This document shows positions 1 through 64,000 of a stretch of 64,000 bases of DNA, in pieces (the first letter of the stretch is position 1; each line of letters opens with the position of its first letter). The notes under the pieces were generated by a model, which saw nothing but the letters and a program-made list of their open reading frames with translations, searched no databases and had not been told where the DNA came from. Location of the stretch: positions 365,056,001 through 365,120,000 of the forward strand of contig OZ024741.1 in NCBI GenBank assembly GCA_964016885.1, in the 5' to 3' direction. A program made the translations under genes and the position numbers. The DNA is from Eledone cirrhosa. Taxonomy: Eukaryota.

Positions 1-44
1 TATATTGCCAAATATACTATACATACATTCACATATATATATAT

Positions 45-228
45 ATAATTACAACAGTGACATAAACAAGTACTCACTTTTTTCATGAGAGGCTGAAAAA
101 ATTGGGGCCCAGAACCGAACGAAACTTGAGTACCTGTTTATATCACTGTTGTAATTATTTATACTAAACTAGCCCTATGGACTGAGTGCTCTTACTCTTG
201 GATATTTCCACTTAACTTTTCCTTCAGT
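45..228 (+). mobile_element. (TA)n-embedded foldback element with hammerhead-like fold and 3' tail
   Basis: Inverted arms 45-76/127-157; agg-CTGAAAA...GAAAC-ttga-GTA-cct at 90-135; tail carries ATGGACTGAGTG (177-188), also found at ~8025 and ~26398; TA runs on both sides. Confidence 0.7.
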
Positions 229-788
229 ATATATATATATGTGTGTGTGTGCGTGTGTGCGTGTGTGTATGTGTGTGTGTGTGAGTGTGTGTGACCTTAG
301 CTGACCTCTTAGGATGTTGCATGTCATAGAACGTTTCTTTGGAGCCTTAATGATAGGGAGCTCCAGTCCTATTATGAAAACGAACGTAAATTGAACGGTC
401 TAGCTCATGAAGACAAAACATATGACCTTATGATCGAGAGTTCAACACCCTAACCCCTAGGCCTCATATGTTGTCATCCAGAAACGTGTATGGTCAATTA
501 AAGTAGCCAACGGTTTCGCTAATTTAATTTCTCTTTTATTGGCCTCAGGATTGCCCATTATTTTCAAGTTACTTCGATTATCGTTCTGTTGTTTTCTTAA
601 TTTTTCAGTTGTTCTGCTGCCAAGTAATTAAAGAAGGAATTAACCAGAGGTGGGGGGGGGGGGATAATATTTTCTACATCTTTTACTCATATATCAAAAC
701 CATATAGAAAATCGACTACAATAATACGCCATTAGTGTTTGTATATATCAATGTCTGTAACTCTTTGGAACTTACCTGCAAATACACA

Positions 789-819
<31 letters not shown>

Positions 820-1551
820 GCACACATACTCCCTCACGCACATATCTCTCTCTATATATATACAAGGCATTTTCTATCTCAGTCAGGTTGCTACAATATG
901 TTCACTTTCCAGCTATATTTCAACTGTAAATAGTTATTTCTCTAAAGTTACTCACATATATTTTAATCGTGCATGTAATTTGTATATAAATGCGGAAATT
1001 TATGCATTTATTTCCTAGAAATAAATTACCAAAATATTTTAAGCACTTCCACGTGTCAGAAATCAACATAAAATATAGGATATCTCTTATGCAAACCATC
1101 ATTTTATCAAATCTTAAATTTCACAGTTTGTATGATTGTTTATATATCCGTAATACTGGTATATGTGACATGTAAATCCTGGACTCCAAACATTAAGTAC
1201 ACCATTGATGGTAGATTCTCACTAGTCTTTATATAGCATATAACTATAACACTAGATAGAACATGCTAATATGAATAAAATCGCATCCTAATTAATTATG
1301 AACAAATAAAAATGAGAAATAGTTTAAAGAAAAAAAATAGATTAATATTATTTACCAAACATATCCACGAGGAGTGAAGGTGTGGGGTTTTGTAGTCTTA
1401 CTTAGGTCACAATCCTAAAGTCAGAAGTTCAATTTTCAGATGAGTGCTGCGTTGTCTTTCAGTATGACATTTTATTGCAGGTTTCACCAATCTAAACAGT
1501 TAGAAAAAATGAGTTTCAAAGACATTTGTACTAAGTTATATCGGGATTTAC

Positions 1552-1636
1552 CTTTCTGTTGCACAATATCGGTGATGGGTGACTGCTTGTTCTTAACAGA
1601 ATACCTTCCCCAGGCATATCCCAGCACATAATCTTT
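1552..1636 (-). CDS. Weak candidate host exon (KDYVLGYAWGRYSVKNKQSPITDIVQQK)
   Basis: cctag| acceptor and AAG|GTAAAT donor; 60 nt further a ctaac...tttag acceptor at 1492; no homology recognised. Confidence 0.15.
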
Positions 1637-2325
1637 CTAGGTGTGGAGCCATTGTCAATTATGATAAAAGGGAGCCAATTTATCAACGTGGAAAGGGCTT
1701 TTTTTTCAGCTATTAGACTTGAAACAGTAATCACAGAATAATAGTTAAATATATTTAAAAGTAGAATCTACTCTCAATTTTGCACTTCATTAGCAGTCTG
1801 GTAACTACTAGGCTCCATGTTAATGGAAAGATAAGTAAGTTTCCGTGATGTTAATTTATTTAAATTCATATTAAAAGTGAATTAAAGTTGTTTGGGAGAA
1901 CCATTTGGACAAATGAAAAATAAAATAAAAATAAAATGAAAAATAAATGCCTTCCAGTAGTGCCCCTTCCGTGACCAATTATGAATCCTAATGACTATCT
2001 TTGCGCTATCAGCATTTGTGTACAGTACTTCAGGCACTTTATGGGTCACGGTGACTAACAAAATAATTAAACGCTGTCCTGGACAGTTCCCGAGGGCTGA
2101 ACAAAAAATATTGTATACAATGAGGTTCTAACAATGTAATTCATGTATTTTCTGTTACTTGGAATTTCAATTATGGTTGTACAAATTATTATAATGTTTG
2201 TTAAAAAATGTGTTCTCTGTTCAGCCTTTATTGTTGTAACAATTTCAATGCATGGGGTTGCAGAACAATAATATAAGAGACGTAAGATAAGAAAATTATA
2301 AAATTAACTTACTTACTAAAATATC

Positions 2326-2404
2326 ACTTCCAACTAATTAGTTTCTGGAATGGAGTAGATACATCTTCCGAAGAAGGTGTAGAGAAACATCCCGTCATCA
2401 GGAA
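2326..2404 (-). ncRNA. Type I hammerhead ribozyme (inverted copy of 2771-2852)
   Basis: Reverse complement of the 2771 motif with a shorter helix I. Confidence 0.7.
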
Positions 2405-2770
2405 CCATTGAACCACAATGTTATTAAGACAAAACCTATATATTTGCTAGCATCGATGTGCATTTGTATGTATATATATGTTACTAGGTATAAATTCTTT
2501 ATTATTATCTCCAAAATATTTGTCGAGCAATACTGGCCATGACTGCTGCTACGGTAGTAGGCTGGCCGCTGTCTTATTAACAACCCACTTTCCACCGATT
2601 GACCTCGACGTCACGTGTTCGATTCTTTTTGAATTTGCCACAGACACAGAGGCAGTGATTTTCTCAATGGCTAGGAAGTAAGTCCACGCTTTGCTATTTC
2701 CTATTCACTGATTTATTTTTTAATAAGCTTCCAGTGTCCTCGCTTTGCCTGGTAACTTATATGAGAATTG

Positions 2771-2852
2771 ACTTTCCTGATGACGGGATGTTTCTCTACA
2801 CCTTCTTCGGAAGATGTATCTACTCCATTCCAGAAACTAATTAGTTGGAAGT
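2771..2852 (+). ncRNA. Type I hammerhead ribozyme with extended helix II
   Basis: actttc-CTGATGA-c-gggatg...tacaccttc-TTCG-gaagatgta...cattcc-a-GAAAC-taatta-GTT-ggaagt; 6-bp helix I. Confidence 0.8.
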
Positions 2853-2900
2853 GATATTTTAGTAAGTAAGTTAATTTTATAATTTTCTTATCTTACGTCT

Positions 2901-2980
<80 letters not shown>

Positions 2981-3033
2981 GTGTGTGTGTGTGTGTGTGT
3001 GTGCGTGTATATATATACATATATTATATATAC

Positions 3034-3062
<29 letters not shown>

Positions 3063-3065
<3 letters not shown>

Positions 3066-3254
3066 ACGAAGGAGTTGTGGTAAGGAACAAGATGGACCAT
3101 AACGCACCAGAGTACTCAATACTTAGGGTAGTAGAGTGGGTAACAAGAGAAAGTATGGCCCTGACGCAGAGCTCAAGCCGTTACGACGGCTATTTCTGGA
3201 CTGAAATAGCCGTCAACATGGCTTGAGCTCTTCCGTCGGGGCCATACTTTCTCC
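3063..3254 (-). mobile_element. Short hairpin-plus-tail element in (TA)n (family C, copy 1)
   Basis: ~50-bp arms around ~3198 and ~85-nt tail containing GATGGACCATAACGCACCAGAGTACTCAAT; five copies in the window. Confidence 0.85.
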
Positions 3255-3264
3255 TATATATATA

Positions 3265-4763
3265 TAATTGAAAAAGTGGAGAATAACATGGTCAACAGTA
3301 AAAAAGGGGGATTTATTTACAGTCTAACAATTGTTTCACTGATAGAGTTGTCTAAAAATTGATAAACACTGAAAGTAGTACCACACAATTTAAATACATG
3401 TTATTCTCATCATATCCTCAGAGACTGAGAGAAAATATAAATATATGCGTAATCGGCAAATTTACAAATTCAAATTACCACATCAATAATGATATTAATA
3501 ATAAAGATATAGAGAGAAAAAAGGAAGGGGATAGATATAGTAAAGAGAGAAAGGAAGGGAAGAAGAAAGACGAAGGAAAAAGAAAAAGAGATAGAGAAAG
3601 AAGAAGAGGAGAAAATTATTACAGCTAAAAAAACCACAAGTAGAGATATCGTAGAAAAGAGAGAAACATGAAGACGGATAAACAGACGAGTATGATAGAC
3701 AAACACAAGTAGAAATAAGATGAAGAGAAGAAGGTAGAGGGGCAAATAGATGAATAAACGTTAATACATGAATAAATAAATAAATGTAAGAAAAAATAAA
3801 GATAGATGTATAGAAATATATGAGGAAATGAATGAAAACATATATAAAAAATTGATAGATAAATAAATAAGTAAATAAATGAATAAATAAATAAATAAAT
3901 AAATTACATCTAATGTAATATAAAATGGTATAATATGTGGAAAGTGGAGATGGGAATAAATAAATAAATGTGTAAAAAGGTATGGAGAATATTTAAACAT
4001 GTTAAGATTATTGAGAATAGTTTTTGATAATTGTTAAATATATGGATAGATATTAAGTTGAAAATATGATAATGTTGAATATATTTATGTGTGTATTGGT
4101 TATTTCAATAAGTAAATTAACTAGTTTAAGATATATTATATATGATAAAATGACCGTGATGAAATAAGTTTAGGGAGAGAGATGCAAAGATAGAGAGTGA
4201 AAGATAGAAATATATAAAATGAGAAAGTTAATATAAGAGGTTTAGATGCTGTTCTTTGGTAATTATAATGGTGAAGATTCTGCTGATAATGTGATATCAT
4301 AGTAGATCCAAATGGTACAATCAGGGTTATGGAATAGATAAGGTGGAATTAAGATGGTCTAAAGTTCTCGAATTTCGTTGCTGATTTATGCCGACAAAAG
4401 ATAATTCGTTCAATTCTATTGTTAAGAAGAAGTTTGCTGAAATTTAGAATTTGGAAAAGTTCCATATTTCAGAGACTCCAGTGGGACATACCAATTGATC
4501 TCATACTCTATGTTTGCATTCTTGAGTTGCCAGATTTTATTGGCGAGAGTTGTTGTATTCGAGAGATTCTATTACTCCAAGATAAACTTACATATTCGAG
4601 AGATTTTATTACTCCAAGATACACTTACATAGGAATACAAGTGAAATCATAAACTCGTCATCCACGTAAACCTCTTGTTGAATCATACAACGCCGTACGC
4701 TAAAACTATCCATGATAAGACTATTCACAACTCTAATTGGATTACCTATAACGAAATCTTGTT

Positions 4764-4765
<2 letters not shown>
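3265..4765 (-). mobile_element. Decayed Penelope-like element: GIY-YIG remnant, long AT-rich 3' region, terminal hammerhead
   Basis: Minus strand ~4480-4640 reads VYLG...NTTTLANKIWQLKNANIEYEINW, similar to NSTSLAHYIWDLKGAYIPYSLNW in the 23081 ORF. Confidence 0.7.
3320..3427 (-). ncRNA. Type I hammerhead ribozyme with ~75-nt helix II domain
   Basis: cagtct-CTGAGGA-t(atgatgag...ctctatcag)t-GAAAC-aatt-GTT-agactg; perfect 6-bp helix I. Confidence 0.7.
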
Positions 4766-4840
<75 letters not shown>

Positions 4841-5060
4841 AGTTAAGAACTCTGGGTAGTCTCTTACAATTAAATAGGTCTAAGAAAAAAGCTTTTCCGA
4901 ACGGTACAATATAAACATGCATGTGTTCGAATCGTAAGGACCAAACTTGGTAGGGTGAAAAAATACTAACTACAGCAATACAGTTTGTTATCCTTAACTT
5001 TAAATATTAAATTAAGAAAAATTAAAATTGTTGTTCGTGTGTTTATATGCCTATATATAT

Positions 5061-5252
5061 ATAACAAAGGAAATGTGGTAAGGAACCAGATGGACCATAA
5101 CGCACCAGAGTACTCAATATTTAGAGTAGTAGAGTGGGAAATAGGAAAAAGTATGACGCCGACAGCAGAGCTCAAGCCGTTTCGACGGCTATTTCTGGAC
5201 TAGAAATAGCCGTCGAAACGGCTTGAGTTCTGCCGTCGGGGTCATACTTTTT

Positions 5253-5255
<3 letters not shown>
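5061..5255 (-). mobile_element. Family C hairpin-plus-tail element, copy 2
   Basis: Near-identical to 3063-3254; flanked by TA runs. Confidence 0.85.
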
Positions 5256-5293
<38 letters not shown>

Positions 5294-5589
5294 CTTTATT
5301 TACCATAAAGGCATTATATATATATATATATAGGCATATAAACACACGAACAACACACATACACCCATCTACAACACACACACATTGGGATCGCCCAATT
5401 AAAACCAGAAGAGTCTATGGAAATCTACTATAATATTTAAATCTAGGAAGCACAAAGATTGTGTCTCATCGACGAAAATGATAAAGAAAACTGAGATAAT
5501 TAGGAAATATAAATACTTGCATGGGGTTTCATATTACCATTGGATTATTCTATTTGGGAAGCAATTATTTTGATCGTACCACACATTAT

Positions 5590-5697
5590 ATACAGGGTGT
5601 TCTCCAAAAGTGTATACATACTTCAGCAGCATTCTAATAAATATTGCCTGTACAGGTAATCAAAGTGTGTATACATTTTTTTGGACACCATGTATAA
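5590..5697. mobile_element. Tc1/mariner-type MITE
   Basis: TA-CAGGGTGT..CCAAAA ... TTTTGGACACCATG-TA terminal inverted repeats; related copy at 59325-59405. Confidence 0.55.
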
Positions 5698-5844
5698 GTA
5701 CGAAAATGCTGTTTTAAGTATGATTTTTTTTTATAGATTTGTTTTGATGGTACAGTACAAACACGTCGATGTATTTTCACGTAGAGTAATACAATCACTG
5801 TTACATTTTATACCCGATATAAGAAAAAGCCGTTTGTATATATT

Positions 5845-5985
5845 AGCACAGACATGGCTGTATGGTTAAAGGCTTCGCTTCATAACCACTTAGTTCTGTG
5901 ATTAGTCCCGCTGCTCAGCCCCATTGGGTTGGTCCAATCCGGAGTAAGTGGAATTTGATAAACGGAAACTGTGGATGTCGGTCAT
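5845..5985 (+). mobile_element. Degenerate tRNA-derived SINE
   Basis: ATGGCTGTATGGTTAAAGGCTTCGC head and GATAAACGGAAACTG tail; similar tail at ~61340-61410. Confidence 0.45.
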
Positions 5986-6374
5986 AGATTAACTGAGTAG
6001 TGAAAAGAAAAATATATATTAGAGAGAGGGAGAAAATGGGACGATTGGCAAACAGTTTAAGAAAATAAACAAGAGAAAAATGGAGAAAAAGAGAAAAGAA
6101 AGCGAAACGTGAAAAAAGATAAGGAGTAGAATATAAAGTAATATAAAATGAAGATCGTGATGGAAAAGAGTACAAGAAAGGAAGGAGAAATAAAAGCCAA
6201 GAAAATAAGGAGCAGTAAAGGAAAAGAAAGAAACCGATTGTTAGACTGGACCAAGGAAACTATTTTTCTATTGGTTTTCCATTGCTAATATAATTGTCTC
6301 TATTGGGTCGTCAAGTATCAAATTTGTAGAAATTTGTTGAAAAAAAACAACAAATTCCTACAAATTTCATACTT

Positions 6375-6925
6375 TTGGATGAAAGGCAAAGCTGACCTCG
6401 GCGGGATTTGAACTCAGAACGTAAAGGGCCATAACTCTATGTTGGAAAGCATGGTGTCTGACGCTCTACCGATTCTGCCAATCTATCGATATTGCCAATA
6501 TGATATCCGCTGGTTGTAAAGACTGACAGTAAGAGCTGGAATTGGATCTAAGGACGCATATAGCTGGATCAGATAGCGTAAAGCATCCCATTCGATTCTG
6601 TAACAACTGCACCAATTCACAGCCGTTGGATTAGTATTTTATTTAGCACCCCGGAAAGAGTTGAAAAGTAAAGTTGGTCTCAGTCACATTTGAAATGGAA
6701 GAGCAGAATGCTAGAATAATGGTTTCTTATATAGGCACTAGGCCAGCAATATAGGGGAAGTGGAGAGTCGATTAAATCGACCCCAGTGCGTGACTGGTAC
6801 TTTATTTTATCGACCCCGTAAGGATGAAAGGTAAAGTTAACCTCCGCGGGATTTGAACTCTTAGAATGCTAAAATAATACCACGGCATTTAATACGACGC
6901 CCTAAGAGTTTGCCAATTCCAGAGC
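6375..6925 (-). mobile_element. Cluster of tRNA-derived SINEs (octopus OK-like)
   Basis: Reverse complement of GAGTTCAAATCCCGCCGAGG..TTTGCCTTTCATCC..GGGGTCGATAAAATAAAGTACCAG. Confidence 0.8.
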
Positions 6926-7519
6926 AATGAATAAAGTCGAATGAAAAAAAATGAATTATGATTTTCGCTGACTGACCTGACAAAGCGTTGATAAAAAAAA
7001 GACTGCAAGTAGTAGAGTGGAAGAAATGTTAAATGAATTGAAATTACATTGTGATTTATTGTTATATCACTAAAGGGGCTAGGGTGGGGGATGTAGAGTT
7101 TGATGACCTATTACTAAGGAGTTCACCCACCCATATATACAATTTAGTCTACAGGCATTAGTACACACACAAACACACACTTATATACAATAAACATACA
7201 TACAGACGCACATAGACACATATACACATATACACACATACACACACATATATGTGTTTTAGCTCAATTCAATGCCTTAAACTCTTAAATTCTTTGGGTT
7301 GTAAACAACTGTAACTATAAATTTATATATCCGAAATAAGGAGGATTAATCATTTTTTAAAGGGTAATATTTGAAGCACTAGTTAAACTTTAATTAGTTA
7401 CCTACCTAGCTGTATGTGATTACACATTTTACAAATTATCCCCTGTGATTGTTTCATGTGTTTATTTTAAATATATATATATATGTCAATCAATTTCTAG
7501 TTGATATATATATATATAT

Positions 7520-7762
7520 ATAGTATTAATTATACTATTTATGGTTATGCAAATACAAAAACCTTTTGCAGTTATATATAGTTTTATATAAACCCTAAAT
7601 AGTGGTAGGCAGTAATATATTAATACCTTATTACCAGTAAGCTAAATAGCTCAATGTAAAAACATCAGATGATTTACAGAGCTGTTATATGAATTATAAG
7701 AATCAAAGAACTGTTCAAAACATTTTTATGCTTACAACTGTTTCCTCCTTTGATTCTTATAA

Positions 7763-7770
<8 letters not shown>
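7520..7770 (-). mobile_element. (TA)n-embedded tail plus short inverted arm; same family as 40615-41030
   Basis: Homologous to reverse complement of 40870-41030; terminal inversion ATGAATTATAAGAATCAAAG/CTTTGATTCTTATAATTCAT. Confidence 0.7.
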
Positions 7771-7830
<60 letters not shown>

Positions 7831-7832
<2 letters not shown>

Positions 7833-8063
7833 TAGTTCCGCAACAGTTAGTCCATCATTATCGAGAACAATGAAGTTGTACGTAAAATGGGTATTCGTGC
7901 AATGATTTTCCCTTTTCCGTACAACTTCATTTAGACCGAGCTGATGATCCGAATAAGATGAAACAATTGTTCTCGTTAATGGTGAATTAACTGTTGAGGA
8001 ACTATTTCTACCAAACTAGTTCCATGGACTGAGTGTACGGATATAACCCACCAGTATTCTACT
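7831..8063 (+). mobile_element. Foldback pLTR-like element of the PLE family at 24932-26447
   Basis: Arms 7831-7871/7966-8007; tail with ATGGACTGAGTG...CCAGTATTCTAC; TA runs on both sides. Confidence 0.8.
7937..7975 (+). ncRNA. Minimal type I hammerhead ribozyme
   Basis: cgag-CTGATGA-tccgaataagat-GAAAC-aatt-GTT-ctcg; palindromic helix III; weak helix II. Confidence 0.7.
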
Positions 8064-8085
8064 ATATATATATATATATGTATAT

Positions 8086-8565
8086 AGTGTAAACAAAGTT
8101 TCAGACACTTAACATGTATGTGTTACCAATGGTTTCGCAGTCCAGTCTGCCACCTTAAACTGGTCCTTCATTCAGGCAGGTGAAAGACGGAATTTGTTGT
8201 CTCTAGGGTAAATCTCCCTCCTAAATTTAGAAATGTATATTTGAGTCAGGGGAGGTAATTCTTGACTGAGCACTGTTTGTATACAAATTTATCAATTTCA
8301 AGGGCAATTTTGTCCAGCTCAAAGGCTTATCAAGTGTTTTCTAGATAGTTAATCTCACACGGAAAAAGATGAATAATTTAAGATTTAAAAATATAGTAGA
8401 CATTCCTCCTCCGTTATACAGTGGTGGCCATAACTGGACCCCGAAACCATTGGTAGCACATACATGTTAAGTGCATGAAACTTTGTTTACACTAAAGAGG
8501 TTCTCTTCCGTCAGATCGAGCACTGTTTTCCCTGGTCTTTCCTTTACGGATTCTCACCAACGTGT
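8086..8565 (+). mobile_element. Foldback element in (TA)n with variant hammerhead (8121-8178, minus strand)
   Basis: Arms ~8087-8146/8433-8492; tail 8493-8565; tgc-CTGAATGA-agga-ccagt..actgg..GAAAC-cattg-GTA. Confidence 0.7.
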
Positions 8566-9184
8566 ATATATATATATATAAATACATATATTACTGTATA
8601 CTACTTAACCGTGATATAGTGGGGGATTACTGTATACTACTTATGATTTTTTATATACTTACTTGCTTACGACATACTTCACACAATCTTCGATTCGTGC
8701 AAAGTTTTTTTCTCCTCTCCTAAAAAATTCTCGCATTTTAAATAAAAATAATTGAAAATAAAAACCAAAATTAAAAAAATAATGTAAAATAGAATAAAAA
8801 TATTGAAAAAATTGAGATTATCAACAATCATCTTAGATCTTTAAGGACTAAATAAATCCAATATTCTCAATCGATATAAAAAAATAATGAAAAATAAGTA
8901 ACTGCTAACAAGCAAGGGGAATAATTTACAACATACAAACAAACAGAAAAAAAAATGGTTATTTTGAGTAGGAGAAAACATTTTGGCAAAATATATTTTC
9001 TAAGTTGTTAATTTGTATTTGATGTAAAAAGATTTACGCGATGCTAAAATTTTGGAAGATTGCCCAAATAGTAAAAATAAATGTGCAGATGCCCCCACCA
9101 AATAAATGGAAAAATTAAAAGAAAAATCTATAATTCATGTGTGCACACACACACACATACACACACGCGCAAACGCACACACGC

Positions 9185-9236
<52 letters not shown>

Positions 9237-9514
9237 GTATAAGTATATATATATATTCTGGAATGTATTAATGTGTTTATATTTATGAATAATTACATGT
9301 GGTATACATAGGTATGTTCACCATGTACAACATAAAGAGGTTTATATGCTGCTCAACTCATTAATCATTACACACGCACACAGACACGCATACACACACA
9401 CACCCACAGATATATATATATATATATCATATATCAATATATCATTTAATAAAATTATTTTTTGGCCCACAATATATATATGTAAATACATAATTTGTTT
9501 ATATATACATACAC

Positions 9515-9556
<42 letters not shown>

Positions 9557-9614
9557 ACACATACACACACACACACAGACACACACACACACATACACAC
9601 ACATATATATATAT

Positions 9615-9960
9615 TAATAAAAGGAATTCTAACTTTGTCTGATTTACTCGTTTTATTTACAATCCTTTAAAATTATAATGACATTATAATGAAATAGTAT
9701 GGTAGACTATTAAATGTTAATTGAACAAATACTTTCATGCTTTCGCAATCTTCAGGTTCATATTCAGTGGTGACAGTCAAGTTTACAATTTTCAACTGTA
9801 ATGAGATGGGTAAAATATACAGAAAAAAAGGGCTACAGAATGCTAAGTTTTGCAAACTGTATTACGACCAATCGGTGTGTAGTTTCACTAGATCACTAAA
9901 GGGGATTGGTTTAGGCATCACGATTGGTTGAGCATGTCTAACAACTTCTATTTGACCATA
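9615..9960 (-). mobile_element. Hammerhead-bearing element, same family as 55871-56275
   Basis: 9615-9800 highly similar to 55872-56060; gaac-CTGAAGA-ttgc-gaaa-gcat-GAAAG-ta-TTT-gttc at 9723-9759 on the minus strand. Confidence 0.75.
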
Positions 9961-10082
9961 TCCAAAGCATCAATTGTTTTGCTATTTTTAGAAATGATGA
10001 AAATAGCATTTTCTAGGGTTTTTATAAAAAATCTTCAGTAATTATCAACATCAACATCACTTTTATTATTATTGTTGTTGTT

Positions 10083-10275
10083 GGGCGGTAGATTGGCAGT
10101 GTCGGTAGAGGGTCGGACGCCATGCTTTGACGTATAGAGTTACGGCCCTTGCCATTCTGAGTTCAAATCCCGCCGAGGTTAAATTTGCCTTTCATCCTTA
10201 CGGGGTCGATAAAATAAAGTACCAGTAATGAAATGGATAATTACTGGCCTTGTGCCAAAAGTAGAAACAATTATT
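10083..10275 (+). mobile_element. tRNA-derived SINE (octopus OK-like)
   Basis: A box (TGGCAGTGTCGG), B box (GAGTTCAAATCC) and conserved core. Confidence 0.85.
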
Positions 10276-10631
10276 GTTGTTGTTGTTGTTGTTGTTAGTG
10301 GTGGTAGTGGGCATGGTCGTAGGCGTAGTCATAGTAGAAGTAATACCCCTAAGCCTTATGTTCATTTAGCTTTTGTTGGAATTTATCAATAAAATTCTTT
10401 TCTTTAATTTTTCTCTTGATTTCACTTGGGCTGTGTAATTTGTAGAATGGAAATATTATAAATATGTTTCTTCATCTTTAACTTCGACAGCGTTTGCAAT
10501 CAGCCCTAACCTACAGAGCAGTGAAGAAAATTCTATCTATAGAAAACAAATTATGTATTTACATATATGTTCTGGGACAAAAATAATTTTCTTAAATGAT
10601 ATATTGATATATGATATATATATATATATAT

Positions 10632-11270
10632 AAAATGGAGATAAGAGGAGCAAGTAAGATTCAAACAATTGTTAAAAATAAATTATAAAATATAATTTAA
10701 ATATTTACCTATTCAATTTGCTTTTACCGACGGTTTCACCACTGTATCATAGGCACCCTGTCGGGATATTAATCTCCTTTTATATTTTCTCCGTTATGTA
10801 GAGAACAAATTCGTTGTTTTATTTAGCTGCTATTTTTAGTGGCGTGATAGACAACACGTCTATGTTTACTTCCTGCTTCTACTAAGGGCTGGTTCATGCA
10901 CAGGTCAAGTTTACGGTCTCATTCGATCCTGTGCTAGCTGGCAGGTGGCAATATATTTTGTCGTTCTTGGGACTTTTGTCCTAGGTAAGGAAAATGCTCT
11001 CTGAAGATCTGAACATTTCCATTGGAGGTCCCTAGGATCTCCAATCTTTTGTAAGGTGAAACCGTCGGTAAGAGCAAATGGAATAGGTAAATATTTAAAT
11101 TATATTTTTTAATTTATTTAAAAAAATTGTTTGAATCTTACTTGCTCCGCTTATCTCAATTTTATAGTTCTGGTATGTCAAATTAATACCATGGAACAAC
11201 CACTGTATCAGAGACACCCTATATATTTCCAGGGGTACTTAGTACCTGTGGGGATATTAATCTCCTTTTA
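10632..11270 (+). mobile_element. Foldback, terminally redundant hammerhead element (~485-nt unit)
   Basis: Arms ~10632-10740/11055-11165; tail sequence CCACTGTATCA..GGGATATTAATCTCCTTT occurs at both ~10739 and ~11200. Confidence 0.8.
10996..11075 (+). ncRNA. Hammerhead ribozyme with extended helix II
   Basis: gctct-CTGAAGA-tct..attggaggtc/gatctccaat hairpin..aggt-GAAAC-c-GTC-ggta-agagc. Confidence 0.65.
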
Positions 11271-11307
11271 TATATATATATACATATGTATATGCACATA
11301 CACACAT

Positions 11308-11338
<31 letters not shown>

Positions 11339-11372
11339 GTGTGTATGTGCATATACATATGTATATATATAT

Positions 11373-12320
11373 ATAATAATAAGGGTTGACGGTCCCAGCA
11401 TATTTATCAATGCCAGTACCGGTTGTATCTCAGCGCACTCAATGGGCAATGTAAGATACACTACCAGAGTATACACATAGTTATTTGCCTGAACACAACA
11501 CACGTAAAATGGGTGCCTATAAGGTTCCCTGACTCGAGTTTCTGCCGCACTAATGCAGCAGTAAGGTGCCCTGCACCCTCTGTCTGCATATATTATGCAA
11601 CAATGCACAATCGGCTTATGCGGCTTTATCAGCGGGTATCGCCTAATCAATAACCAATCGATCGACAGAATCCAAATACCAGCCCATGCCGGTCATGACT
11701 GTTTGTGACAACCGACACGGTAAAGCGATTAACTGGCAACCGATAGGACTCTCTCTCTCAACTAGCCACTGATTTACAAATTTTACGTGGGGACGGGAAG
11801 CTAAAAAGAATCAATCTTTTAGTTCCTGTAAGAAGATCTCAGCCAACGTGTCTCACACACAAATTATCAAGGGGTGAAAAGATGGCTATTAGAAATAGCA
11901 GTTCACATTGATATAAAATAGAATGGTAGCATTCGGTTCATGTCTCCAAGCCCCATGGCTAGAGGAAAGCGATGGTAACAATGGTAGTGCCGAGAACCTT
12001 TAATGGACTTTAAATGCGATCATCCATTATATAACAATATAGTAGCGAGCTGAAATGTGTCAGCCACGTGCGAAGATAACCAGTCTAATTCACAACTTAA
12101 AAGAGTGAGAGACAAAATTAATAGCAGGAAAAAGAGTGCATATCAAAACAAAAACACAATAAAAAGTGAAAAATTGTTTAACTTACTCTCACTATTCCGC
12201 TAGTTGGGAGATAATAATAATAAGGGTTGACGGACCCAGCATATTTATCAATGCCAGTACCGGTTGTATCTCAGCGCACTCAGTGGGCAATGTAAGATAC
12301 ATTACCAGAGTATACACATA
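11373..12320 (-). mobile_element. Non-coding element with ~108-bp direct terminal repeats (~840-nt unit) and a hammerhead-like fold
   Basis: Direct repeats 11373-11480 and 12211-12320; minus strand 11527-11636 cccg-CTGATAA-a-gccgca...tgcggc-a-GAAAC-tcga-GTC-aggg. Confidence 0.7.
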
Positions 12321-12672
12321 TTTTATATCACTATATCATTTAAGAAAATTATTTTTGTCCCAGAACATATATGTAAATACATAATTTGTTTTCTATATTA
12401 GAATTTTCTTCACTGCTCTGTAGGTTCGGGCTGATTGCAAACGCTGTCGAAGTTAAAGATGAAGAAACATATGTTCATAGCTGTCAATTGTCTACAAATG
12501 ACTGTCAAAACGTTCTTGGATTAATTAATACACACACACACACGCACACCATAGACACTCACACACACACACATCCATGCACACTCACACATGAGTAATT
12601 ACATGCGTATGTATTTATGTATAGCTCTTCCAACATGTACAACATTAATACATTTGTATGTTCATCAACTCA

Positions 12673-12749
<77 letters not shown>

Positions 12750-12899
12750 ATACAGAAGACCCGCCTTGCCTAAGTACAAAGCGAAACCTACAGTCAGTAG
12801 GCACCTCTTAACCAAAATACACCTCCGTCCCACTACCCCCACCCCATCCACACCATCCCTTTCGATGTAAAGTTATGTTGGTACCACAACATCCAGTCC

Positions 12900-13160
12900 T
12901 AAACAAATGAGGTCGTGTAGGTGTCACGACAAAAAAACACACAGTCCACGCTGTAATGTGACCGTGTAGGTAACACGGTAAAAACCTCCCAGTCTACACT
13001 GTAAACGTGGTTGGTGTTAGGAAGGGCATCCAGCCGTAGAAAACCTGCCACACAGTCCTATACGAGCAAGACAACCAATCTTGCCTCAAGTGGGAAACTT
13101 CCCGTCCAAACACATGCTAGCGTGGAAGATGGACGTTAAACGATGATGATGATGATGATG
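12900..13160 (+). mobile_element. SINE 3' portion with (GAT)n tail
   Basis: GTGGTTGGTGTTAGGAAGGGCATCCAGCCGTAGAAAACCTGCCA...GGACGTTAAACGATGATGAT. Confidence 0.65.
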
Positions 13161-13184
13161 ATATGTATACATACATACTTACAT

Positions 13185-13682
13185 ACATGATAGCTGCAAA
13201 CGATGCTAAGAATACTGCAATCACTTTTAGGCCAATAGCCCAAACCTGTAACAGGCCCTGAACAAGCAATGCCTGTGTTTTGAAGGTGTTTTAAGTGGGA
13301 AAAGGCCTTGCACTCGACCAATCCCACTCTCTGAGCATCGCAAACACTACCCGAAAAGGAAAACTGGTCAACATCATCGGATGCTCCCGAAGCCGCAGGT
13401 ATCTTTTTCAGAGTTTCCCTTTCTTAGAAAGGTGTTGTGATAACAACTGGGGGCCTTTCACTCGCAGGTTAAAAAAAAGTACTACTTAGATGGCCATTGA
13501 TTCTGCTGAGTTCCTCCCCCCTTTGCCAGGTCTTGTATTACTTCCCACAGCGTGTCCAAATATGACCCACCTCACCAAGCTAGCTTGGTGGGGCTGCCGG
13601 TTTAGACGCCGACGACCCGACCATCAAACAGGTTGTACTGGGTTACATGTTATCAGTAGCACTCGAGAGGGACCTGTCACAC
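13185..13682 (-). mobile_element. (TATG)n-embedded non-coding element, subfamily 2
   Basis: Leader homologous to 13913-14520; ends GCAGCTATCATG-(TATG)n. Confidence 0.7.
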
Positions 13683-13734
13683 TTATATACATACATGCAT
13701 GCATACATATATACATTCGTAGATACGTACATAC

Positions 13735-13848
13735 ATGATGGCTACAAACTCTGCTAAGAATAGATGTGTGACGCTCTGGCTTTCCAGGCCTGCTAGAGAC
13801 TTGCACTCCTTCGCACATTGACGACACCTATGGATATCCCTGACCTCA
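13735..13848 (-). mobile_element. Truncated (TATG)n-embedded element
   Basis: Ends GTAGCCATCATG-(TATG)n; (CATA)n on both sides. Confidence 0.55.
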
Positions 13849-13912
13849 TACATACATACATACATACATACATACATACATACATACATACATACATAGA
13901 TACATACATACA

Positions 13913-14520
13913 TGGTGGCTACCAATTCGTTTTCGAGTACGGCCACTACTTTATATCCATGTAGGAGAACCCCTACCGATGCGCTCAACGAGTGTGACTT
14001 TTTAGTCTAGCCAGCGACTTGAAAACTCTGGTACAAACACTACACTTGTGACAATTATTGACACATAGTGCTGGGCCCATGGTACCATGTGACGACAAGT
14101 GCAGAGAGATCTCCAGATATAAAGCAATGCCTGTGCCGTGAAGCTTTTATAGTGAGCAAAGGCACTGCACAAAGCCTGTCCCACTCTCTTAACCAATATG
14201 ATATTTACCAAAAAGAAGAACAAGTTAACATCATTGGATACCATCAGAGTTGCAGGTGTTATATCAGAGTTTTCCTTCTCCTAGAATTCTGCCTTGACAA
14301 ATGCTAAGGGGTCATCTCTCCCGGTGATTTTGGATGGCCATTGACTCTTAAGAGCTCATTTTCCCTTTGACAGGTTTTGTTTTTAGTCCTGCAGGATGTC
14401 CAAAGTCACCCTCCTAACCAAGAAACCTTGGTGGGGTTGCCAGTTTAGTCGCCAACGACCCGACCATGAGACAGGTTGTACTGGATGCATGTTACCAGTA
14501 GCACCAACTGGTGACCTGAC
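13913..14520 (-). mobile_element. (TATG)n-embedded ~610-bp non-coding element, subfamily 1
   Basis: Near-identical inverted copy at 50863-51470; both bounded by TATG/CATA runs. Confidence 0.85.
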
Positions 14521-14762
14521 ATACATACATACGTACATACATACATATTTTTGCGGAAGACGAAACATGTCATTGGTCCGTCCTCTTATCTACAACTCAC
14601 ATTGAAATAGGTATGTTAAATAACAACCTTATTATTTAAGATGCTGTCTGATGAATTCGTGTTGCTTGTGGCTTGATGACAGCATTACGCAATAATACAC
14701 ACCATAGAAATATGTACGACGGTAGATTCTGAATAAAATGACCTATAGCTTCTGCAATTATC

Positions 14763-14785
<23 letters not shown>

Positions 14786-14797
<12 letters not shown>

Positions 14798-15002
14798 TAA
14801 ATTTGAAGACTAAAATCCAAAGAGGGCCCGATAAGGATAAATATATATCAAATATATAAGAATCGTAGAGCAAATATTTATTAAAATAACAGATTAAAGT
14901 TTAAGCAAAGAATCGCTGCTTTCACCCTTAACGGGATCTTCTGAAACTAACCAGGTTGAAAGGGTGAAAGCAGCGATTCTTTGCTTAAACTTTAATCTGT
15001 TA

Positions 15003-15010
<8 letters not shown>
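14786..15010 (-). mobile_element. Foldback 3'-end fragment of the PLE family at 20060-20903
   Basis: Arms ~14879-14928/14959-15010; matches 20835-20903, 39140-39200 and 63280-63330. Confidence 0.8.
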
Positions 15011-15093
<83 letters not shown>

Positions 15094-15100
<7 letters not shown>

Positions 15101-15760
15101 ATGTTGAAAAGGTAACACACCAGAGAGAGATATACAGTGCGCTATCAATAAAACAGGGAAAAAACCACCAGTGTATGGAATCTATAACCTATGAAAGGCA
15201 GACTATAGACACGATAATTAAAAATATAAATTAAAGCGTAAATAAATACCTCTATAACTATATAACACACGTACAAATCCAAAGATATGTTTCGCCCGTA
15301 ATTTGTTGACAGAAATGGAGTAACCTCGGTTCATCAGCGTGTGTAAGGCTATACATTTCAGACAACACTAAGAGAATTTTAAAAATGACTGTCCAGCTAC
15401 ACGTGGGAGAGAGAAGTCACAGCGTGTTTAAGGGCAGTGAACTAGTGGCCTCTGAGGGACGAGCTGCTAGAAAGGGCAGCCCAGAACCACTCAGAGAAGT
15501 GTGCTCAACCCAACAGAGAGATAGGAAAGACTGTTATAAGGAGCGAAGTATCACGATAAATTAACGGAGCCATAGGCCCTCGCCATTCCCTGTAAATAAT
15601 GTGCTCAAAGGAGAAGTCCTGAGTTCTTTAAAATACAATATGTTGAAATAAAGTGAAATAAAGTGCCTTGTATTTTAAAGAGCTCAGGACTTCTTCTCCT
15701 TTGAGCACATTATTTACAGGGAATGGCGACGGCCTATGGCTCCGTTAATTTATCGTGATA
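15094..15760 (-). mobile_element. Terminally redundant (~540-nt) element with an inversion and a hammerhead-like fold
   Basis: TACAATATGTTGAAA at 15094 and ~15634; inverted arms ~15549-15637/15668-15760; minus strand CTGATGA-accg...cgggc-GAAAC at 15285-15337. Confidence 0.65.
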
Positions 15761-16019
15761 CATATATATATATATATACGTTCAATATTAGAAAAAGTAA
15801 ATGATATGAAATTAATATTTAATCTTTCATTTCTACGTTTGTTTCAATATGGCCACAATATCACATTCAATTGTAGAACAACAGGGAATTATCAATTAAC
15901 AATTACCTACACCATACATGTTACATACTAATCGTATATATTAAGAAGTGCGCTAACAGCCGACGTATATGATATAGTTATATCAGTATAAATACGAATA
16001 GGCATGAAGATATCAATAT

Positions 16020-16345
16020 CAAGGTGATCCCCCTTCGGTCACGAACGACCATGGGATTTGTACCTAGAAGGTTTTCCCCCGAGGCACAAGTCCGGAAAAG
16101 ATTGTTTGTAAAAGAAGAGCAGTTGCAGTGACTATGCTTTTCATGTCTCTCCTCTTCACGCCACCGATGTTGTCCAAGAGAAAGGTAAGGGTAGATATAG
16201 CTTGGCACCAGTGACGGCGCAACTCATTTTTACAGTTGAGTAAACTGGAGCAACGTGAAATAAAGTGCCTTGCTCAAGGACACAACGCATCAGCCGGACC
16301 AAGAATCGAAGTTACAAACTCAAGCCCAACGTTCTAACTATGTGC
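16020..16345 (-). mobile_element. tRNA-derived SINE (second family)
   Basis: ACTGGAGCAACGTGAAATAAAGTGCCTTGCTCAAGGACACAACGC; related copies at 18405-18520(+), 33285-33560(-) and 35640-35940(+). Confidence 0.7.
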
Positions 16346-16608
16346 CCCGATTGTAATGCACTGTCGAGGTCAATGCTACTGAAACATATATGTCCATCAA
16401 AACATGCTTGCTTGTGGTTGATTGGATTATGTACTCGTCTTCAGATGAGAGTCCAATTAGATCCGAAAATCGATTAAAGATAGTTGTTATTTTTTCCATT
16501 TCCATGAAAATTACTATATTTTGGCATACATATTTGATAAATTTAACTACATTGGTGCACTCTAGGTTATACATTCTGTATTTATGCAGATATAACATAT
16601 ATATATAA

Positions 16609-17130
16609 CTAGCTGAGGTAACCGACTTCGCCCGAGAGAACAGTCTAGAGAAGACGGATAAAAGAGAAAACGACTGTATTGGATGTGTTGTCTGGCATGA
16701 GGTGAGACGATAATGTGTGTGTGTGAGAGAGACATAAAAAAGAACAATCATAAAACTCCCTTATTAGGTTGGGGGAGTAAACTGCCGATTAAATTGTAGC
16801 ATTGGCCTTGGATTTTAAAGGTTATGAAATAACCATAGTCAGTATGATCTTTTTCAGCTCCAAAGAACGTCATCTGAAACACAGCAATATACTGCATAAC
16901 ATTGCTTCTGAAGTGTTTAGCTTTGTTAGTACGGTCTGTAAGTAGTATATGGTTAAAAACTGGAGGGTAAATTAATTTCAAATAGTATAAATTTTTCTTT
17001 GTTCTGTAAAATAAAAGACTGTAAAACGAATTTTTTAAAAGCTAACGCAATATTGTTAAACCTCCCCATTGATCAAGGTTCTATAGTTTAAGCCGATTCT
17101 AGACTTTTGTGGGACAAAACTCTCTCTCTC
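16609..17130 (-). mobile_element. Helitron derivative retaining a RepHel N-terminal coding fragment
   Basis: ORF 16748-16981 KHFRSN..Y..VFQMTFFGA..FKIQGQCYNLIGSLLP matches the Helitron RepHel N-terminal motif; GC-rich hairpin then CTAG end at 16609 inside a TA run; left (5') boundary uncertain. Confidence 0.75.
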
Positions 17131-17922
17131 TAAATATCTAACACTTTAATTGTATCTCTCCCTGTATAACGGCGTATCTCTTTCTGCCTCTCCCCGTGTG
17201 TCTATCTCTCTTTAGATGTGTATGTATTTGTGCGTGCGCGTGTGTGTGTGCGTGTATGTGTGTGTGTGTGTGTGTGTAGTTAACGTGTGATTCAACCAAC
17301 CAGCCAACCAGGCAACCAATAAACATCTTTCTTTTATATTATATATAAAGTTATATCTGTATACACACTCACACACACACGCAGACACACATAGACACAC
17401 ACACCACACACACACATACATACACACATATATATTTATATACGGGCACCTTTATATTTCTATATTTATCTATATTCTTGAAAAGGTTTTATAAGCAAGC
17501 TCAACTTACAAGAAGTAATATTGTTTTAAATGATATATATCAGTGTTCTTCAATATAATTGTCAATACAGCAGAATGTTTTCTATTGGGTGATTACGCAT
17601 ATAATACATAATTTATCCTTCCATCTACCTTTATTCAGATTAATACTACAATCCATCACATCTTTCCAACACCAAATTACTACAATATATATATAATAAA
17701 AATTCGTCTTACCAATTAAACCAGTATTGATGAAACTTAGAGTTAAACAGTCACTTTTGATATTAAATATTACTTTCAAATCAATATTCAGAGAATGTTT
17801 AGTGTATTTAAGTGCACATAGCTATACAACAAAATGTTATATGTAAACACTCATACACCCACAACCCCCCCACAAATATTTTTATATATGTATATATATA
17901 TATTTGTATATATATATGTATG

Positions 17923-17970
<48 letters not shown>

Positions 17971-17980
17971 CACATGTGTG

Positions 17981-18011
<31 letters not shown>

Positions 18012-18404
18012 ATGTATATGATTAAGTATACATAATGATGATACTAAACTAGGCTGGAAGCCTTCAAAAGAACTAAAGACACAAGACATTTTAATAATGT
18101 AGATATCTAAGACGACACGTACAGGTGTAGAAGGAACACTTTCACACCGAATGTTAATTTACGTGCAACTTTATAATTTATCGATATTCAATCTTCTAAG
18201 CAGAATTCAGATACAATGTTATAAGAAATTTTAAGCAAACAGTATTTAAATTGAATGAAAAACATTAAAATAGAACATATGTTAAATGGGCTTCTCCTTT
18301 TCTATAGGTACTTCAGTGCGTGTAATAAGATAAACAGTGTTACATATATGATAGGCAGCTGTATTGGAAGGCAATTAATTTTTTTCTATGTATGTAATAT
18401 ATGT

Positions 18405-18690
18405 GCCTGGCTTAGTGGTTAGGGAGTTGAATTCGCAATCGTGAGTTTGCGCGTTTAATTCTCGGACCGGGTGATGCGTTGAGTCCTTGAACAAGAGACT
18501 TTATTTCGTGTTGCACTTTCTGACAGGAGTTGCGACCGGTAGATAGCATCAACAATTGGAAAGACCAATGGAAACATTGTTTCCGTGGTCCGATTTCATG
18601 AGGTTCACTCCAATCAGCAAGCGAATGAGGTTTTGGATCTTGTCCACCAATCAGAGCGAGCGTATGTATAGGTACACATTCATATCCAAC
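18405..18690 (+). mobile_element. tRNA-derived SINE (second family), degenerate
   Basis: TGGCTTAGTGGTTAGGG A box and tRNA-like head. Confidence 0.55.
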
Positions 18691-18849
18691 CAAGCACACA
18701 CACATAAACATGCGCGTACACACACGCAACACACACACATACATAACCATACACACTTACACTCACAGACACACACACATATATTGGTATGAAATTTGTA
18801 GAAATTTGTCTTTTTTCAATAAATTTCTACAAATATGATATTTGATGAC

Positions 18850-18944
<95 letters not shown>

Positions 18945-19162
18945 GAATAATCGAGTATCGAAAAAACGGCGCACGAGTTAACGATAAACAAAATTCGAAA
19001 TGAGCGGCAGAGGGCTCAATAATTCAGATAAATCAGAGCTACAACTATCGTTAAAATACCGACACACATAGAACATGTCTAAAATCAACCATACGACCGA
19101 AAAATTACGATCTGGAAGATTCGGGACACTCAGATAAAATATCAATAAATCAATAAATCAAA

Positions 19163-19205
<43 letters not shown>

Positions 19206-19210
19206 TTATA

Positions 19211-19324
19211 TAGGAACGAGTAGGACCCCGACGGCTGAGCTCAATTACCCACTCTAATACCCTAAATATTGAGTACTTTGGTGCGTTATGGTCCATCTGG
19301 TTCCTTACCACATTTCCTTCGTTA
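19211..19324 (+). mobile_element. Family C element, truncated copy
   Basis: Short inverted arm joined directly to the family tail; TA runs on both sides. Confidence 0.8.
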
Positions 19325-19331
19325 TATTTAT

Positions 19332-19424
<93 letters not shown>

Positions 19425-19430
<6 letters not shown>

Positions 19431-19850
19431 ATACTTTGGGTCATTAGTTGCGCATATTCTGTCATTTACGTTGGCAATCATCAGAGCTACGTATTGACCT
19501 CTTCCGCCGAAAATTATAGAAGCTGGATTCTCATACAATTCCAGTAATAATCAGGAGCTGATTATACAGAGCGATTGCGGTATATTGCCAAATATAGTAT
19601 GCATACATTCATGTATACATCGCTATTTCAGAGCACCAATCCTAATACTTAATTTTTGCTGGACCGGCAATCGCTCTGTATAATCAGCTCCTGATTATTA
19701 CTAGAATTCTATAAGAATCCAGCTTCTATAATTTTCGGCGGAAGAGGGCAGTACGTAGCTCAGATGATTGCCAACAGCATGAAACAGACTGTAAGCTTGT
19801 CTGCCTTCTTTCGCCGAAAAGAAGTAAGTCACATAGTCACTACTTTAAAA
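19425..19850 (+). mobile_element. Retrozyme-like ~300-nt unit with an inverted arm; same family as 62580-63160
   Basis: Arms ~19468-19578/19668-19775; agct-CAGATGA-ttgc-caaca-gcat-GAAAC-agact-GTA-agct at 19757-19797; the inverted arm retains CTGATGA. Confidence 0.75.
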
Positions 19851-19859
19851 ATGATAGCG

Positions 19860-20897
19860 TAAGGTCTTCAGGGTTGCACGTGTTCCTACGGCTAGGTAGT
19901 TTAGCTAAATTTGAAGCTGTGATGTTATGTGCAAGGTTAGGAGTCGTAGAGTAAGAAATTTTAATAGTATTTCTATTAAAAAATTTACTCTGTTTATGTG
20001 TAGAGGGAAAATGCTTCGTAATAACCGAAAGAAAGATCTTAGCTAATGGTGTGGCCGCCTTATTACGAAGCATTTTCCCCCTACACATAAACAGAGTAAA
20101 ATTTTAATAGAAATACTATTAAAATTTCTTACTCTACGATTCCTAACCTTGCACATAACATCACAGCTAAACTACCTAGCCGTAGGAACACGTGCAACCC
20201 TGTAGTTAGTACTAACTGTAATTGTAGGAATCGGGTTGATTGCCCCCTATCCGGGAAATGCCTCTCTAATAACATTGTCTACAAATGTAAGGTTGAAACA
20301 CCCACGTCCCGTAGGGTCTACATAGGGTTAACCGCCAATAGATTCAAGCACCGTCTTTACATGCATACCCATTCTTTTCGTTATCTTCTAAGAAGGAATA
20401 TGACGTCACTTTCAGCTTATATCTGGAGTCTAAAAGACAACCACACCCAATGTAAGTTACACTGTGAGATCCAAGCTAGGGCTAGATCGTATAACGGAAA
20501 TAAAAGACCATGTGACCTCTGCGCCGCTGAGGCCCTGGAAATACTCTACGCCACAGACCATATCTTAAACAAAAAATCTGAGGCAATTTCGGCTTGTAAA
20601 CATAAATTGCACAAAACTTTCCTGTATTACAGCCCCACGTTATACCCTAACGGATAGTACGATCTATACGTGGATATTTTACGTCTTGATGTGGTAGCTA
20701 CGTATATGTTTTGTTTATACCATTACTTATTTGCATAAGGAACATTTCCACGAACCAAAGTATCGTCTTCCTGTCTTCCTCCGGTTGCAACATTTTTTGA
20801 AATATCCACCTCTGCGTTTACAGATTGACTTTGTTAGTTTCAGAAGATCCCGTTAAGGGTGAAAGCAGCGATTCTTTGCTTAAACTTTAATCTGTTA

Positions 20898-20903
<6 letters not shown>
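19860..20903 (+). mobile_element. 5'-truncated Penelope-like element with 5' inversion; GIY-YIG endonuclease remnant
   Basis: CNCRNRVDCPLSGKCLSNNIVYKC...VYIGLTANRFKHR...SLSAYIWSLKD...CDLCAAE at ~20217-20657; 19870-20025 is an inverted copy of 20060-20200; ends in (TA)n. Confidence 0.85.
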
Positions 20904-20968
<65 letters not shown>

Positions 20969-21115
20969 ATTAGAATACTGGAGCGTGTTGGAGTTAAACA
21001 CCCTCTTCGTATTATAGAAATGACAGTAAAAGGTATAGCTGAATGCAGTTAAACAGAGCCAAAAAATTAAGAGAGTAAAACAAAGAATCCTTTAATACAT
21101 CAAAAGTTTTTATTA

Positions 21116-21153
21116 GCCGACAATGTTTCGTCCTATTAAGGACTCATCAGGGC
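21116..21153 (-). ncRNA. Canonical minimal type I hammerhead ribozyme
   Basis: gcc-CTGATGA-gtcc-ttaata-ggac-GAAAC-att-GTC-ggc. Confidence 0.9.
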
Positions 21154-21523
21154 AATCAAAACAACAAGAAGTAATATCGGCAGATACAAGCCGGAAGCTC
21201 CGAAGAATATGGAGTGTACATACACTAAAGTCTTGCAAAAATATATGATAATAAAAATAAAAATAAAAATAAAAATAAAAATAAAAATAAAAATAATAAA
21301 AATATATAATAAGAATAACTAAGGATGTATATAACATTAAGAACCATATTACAAATATAGTCCAAAGCAACTAACCTAAATCTAAACAAAATTGGTTATA
21401 TAGAGCAGGAATTATATATAGCACAATGTAATATAACATAATACATTATAATAATATACCTTTACCAACATTAAAATTACAATTAAAAATCAAAAGGTAC
21501 AATATATACATGTATATATGTGC

Positions 21524-21556
<33 letters not shown>

Positions 21557-21959
21557 ACAATACGCACATCTATGTTCAACTACACAAATTAAGCCTTATT
21601 AGAAGTTTGAATATAAAAATAAGCATGATAAGAGTGAAAATAATACCAATACATCTACCCAATATACATGAGGCAATAATATGATATAATTACAAGAGAC
21701 ACATATAATAAATAATAAACAATAAAATTATATAATTCAATATAATATAATAGATAATCCCCGGTTAATTTACAGAAACAATATAGATGTCACAATAAAA
21801 TACAATGATAATATGTTAACAGTGTACTAACATTTACAATAAACAATATATACAAATCGATTCATACTGGGTTACAGAGTAAATGAGGAAAAATAAATTA
21901 TATAATACTCAAAAAAACATTATAATGGTACAGGAAAAATTATGATGGTACAGAAAAAA

Positions 21960-22145
21960 ATATACAGACATCTTACATGATATGTAAAGTCTAAATATCA
22001 TAATGTTACATATAATGAACAGTAAGTAATAAGGATCAATATTACAATATTACAAATATACAGACATCCTACATGATATATAAAGTTAAAATATCATAAT
22101 GTTACATATAATGAACAGTAAGTAATAAGGATCAATATTACAATA
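21960..22145. repeat. ~95-bp tandem duplication in the PLE 3' region
   Basis: ATATACAGACATC..CAATATTACAATA present twice. Confidence 0.8.
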
Positions 22146-23080
22146 CAATATAATATAATATATTATAAATTGACATAAAATAATATATAAATACTTATAA
22201 TTACAAGGTTAGTAGACAGACATATGTGGATGTGTAAGTAAAGCCAGACAGTGAATAATAAATAGAATATAGAATAAAATAAATAAATATAATCAACCGG
22301 AAATTACAAAACAAAAGCAAATATATACACACTTAGGCCTCACATGCGGTTAAGAAGTTAGGTAAACACTAAGGAAAACAATCATTTTAATGACTCAAAA
22401 CCCTATTTGATAAATTAATATTAAAAATATCAAAACTATCCAATAAGGTAGTATAATATTAGCTGTAGTTTAAGTCATTAAAGTTTATAAACTTTAATGT
22501 TTCGTTACAAATGTTTACAAAAAGGAATGAAATTTTTTACTATCATATACGTAACGATATCTAAAAAACTGACTTACGTAGAATTAAGGTAGGCTAATGG
22601 GGACAGAATTGATGAAATATATGGAGGGTGCGAAGGGGCATAAAATATAGTCGATATACTATAATATATAATAGAACAGAGCGTAAAAGAGGGGGGGGGT
22701 AAATATAATCATAGTCAATCTGGAGGGGTTGACAATAAGTTTATGTGCGCATGGGGGGTGGGGTGGGTGGGGGGGGGGGGGGGTTATCCAAAGATGAATC
22801 TGAATAAAATAAAAAATAAAAATAGAATTAAAAATAAAATTAATAATAAAAATAAAAATAAAAATAAAGATAATAATAGAATAACATAAGTGGCGTAAAG
22901 TGCGTAATCTTATATATATTAACAAGGTGTAATAGTGAAAACATAGATATGGTACAGTAGCCAAATGATTATGAGAGCTAGAATGAAGAGTTATCAAAAA
23001 CCAATGGTAATAATGATGATAACAATAATGTTGGCAAACAAAAGAACCTAAACTAAAAACTAAGTAATGGAATATATCTG

Positions 23081-24458
23081 CTAATGGGTACAATTTGTAC
23101 TACTAGAACGTTTGGGTTTATAATAAAAATAAGAATTAGAAATGGCGTGGGGGCAAGAAGAGAATAACTCAGACTTTCTATTAAGTAAGGATACGCTAGA
23201 GAAAATTATAGAGTGTGTCTCAAGTATACAGAGATTACAAAACTTACTATGTGTAGAAAGGTGGTTAGAGCGTGCTACTAAACGCCAGTTAAGGCTATAT
23301 GGTATATAAGCTCCCTTAAGATCCCAGATATAATGCGCTAAAGAAGTAGAATTCTTAAACCTAACATGTTTGAAGTTAGAGATATGAGAGTTAAACCTAG
23401 TCTTAAAAGTGTTTGAAGTAGATCCTATATAAGTTCTATTAGAGGAATTAGTTATAACTTCGCAAGCGTAGACAATGTTCTTAGAAAGGCAGTTACCGTT
23501 TAGAGGGCAGTTAGCACTCACTCTGCAATTGCACTTCCGGGTGTTATTGGTTGGCTCGAGTGGTGATGTATTACACGTAGGACCTCTATTAGATAAGGAC
23601 TGTTCTGGTGGTAAAGCATTGTCAGATCCGTTCAGACTAGTAGTATGTAGAGAGGAGAATCCATCCCTAATTTTCCTATTATTAGTGCTAGCTAAATGAG
23701 AACTAATATTAGGGGTGGTAGAGAATGTGAGTTTAATAACATTTTTATTAAAAATACCATGGTATTTATGAGAAGGGGGGAAATTTTTCTCTAAGATAGT
23801 GAAGAAAGACCTAGGGATATTAGTTGATACATCCTGATTATATGGCGGGTTGAAATAAGTATTTAATCGCCTTCTATTTTTATTTTTATTCATACCGACC
23901 CTACCTTTATCAAATGTCCCACCGTCGAGACTAGGGTTACTATCAGGATTAGTTGAAGCCACATTCATAGAATCAGCCATAATTTCGTTATGTCTATTAT
24001 AGTTTCTACCTCCAGTAGATCTGCTGCTGTCCGGAATCCCTTCAAGAGGATTAGGGCCAATGATAGGATCAGTAGGAGCAACATTAAGAATAAGATCCAG
24101 CAAAACCAACACCAATGCGTGAGCGCACAGGGGGTTCAACTTGTCTCCTAGAGGTATTATATTTGCTATTACGAGTCCGGTGGGTTAACTTATGGGTGGG
24201 TTCAGATACGCCTATATAATTTCTACGGTTACTATATTTGCTACTCCCATTCATGGCCATGTTATATGATATAATGTTATTATTATTAAGAGTAAGCGGA
24301 GACTTTCTAAGGTTACTATTATTATAATTTATTTTACTAGAGTGACCTGAATTTGCTAGGGCATTATTGTAGTACTCCGCATGTTCATTAAATGTTCCTA
24401 TGTCCTTAGAGAGTGTGGAAATCCTATTAGATACGCCCTTAATTATAGAGTTTATCAT
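23081..24458 (-). pseudogene. PLE RT C-terminus/linker/GIY-YIG endonuclease, frameshifted
   Basis: ORFs 24084-24458 and 23081-24139; NIVYAC...TYIGSTSNTFKTRFNSH...CNLCILE...LLNRKSE. Confidence 0.9.
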
Positions 24459-24539
24459 AGACTTAGGGTGGTTAGAGTTGGGGCTAACATAAGAAATATT
24501 TTGAGTTAATATATCTATATATATATATATATATAGATA

Positions 24540-24875
24540 TATTAACTCAAAATATTAACAAAATAGATATTCTTGTGATCAAGTATATTTTATTATACAT
24601 ATTTCAGAGGTACTGAGTTAAGTTCAACAGTACGTCCTCATCAGATAAAATAAGATGATGCATGACATACCCTGACATAGTAGATTGTTAAGATTCAGTC
24701 ATGGTAGTGAGTAATATATGACAAAACTCAATATTTATATACCTTAATATTGCGAATATGAGAAAAATATATAATACATACAATACAGAGGGTGCGTGTG
24801 AGACAGCTTAAAAAATACATGGCATCAATATAACTGTTAAAAAATTTAAATTACTGAAACTCATTGTTTTACTTT

Positions 24876-24880
<5 letters not shown>
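24540..24880 (-). mobile_element. (TA)n-embedded element with degenerate hammerhead-like fold
   Basis: Minus strand CTGATGA-ggacg-tactg..cagta-cctct-GAAAT-at-GTA at ~24595-24644; helix I poor. Confidence 0.4.
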
Positions 24881-26573
<1,693 letters not shown>

Positions 26574-26858
26574 TTTTTTTAGTTATGTAATAAACAACAT
26601 AAGATAATTATTTCATTTACCAGTGGTTTCTTGAAAACAGATATATCTGTTTTCAGTCGTCAGAATGAATAAAACATGGTGTTTTTATTAAATATGGATT
26701 TGAAAACAAAATATGAGAAATATGAAAGTGATGCTGAGGAAACAACGGGCCAAGAAGAAGAGAAAAAAAGAAAAAAAGAAAAATACATATGTATATATAA
26801 AAACAATAAATATATAAACATACATACACTCAACACGTGCATACACACACACACACAG

Positions 26859-27170
<312 letters not shown>

Positions 27171-27559
27171 TATGTTTGTTTGTTACCCTCACTATTATAA
27201 GACTTATCATATATAAAGTTAGACAGAGGAAACGTTATATAAAGATTGATAGACACTTCTGCAAGTAAGCAATACGGAAAATGACGTGAGTTCACGTGGT
27301 GCGCGCATTAGTTGTTGTTCGGAATTGTTACCGATTTCGATTTTATTTTGAGTATCATTGCTTATGAGTTAAAGAAAATCATGACAGTGTAAAAATCGAC
27401 TTCAATATCGAATTGGTTCATTATCTATCGACCTCGAAAGTAAAAAATACAAAGTTGCCCTCGCTAGGATTTGAACTCAGAGCGCAAAAAGGCCGAACGA
27501 ATACCATGAAGCATTCTATTCGATGTACTTTAGGTTCTAAATCCTGTAGAAATTGTCTG

Positions 27560-27800
27560 GCCGCTTCCTCTTCGCACCGGTCGCCGTCGAGACCTCAGGC
27601 GTACTTGGACCCCGTACTGCGGAGCTCCTCCCTCAGGCGTACTTGGAACCTGTACTCCCGAGCTCCTCCACAAGATCGAAGCTGTCGGCGGCCTGTCTGT
27701 GGAGGGAGCAGCGCGAGTTTGGGTGGTTGTTGCAGCGGGTGTCACTGGCTATCGTCAGGGGAAATGCTTTTGCTGTTTTGTCCGGCTCCCTGCCCAAAGC
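27560..27800 (+). pseudogene. CRE-like non-LTR retrotransposon, restriction-like endonuclease C-terminal fragment
   Basis: FAPVAVETSGVLGP...LLQRVSLAIVRGNA; internal duplication CCTCAGGCGTACTTGGA. Confidence 0.7.
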
Positions 27801-28009
27801 CCAAAGCCCAATCACCCTCCCCCCTCTCTTCTGCGACACCAGAGCTTTTGCCAACCCCTCCCTTTCCCATTCTTTTTCTTCTTTCTTTTTCTCATTTTTT
27901 CTAATATATTTCCCTATTCTTTCTTTCCTTTTGTTCATTTTTTTCATTTAACATTTTAACATTTTTAACATTTTTTTTCTTACTTTTAACATTTTTTTTC
28001 TTACTAAAT

Positions 28010-28412
28010 AATATACTAGTTGATTACTTAAAACTATCAAAGGCTTCACTACTTAAGTAAATAAAAATAAAATATAGATGACTTTAATAATCAACTATTG
28101 TATACAAGTAATCTATAAATAATGTTTTGAAGTTTCATAAGCACACAAATTATGATTGACGGAAAATTTCGAATTGATAGATATTTTAATCTTTTTTTTA
28201 TATATCTATTTATTTAGAGTTCATTAGTTAGAATTACGATAATATAGTATGTAGTCTATTATTGAATTCTGTGAGGGTGTATGAAACTTGAAAATGGTAT
28301 TATAGATTATTAATGCATCATATTATGATTATGGAGCCCATTATCTTTTTAGTCTTGTTTTACTGTACTTAAGTTTGTGACAATCTATTAGTTTTAGCAA
28401 TCAAGTAGTAAT
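28010..28412. repeat. Diverged inverted repeat (old MITE-like foldback)
   Basis: 28010-28150 is an imperfect reverse complement of 28265-28412. Confidence 0.5.
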
Positions 28413-28586
28413 GCTTTTATTTTTTCACTATGTAATCTTTTGGTGCGTGTGTAGAGGTGTGTATGTATGTATTTCTACATGAATGATAACATTTAGTTTA
28501 ATAAAATTTAATTATTGAACATCTGACTCTTTTCTTCGCTAATTCAATTGAAAATTAATCGGGAAGTCACCGAACAGTGGTTCATT

Positions 28587-28806
28587 AGCTGGTGGATTGG
28601 CAGCCTCGGTAGAGGGTCGGACGCCATGCTTTCCAGCATAGAGTTACGTCCCTTTACGGTCTGATTTCAAATCTCGCCGATGTTAACTTTGCCTTTCATC
28701 CTTACGAGGTCGATAAAATAAAGTACCAGTCACGCGCAGGGGTCGATTTAATCGACTTTCCCATCCCCCAAAATTGTTGGCCTTGTGCCAAAAGTAGAAA
28801 CAATTA
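28587..28806 (+). mobile_element. tRNA-derived SINE (OK-like)
   Basis: Full head and core. Confidence 0.85.
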
Positions 28807-29061
28807 TCTGGTGTATAGTGCGTGGTTTATGTGTTGAGGGCGTAACTATTCTAAGCTTAGAATAGTTACACTATTTCGGAATTATATTTTCCACGCAATA
28901 TCACAAATAAATATATTTCCAACGCAGATGACTATAAATATATTCGATCATTATAAACAATAATTGAGTAAAGTAACAGAAAACAGTGGATAGGTAGACA
29001 CAAATCGACTATTATTATAGTAAAAATATGTTGATTTTTTTATAATTGGGCAGCTGGATGA

Positions 29062-29595
29062 GTTCATAAAAAAAGGACATTAACATTAGAATTTCCAAAG
29101 TCTGGCTGAAATGAAAAAAAAATGGAAAGGATATGGAAGTCAAATCTACCAAGAAAAATCAAACTATCATACTTCAGAACATCTGTTGAGTTAGTGTTGT
29201 TGTATGGATCTTGTACATGGACCCTGACAAGAGCACTTAAGAAGAAACTTGATGCTGCATTCATTAAAGTGCTTAGGTTTGTACAAAACATAAACTGGCG
29301 CCAACTTATTACAAATGAATGTTTATACGAAAACCTGCCTCAAATAACAACAGCAATTGCTCAAAGGCGGTTACGATTTGCTGGGCATTACTGGAGAAGT
29401 AAGCTAGAAGTTATACACAAGCTACTATAGTCGGAATCAACTCATGGTAGACACAATAAAAGAAGACCTGCTTGAACTTCCATCTATCAACTCCCTGACC
29501 ATACAAACTTCAGAAGAGAGCAGTTGTCAGGAGCAATGGGATATCGTGAATCCTGGAGAGATTTTATCATAAATACATCCATACATACATACATA
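29062..29595 (+). mobile_element. RTE-clade LINE 3' fragment ending in (CATA)n
   Basis: IWKSNLPRKIKL..VELVLLYGSCTWTL..RRLRFAGHYWR. Confidence 0.85.
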
Positions 29596-29654
29596 TATAC
29601 GTATATTTGTTTGTGTGTATGAGTGGACGTGTGTGCGTGAATGTCTGTAAACTG

Positions 29655-29850
29655 AGGTCGTCATGGGAACCAGAATGGGCCCAAACTATGCTAACCTGTT
29701 CGTTGGCTACGGGGAAGCCCAAACCTTCTCTCAATACATTGGTCCCACATCAGAGCCATGCAATTGGTATTTTGACGTCTGTTTCTGACCTTTCTAGATA
29801 TCTTCCTATCTATCGACTACACACCTTCACCACATTCTCTTAACCTCCAT
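29655..29850 (+). pseudogene. Penelope (Poseidon-like) RT fragment
   Basis: MGTRMGPNYANLFVGY, a PLE RT motif. Confidence 0.7.
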
Positions 29851-30404
29851 TAACCGCACAGAATATTTTATTAGTATATGCTGAAGAAAAGAGTAAATTT
29901 AAATTATGAACAAGGTAAACTTAATCAACTTTAATGTAGGTGAAGGATAATATTAGTTAAGGAACAATATATATTCCGGGTATAGAAGCTGAAGTATCTT
30001 AATAAAGCAATAAATCTGATATTTTGTCGTTTCATCCAACCGTAATCCTTTCCTCATTCACACACACAGACACTGAGACAGACACACACACACACTCACA
30101 CACAACACACTCACATACACAGGCCCTCACACACACAGACACACATACATACACACGCACACACACATACGCCTATACGGTCGAAGGATCACATGAGAAC
30201 GATACCTTCATTTGTCAAAAGCACCTTTACAAATGCCGCAACCGAGTCATTGACGACCCCGTAGAAGAGACGGAAAGGAATTTGAGGAATTTAAGAATTA
30301 AAGACGCTTTAATTATCAACTCACAGAAGACACAAATATGTGATAGGACAGAACTACACGTAGCAGAATGGCTTCTATGTTCCATGCATGCGCAATCCAC
30401 TCAC

Positions 30405-30481
30405 TTGTACCAGTTAACGAAGAACGCCTTGTTTTTGTTTTGGATTGTTTTAGCTTTGCATTTGAAAAGAGTATTCTAGCC
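30405..30481 (-). CDS. Candidate host coding exon 2 ((R)ARILFSNAKLKQSKTKTRRSSLTGT)
   Basis: tatttcag| acceptor and |gtgagt donor; only one open frame, phase-compatible with the exon at 31628-31671. Confidence 0.45.
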
Positions 30482-30519
30482 CTGAAATATCATGTTGAAA
30501 AATATTGGGTAAAACAAAA

Positions 30520-30915
30520 CATTTGGCAGTATCGGTAGAGGGTCGGACGCCATGCTTTCCAGCGTAGTTACGTCCCTTTACCATCTGAGTTCAAATCCCG
30601 CCGAGGTTGACTTTGCCTTTCATCCTTACGGGGTCGATAAAATAAAGTACCAGTAATGCACTGGTAATTGCTGGCCTTGTGCCTAAAGTAGAAACAATTA
30701 TATATTTCTACCTCGGTGGATTAGGGCGGTGGATTGGCAGTATCGGTAGAGGGTCGGACGTCATGCTTTGACGCATAGAGTTACGGCCCTTGCCATTCTG
30801 AGTTCAAATCCCGCCGAGGTTAACTTTGCCTTCCATCCTTACGGGGTCGATAAAATAAAGTACCAGTAATATAGTGGGTATTTGCTGGCCTTGTGCCAAT
30901 AGTAGAAACAATTAT
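30520..30915 (+). mobile_element. Two tandem OK-like SINEs
   Basis: Copies at ~30520-30700 and ~30723-30915. Confidence 0.85.
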
Positions 30916-31627
30916 ATATTTCTACCGCACTGTATCGGCTTTCTGAAGTCCTCATGAATCAAGTATTATATATCTTAAAATTAGCTATTATACACACACA
31001 CACATATATATATAAGAGAATAAAGAAAATCATTCGTACAGTACAATAAAATACGTTTGAAAAATGAAAATAATAACTTTTTCTGATAGTTGTTATTACT
31101 TTAATCGTGATCATATGTTTTCAATGTGTAGTTTACGTTGCTCTAGTGAAGTGCTTTGATTGAGTTTCTCACAATTTTCAAACTAGCTCTTTTGTCTGGC
31201 TGTTAATATATCGTACCATGTATGCAGAGATAAGGGTGGGGTAGGTGGTAAGCATGTTTATACAAACAAAATGCAAAAAATAAATCGAAGATTTATGTGT
31301 CATTGTTTGGTGATTGTGTCATTGTTTGGTGATTGAAAGAGACAAGAAATGTGGGTTAGGTGAGGGGAGAGTATTGGGATGGTCGGGTCAAATAAATTCA
31401 ATTAAGGAGGGTGTCATGAGTGAATCAAATCAATTAAGGAAAGAATTGAACACTATGATAGGGGCCAGATTTATAATGAGTGGTCAGGAAAAAGGGAACT
31501 TTTTTGTTCTACAAGTGACACAGAAACATGTACATACATACATGCATATATACATGCATAAGCAGGTTTTGTGCTGAGAGAAGATGCCATTTATATCAAC
31601 CCACAAACATATCAATTTAAATGCCAC

Positions 31628-31671
31628 CTGTCGATTATCGCTGATATTTGTTTTGATTCAGCGTCTGCCAT
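31628..31671 (-). CDS. Candidate host first coding exon (MADAESKQISAIID-R)
   Basis: agtagcATGG start context; 44 nt to AG|GT donor (phase 2). Confidence 0.4.
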
Positions 31672-31864
31672 GCTACTTCTTCTCTTGCTTATACGTCTAC
31701 ATGCACCTCACGCAAACATTTTTGTCAGTCTTTGCTCAAGATGCAGATAAAATTTGTTAAGCATTGAATGAGTCTTAAACTATTATCAAACAAACTATAT
31801 TATCTTCAGATATAATATAAAACAATAACAGCAATAGTATTTATTATTATTTCTAATTTAGGTG

Positions 31865-32700
31865 AGGGCGGTGGATTGGCAGAGGGTCGGACGACATGTT
31901 TTGCAGCATAGAGTTACGGCCCTTTACGTTCTGAGTTCAAATCCTGCCAAGGTTAACTTTGCCTTTCATCCTTACGGGGTCGATAAATTAAAGTATCAGT
32001 CACGCATTGGGGTCGTTTAATCCACTTTCCCCTCCCTCAAATTACTGGCCTTGCGCCTATACTAGAAATCATTATTTCTAATTTAGGCACAAAACCAAAC
32101 TTGATTAAATCAAGCCCAGTATTTAATGGTACTATTATATATTTTATCGAATCTGAGAGATGAAAGGGATTTGAGCTCGGAGGGATTTGATCTCAGAAAG
32201 TAAAGAACCGAAATAAATGCTGTTATGCATTTGTCCGACGCTCAGATGACTCTATCAATTCCCTGCTCTAAATAATAATGTTCTATGATTTAGGAACAGG
32301 GCCAATAATTTAGGGGAAGGGAAAATCGATTAAATCGTCTCCAGTCCGTTACTGGTACTTTAGTTTATTGACCCCGTAAGTACGAAAGGCAAAGCTAACC
32401 TCGGCTGGATTTGAACTCTGAACGTAAAGAGCCGAAAGATATATCACAAAGCTTATTTCCGATGTTCTAATGATTCTGCTAATCTACAACAACAACAACA
32501 ACAACTTTTCTGCTTTTGATCCAAGGTCAGCAATTTAAAGGGATACCAGTGCGTTACTGGTACTTTATTTTATCGATCCTGTTTGAATGAAAGGAAAAGT
32601 TGACCTCAGCAAGATTTGAACACAGAACGGAAGGAGCCGAATGAAATACGGTAAAGCACTTTACCGATGCTGTAACGATTAGGTTAATCCACCACCCAAA
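31865..32700. mobile_element. Cluster of four OK-like SINEs (one plus, three minus)
   Basis: Repeated B box and core motifs. Confidence 0.8.
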
Positions 32701-33019
32701 CAACGACAACAACACCATCAACAACTATAACCTAAGTACGTAGAAGTAACTACTCTAAAGACTAAACGAAATGGAATAAAGAAAATTACAATATGTTTGA
32801 TATGCTATGGAGATGCATATTAAGATAGATAGTAAATTGAGATCGTGCCCGGTGTTAGTAATAAGAAAATAAGATTTAAAAACATTTTGTTGTAATATTT
32901 AGATTTTTTTGTAGCGGGTGGGGAAAAAGTTTTAGAAATATTTCAGTTGTATTTTAACTACAAGCAATCGGAATCTGAGAGCCAGTTTTTATTAAACAGA
33001 CAGCTACTTCCTGTGTATT

Positions 33020-33895
33020 TAGTTACAATGTCTATGATGTTTATATAATATAGGAGAAACAGCAGTTTCAATACTACTTGACAGGCGTCGTTATCTTTTC
33101 TATAGAATTATATTATATTATATACTTCCAGCTTAAACGGAAATAATAAAATTATGAAACAAACAACATACAAACATAAAAATAACATACCATGACTTGA
33201 ATAATTGTAAAAATAGCATATGGAAAAAACTTGTCTCGTGTATTCAATATTATATTGATAGGTAGACGCTTGCTGTGAAATTGTGTTAAACCCCCTTCGG
33301 TTCCAATGACGAGTCTTCCATTTGATTCGATCAACAGAACAGCCTGCTTGAGAAATTTACGTGCAAGTGACTGAGCATTCGACAGAAACGCGTACCCTCA
33401 ACGAAGATCTCAAACGGATTCAGTGTGGCATAAGGTGTGACAAAACATGCCTCTATGAATTACAGGTATAACACATTTTTGCCAGCTGGCTGGAGTGAAT
33501 CATGGGGAAATAAAGTGCCTAACAACTTAGCCATTAATTCACGCATTCTCATATCTAAGATGTTAATATAATGTAGAAGAAACAGCAGGTTGAATAAAAC
33601 CTGACAGCTGGAGTTATCGTTTCTGTAGATTTATATTACATCGCATTATATTCCTCCAGCTAAAACGTAAATAAAACAATGAAACAATAAACTTATGAAC
33701 CACACACACACAAGCGCACAAGCGCACACAAGCGCACAAGCGCACACAAGCGCACACTCACTCACACGCAAATAACATATCATGACTTGAATACTCATAA
33801 AATAGAATATTGAAAAAAAATAAAACCCCCCAAAACTTGCCTCTTGCATTCAATATATTTATTTTAGAGATAGGTAGACTCTTGCTTTGTGAATA
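33020..33895. repeat. Old direct duplication (~260 bp) separated by a SINE
   Basis: 33060-33280 similar to 33580-33895 (CCAGCT.AAACG.AAATAA; AATAACATA.CATGACTTGAATA; GATAGGTAGAC.CTTGCT). Confidence 0.65.
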
Positions 33896-34657
33896 CAAAT
33901 AATTTATAGCATTTACATTGATCAGAGATAAAATAATTCTATGTGTAAGGGAAATACTTATTCTGTCCATTATCAATAAATTCTATACTGGATTAAGTTT
34001 ACCCCCCAAGATATTAAATCTACAACTAAGGTTAATTATATCACTCAAGATTAACACCTTTGAGACGAAACCACCTGAAACTACCCCCAATTCTGAAATA
34101 AAGCTGTGTATTTTAATATTTACCTAAAATCATTCCATCATAATGTTATGTAAGAAGGTACGTTAAATTATGTTTCAGCTTAATAATGGGAAAGTTGGTT
34201 CTTCTTCTTCTTCTTCTTCTTCTTCTTCTTGGGAGGATCGAGAGATCAGAGTCATCAAGTACTCCTCAAACCGTTTCTGTCAGAAGCAACCGCAATCAAT
34301 TTATCAGGCTGAATGCCCAAGTGAGACCAGCAGAGCTCATGGATGTTATCCAACCATTATTTGAAACATAAAGGTGGTGAATTTCAGTAAAACTATGGTA
34401 ATGAAAAGGTTAATTAAGGCTTAGATGCTTAGTAAATAAAATTCTTCTTCCTTTAGTACTGATTTTGAATGCTTCTAGGGGCATAAAACTGTAACAACAG
34501 CAACAGCATTTGGATGAAATAAGACCAGTAATATCAACTCTATACCAATAAAGGATATATCATCAGTTTGATCGATTTATGGGCTACAGAACTGTGCAAT
34601 TAGGGCTACTATGGAACTAAACAACTATCTAAAAGAAATAATGTACAGAACAGTAAC

Positions 34658-35165
34658 ATGAAGAAGAAGAAGAAGAAGAAGAAGAAGAAGAAGAAGAAGA
34701 AGAAGAAGAAGAAGAACTACAACAACAACAGCAACAACAACAACAATAATGAGACAACAGTAACAAGGGTGACAATAGCAGCAAACACAGTAACAACGAC
34801 AGTAACAACAGTAACAACAACAGCTACTACAGGGTCATCAACAAAAACAAAAACATCTGCAACGACACTAATAACTGCAACAGCAACAACAGCAACGACA
34901 GTAATAACAACAACAGCAACGACGCTAATAACAACAACAACAATAACAGCAACAGTAGTAACGACAATGACAACAGCAACAGCTGTAACAATTATAAGGA
35001 CAGTAACAGCAGTTTCAACAACACCGACAGCAACCGCAGCGGTAACAACAAAAACCAACAACAACAACAGTAACAACAGCAGTAACAAGAACAGCAATAA
35101 CAACAACAGTGGTCACGACAATAGTAACAGCAGTGATAAGAGTAACAGCAACAACAACAATAGTA
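34658..35165. repeat. (GAA)n plus cryptic (AAC/AGC)n trinucleotide repeat
   Basis: Low-complexity sequence visible directly. Confidence 0.9.
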
Positions 35166-37009
35166 TCAAGGATGTTACCAGCAAAAAATTGATCAAGCAA
35201 AGAATCACTATCTCTATGTAATTGCTAAAGACAGATTAAGAGATTATTAAGTGTCATTAGAGATCAAAGTAAACAACACATCAGTGAGGAATACATGGCG
35301 GAAATGGTAATATTTGTCCGCACATTTGATAATTATAAAACCATTTTTTTTTTTTAAGATTTCAGATTTTAGATTTTAGATTTTAAATGTAACGAATAAA
35401 CACCAGGAAAAAAGTTTTCATTGACATTATGGATAAACGGATTTTGAATATTTATATTTTCTCTATTTAATTTAAGTAATTGGGTAAATATAGAGGAGAT
35501 TGGATGAAGAAACCATAATCGTGTTTTTTCTGCTTTCAGCCATTATTTATTTGTCTTGTTGAGATTGCAATTCAGATTTGGAGCTTATTCCGTTTTTAAT
35601 GAAGTGCATCACTCTAACTGTCTTTGCGGCAGTTTAGTGAAGGCAGGTAGCTTAGTAGTTAGGGTATTCGGCTTACGATCGTAAGATAAGACGATGAGTT
35701 CACTTACTATAATAGTCGACAATATCCGAGAGCACAACATTTTATTTAGCGTTGCACCAATCCAGTTGATAGATAAACATGTGTTGTACCTGTAATTAAA
35801 AAAACAACCCAGCATTGTCACACTTTTGTCACACTGAATCTTCCTGAGAACTACGTTAAGAACACACATGTCAGTGCATATTAATTTACCGAGGAGGGAA
35901 TTTTATTGATCAAGCGAATGGAACACTCGTTTGAACCGACGTAGGTCCTCCACACGATCCACGTTGTTGCTGTTGCTATTGCTATTTTGGTTGGCTCCTT
36001 GATATGACTAACACCCATATTCCCATTTTTAATCCACGGTCACACTACAAGTCATACGAGGAACCTTTAAGTGTTAGAAATAGCGGCTAAATTTCTCAAA
36101 TTGAACCCTCTGTCTCTTAAAAATGAGAAGGGTACTTCGGTTAATGAGAGTAATAACATATAGAATAGTATAGAACAAAATACGAAATATGAAAATGATT
36201 CTCAAAATAGGGGACGCTCCACATCGTGTGATTCGCGGCACCTCACACTAACTTCGGATTACCATGTACTATCAAAAATACCAGCTATCAGTTGTTGCTG
36301 GACAGTGTGCGTTACTGACGACCTGAACACAGCCATGTCTAGACATTTCATTTCGAACAGCTGAAATGCCACTTTTGCAACACTCTCACACTAAGGACTA
36401 TAAAAATTGTCACAATCCAAAATCTGCAAGATTTCTAGAAGAAGCTACTCAGACTATTCGTATCCTCTCTTAGAATCGCTCCGAAGAATTGTTTCTATAG
36501 TGCAGTAACCTTCTTTAGAATACCACGTTGACGTTCAGCATTCCATCGTCCACATTGTCCAGCTGGCAAAGTAAAATGCATACCAAGCATAATTTCAGAT
36601 GTCAAGCGGCCACACTCGATATGATCTGGACACAAAACTACCACTAGGTCACACAGTGAGACTGTGGGAAGACGTGTCCCGTGAACGGTGCCTACATACG
36701 ATCAGCATCGTGGTCATTCAGGTATCTCAATATACATCATTAAGCCATAACATCACGAGACATCTCTGGAGTGGTTGTTGGCATTAAATATACAAATCCT
36801 GATCTGTGGAATCTACTCCTTTTGAGAGAAGATTAAGAGTCTAGCTCCAATCTGGTTCGATGCTTCATAGGACATAACACCACTTTCTGGTGGTAGTACG
36901 CCACTGAATCAACGTAGGTGTTAGCCAATTCACTCTGAGTTTTTAAAAACAGCTTCCTAACAGCTCAGTTCTGTGTGGTAATGCATTTTAATTTAAATAA
37001 GTCCAACTC

Positions 37010-37410
37010 TATAAGGATAGGGCAAATAGATTAAATGGATCTGAGTACTTGACTGGTATTTCATTTTGCAACTCCGATAGGATGAAAAGTAAAGTTTACC
37101 TGAGCAAGATGTGAACTCAGAACGTAAAGATCTGCAACATATAAGAATTTGTCCAACGCTGTAACCATCCTGTAAATCGACCGACTTTCCCAGTGGTATA
37201 CGTATATGGTCTCTATTTAGACACAAGTTCAGAAAGTTCAGGTCAGGGAAGTCAGCTATATCTTGCCTTATATGTGTCAGGTACTTTATTTTATCTCACC
37301 CTCAAAGACAAAGTTGACCTCGGGCTGATTTGAACTAAGAAACTATAGAGCCTGAACAAACTAAGTACTTATCTGGTGTTTTAAAGATTCTACCAATACA
37401 CTGCCCTTAT
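37010..37410 (-). mobile_element. Two degenerate OK-like SINEs
   Basis: GACTGGTATTTCATTTT..GGATGAAAAGTAAAGTT..TGAACTCAGAACGTAAAG. Confidence 0.6.
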
Positions 37411-38120
37411 GTGTGGTAATAATTAGAACAATAACAGCAACAACATCAATTTAATTTAATCAACATAACGTAATTTTATTAACAAGGAGCCAACTATTAT
37501 ATATTACGACATATCGTAGTCAGGTGGTTGCAGTGTGATTTTGTTGTAGCAATAACGATACAACCGTTGATTCATATATTACAGCCGCTTTGTGCTTTAT
37601 TTACACAGGCCAACTAATTGAATTTCTATAAACACATTGGTTGTGTAGGAATAGAGACTTCAGTGAAGCAGAATTGATTTATACCCATGAGAATAGATGG
37701 AACCTGATGCATGTGCGTGTTTTTTCTGTTTGATGTATTTCATATACCATCTATCAAGAAGAGTTGCATCTTATTTTGTATTATCCTATAACCTCTGCAG
37801 GAATCTGTGCATGTATGTATGTATGTATGTATGTATGTATGTATGTATGTATGTATGTATGTATGTATGTATGTATGTATGTATGTATGTATGAATGTAT
37901 GTACGTATGTATGTATGCATACATGTGCGATTTATACATTTGCCCTCACTTATTCACTATAAATACACACAGACGCACACACAGACACACACATACACAC
38001 ACACACACACAGATACACACAGACACACACACACACACTTATACATATATATGAACATATACATACAACGAAACATGCAATTTAAAACCGCACCGTGCAT
38101 TTACATAGAAATATAGTTAT

Positions 38121-38198
<78 letters not shown>

Positions 38199-38640
38199 CT
38201 ATTGATAAATACCGGCAATTTACAATACGTCTCATAGGATAGAATTGCAGCAAATACACTTAATCCCTATTTGCGTTGTCTACGGTATTGTTTGTATAGC
38301 TATTATCTGACTAACGGACTAAACTGTTATACTTTACCAGTTAGTTTGACACAACCGCCAGCAAGTCTAACAATTTATAACATTATTTCTTACGTAGATA
38401 TCTGTCAAAGTGATATGTACGTGGGGAATTCTCACCACAAAATGCCAATTCATATACAATGGAGTCAAACTGAGGAACTTTTTCACTCATTATGGCGACG
38501 CTGGCTTTTTACGTTGAGAGATCAACGTATTTAATGCAATGATTCACATCGTAAATGCAACACACGTATATCTGTCTGTCTTTCTGTCTCTCTCTGTTAA
38601 TCTCCTTTCACTTCTCTCTCTGTCTCTATATATATATATA

Positions 38641-39073
38641 CTAGCAGAATGGCTCGGCGTTGCTCGGGATTCTAAACATAGATTGGCATGTTTATCCCTC
38701 CTTTCAGAAACAGTTTCGTCGTATGTTCACCAATTGATGCAGAAGTCCTAATAAAAAGTGAAGTCGCCTCGGGTGAATAGGCAAATAATTTTTCATTAAG
38801 ATTTTTCAAAAGCATGTAATTGTGTTCCCTCTCTTTTTTGTTGTTGTTTTTGCTGATGTTGGTGTGATAGCGGCCGTTGGTCGTACTACTAATAGTCTCG
38901 TCCTTCTCAGCCAATCGTGTATATCCCCTTCTGCCTCGTCAGCAATAAGAACAATATTTGCTCTAGGGTTCTTATATATTTGATATATATTTATCTTTAT
39001 CGAGCCTCGTGAAATAAATCCGTTTGTTTATATTTTATTATTGTGTATGCAAAAATATCTGTACACGAATATA

Positions 39074-39144
<71 letters not shown>

Positions 39145-39640
39145 CAGATTAAAATTTAAGCGAAGAATCGCTGCTTTCACTCTTACCGGGATATTCTGAA
39201 ACTAAAAAAAATGAATCTGTGAACGCAGAAGTAAATATTTCGAAAAACGTTGCAACCGATGGAAAACAGGAACACGATACTTTGGTTCGTGAAGACGCTC
39301 CCTGGCAAAATAGCGAAGAAAATACGTCATCAATGAGAACAATACTTGTCATAATGTCGTAACGCAGACAGCCAGACATGAAGACAGATATTATAAGGGC
39401 GCGACCTTATAGCTATGTATCCATCTAAAAAGACAGACTAATAAAGAGAGAGAGAGAGAGAGATCGATAACCGGCGCCTAACACGCCTTTAACAACAGCA
39501 AATTGAAAAATAAATGCTGCAGTTAATATCTTTAGACTGCAAGGAATATATAAATGTAAGTTTGAAGTCAATCGGAGTAGAAATGTGGATTTGTATAGAC
39601 TTTGCAAAACTTAGGACACACACACACACAGACAACTAGA

Positions 39641-39645
<5 letters not shown>
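38641..39645 (-). mobile_element. Non-autonomous Helitron interrupted by PLE 3'-end fragments
   Basis: CTAG plus hairpin (CTCGGCGTTGCTCGGG) at 38641; 39355-39470 homologous to 45565-45680; PLE tail at 38950-39045 and 3' region at 39139-39312. Confidence 0.6.
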
Positions 39646-39727
<82 letters not shown>

Positions 39728-39730
<3 letters not shown>

Positions 39731-40472
39731 AAAGTATGCCCATAGAATCATTTGATAAGATATATACACCATCTCCTCTGCCAATCAGTATAATCAACCA
39801 CACAAACAAACAATTGAACAAGGCTATAAGATTAAAAGGCACCTATGAAGAAATAATAGATAAATAAACGACAGCCATCTGTTCGCGATCAACAGCTATA
39901 GAATATTTACCCAGCATTTTGATAGCACGTGGAAATCGATTAAATATATCGTCAAGCATACACAATTAGGTATAAAATTAAAGTTAGAAGAAAAAATGTA
40001 TATAAACATACCAAGATTACGTTTCTACCCCTTGGAGTTTCATTCGCTTTTGGAAATATCCGATCAAGGATAAATTCACGAGCTTCAAAATCATCAGGAA
40101 ACAAACTCACATGGACGAAGATTTTTCTTAAATGATCCCCGCCAGAAACGAATTCAAAATGGCTAAGAACTGTGACGTGGCGGTGGTCAAGTCAGAAAGA
40201 ATGTGATTGGTGCCTTACGGCGAGTGCGCTGGTTGCTAGCAAGCGCAGCCTAATATTGCCTAAATTGCATATCAATCTTATGGGAGATTATCAAATATAA
40301 AGATTTACATATACACAAACTATACAAACTCATAGATATATAGATATATATGTTTTTGGCAACCATTCACGATGTGGCTGAATGACGAATTAATTAATTA
40401 AATAATCAGAGCAATATACACTAAAGTATGTCCATAGAATCATTTGATAAGATATATACACCATCTCCTCTC
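39728..40472 (-). mobile_element. Terminally redundant (~690-nt unit) hammerhead element in (TA)n
   Basis: Direct repeat AAAGTATG.CCATAGAATCATTTGATAAGATATATACACCATCTCCTCT at 39731 and 40424; relative at 63348-63640. Confidence 0.8.
40021..40102 (-). ncRNA. Type I hammerhead with extended helix II and a stable helix III
   Basis: gtttc-CTGATGA-ttttg..tatcc-ttgatc-ggata..cgaat-GAAAC-tc-caag-gg-GTA-gaaac. Confidence 0.7.
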
Positions 40473-40614
40473 ATATATATATATATATAATTTCAATGTT
40501 ACATATATGTATAGATGTATGGATGTATAGATTCTTGAACATGATGAACATTAAATATACATATACATATATACATACTCTCTCCATTTAAATATACATA
40601 TATACATATATATA

Positions 40615-41030
40615 TATAGAAATTACATGAATCAAAGTTCTGTTCAAATCATTTATTCGCTTACAATTGTTTCTTCCAAACCTAGGTTTGGAGTCTTCGG
40701 AGCAATTTTTCAATAATTGTTTACATACTTGACCTCCTTTTCAACACAAGAGACATACAGAAACATATGTATATATTGATGCACAGTGGGTTGACATCCA
40801 TTATAATATTTAAGCATAGCAGTTTACAATCATTGAAAAATTGCTCCGAAGACTCCAAACCTCGGTTTGGAAGAAACAATTGTAAGCGAATAAATGATTT
40901 GAACAGAACTTTGATTCATATAATTTCTATATAACTGCTCTGTAGAACAACTGATGTTATTACATTGCGCTATATATAACTATAAAAGGTTTTACTGTAT
41001 ACATAACCATAAATAGTATCCTTAATACTA
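40615..41030 (+). mobile_element. Foldback element with two divergent hammerheads (40659-40703 minus, 40843-40887 plus)
   Basis: Arms ~40615-40713/40833-40932; gct-CCGAAGA-c-tccaaac-ctcg-gtttgga-a-GAAAC-aatt-GTA-agc. Confidence 0.8.
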
Positions 41031-41400
41031 TATATATATATATATACCGTCTCACCTACCATTCCATCACCCTACTACTCCGGCGACATATCCTCCATTC
41101 CTTCCGCACCCACTCTTCTGACCCCCGTCACTTCTCGGTTTTTTTAAAGATTACCCAGACAGAGACACACATACATATGCATGCGCACAAGAATAACTGT
41201 TTATACAAAACCGTTTTTTTTAATTTCAGCTAAACGCGCTCCATCAACCACTTTACTAAAAAAATATGTCGTACACAAAACGCCAGCATCAACAGTTTTC
41301 TAAGAGATGTCAACATGAATGGACCTGTTATTTTTATCTAAAGATATTTTTCCCAATTACATCCTGTCCATCCCTTCAATCGATCATATTTCTCATTCTT

Positions 41401-41436
41401 TCTTCTGATGAAGGACTACTGTCCGAAACGTTAAGA
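41401..41436 (+). ncRNA. Minimal type I hammerhead (PLE type, loopless palindromic helix III)
   Basis: tctt-CTGATGA-a-ggac-tact-gtc-c-GAAAC-GTT-aaga. Confidence 0.85.
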
Positions 41437-41524
41437 CCCTCTTCCTGCTATATCAAGCGTTAACCTAATATATTCCTTCCATATACTGTACCGATTGTGT
41501 TGTTATTTCTGTCAAGCTTTTACA

Positions 41525-41621
<97 letters not shown>

Positions 41622-41722
41622 GCGTTATATATATATATTTATATATACGTGTGTGTGATGTGTGTGTGTCGAGGACATATCGGTCCTTTCGATGACTTCG
41701 TTTCAATATTATATGTATACAG

Positions 41723-41827
<105 letters not shown>

Positions 41828-42090
41828 GAAAATAGAGAAGTTAATGTAAGCAAAAAGCCAACAATAATTCAGACATATAAGTGACTATAACATCAAGACG
41901 AAAAATCTTCAACGTAAGATGTGGGATAAGTAATAGCATTTTAATTCAAAACAAGTCAAGAAGAAAAACTTTATCCTCAGACTTTGTGTAAGTTGGGGAA
42001 AAAAGCAGTACAATCTTAACTCAAAATAAAATCAAGAAAAAATACTTAACCGTCAATTTGGGGAAAACTATAAATGCACTGTATAGTCTT

Positions 42091-42153
42091 AAAAGACTAT
42101 TTCACGAAACTTTTCAGTGGGGTTAGTCACGGTTGGCGTCGATCTTCAGTAGT
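42091..42153 (-). ncRNA. Degenerate hammerhead-like fold in a (TA)n-embedded element (41825-42225)
   Basis: CTGAAGA-t-cga...tcg-t-GAAAT-a-GTC; helix I poor. Confidence 0.35.
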
Positions 42154-42224
42154 GCTCAACACATTAACTAAAATTCACTGGTAAAATGCTGGAGGGGAAT
42201 AAAAAGCGGGCAAGCGAACAGCGT

Positions 42225-42825
<601 letters not shown>

Positions 42826-42826
42826 C

Positions 42827-42864
<38 letters not shown>

Positions 42865-42867
<3 letters not shown>

Positions 42868-44838
42868 GGAACATAGTATAAAGCATAAGTTTTACTGAGA
42901 GACAGTGTAGGAATAAGAACATAACATACATAGGTGAAACAGACCGTAGCATAGGAGAACGGATAAATTAACATTGGTGAGATGAGAACTCCAGGATGGG
43001 ATAAACTCATCAGATCTCCACCAACATGCCAAATTAGAACATCGGGGCACATTAGAGAACATAGAGATACAAATTATATGGTACGATGGATGAAAGAAGC
43101 GTTGTCTATGAATTTGTAAATGGTGAACATTTTAAAATTCGGATGTTGGTTAGGTGCACAATTGGCGATATGTTCACTAAACGGAATCTTCCTGTATTCC
43201 TGTATTTTGATTTGTGATTTATGGACGGACATACGTTGTCGGAGGCTTTTTTTTGTCTGTCCTATGTAGTGCTCTTGACAACCTGAGCAGGTCAACATAT
43301 AGATTAGGTTTTCAGATGCACATGTAAAGTTGTGTTTAACTGTGAAATGTTGCCCTTGTTTAAAATGGAATGTTGAACCTTCTATTAGATTTATGCATAT
43401 GCCACAGTTGGGCCTTCCGCATGTTTTTACTGTAGGGTTCATTGTGAGGGTTGGTTGGATTTTGGCTTGCGTGAGGATGTTTTTTTATGGATTTAGGTTG
43501 TCTTTTGCTCTTTATGATGTGTGTTTGGAGGATTTTGTTCATTCTTGGGTCTCTTTTTAGTAAAGGAATGTTCTGGAGGATGTGGTCGAATGCCTCATTG
43601 TTGATGGGGTTGTGTGTGAAGATGTATGTTAGAGTGTTCTGTTGTGGTTCATTCATGAGTTTGGGGTGTCTGAGTTCCTGGATGTTGAGTTTTAGGTCAC
43701 GTTGGAATCCATTGTTGATTAGGGATGGTGGGTAGTTTCTGCTGACAAGTGTGTTCTTTAATTCTTCTAGTCGTGTGTAGCAAGTGTATTTATCTGAAAC
43801 TATTGTGCAGATCCTTCTGGCTAGGTTATAAGGAATTGCCATTTTGGTATGGCGAGGGTGGCATGAGTTGAATGGAAGATATAGTTTGGTGACTGTGGGT
43901 TTGTAGTATATGTCTGTTTCTATTTTGTTGTTTGTTTTCTTGATGAGGATGTCGAGGAAAGAGAGTTTTTCATGGCTGTAATCCATTGTACCAAAACCAA
44001 ATCCCTATGTTTCTCAAAAGAGTTACCTCCCTCATACCCTACCTACTTTAAAGCTTTCCCCATTTAGAAATTTATAGATAACGCTTTTTTCATCCATCGT
44101 TCTAATAAGGAAATGTATTTCAATAATTAAATTCCAACCTCTACTTAATGCACTAAACTTCGGACTAAACTAAAACTGGAACGAACAATGAACCAAAACC
44201 AAATCCCTATGTTTCTCTAAAGAGTTACCTACATCACATCCAACCTAATCCTTTTTTTTAAATATAAATTGTATACTCTCTCTCACCTACTTGACCACCC
44301 TGAATTACCCCCGCCCCCTGCATATTAATTCTCTAAAAAGAGAAATCATATCAAACCCCAGCCTACCATTTGCCTCCATCATGGATCAACTAAGCACTCT
44401 TGCCATAATAACACATTTTGAACTGCTTATCTTCAAGAACTATGCCTGTCAATAATATTATTTTTTATTTCCCATTACCCTATTATGCTCCACATTACCC
44501 CCTTTTTTTCTTTTTTCTTTTCACTTCAAAAACCTTGTTTGTAAATAACATTATTCTTTCTTCACCATTTCCTTAACATGTTCAACATCACCATTTTACA
44601 CCATTACATATTCCCCCCTTTTGATAATGCATAAAATGCTGAAACCGGTAATAGACAATTATTAAATATATAAATAAATAAATGCCATTGTTAATTAATA
44701 AATAAATTAACTAATACCTCAACACTTCACACAAAGTAAAATATTTTGTTTTAAACATTTTCTAACCCAGAAAAAAGATAAAAAAATAAAAAGGCAAAAA
44801 AATACTTTTCTTCCTAATAATCGTCTTTTTCTCCCTAT

Positions 44839-44842
<4 letters not shown>
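42865..44842. mobile_element. Penelope (Poseidon-like) element with inversion: coding part on minus, 3' end on plus
   Basis: LSFLDI..TDIYYKPT..SCHP..IPYNLARRI (43360-43986); CGRPNCGIC..NLIYMLTC..YIGQT..RMSVH (43074-43442); plus strand 44060-44160 repeats the C-terminus; TTGATAA-tgca-taaaa-tgct-GAAAC-cg-GTA at 44621-44650. Confidence 0.9.
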
Positions 44843-44899
<57 letters not shown>

Positions 44900-44953
44900 A
44901 ACTCGTGTGCCCTTCTCCACATTTTATATATATATATATATATATATTATATA

Positions 44954-46017
44954 CTAGCATTGTTACCCGGCGTTGCACGAGATAAGGTATTTTGGAACGC
45001 GGGCCGCCAACGACCCTAATCGTGGAAAAACTGCATGCCTGGACAATATGTAAAGAAAATAAACCGAATCCTCTGATGGCTGGATAATCTTTAAGATTTT
45101 CCTCGATGAAGCAGGAAAAATGCAAGTTTTCACCTAGGGGATCAAGAAAATAAATTTTTGTTATGTGCATAATATGCCTTGAAATTTCAGGAAAATCGGC
45201 TAGACGTAACGCCTCCAAAAAGCCCTAAAAATCTGAAAAAATGAAGTATTTCACCTAATGCGGGCCCTAGGCCATAAACAAGTTGGATTTTCTTTGCTCA
45301 CGGTATGAAGAAGAGACTAACTAATACATAGTTACAATTTCAAGGAAATCGGTCCGAGATAACGCCTAAAAAAACCTTAAAAAGCTTAAAAAACGCAGTT
45401 TTTCACCTAATGCGGAGGCTAGGAGATCAACAAGTTGAATTTCTTAGGTGTATAACACTCCCTGAAACATAAATAATACACATGTAAAGTTTGAAAAAAA
45501 TCGGTTGGGTACTTCTCGAGTTTTAGGGATTCAAACTCACACACACAGACAGACATACTCAGGGAAGTGACGTAATGCAGACAGCCAGACATACAGACAG
45601 ACAGATATTATAAGGGTGTGACGTTATATGTATGTATCTATCTAAAAAGAGAAAGACTAAGAATTATAGAGAGAGATCGCTAAATCACATAATGCGGTCC
45701 CTAGGGCATTGAAAATTTGAAATTTTTCTTGCGCAGAACACACCCTGAAACTGGCAGTATCGGTAGAGGGTCGGACGCCATGCTTTCCAGCAGAGTTACG
45801 TCCCTTTACGATCTGAGTTCAAATCCCGCCGAGGTTGACTTTGCCTTTCATCCTTACGGGGTCGATAAAATAAAGTACCAGTAATGCACTGGGTAATTTG
45901 CTGGCCTTGTGCCAAATGTAGAAACAATTATATGTGTAAAGTTTGAAAACAGTCGGTTGGGTGCTTCTCTAGTTTTAGGGATTCAAACTCACACACACAC
46001 GGAGAGAGACATCCTCA

Positions 46018-46022
<5 letters not shown>
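44954..46022 (-). mobile_element. Non-autonomous Helitron with internal ~130-150 bp subrepeats and a nested SINE (45751-45930)
   Basis: CTAG plus CCCGGCGTTGCACG hairpin in a TA run; repeated TTTCACCTAATGCGG, AAATCGG and TAGGGATTCAAACTCACAC units. Confidence 0.7.
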
Positions 46023-46060
<38 letters not shown>

Positions 46061-46076
46061 ACGCATGCACACACAC

Positions 46077-46178
<102 letters not shown>

Positions 46179-46179
46179 T

Positions 46180-46228
<49 letters not shown>

Positions 46229-46382
46229 AAAATATACAGTCACTAAGAGTTCACTACAGCTGCAATTTCGCATTTTCATTTTTACTTCCAAAATTACATT
46301 CGTAGTGTTCTTGGAAAAAATCTTCAGGTGAATTTTAACATTTCTATATCATTTTGGTTGAATACGTCTAGGTAATATTATT

Positions 46383-46525
46383 AGGGTCGGACGCCATGCT
46401 TTACGGCCTGAGTTCAAATCCCGTCGAGGTTAACTTTGCCTTTCATCCTTAAGGGGTCGATAAAATAAAGTACCAGTAATGTACTGAGTAATTTGCTGGC
46501 CTTGTGCCAAAAGTAGAAACAATTA
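46383..46525 (+). mobile_element. OK-like SINE, internally deleted
   Basis: B box and core. Confidence 0.8.
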
Positions 46526-46679
46526 TTATAGTTACAGTATTTTATAATTTGTTATTTCTACTTCTTAGATAGGTCATAGGAAAATAACGTATTAAATATT
46601 TTAAGTTTAATAGAATTACAGAATACATCGCTTTACCATAAATGAAACTAACTCAAATTGAAACACTATCACTGTCCAT

Positions 46680-47500
46680 TCAGAACGGATTTAAAATTTT
46701 CAATACAATTTCTCTCTTTAACCCTTCGTTTAAATTTACTTGAGGTAGGGCATTATAAAATTGGAATATAAAAATAAATATTGAATCATATTTCAAAATT
46801 TCGTATAAGTGGGCTCTGATCTGTTGCCGGTGTACTCATATGCGTCCATATGAGTTTTCTGTCTGACCAATGTACATTAATTCGGGCATTTGATACGTTA
46901 AATAAGATTTCTGGTTTTAGATTTCGTATTTCCCCAGCATGCATAAATTGACATGCACTACAACGATTGTTATTACATGTGAAAGAATTAATTGTTGTTG
47001 TTTAAATCAAATGTTGTACTTGTTAAAGATTGTTTCAAGTTCTGTATAAGTAAGAAGATCCATTAGTTTATTACTTTGTCTGATGATAGTTATGTTGGAC
47101 TTAGCCACCTTAAAAACATTTTGATAATATGGTTTCTGTTTCGTTACTAAAGGTCGTATCTCTCGGTCTTACCTTCCTCCTTGTTGGGTTTCTCAGTGTT
47201 GCCCTATATTATTTTCTATTAGAAGGGTGAGTACTTTTGTTTTAGTAGAAATCCTTCGAATATATTATTCTCTAGAATTTTTACAATCAACAGCAGTACA
47301 ATGTTTCCTGGATAGACAGTATAGAATGTTTCGTTTATTATGTGTTGATGGCATGATATGAAATTCAGGTACTGGTGTATGTTTGTGTTTTTATTAGCTG
47401 CCATTTTCGATATTTCATCCAAACTTTGATAATTAAAAATTTGATTGTTTACACAGGTAACAGGAATATTCATTCTAAATTTAGTCATAGAAAGTTCCCT
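46680..47500 (-). pseudogene. Highly decayed Penelope GIY-YIG remnant
   Basis: Minus strand MYIGQT...VHRQQIR near 46815-46880; YLNFISCHQHIINETF resembles TLTYIFTHNPINNEAF of the 43360 ORF. Confidence 0.55.
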
Positions 47501-48239
47501 GCTTGGTTTTGTTTCCTCCTCTGGTTCTCCTATTATGTAGCTGAAAAATGTGAAAAATATGGATTAAAGGCATCTTAAAAGAAGAAAAATCTAGACACTC
47601 GGGTAAAAAAACGCTTCTCGATGATTATGCGCAAAATTAGGGTAAGGACACTTCACTACCATGTGGTGTAAAGGATCTCCTATTTCAAATTAGAAGCAAC
47701 AAAACGTGTCATCAATAACCATTCCTCGACAAGTATGCTACAAACTAAGTTAAGATCTTTGCTCTATCACAAAATATAAGTAAGCCTCTTAGTTAACACA
47801 ACAAACACTAAAACCAAAATAAAAATATAAAAAAAACATTACGTCGATAAAATGTGGATTGGCATGCTAGAGAAAGAAATGACTTGGTCATTTTCAAGAT
47901 CTAGACAAGAACAGGTTGAAGGGCCACTTCAGAAATAAACTTAGATGATTTGCAAGGGCAAATATAACATTTTTCTTAGTTACTAACTGAAAATTAACAC
48001 CTCAAATTATAAAATATAATAATACCTAATAGATTATCTCACTTGAATTACACTAATATACTAATGCTACTGAGGTATCGTCGGTAGATTATTATAATAG
48101 TCATCACGATAGCGTGCCATGTTAGTATTGAGCTGAAGAATATCCCAGACGACACGGTGGTGCTGGTGGAAATAAGAATTTAAAAGTGAAAATCGAGCTG
48201 TGTTGAAATTTAATTGACTAATATACATATATATTGACA

Positions 48240-50470
48240 TTCTTAGCCAACACACTATTCCCACACAAGACCTCAGGTAGAACAACGTGACATGCACGCA
48301 ATGGCAGAACTCATGACCAAATTGACTTCATCTCACGTCAAAAGTTCAAGTCCAGTATCAAGAAGGTCAGGAATAAGACCTTCCCTGTTGCAGATGTCAA
48401 CAGCGATCATGATTTGGTTCTGATAACATGAAGGGCTTAAACTGAAAAAGATCCATAGAAACGGAGCCAGAAATATCAGGTTTGATATAGACAAACTAAA
48501 ATATCCTGGGGTTGCAGCAATATTTGACGCGAATATAGGTGGCAGATTTGCAGCCCTCAATCGTCACGAAGATAGTATTAACTCCTTAACCGACACAAAG
48601 GAAGCACTTTTAAATGCTAGGGAAAGAGACCTGGACTTACTTTGACCACGAGGAAAGACAACAATACAAGGTTATTAATAGGAAGGTCAGAAAGAAAATA
48701 CGAGAAGCCAAAGATAAGTCGGTATCAGACCAGAGCAAAAGCATCGAAGCTGGAAAAAAAAAGGCAACAGCAAGTCTGTTTATGAAACCCTCAAAATGTT
48801 AATAAAAAGAAGGCAACACACCACCACTGCCATTGAGGACAAAACTGATTTGCTCCCCATATACGAGGCCGATGTCATTAAAAGATGGTCTGGGTATTGT
48901 GAAGACCTTTATAACCATAAACTAAGACATAACATCAATATCCTGGACAATTTCCCAAATAAGAAAAACAAAAAAATGAAGGATACTCCAATTGTGCAGG
49001 AGGAAGTAGAAGAGGCGGTGCACATGCCCAGAGATGGCAAATCCCCATTAGTCTATAACATTCCATCAGATTTCCTAAAACATGGAGAGCCAAAACTTAT
49101 TAAGGCACTGACAGTCCTCTGTCAGAAATATGGGAAACAAAGAAGTGGCCACAGAAGTGAACCCAATCAAAAAGGAAACTTAAGATTCTGCCAGAACTAA
49201 TTAGTCATCCCAGTAAAGAACTGATAAGAGTTCTTATAAAAGACTTAAGGGAAAGGCAGAATAAATCCTGACATAAGAACAGGCAGGGTTCAGGCCCCCC
49301 AAAAGTACAACAGAGCAGATATTTAACTGACTGCTCACTGAGAAACACATATAGCACTAATCTGACTTTTACCATAACTTCATTGACTTTAAAATAAGCA
49401 TTTGAACGTGTTTGACATGAGGGTTTATGGAAGGTGATGAAGAATTACGAAGTTGACATCAACTTTTTCAAGTAATTAAGCAACTGTATGACAATTAAAA
49501 TAGTGTAATTCTCCGGAATAACAACATCAGAAAATTACCCATGACAAATGTATGAGTTCGACAAGGCTTTCTGCTTTCTTCAGTGTTTTTCAACATATTC
49601 TTGGAAAACAACATGCAAGAGAGATTCCAAAACCTCCACACTAATGTTTTCATTGGAAGATGGCCTATTTCCAGCCTGCGATTAGTTGGTGATATTGATT
49701 CGTTAGAAAGCAGTGAATCAGAACTCCAGGAGATCACTACCAGATTGGAAAATGTTTTAGGAGCATACGGAATGGAGTCAGCTCAGAAAAGAGCAAGATT
49801 CGGTTTTATAGCAATAATTAGAATATAGCAGCAACATCTTACTGAACGGAGGAATGCTTGAAGAAGTGGACACATTCAAGTACCTAGGATCCACTCTGAC
49901 CAAAAACGGCAGATCTCAAAAGGGTATCCTGATAAAACTTGCTCTGGACCTTTCTGCTATGGTAAAGCAGAATGTCATATGGAAAACCAGATCCATCAGT
50001 TTCCAATGAAGCTCAAACTAAGGCATGCCCTTGTTGGCATCAATCCTTTTCTACAGGGTGAGAGTTGGATCCTCACAGCTGACATGGAACGAAGAATCCA
50101 GTCATTCGAGCAAAATTGCTTCAGAAGGTTGCTACACACCCTGTGCACAAAATAAACATCCTTGTTGGGCAGTAACAACGATGCTGGCAGACAGAAAACA
50201 CTCTTTGCAATGGTGAAAAGATGGAAACTTGCCTGATATGGTCATCTATCCCGCTACAACTCCTTGTATAAAACTATCCTTTACGGCACAGTCGATGGAG
50301 GCCAAAGAAGAGGCAGAGAAAGAAAATCGTGTTCCGACAACATCAAAGACTGGATTGGTCACAAAAACCGAGTACCTTCTACACATGAAGAATATAAACC
50401 AGTGGTGACGGACGAATGCGAAAGTGTATAGAGTGGCACCCCAACGATTAGTAACACTAGTTGCGGGAAC
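48240..50470 (+). mobile_element. Decayed RTE-clade LINE (APE C-terminus plus RT)
   Basis: TFP.ADVNSDHDLV, RWSGYCEDLY, EQAGFR..STTEQIF, VRQG.LLS..FFNIFLE, FKYLGS; many stops and frameshifts. Confidence 0.9.
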
Positions 50471-50482
50471 GCACACACACAC

Positions 50483-50537
<55 letters not shown>

Positions 50538-50662
50538 TAGGAAAAGAGTCAGGACCCTGACGGGTTTTGACTCTTTTCTTATTACCTACTCTACTACCCT
50601 AAGTGTCGACTACTCGGGTGCGTTATGGTCCATCTGGTATCTTACCACACCCTCTTTGTTAC
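50538..50662 (+). mobile_element. Family C element, truncated copy
   Basis: Short hairpin plus family tail GGTGCGTTATGGTCCATCTGG. Confidence 0.75.
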
Positions 50663-50862
50663 TTAGATAGATATATATATACAAAGCTAGTGAGAGAGAG
50701 AAAAATATGAATGTATTTGTATTTATGTATAAAAGCTTATATATTTATATATGTGTATATGTACATAGGTATAACTATATACATGCCTACACAGTTGCAT
50801 ACACATTCGTGTATGTATGTATGTATGTATGTATGTATGTATGTATGTATGTATGTATGTAT

Positions 50863-51470
50863 GTCAGGTCACCAGTTGGTGCTACTGGTAACATGTATCC
50901 CAGTACAACCTGTCCCATGGTCGGGTCGTTGGCGACTAAACTGGCAACCCCACCAAGGTTTCTTGGTGAGGAGGGTGACTTTGGACATCCTGCAGGACTA
51001 AAAACAAAACCTGTCAAAGGGCAAAGGAGCTCTTAAGAGTCAATGGCCATCCAAAATCACCGGGAGAGATGACCCCTTAGCCTTTGTCAAGGCAGAATTC
51101 TAGGAGAAGGAAAACTCTGATATAACACCTGCAACCCTGATGGTATCCAATGATGTTGACTTGTTCTTCTTTTTGGTAAATATCATCTTGGTTAAGAGAG
51201 TGGGACTGGCTTTGTGCAGTGCCTTTGCTCACTATAAAAGCTTCACGGCACAGGCATTGCTTTATATCTGGAGATCTCTCTGCACTTCTCGTCACATGGT
51301 ACCATGGGCCCAGCACTATGTGTCAGTAATTGTCACAAGTGTAGTGTTTGTACCAGAGTTTTCAAATCGCTGGCTGGACTAAAAAGTCACACTCGTTCAG
51401 CGCATCGGTAGGGGTTCTCCTACATGGATATAAAGTAGTGGCCGTACTCGAAAACGAGTTGGCAGCCACC
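50863..51470 (+). mobile_element. (TATG)n-embedded ~610-bp non-coding element, subfamily 1
   Basis: Reverse complement of 13913-14520. Confidence 0.85.
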
Positions 51471-51559
51471 ATGTATGTATGTATGTATGTATGTATGTAT
51501 GTATGTATGTATGTATGTAGGTATGCATGCATGTATGTATGTGTATATATATATATATA

Positions 51560-51878
51560 TATTGTTATACTTTGGGAGGGTCATGTTGCCAATAAGAAAC
51601 ACACGCACCTGTTGCTTTCACTTCAATTTATTATAATAAATTTATAAATTTAGGAATTTATCATTTTCCGGTTGGTTGGTTCCACAACCAGATGATTGTT
51701 TATATATTGTCAAAGTTCTTTCATCACACATTCTGTGACCTCTTCAATGACTGGGGATTCTTTTCTTTGTTTTTGTGTGTGTTTCTTATTGGCAACATGA
51801 CCCTCCCAAAGTATAACAATATCGGTTTCAACACACGTTTTCAGATAAAGAATCTTGCTAAACAAATTCAGAAACGAA
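51560..51878 (+). mobile_element. Foldback-plus-tail element in (TA)n; no intact hammerhead seen
   Basis: Arms 51560-51605/51776-51821; tail to 51878; arm start TATTGTTATACTTTGGG also at 19424. Confidence 0.7.
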
Positions 51879-51995
<117 letters not shown>

Positions 51996-52378
51996 TTTTG
52001 AGGAAATGGAAATATCAATACACTGCTTTATATATTTCCTCAAATATTGATTTTTCAGGACTATAAATATTCTATTTTTAACCTCACCTAAAGACATTAG
52101 GAAATATAAAGATAAATTATTTATATCAAACTAGAGCATTGGTGTGTTGTCACTTCGATTTATTAAAGAAAATATAGTAAATATAGCTTATATATACATA
52201 TATGTACATATTAATACCGAAATCCATAACTGAAAGAATGAATGCATGTAAGCATATAGATAAAATGACACTTAAGTAAAGCAAGTGTATGCATGAAAAT
52301 GACCATTTATGCATATGCATATGTGTATATCTTTATCTTTATCTTTTTCTATATCTACTATCTATCTCTCTCTCTCTC

Positions 52379-52460
<82 letters not shown>

Positions 52461-52582
52461 GTAATTGTTTCTACTTTTGGCACAAGGCCAGCAAATCACC
52501 AGTACATTACTGGTACTTTATTTTATCGACCTCGTAATTTATCTTTATAAAACCTTACATTCTTACACACACACACACACAG

Positions 52583-52616
<34 letters not shown>

Positions 52617-53479
52617 ACACACACAGACAAAGACACACACACACACACATATATATATATGTGTGTGTGTGTGTGTGCTATATATATATATAGCAAAGGT
52701 AAAAATACATATACAAATGTATGTACATATACAGATGTATGTAGAAAATTATATGTGATAGTATATAACTGCCAAGTAGTTTCAGAATTAGCTCGATTTG
52801 TTTATATATCATTGGTTTGAAGAAATGGTAGTTGTTTTAGGTCGATAAAAAAGAACCAGTCTAGTACGTGGGTAGATTCTTCCTCTATACCTCTTTCACA
52901 TTTCCATTCTCTTACTCTTTATCTCTCTATGAAAGAAATCTGCTATATTCAGACCAGGAAAGGAAATAGGCATAACCAGGTTTTAAAATAACCTAGAAAC
53001 GCTAGATGTCAATATGGCTCCCCTACGACTTCCCTACGGAGCCATGCATGCCTCCTTTAATGCCTTAATATAAAGTATTTTCGACATGGAAATAGGATAT
53101 ATCTCACCTCACAATTCTTCACAACGCTTTGTAAGCTTAATATTACTTTGTATAAGTTTGGATGTTGTATCTCATATAGTAAACTATTTTAAAGCTTTCT
53201 TCATGGACATTCTCAATCCTTCACACAATACGGCTATCAAGAACTCCATGCACGTTAGTTATATATATATACACACTATCAGAATAATTTGGTTTCTGGA
53301 ATCGAAGCTATTATTGTTGCAGCCTTCCTTCTTATAATTGTTTCTACTTTAGGTACAAGGCCAGCAATTACCCAGTGCATTACTGGTACTTTATTTTATC
53401 GATCCCGTAAGGATGAAAGGCAAAGTCAACCTCAGCGGGAATGAAATGCTTTGTAATGTTATTAACTCATATGATATTA

Positions 53480-54980
53480 ACTCATACGCTACTTGGAATA
53501 AAATACTACAACAAGAAGTAAGTATTCTTTTCCATTCAGAGAGATTATCCATCAACTTTGGGGTAAGCTTGTTTTATTGACTAGCTTGCTGAATTCAGAT
53601 TTTGATTGTGTTAACTTCTTTGCCACATTAACAGTCAGGCATAGAATTTCTGCATACTTCAACCATGGATCCCGATAGTACCTTCTGGTTTAGTTTGGGA
53701 AACAATAATTTATTTGTGTATGTTGTATATTCTGCTCAACATACATGTCCGATACACTTGCAGTGTTGTGCAGAGTTGAAGATTTGTAAAGGAGGCGTAT
53801 TGCACAATATTTTATGTAACTGTGTACAAAATTGTATTGTTCTTCATCACGATTGACTTTGCTTAAATTCAATTTAACCATGATATTTTGAAATTGGATT
53901 GAACACGCCTCCATTTCTTGTATTTCAATTTATTTTTGAAGCCAAGATTGTACCTCATATGTCAGTCGGGATTCACACATTCTTCAATTAACTTTCTTCT
54001 TGTATTCATATTAACGTTGTTGTCGGTTAATACTGTTGTCAGTTCATTAAACTCAGCTGTTATTTTTTATATTTGCAGCTCTAATGAAATTGCTTTGGGA
54101 TTACAAGAAATCATCTGTCCACATACATTTATTCTTTCACATTCTCTATCGCATTTTCGTCTATGCTGAAAAGTGACTCCTTCTTTGCTAACTCACTGTT
54201 GTTGAACACCTCAGTTTTCCTCTCCTTGAATGATATTGTTAGCCCAAAGTATGTGTTGTTAATGATATTGAGCAATTTCTCGGCTTCATATGCTGTGCTA
54301 CAGAACAGTATTACATCACCAGCGAACAGTATCAATTCTCCGTAAAAGTCTATTGTTTATCTGTTCTGTATTTGAACATATATGTGGTTTATTGTATTCA
54401 AACTGAATTCTCCAACTTTCAGGGGACGTTTCATCAATAGCATGTGCTACAACATTCAGTAGATAATCAAAGTAATAATTGAAAAACAAGGGGATTCCTG
54501 TTCGGCTTGTCTCCAACCAACAAATATATCAATCGTAGCCTTCGTACGACTGATAGAAGCTGTGGCACCTTCATACAGCTTCTGCAAGATTGCAATCAAA
54601 TGTTTAGCTTCTGTTCACACTGAGAGCACTTTCAAGAGAATATTTCTTGGAACACGGTTATATGCTGCAGTCAAATCAATGTATATATCCCAATTAATGT
54701 ATCCTTCAATAACATTCTTAATGTATTTCTCAATAACATTCTTAACAACAAATATACCATCAGCAATGGGGGTATTTTGGCGAAACCCATTTTGAGCATC
54801 GACTGTTTCTTTCATATGATTTCTTCGGTCTTCCAATTACAATATTAGCTAGAATCTTGCTCATATTAGCTCTAAAGGATAGGCCTCAACAGTTAGATGC
54901 TAAGTTTCTTATTTCTTTCTTGAACAGAAATGTGATATTTGCATATCACTATTCATGTGGTACAACTGTTAAATTCCATC
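53480..54980 (-). mobile_element. Decayed RTE-like LINE RT
   Basis: QNGFRQN..DGIF, IDLTAAYNRVPR, LFFNYYFDY, ILFAGDVILF. Confidence 0.8.
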
Positions 54981-55495
54981 TCAATGTGAGGAGCACATAT
55001 ACACATTATACACAATTGTGAACAATATTTCGTGATGTATGTCCCCGAAGACTGCGAAAAGTGGACAGCGTTACTTGTGGGAGTCGAACGTACACCGGAA
55101 GTATACCGTATGGCTATTCTACCAATGCACCATCGTGAGGTTGATCCCTTCTTTCCACTTTTAAGCTTTGTTTATCAGTCAGAAATATAAATAAACAATC
55201 TATATTTAGAACCGGTTATCGGGTTACGCATTTTAAAATTTAGCTTAAAGTTAACAGCTTGATGAACGTACGTTTTGAGCCCATGAAGACGGAAAAGATT
55301 AACAGTCTTATCAATAGGCTAAACATGTAAATATACAATCTATTTTTTGAAGTGATGATGATGGTGATGATGTTATAAACGTTCTTACGTCTTGAAACCA
55401 ATGGCAATGCAGAGATAATTCAAACTGAATAAAATACTCTCAAGTCTCACATTATATACCAATTCCTGTTTCTTTCGTTTCAACACACACCAGCA

Positions 55496-55559
<64 letters not shown>

Positions 55560-55562
<3 letters not shown>

Positions 55563-55839
55563 GCATAGTGGTAGCTATGGTGCTTCCGTAGGCGGTATGC
55601 CAAAATTAGCACTCGATATTCATCAGGGTAGAGTGTAGATATTATAAAGAAAACGAAAAATCAGTGATGCATCTCGACTTAGTTTATTTGCTCCGGACAT
55701 AACACCCGTGTCTGAAAGAACCTGCAGAAGTAGAATCAGCCAGATCCATACAAGGACCATGACTCGAGCTACATGCCGGCGAAACATTTGTAACACGAAA
55801 TAAACTAAGTCCAGATGCATCACTGATTTTTCGTTTTCT

Positions 55840-55846
<7 letters not shown>
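55560..55846. mobile_element. Foldback-plus-tail element in (TA)n with a hammerhead at 55707-55797 (plus)
   Basis: Arms ~55641-55689/55798-55845; cgtgt-CTGAAAGA-acc-tgca..gtag...ctac-atgc-cggc-GAAAC-attt-GTA-acacg. Confidence 0.75.
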
Positions 55847-55870
<24 letters not shown>

Positions 55871-56275
55871 CAATAAAAGGAATTCCAACTTTGTCTGATT
55901 TACTCGTTTTATTTACAATCCTTTAAAATGTAAAATGGTATTTTGAATGAAATAGTATGGTAGAATATTAAATGTTAAGTGTTAATCGAACAAGCACTTT
56001 CATGCTTTCGTAATCTTCAGATTCATATTCTGTGGTGACAGTCAAGTTTGCAATTTTCAACAGTTGAAAATTGCAAACTTGACTGTCACCACAGAATATG
56101 AACCTGAAGATTGCGAAAGCATGAAAGTGCTTGTTCGATTAACACTTAACATTTAATATTCTACCATACTATTTCATTCTAATACCATTATACATTTTAA
56201 AGGATTGTAAATAAAACGAGTAAATCAGACAAAGTTGGAATTCCTTTTATTAATATAATCTTCTATACAAAATCA
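55871..56275 (+). mobile_element. Near-perfect ~380-bp palindrome with two divergent hammerheads (55988-56024 minus, 56100-56136 plus)
   Basis: Centre TTCAAC-A-GTTGAA at ~56062; gaac-CTGAAGA-t-tgc-GAAA-gca-t-GAAAG-tg-CTT-gttc. Confidence 0.85.
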
Positions 56276-56293
56276 TACACACCAGTGTATATT

Positions 56294-56662
<369 letters not shown>

Positions 56663-56803
56663 TATATATATATGTGTGTGTCTGTTTATATACACACATA
56701 TTGCCAGGTGTTTCTGAAGAAATAGATCAAAGAAAAAAAGCGCTGTATGTAATGTACAGAGCTCACCCACGCAGACACACATATAAATATATGTGTGTGT
56801 GTG

Positions 56804-56901
<98 letters not shown>

Positions 56902-57731
56902 GTGTATATATACATATGTATATATGTATGTATGTATATATATATATATATATATGGGTGTATGTATGTGCGCATATGTGCGTGTGCATCGGTATAACGT
57001 ATGGCTTCGCAACAAGTTGCTTTGCAATCTATTTTTCGTTTTATCTGTATGGCAGTATATCACTATCAGAGTAAATTGAATTGAATTGATTTGAACTGAA
57101 TGTGCAAAGCTTCGGTTTTCTCATTAGAATACACATATACATCTCAATCCTGTACAACAAAACTGTTAAAGAAATTACAATAGAAGAACAGAGTTTCGGA
57201 TTCTGAAAGATATTGAAAGAATCACATAAATAGACGAACAAAACATCCTACTCAAGTAGATGATATTTATGAATATTAAAAAAAATAAACATTTATTGTA
57301 TAAGAATCTACACTCTTAAAAGTCTTTCAAACCACTAGACCATTGTAATTTTGTATATGTATCATTCGTCTTCTTTTCTATTACTGACTGATATAATACT
57401 TTTTGCTTTCCTCAGTTTGCCGCTACAACCAAGCTCCATTAATATAAACACACTTGATGCAGCTTTCATTTCCATTTTTTGCTGTATTCCAGTCTGCAAA
57501 ATCAACATTTTTTTAAAGATATATTTCCCAGTGTGTCCTTTCAGGAAATGATTCTCTTTAGAATTACTTCTGAAATCATTCGCTTATTTATTTACAAAAT
57601 GTACAAAATTCTGTCAAAATTTATTTAAACCCAAGGCAGGCAATTTTTATATACAAAATTCGATATGACTTTATGGTTAGGAATGGAGAACTATTCAAGG
57701 ATTCCATTCTATTCTGCCGTTCCTTTATTAT

Positions 57732-58105
57732 GGTGGATTGGCAGTATCGGTAGAGGGTCGGACACCATGCTTTGACGCACCGAGTTACGGCCCTCGCCAT
57801 TCTGAGTTCAAATCCCGCAGAGGTTAACTTTGCCTTTCATCCTTACGGGGTCGATAAAATAAAGTACCAGTAATGTACTGGGTGATTTCTGGTCTTGTGC
57901 CAAAAGTAGAAATAATTATATTTGGTAGTATCAGTGGAGCGTCGGACGCCATGCTTTGCAGCATAGAATTACGCCCCTTTATGGTCTGAGTTTAATTCCC
58001 GCCGAGGTTAACTTTGCCTTTCATCCTTATGGGGTTATTGAAATAAAGCACCAGTAATGAACTGGAATAATTGCTGGCCTTGTGCCAAAAGTAGAAACAA
58101 TTATT
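57732..58105 (+). mobile_element. Two tandem OK-like SINEs
   Basis: Full head and core twice; further 3' fragments at 52463-52535(-), 53335-53445(-) and 59790-59940(-). Confidence 0.85.
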
Positions 58106-59324
58106 TTACTTCTTTCAGTCATTAGAAGGTGGCTATGCAGGGGCATATCCTTAATTTAGTCGATTATATTGGTAGCAGTATTTATTTCTTAAAGTCTGGT
58201 ATCTATTTTATCTTTACATTTTGTCGACCAGATAAGTTAGGGGACATAAGCTCAAGATGCAAACCTAAACACAGACAACAAATGAACACACGTATATATA
58301 TATATATATATATACGTAGGTGCTCTCTCTCACACACACACATACGTACACACACACCCGCACATACGCACATACACACACAGAAATACACACAGACACA
58401 CACATATGTGTCCGTATATGCCTTCGTTTATGTCCCAAAACATATCGTCCACAGAAAGCGATCGATAAAATAAGTGCTCGACTTCAAAAAACAATGCTGT
58501 CGTCGATATGATAGACTAACATCTTTAAAGGTGACACCAAGTATATTAAAAATATAAGTTTATCTATATAATACTAAAACTCTGTGATTGCTTGCTTGTC
58601 TGAATGTAATACAGCCAAAAGGGCGCATAATGGGAAAATAGTTTGAAAGGACGTTGAAATGGGAATACAAATGGAATAAAACAAGTTTCGCGTAAATTGG
58701 AGCACGGGTTCGCGAGATATGGGGTGCCTTCATAAACAAAGAAAAAGAAAGATATAGAGGAAGAGATAGTGGTTGTGACAGAGTAGATTGAAAGAGAGAC
58801 ATAGAGAGAGGGAGAGGAGACAGAGAAGGAAAATGGAAGAGAGCTGGTGGTGGTGTTGTATATATATATATGTGAGTGTGTGTGTATATACATATATATG
58901 GCATCAGCCATTCACTCACACGAGGCCCCCTTTTCAGGCGGAATGCGCTCCTCTCGACTTTATGGAGGTCAATGTCAAAGGTCTCAACGCCTGATGGAGG
59001 ATAAGGAAGTGGATGATCAAACCTATGTATTTGGTTGTTTTTCGTTCCTATGCATTGCCAAGTTTATTTAGGTTTGATCAATTATACCTAGCGATGGAAA
59101 AGTACAGCAATATAACCCTTTATACAATGTATATAGAATTTTATGATTACATAAGCGTGTAGCGTTTACTTGGCCATGATACAGTCGGTCCAAGCATATC
59201 ATCAATATTTTCAAACGGGATAAAATACATGATTCGCCACTTGGATTTGGACTTAGCACGGAGTGATAAAAAAACGTGTATTGTATGCGGTTAGTTTTGG
59301 CGTTCTACTGCTACACAGTAATAT

Positions 59325-59405
59325 ATACAGGGTATCTCTCCCAAATGTACACAGATATTATTAGAATGCTGTTGAAGTGTGTATATATTTTTGGGACACC
59401 CTATA
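59325..59405. mobile_element. Tc1/mariner-type MITE (relative of 5590-5697)
   Basis: TA-CAGGGT..CCCAAA...TTTGGGACACCCT-ATA; shared internal TTATTAGAATGCTG.TGAAGT. Confidence 0.55.
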
Positions 59406-59947
59406 TATGCAATGTATGGTACACATAACCAGATGATACAGGTACCATCAACCAATTTTCTGACCAGACCAATAAAAGTATTTGAACCCATCACTACCGA
59501 AAGCCAATGAAACCGTTTTTAACTTTCAGTACTGATGTTGCTTACATCAATAAACTATGCCATATTCTCATTCCGTCCCTATTTACAGGAGTTTAATCTC
59601 TTGCTTTTTGTTATCTAATTTGGACAGATGCACTTCATTTGTAATGGTAGCTGCTGTTATCTAACAACGGCCCACATCTGTGCATCTGTCATCTGGCTCC
59701 CTATGTGGTTGCATCACAGGAGATTTCCTGGGCTGTTTGATGTTAGAGGCTCCAGTCCTATCATGTCACTAGTCTTCCGGTGAGAGAAGGTGAGATTTTA
59801 ACTCGAAAAGCACAGAGCCAGAATAGATGCTACAAGGCACCCCCATTCTCCAAATTCCCTGTTCTAGATTGGTACTTTATTTATCGATGCCGAAAGCGTG
59901 AAAGAGAATGTTCACCGCGACAGGATTTGAACTCAGCGTGCAAAGAT

Positions 59948-59986
59948 TAGTAGTAGTGATAATAATCATAATAGTTATAGTAGTTA

Positions 59987-60050
<64 letters not shown>

Positions 60051-60167
60051 TGTTGTTGTTGGGATAACAATCATAATTGTAATAGCAGCAGTAGTAGCAG
60101 CAGTATTACTAGTAGTGATAATAATCATAATAGTAGCAGCAGCAGCAGCAGCAGCAGCAGTAGCAGC

Positions 60168-60220
<53 letters not shown>

Positions 60221-60230
60221 CAGTAGTAAT
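59948..60230. repeat. (TAG)n/(CAG)n trinucleotide repeat
   Basis: Visible directly. Confidence 0.95.
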
Positions 60231-61532
60231 GTTTCAACCAAGCCCCTGGGAAGTGAAGCATTGATGAGTCTTTGATTTCATCAGTTTTTTTCTATCTAAT
60301 GGCTATTTTACAGTAATGAGTCTCTACTTCTATTGCAAAGATTCTGAAGCAATATCGCAAGACGTCTACTACAACACTCTAAACGACTTTTTCCAATTGG
60401 TTGCTTATATTTAATGGTAACACCTAAATTGATTTAATTTCGACTGTGGGATATTATGTAAACCTTGCCACGTTACAGCTATTATTCGTCTATATTAACC
60501 AGATTCATTAGGCGGACACTTTTAGCATTTGAACCAAGAACTATAATTCACAGGTCACTTGATCAATTATTCAGTCTAGCCCAATGATTTACAGCCACGT
60601 TGTCGACTACATTCTATTGGAAATGAAGCCATCTTATAAACCTCAGAAATAACTTTCAACTAAGAAATCACTGTAATTGTATATGTAGTAGCTGAAGTTG
60701 TACGAAAATTGTACACAAGACACTACTAAATATCTGAATAATTGATTCACGCAGAAGACTGCATTTTAAAAATGATGTATAAGTTAATATGCTTCAGTCA
60801 ATTTAAATTGGAAACATCTGCCAAGACGCTTTGAGAAAACACACGAAAATGAAATGGTCTTCCGTCGGATTCAACGATGAATGTTTCTGTTTTTTTTATC
60901 ATCGGAAAGCTTGCTGAGGAAAGTAATGCGTCACTAAATGAGCATTCCTCAGGGCGATTCAACGTGGTACACTGCTAAGTTAGGTCCCTTGAACTAAAGA
61001 TGCAGTTCATCCGACAGGCTTCCAAACTGTTTCCGACTACCAAATGTTACATGCATCCCGAAGCTATGGTTAATTATGCTTGCTCAAGATTCCATGCACT
61101 GGAATTGAATTCGAGACCCTATGAATACAAAGCAAACGCTTATGATATGCTGCATCCATCGAGAAAATTTAAGGGCACATACGAACACAAACGTAAATAC
61201 GCATATATATAAAAGCACATACGAACACACAAACGCAAGGATCTATATATATATAAGAGTAGTCATGTGTGTTTCCTACGTAGTTTGCTTTGCAAACACG
61301 TGGTTTCGGATTTACTCTCAGTGACTCACACCTTGGGGAAGTGTCTTTTATCATACCACACTTCAGGTGTAAGTGAAACTTGGTCGACGGAAACTGCAAA
61401 AGTCCTTTATATATATATATGTATGTATTTTTCCTTTCCTTCTTCCTTTTCCAGCCTCACTTTCATATAGATTATATTTTTGTTTTTAAAATCCAATGCC
61501 AATAAATACACCAGGATTTTTTACGCACACTT

Positions 61533-61672
<140 letters not shown>

Positions 61673-62261
61673 ATATAAAGTGTGCGTATGTGTGCACATG
61701 GTGTGCGTAAATGTTCATCATTGTACATTTACGTTTGGTGCTGTCTGTCGTTATAGCTCCTAACCTAGCAGTTCAACAAAAACAGATCGGTGAAATAAGA
61801 ACTGAAGTTGAGTTATAGCGATTAACTTCCTTTAAGATGGCGCCCCTACCATGGACGCGTTCTAATTATACAAATCAGTAACAGAGTAAAATACTGAAAT
61901 AATATAAAAGTGCATATGAACGCACACACGTAGTCTGGTACAGATGTATTGATACATACAAACTCAACTACAAACACATATATGTATAGATTTTAAGAAA
62001 AATGAAAGTAGAATATATAAGATCGGCCATATATCGGGGCTAATCATATGAAATACTGGTAGTTGTTAAATAATAAAATATTCATTGAGAATTTCAATTG
62101 TTTATCTTAGTGCTAGATACTTTTTACGGAGATTCATGAATCGGGCAAGGATATCCAGCGTTTAGAGAAATCAGAATTGTTTAAGGGCTGGAATGGTCCT
62201 TCGTCGTTTTTGATGATGAATGTTCTCGTTTCTCGAACAATGTGCGATTGAAAAGAAGAGA

Positions 62262-62450
62262 TAATTGTTTCTACTTTTGGCACAAGGCCAGCAATTACCC
62301 AGTACATTACTGGTACTTTATTTTATCGACCCCGTAAGGATGAAAGGCAAAGTTAACCTCGGCGGGATTTGAACTCAGAATGGCAAGGGCCGTAACTCTA
62401 TGCGTCAAAGCATGGCGTCCGACCCTCTACCGACGCTGCCAATCCACCGG
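62262..62450 (-). mobile_element. OK-like SINE, near consensus
   Basis: Reverse complement of 30723-30915. Confidence 0.9.
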
Positions 62451-62454
62451 AGAT

Positions 62455-62573
<119 letters not shown>

Positions 62574-62579
62574 AATGTA

Positions 62580-63160
62580 TGTATAGTATATTTGGCAATA
62601 CACCGTATGTTTAATTAAAAACATTTAGAAAACCATTCACTATGAGTTTTAAAGTAGTGACTATGTAACTTATTTTCGGCAAAAACAAAGGGAGAGAAGC
62701 TGACACACTGTTTCTCGCTTGTTGGCGTTTATCAAAACCACAGACTCCCCTTCCTTTGCCGAAAATTATAGAAGGTGGATCCTTATAGAATTGCAGTAAT
62801 ATTTAAGACCTGATTAAACAGAGCAGTTGCCGGTCCAGCAAAAATTAGATATTAGTATTGGTGCTCTGAAATAGGGAGGTATACATGAATGTATTTGGCA
62901 ATATACCATATTTTGGGTTAGAAATATTTAGAAGACCATTCGCTATGAGTTTTAAAGTAGTGACTATGTCACTTAATTAGGGTCGGACTGTCAATTAGTC
63001 TCCCTTTGTTTTTGCCGAAAATAAGTAAGTGACATAGTCACTATTTTAACACTCACAATCAATGGTCTTCTAAATGTTTTTAATTAAACATACGGTATAT
63101 TGCCAGATATACTCTACATATATTCATGTATACATCGCTATTTCAGAGCACCAATACTAA
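62580..63160. mobile_element. Retrozyme-like element: ~1.3 tandem copies of a ~303-nt unit (minus) joined to an inverted 3' segment (plus)
   Basis: TATTTGGCAATA..TTTTAAAGTAGTGACTATG at ~62590 and ~62893; inverted at 63001-63160; minus-strand HHR ggtt-TTGATAA-a-cgc-caacaa-gcg-a-GAAAC-agtgt-GTC-agct at 62698-62739. Confidence 0.8.
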
Positions 63161-63347
63161 TATATATATATATCATCCCTCACTCTCAAGCGTGAACCTA
63201 ATACAAACACTGTTCTTAACTGCACTCCTTGTTTTTGTTTTGTTATTTGCCAATATATATATATATATATATATAGTAAAAGGGCGAAAGCAGCGATTCG
63301 TTGCTTAAACTTTAATCTGTTATTTTAATAAAGAAATATATATATAT

Positions 63348-63747
63348 ACTATAAATTATGTCCTTAGAATCAATTGATAAGATATATACTCAATTTCCTC
63401 TCCCAATTATCATAATCAACCACACAAAAAAACAATTAAACCAGGATATAAGATTAAAAAGCACCTGTGAAGAAATAATAGATAAATATATATCTTATCA
63501 ATTGATTCTAAGGACATAATTTATAGTATATTTCTCTGATTATTTAATTTATTAATTCATCCTTGAGCCACATCGTGAATGGTTGCCAAAATCATATCTA
63601 TAAATTTGTCTAGTTTGTGTATATGTAAATCTTTATATTTTATATATCACCCGGAGATTTACCCATTTGCATTGTCGAGGCTTCCAAACGACTTAAAGAT
63701 ATTTACTGATTGTTCCACAATGCTTCAAGCAAACTTCAATACTCTCT

Positions 63748-63750
<3 letters not shown>
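63348..63750. mobile_element. Foldback relative of 39728-40472
   Basis: Arms 63348-63390/63487-63530; 63530-63640 is the reverse complement of ~40285-40420. Confidence 0.75.
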
Positions 63751-63796
<46 letters not shown>

Positions 63797-64000
63797 ATAT
63801 ATATATATCTTTTACATATATTTATATATACATATGGGGGACGGCATTATCCGGAATGACGTGTTACATTTTAAAGTTGGCAGGGAGAATCGATGGAAAC
63901 TTAAGTATGGTTATTTCTAACATGTCAAGAGACAATAAGACATGGAAATACCAGCCCTTTTGCGCACTCCTTGTTGTCGTGACAATAAAAAAAGTGTTAC

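What the first reader, a model, noticed from the sequence alone, without database searches (positions are those of the whole stretch)
40615..41030. The inverted arm starts at an internal TATA-like microhomology: a priming signature
Seen: where the tail-less arm meets (TA)n, the matching point in the tailed arm is followed by TA-like bases: TTTC-TATATA (~40928), TTT-TATA (~11163), ATAG-TATAT (~63526), AAC-AATAT (~51818), AATTATTTATA (~153-163) and TAATATA (~2269). In family C all five copies start the arm at the same site while the inner junction varies. Inference: the second (TA)n target end primes at a fixed internal TA motif (twin-priming-like), which would explain both the tail length and the duplicated inversion.
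Basis: partly seen in the sequence, partly recalled or inferred. Interest (0 to 1): 0.7.

Follow-up and report, generated by a model that had tools for sequence, protein, structure and literature searches.

The report
Penelope ends primed at TA motifs
This mirror-image repeat is a cut-short copy of a Penelope-type jumping gene whose two ends fall at two fixed sites, each marked by a short TA motif and a small predicted RNA stem, likely because both broken DNA strands pair briefly with the element's RNA there before copying starts.

Summary
Observation confirmed. 40619-41028 is a 5'-truncated insertion, in (TA)n, of a Hydra-clade Penelope-like element (PLE); full-length tandem copies with an RT plus GIY-YIG frame exist elsewhere in the genome. 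Ends are fixed: 92 alignment ends at TTTC|TATATA, 87 at the tail end, 2 TA-flanked exceptions (208 examined). Inner junctions scatter. The TA match beats composition across 34 harvested repeat clusters (mean 2.5 vs 1.1 nt, p 5e-6). End-only 9-nt stutters, one type containing read-through sequence, suggest primer-RNA pairing. The architecture and the two internal start sites are published; the in vitro paper calls those sites non-homologous to the target, so the pairing is the new detail. This scan already reported twin priming and the stems on other DNA of this genome.

The parts
40606..40618 (.). left (TA)n flank (inside a longer degenerate TA tract)
40619..40828 (-). tail-less inverted arm (210 nt); element 3' end points left and stops at site 2 (…AATTTC); reaches 108 nt further 5' than the other arm
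   Evidence: L001 maps to reference 4051>3836
40826..40828 (.). inner head-to-head junction, 3-nt microhomology ACA
40826..41028 (+). tailed sense arm: 3' end of the PLE pseudo-LTR plus tail
   Evidence: reference 3944>4212
40841..40889 (+). hammerhead-like motif with non-canonical core CCGAAGA and palindromic stem III ACAATTGT; predicted cut about 43 nt above site 2; activity doubtful
   Evidence: z -1.64, not significant; core in 127 of 146 copies; layout read by eye against recalled hammerhead consensus
40928..40933 (+). site 2 TA motif (TATATA): the point where the inverted arm ends
40937..40970 (+). bulged stem GCTC-hairpin-TT-GAGC 9 nt below site 2 (this copy reads GCGC)
   Evidence: 37 of 46 family members; window sequence
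40928..41028 (+). tail, 101 nt here; 164 nt in the reference copy (63-nt deletion in this copy)
40971..40978 (+). longer internal TA run that is not used as an end (negative control)
41029..41046 (.). right (TA)n flank; site 1 lies at 41028|41029 and reads TAATAC|TATTAAC in tandem read-through copies
11163..11166 (+). site-2 TA motif of another family (arms 10629-10740/11055-11166, tail about 106 nt), followed by a bulged stem
63527..63531 (+). site-2 TA motif of another family (arm 63344-63388, tail about 221 nt); no stem found by the strict pattern
51819..51822 (+). site-2 TA motif of another family (arm 51559-51607, tail 60 nt); no stem found by the strict pattern
156..158 (+). site-2 TA motif (3 nt) of the family at 40-227
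2271..2275 (-). site-2 TA motif of a ~520-bp tandem-unit family (arms 2271-2404/2774-2907)
5064..5254 (.). family C example: 80-nt tail, arm ends at TTCC|TAT; other copies near 3066, 19212, 50537, 56426

Best explanation
The repeat is a 5'-truncated, head-to-head insertion of a Hydra-clade Penelope-like retrotransposon in (TA)n, whose two outer ends lie at two fixed internal sites, likely because each nicked target strand primes reverse transcription at one of them after pairing 3-6 bases with a UA motif in the RNA. Shown: element identity, fixed ends (one of each kind per insertion), scattered inner junctions, TA match above chance at the arm end and present at the tail end, bulged stems 8-9 nt downstream, unused longer TA runs, end-only stutters. 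Inferred: the GIY-YIG nuclease nicks both strands of (TA)n; the stems position the enzyme and the UA motif sets the register; both cDNAs stop at random lengths and are joined head to head by short microhomology or filler; the tail is the distance between the two sites; overlap of the arms needs a second RNA or a second pLTR in a tandem transcript.
For: Tandem full-length locus with inverted arm, pLTRs and an RT plus C-terminal GIY-YIG frame. 92 and 87 of 208 alignment ends at the two sites; only 2 other ends abut (TA)n. 65 of 65 insertions with both anchored ends in view have one end of each kind; 57 and 60 distinct inner positions; either arm longer, 39 vs 21; lengths uncorrelated, rho 0.14. 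TA excess, also when anchored on the stem: 12 of 15 with at least 3 nt vs 3.3 (other 7-mers) and 6.7 (local shuffle, p 0.003). Tail end followed by TAT in read-through copies of three families: this one (5 passages), family C (2 loci), the 2271 family (2 passages). Stem in 14 of 36 clusters vs 0.5 expected, and at both sites here. Site-1 duplications: 9 of 13 read TTAATAC-TA-TTAATAC, which restores the read-through TATTAA (4-nt match in the RNA, 1 nt in the inserted DNA); none has the 8-nt period that the 2-nt TA match in DNA would give; the 8 of these 9 that were viewed abut (TA)n and they fall in several haplotypes. Site-2 9-nt duplication: 40 of 40 at arm ends, 0 in read-through, although 55 of 100 sampled sites are read-through. 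In vitro, a PLE protein nicks and extends both strands and starts at two internal sites that bound the tail (PMC11167929).
Against: The only biochemical study found the start sites not homologous to the cut DNA (other clade). 11 of 34 clusters have about 1 nt or less of match. The effect is weaker outside the window (p 0.02 on mean length). The stem-anchored window (-10 to -4) was chosen after seeing the data. 22 of 36 clusters show no stem by the strict pattern. Site-2 stutters and (CT)n runs could arise after insertion by slippage beside a long (TA)n: 21 of 52 other TC|(TA)n boundaries also carry three or more CT units vs 17 of 47 here. A TA-preferring nuclease would also leave TA at the ends. 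No empty target site and no RNA was seen.
Confidence: 0.6

Rival explanations
1. The two start sites are set by RNA structure alone, and the TA motif is incidental or marks something else (an AU-rich unpaired spacer); no primer-RNA pairing is needed.
For: Stems at both sites; longer TA runs unused; clusters with a stem and 0-1 nt match exist; non-homologous initiation in vitro.
Against: Alternating TA is enriched even against a shuffle of the local spacer (p 0.001-0.003); duplications start exactly where the copy again ends in TA or TTAA.
Confidence: 0.2
2. The ends are made by the element's (TA)n-specific nuclease re-cutting a tandem or hairpin DNA intermediate at internal TA motifs, which is then joined to the target.
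For: Craig et al. ascribe the tail to nuclease resolution of the intermediate; the PAc nuclease cuts ATT next to the ORF-pLTR junction on both strands; the nuclease prefers TA targets.
Against: Longer TA runs are ignored; one end of each kind in 65 of 65; end-only stutters look like repeated initiation; RT starts mapped in vitro match the tail boundaries.
Confidence: 0.12
3. One cDNA folds back and self-primes (snap-back), so the inverted arm is a copy of the first arm.
For: Proposed from palindromes at inverted junctions in rotifer Penelope; most arms overlap.
Against: The tail-less arm reaches further 5' than its partner in 39 of 65, and 13 of 65 do not overlap at all, so it holds sequence that the other arm lacks; in this copy 108 nt.
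Confidence: 0.05
4. The palindromes are MITE-like DNA transposons that target TA, or later inversions.
For: Inverted repeats in TA context.
Against: One-sided tail, variable inner junction, and continuity with an RT plus GIY-YIG frame.
Confidence: 0.01

Closest known systems
Hydra clade of C-terminal EN+ Penelope-like elements, e.g. Hydra-1_Obim (Craig et al. 2021, PMC8557442; sections 3, 6, 11, 15 and supplement passages read)
   Same: RT plus C-terminal GIY-YIG; RWR (RWK), DKT, CxCX5C, CxxC and CxH, no CCHH; (TA)n targets; partial tandems, inverted truncated copy, tail.
   Different: Unit is 4.2 kb (Hydra generally under 3 kb); tail 164 nt (60-220 nt in neighbouring families) against the 30-40 bp described; hammerhead core is non-canonical; that paper has 0 occurrences of 'microhomolog'.
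Poseidon PAc internal initiation (Frangieh et al. 2024, PMC11167929; parts 1-2 of 4 read, supplements not seen)
   Same: Both strands nicked and extended; two internal start sites bound the tail; start sites lie near a stem-loop.
   Different: There the sites are stated to be non-homologous to the cut DNA and lie in the ORF; here both have a 3-6 nt match to the target and lie before the ORF.
L1 twin priming (Ostertag and Kazazian 2001; not held, recalled; title seen in a reference list) and L1 snap-velcro priming (PMC3649969, passages read)
   Same: Second target strand primes internally through short complementarity; about 4 terminal bases matter and one mismatch is tolerated.
   Different: In L1 the second site is opportunistic and the two cDNAs do not overlap (recalled); here it is fixed, marked by a stem, and the arms overlap in 52 of 65.
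EN-minus Athena and Coprina PLEs, and telomerase (as summarised in PMC8557442 Introduction)
   Same: Short internal RNA stretches complementary to the repeat primer assist attachment.
   Different: They lack a nuclease and act at telomere overhangs; here the target is an internal (TA)n.
Adineta vaga Penelope inverted pLTR plus 31-bp tail (Arkhipova et al. 2013, PMC3846280; passages and Discussion read)
   Same: Head-to-head inverted pLTR with a one-sided tail.
   Different: Explained there by self-priming; its 4 mentions of microhomology concern 5' junctions, deletions and a reference, not the outer ends.

Membership tests
EN+ Penelope-like element | Single frame with RT and GIY-YIG nuclease | tested here: met
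   YRDD RT core and C-terminal IIY…YIG region in the tandem locus (both copies carry stops or frameshifts). Pfam GIY-YIG E 0.029, below its cut-off; no Pfam RT hit; no informative PDB hit. The RT call rests on motif-by-motif agreement with the Hydra alignment.
EN+ Penelope-like element | Partial tandems (pLTR), inverted 5'-truncated copy, one-sided tail | tested here: met
Hydra clade | C-terminal nuclease, RWK, DKT, CxCX5C linker, CxxC and CxH, no CCHH | tested here: met
   (RVRWRTF, HADKT, CNCRSNRTC, CNLC, CQH, one Cys in the GIY-YIG core); compared by eye
Hydra clade | Insertion into (TA)n | tested here: met
   nearly all outer ends abut TA microsatellites
Hydra clade | Canonical hammerhead near the 3' end | tested here: inconclusive
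   No CTGANGA in the reference unit; hammerhead-like layout with CCGAAGA core in 127 of 146 copies; fold z -1.64; no Rfam hit in the window
Hydra clade | Placement in an RT phylogeny | not tested
   Reference proteins were seen only as text in a paper's supplement; no tree was built
Naiad or Chlamys | N-terminal nuclease | tested here: not met
   The nuclease is C-terminal
L1-type twin priming | Second primer anneals by short homology at an internal site | tested here: met
   (sequence signature only)
L1-type twin priming | Variable second site and non-overlapping arms (recalled) | tested here: not met
   Fixed site in 92 of 94 TA-flanked non-tail ends; overlap in 52 of 65
L1-type twin priming | Target-site duplication | not testable with these tools
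   Hidden in (TA)n; no empty site recovered

The most novel reading that the evidence does not exclude
Hydra PLE RNA carries two miniature telomerase-like initiation cassettes (a UA alignment motif 5' of a bulged stem). The RT anneals each target strand there and can realign and re-copy the first 2-9 bases, writing 9-nt repeats and (CT)n runs at the insertion ends. This would be primitive repeat addition by telomerase's sister enzyme and a source of compound (CT)n(TA)n microsatellites.
Probability: 0.3. Interest if true: 0.72.

Novelty: new variant of a known kind. Interest (0 to 1): 0.42.

Why it matters
How PLEs make inverted ends and tails, and why they favour microsatellites, is named as open in PMC8557442. 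The one in vitro study says initiation needs no homology. Thousands of copies here give exact, mutable elements (two 3-6 nt motifs and two stems) with which to test whether a telomerase-related RT aligns its primer by pairing. The element class and its layout are ordinary.

Tried and rejected
Rfam scan of the window: no hit. Pfam and PDB gave no RT hit; the Atlas search could not read the sequence. Run search: no RNA holder listed. Laying contigs of 4 runs on 40200-41500 gave no empty allele, because other family copies swamp it. I first took the frame for a Naiad; rejected, the nuclease is C-terminal. I guessed that AAAACC|TATATAT was the tail end of the 2271 family; wrong, 99 of 100 pass it, and it became a negative control. 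(CT)n runs as proof of RT stutter: they depend on the template allele (10 of 14 with TCTC vs 8 of 40 otherwise, p 0.0009; 0 of 77 read-through) and show no age trend (44 pairs, rho -0.01; some divergences are inflated by alignment past the junction), but they are as common at other TC|(TA)n boundaries (21 of 52), so not accepted as proof. Hammerhead cut as the inner junction: only 1-2 of 65 lie near it. Literature: 8 searches found no paper reporting target microhomology at both PLE start sites or stutters there. Ostertag and Kazazian 2001 and Gladyshev and Arkhipova 2007 are not held; Evgen'ev and Arkhipova 2005 and Arkhipova 2006 were not looked up; the supplements of PMC11167929 (Fig. S1B, S2) were not seen and may bear on the homology question.

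Full report
What is at the coordinates. The window is C2:365056001-365120000 of a 3.0-Gb genome; from its size, its microsatellite content and the element match I infer an octopus, which was not tested. 40619-41028 lies between (TA)n tracts and holds arms 40613-40720 and 40826-40933, 97% complementary. Mapped on a full-length relative, the left part (40619-40828) is the element's 3' region in antisense and the right part (40826-41028) is the same region in sense plus a tail; they meet at a 3-nt overlap, ACA.

Identity. A search of the genome found a locus built as (TA)n, inverted tail-less arm, truncated copy, two full units of about 4.2 kb, tail, (TA)n. [quoted passage not shown] These are the features of the Hydra clade in Craig et al. 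2021 and agree by eye with the Hydra alignment in its supplement, which includes Hydra-1_Obim, a (TA)n inserter. Pfam support is weak (GIY-YIG E 0.029, no RT hit). An exact 29-mer occurs 473 times.

Are the ends fixed? In 120 loci, 208 distinct alignment ends were examined: 92 at site 2 (reference 4040-4052), 87 at site 1 (4203-4215), 29 elsewhere, mostly alignment breaks; only 2 of those 29 abut (TA)n. The loci were selected by the window copy or by an anchor about 50-80 nt above site 2, so arms that end further 5' are seen only through their partner. All 65 insertions with both anchored ends in view have one end of each kind. Inner positions are scattered (57 and 60 distinct values), either arm can be longer (39 vs 21, 5 equal), 13 do not overlap, and the lengths are uncorrelated. 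In family C, 92 of the first 100 of 5,482 hits end at TTC(C)|TA; its inner junctions vary, but many cluster about 55-65 nt above the site.

Is the TA match above chance? I harvested inverted repeats that abut (TA)n from the window and the loci, kept 110 of 183 (symmetric cases and junctions inside degenerate TA tracts were dropped) and clustered them into 36 groups, some probably not PLE ends. Against random junctions in each element's own sequence, 34 clusters give a mean match of 2.54 vs 1.11 nt (p 5e-6), with 17 at 3 nt or more vs 4.3. Clusters with no window member give 2.1 vs 1.16 (p 0.02). Eleven clusters have about 1 nt or less. So the match is real but short and not universal.

First, the tailed end is also internal: in tandem read-through it reads TAATAC|TATTAAC (5 passages). 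The same TAT follows the tail end in family C (2 loci) and in the 2271 family. Second, TA is not sufficient: the 9-nt run in this family's tail is never an end, and a 7-nt run in the 2271 family is passed in 99 of 100 hits. Third, earlier notes of this scan pointed to twin bulged stems, which I tested: RYTC-hairpin-NN-GARY starts 3-12 nt below the junction in 14 of 36 clusters vs 0.5 expected, at both sites of this family (37 of 46 at site 2; 3 of 4 read-through copies at site 1), and not after the unused TA run. Anchored on the stem, alternating TA of 3 nt or more lies at -10 to -4 in 12 of 15 clusters, against 3.3 for other 7-mers and 6.7 for a local shuffle (p 0.003; window chosen after seeing the data).

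Stutters. Of 93 site-2 ends, 46 are exact, 26 gain CT units, 17 lose one, and 4 carry 9- or 11-nt duplications; 0 of 77 read-through passages gain CT (9 of 102 anchor hits were dropped as not ends). Genome-wide the 9-nt unit TAATTTCTA is duplicated at 40 places, all at arm ends, while 55 of the first 100 of 899 sites are read-through (counted by hand). At site 1, 9 of 13 duplications read TTAATAC-TA-TTAATAC. That restores TATTAA, which is present in the tandem RNA but not in an inserted end, and fits a 4-nt realignment on RNA; the 8-nt period expected from a TA match in DNA was not seen. They abut (TA)n and fall in several haplotypes, mostly with non-duplicated nearest neighbours. Against over-reading: (CT)n runs are as frequent at other TC|(TA)n boundaries (21 of 52 vs 17 of 47), and slippage beside a long (TA)n after insertion can explain the site-2 changes.

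Mechanism (inferred). The nuclease nicks both strands of (TA)n. The RNP presents two sites, each a few bases 5' of a stem. Each target end pairs 3-6 bases with the UA motif, sometimes across a mismatch, and primes. The two cDNAs abort at random and are joined head to head. The tail is the distance between the sites. Overlapping arms need a second RNA or a second pLTR in a tandem transcript; PAc is predicted to be a dimer. I put this at 0.6, structure-only initiation at 0.2, nuclease re-cutting at 0.12, snap-back at 0.05.

Comparison and novelty. The inverted copy and tail are described. Two internal starts that bound the tail, on both strands, were shown in vitro for Poseidon, and stated to be non-homologous to the target. 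L1 twin priming is the nearest analogy (recalled) but has no fixed second site. Eight searches found no report of target homology at PLE start sites; several older papers are not held. This scan already recorded twin priming and the stems on other DNA of this genome. The element is a new member of a known clade. The quantified TA match at both sites, the long tails and the read-through stutter are a variant detail that differs from the published mechanism and can be tested directly. Interest 0.42.

Noticed in passing
window 2245-2907; L178-L189: ORF-less family with a tandem unit of about 520 bp and a CTGATGA hammerhead-like core (retrozyme-like), 3,900 exact anchor hits; same two-site end rule; the window's site-2 arm runs through site 1 of the unit before it, which points to a tandem template.
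   Followed up: partly
window 41400-41435: Minimal hammerhead-like motif (CTGATGA, stem, GAAAC) in a very high-copy repeat (depth about 10^6); probably another PLE end.
   Followed up: no
window 42549-42719, inside 42225-42862: Nearly perfect 82-nt-arm palindrome with a 7-nt loop; the inverted repeat extends outwards and carries a tail of about 66 nt on the left.
   Followed up: no
window 55866-56257: Near-perfect 390-nt palindrome with 1 nt between the arms and a 41-nt tail that ends in (TC)n(TA)n.
   Followed up: partly
window 44803-44925; L039: (TA)27 sits at what appears to be the site-2 TA motif inside a family copy (TTTTC-(TA)n-CCCAACTCG): expansion of, or insertion into, the element's own motif.
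   Followed up: no
L150 (C1:18803600-18803849): Family C insertion in which both arms end at site 2 (no tail); not seen in 65 insertions of the main family.
   Followed up: no
L102:4694-4725 and L060:853-1143: Two inverted arms that end at non-canonical internal positions next to (TA)n: opportunistic L1-like twin priming, or later deletion.
   Followed up: no
L173, L174: Family C copies that read through the tail end and then jump back to site 2 or repeat the tail (template jumps).
   Followed up: partly
C1:154826166-154830807: Whole insertion repeated about 5 times at a period of about 1 kb; local tandem amplification or an assembly artefact.
   Followed up: no
window 6377-6868, 10072-10289, 28590-28819, 30521-32713, 45752-46533, 57725-58115, 62252-62459: Another abundant family of about 190 bp (SINE-like) in at least 12 copies, unrelated to the finding.
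   Followed up: no
many loci, e.g. L025, L028, L047, L093: Different PLE families nest in one another's (TA)n flanks and build long chains of element ends separated by TA tracts.
   Followed up: no
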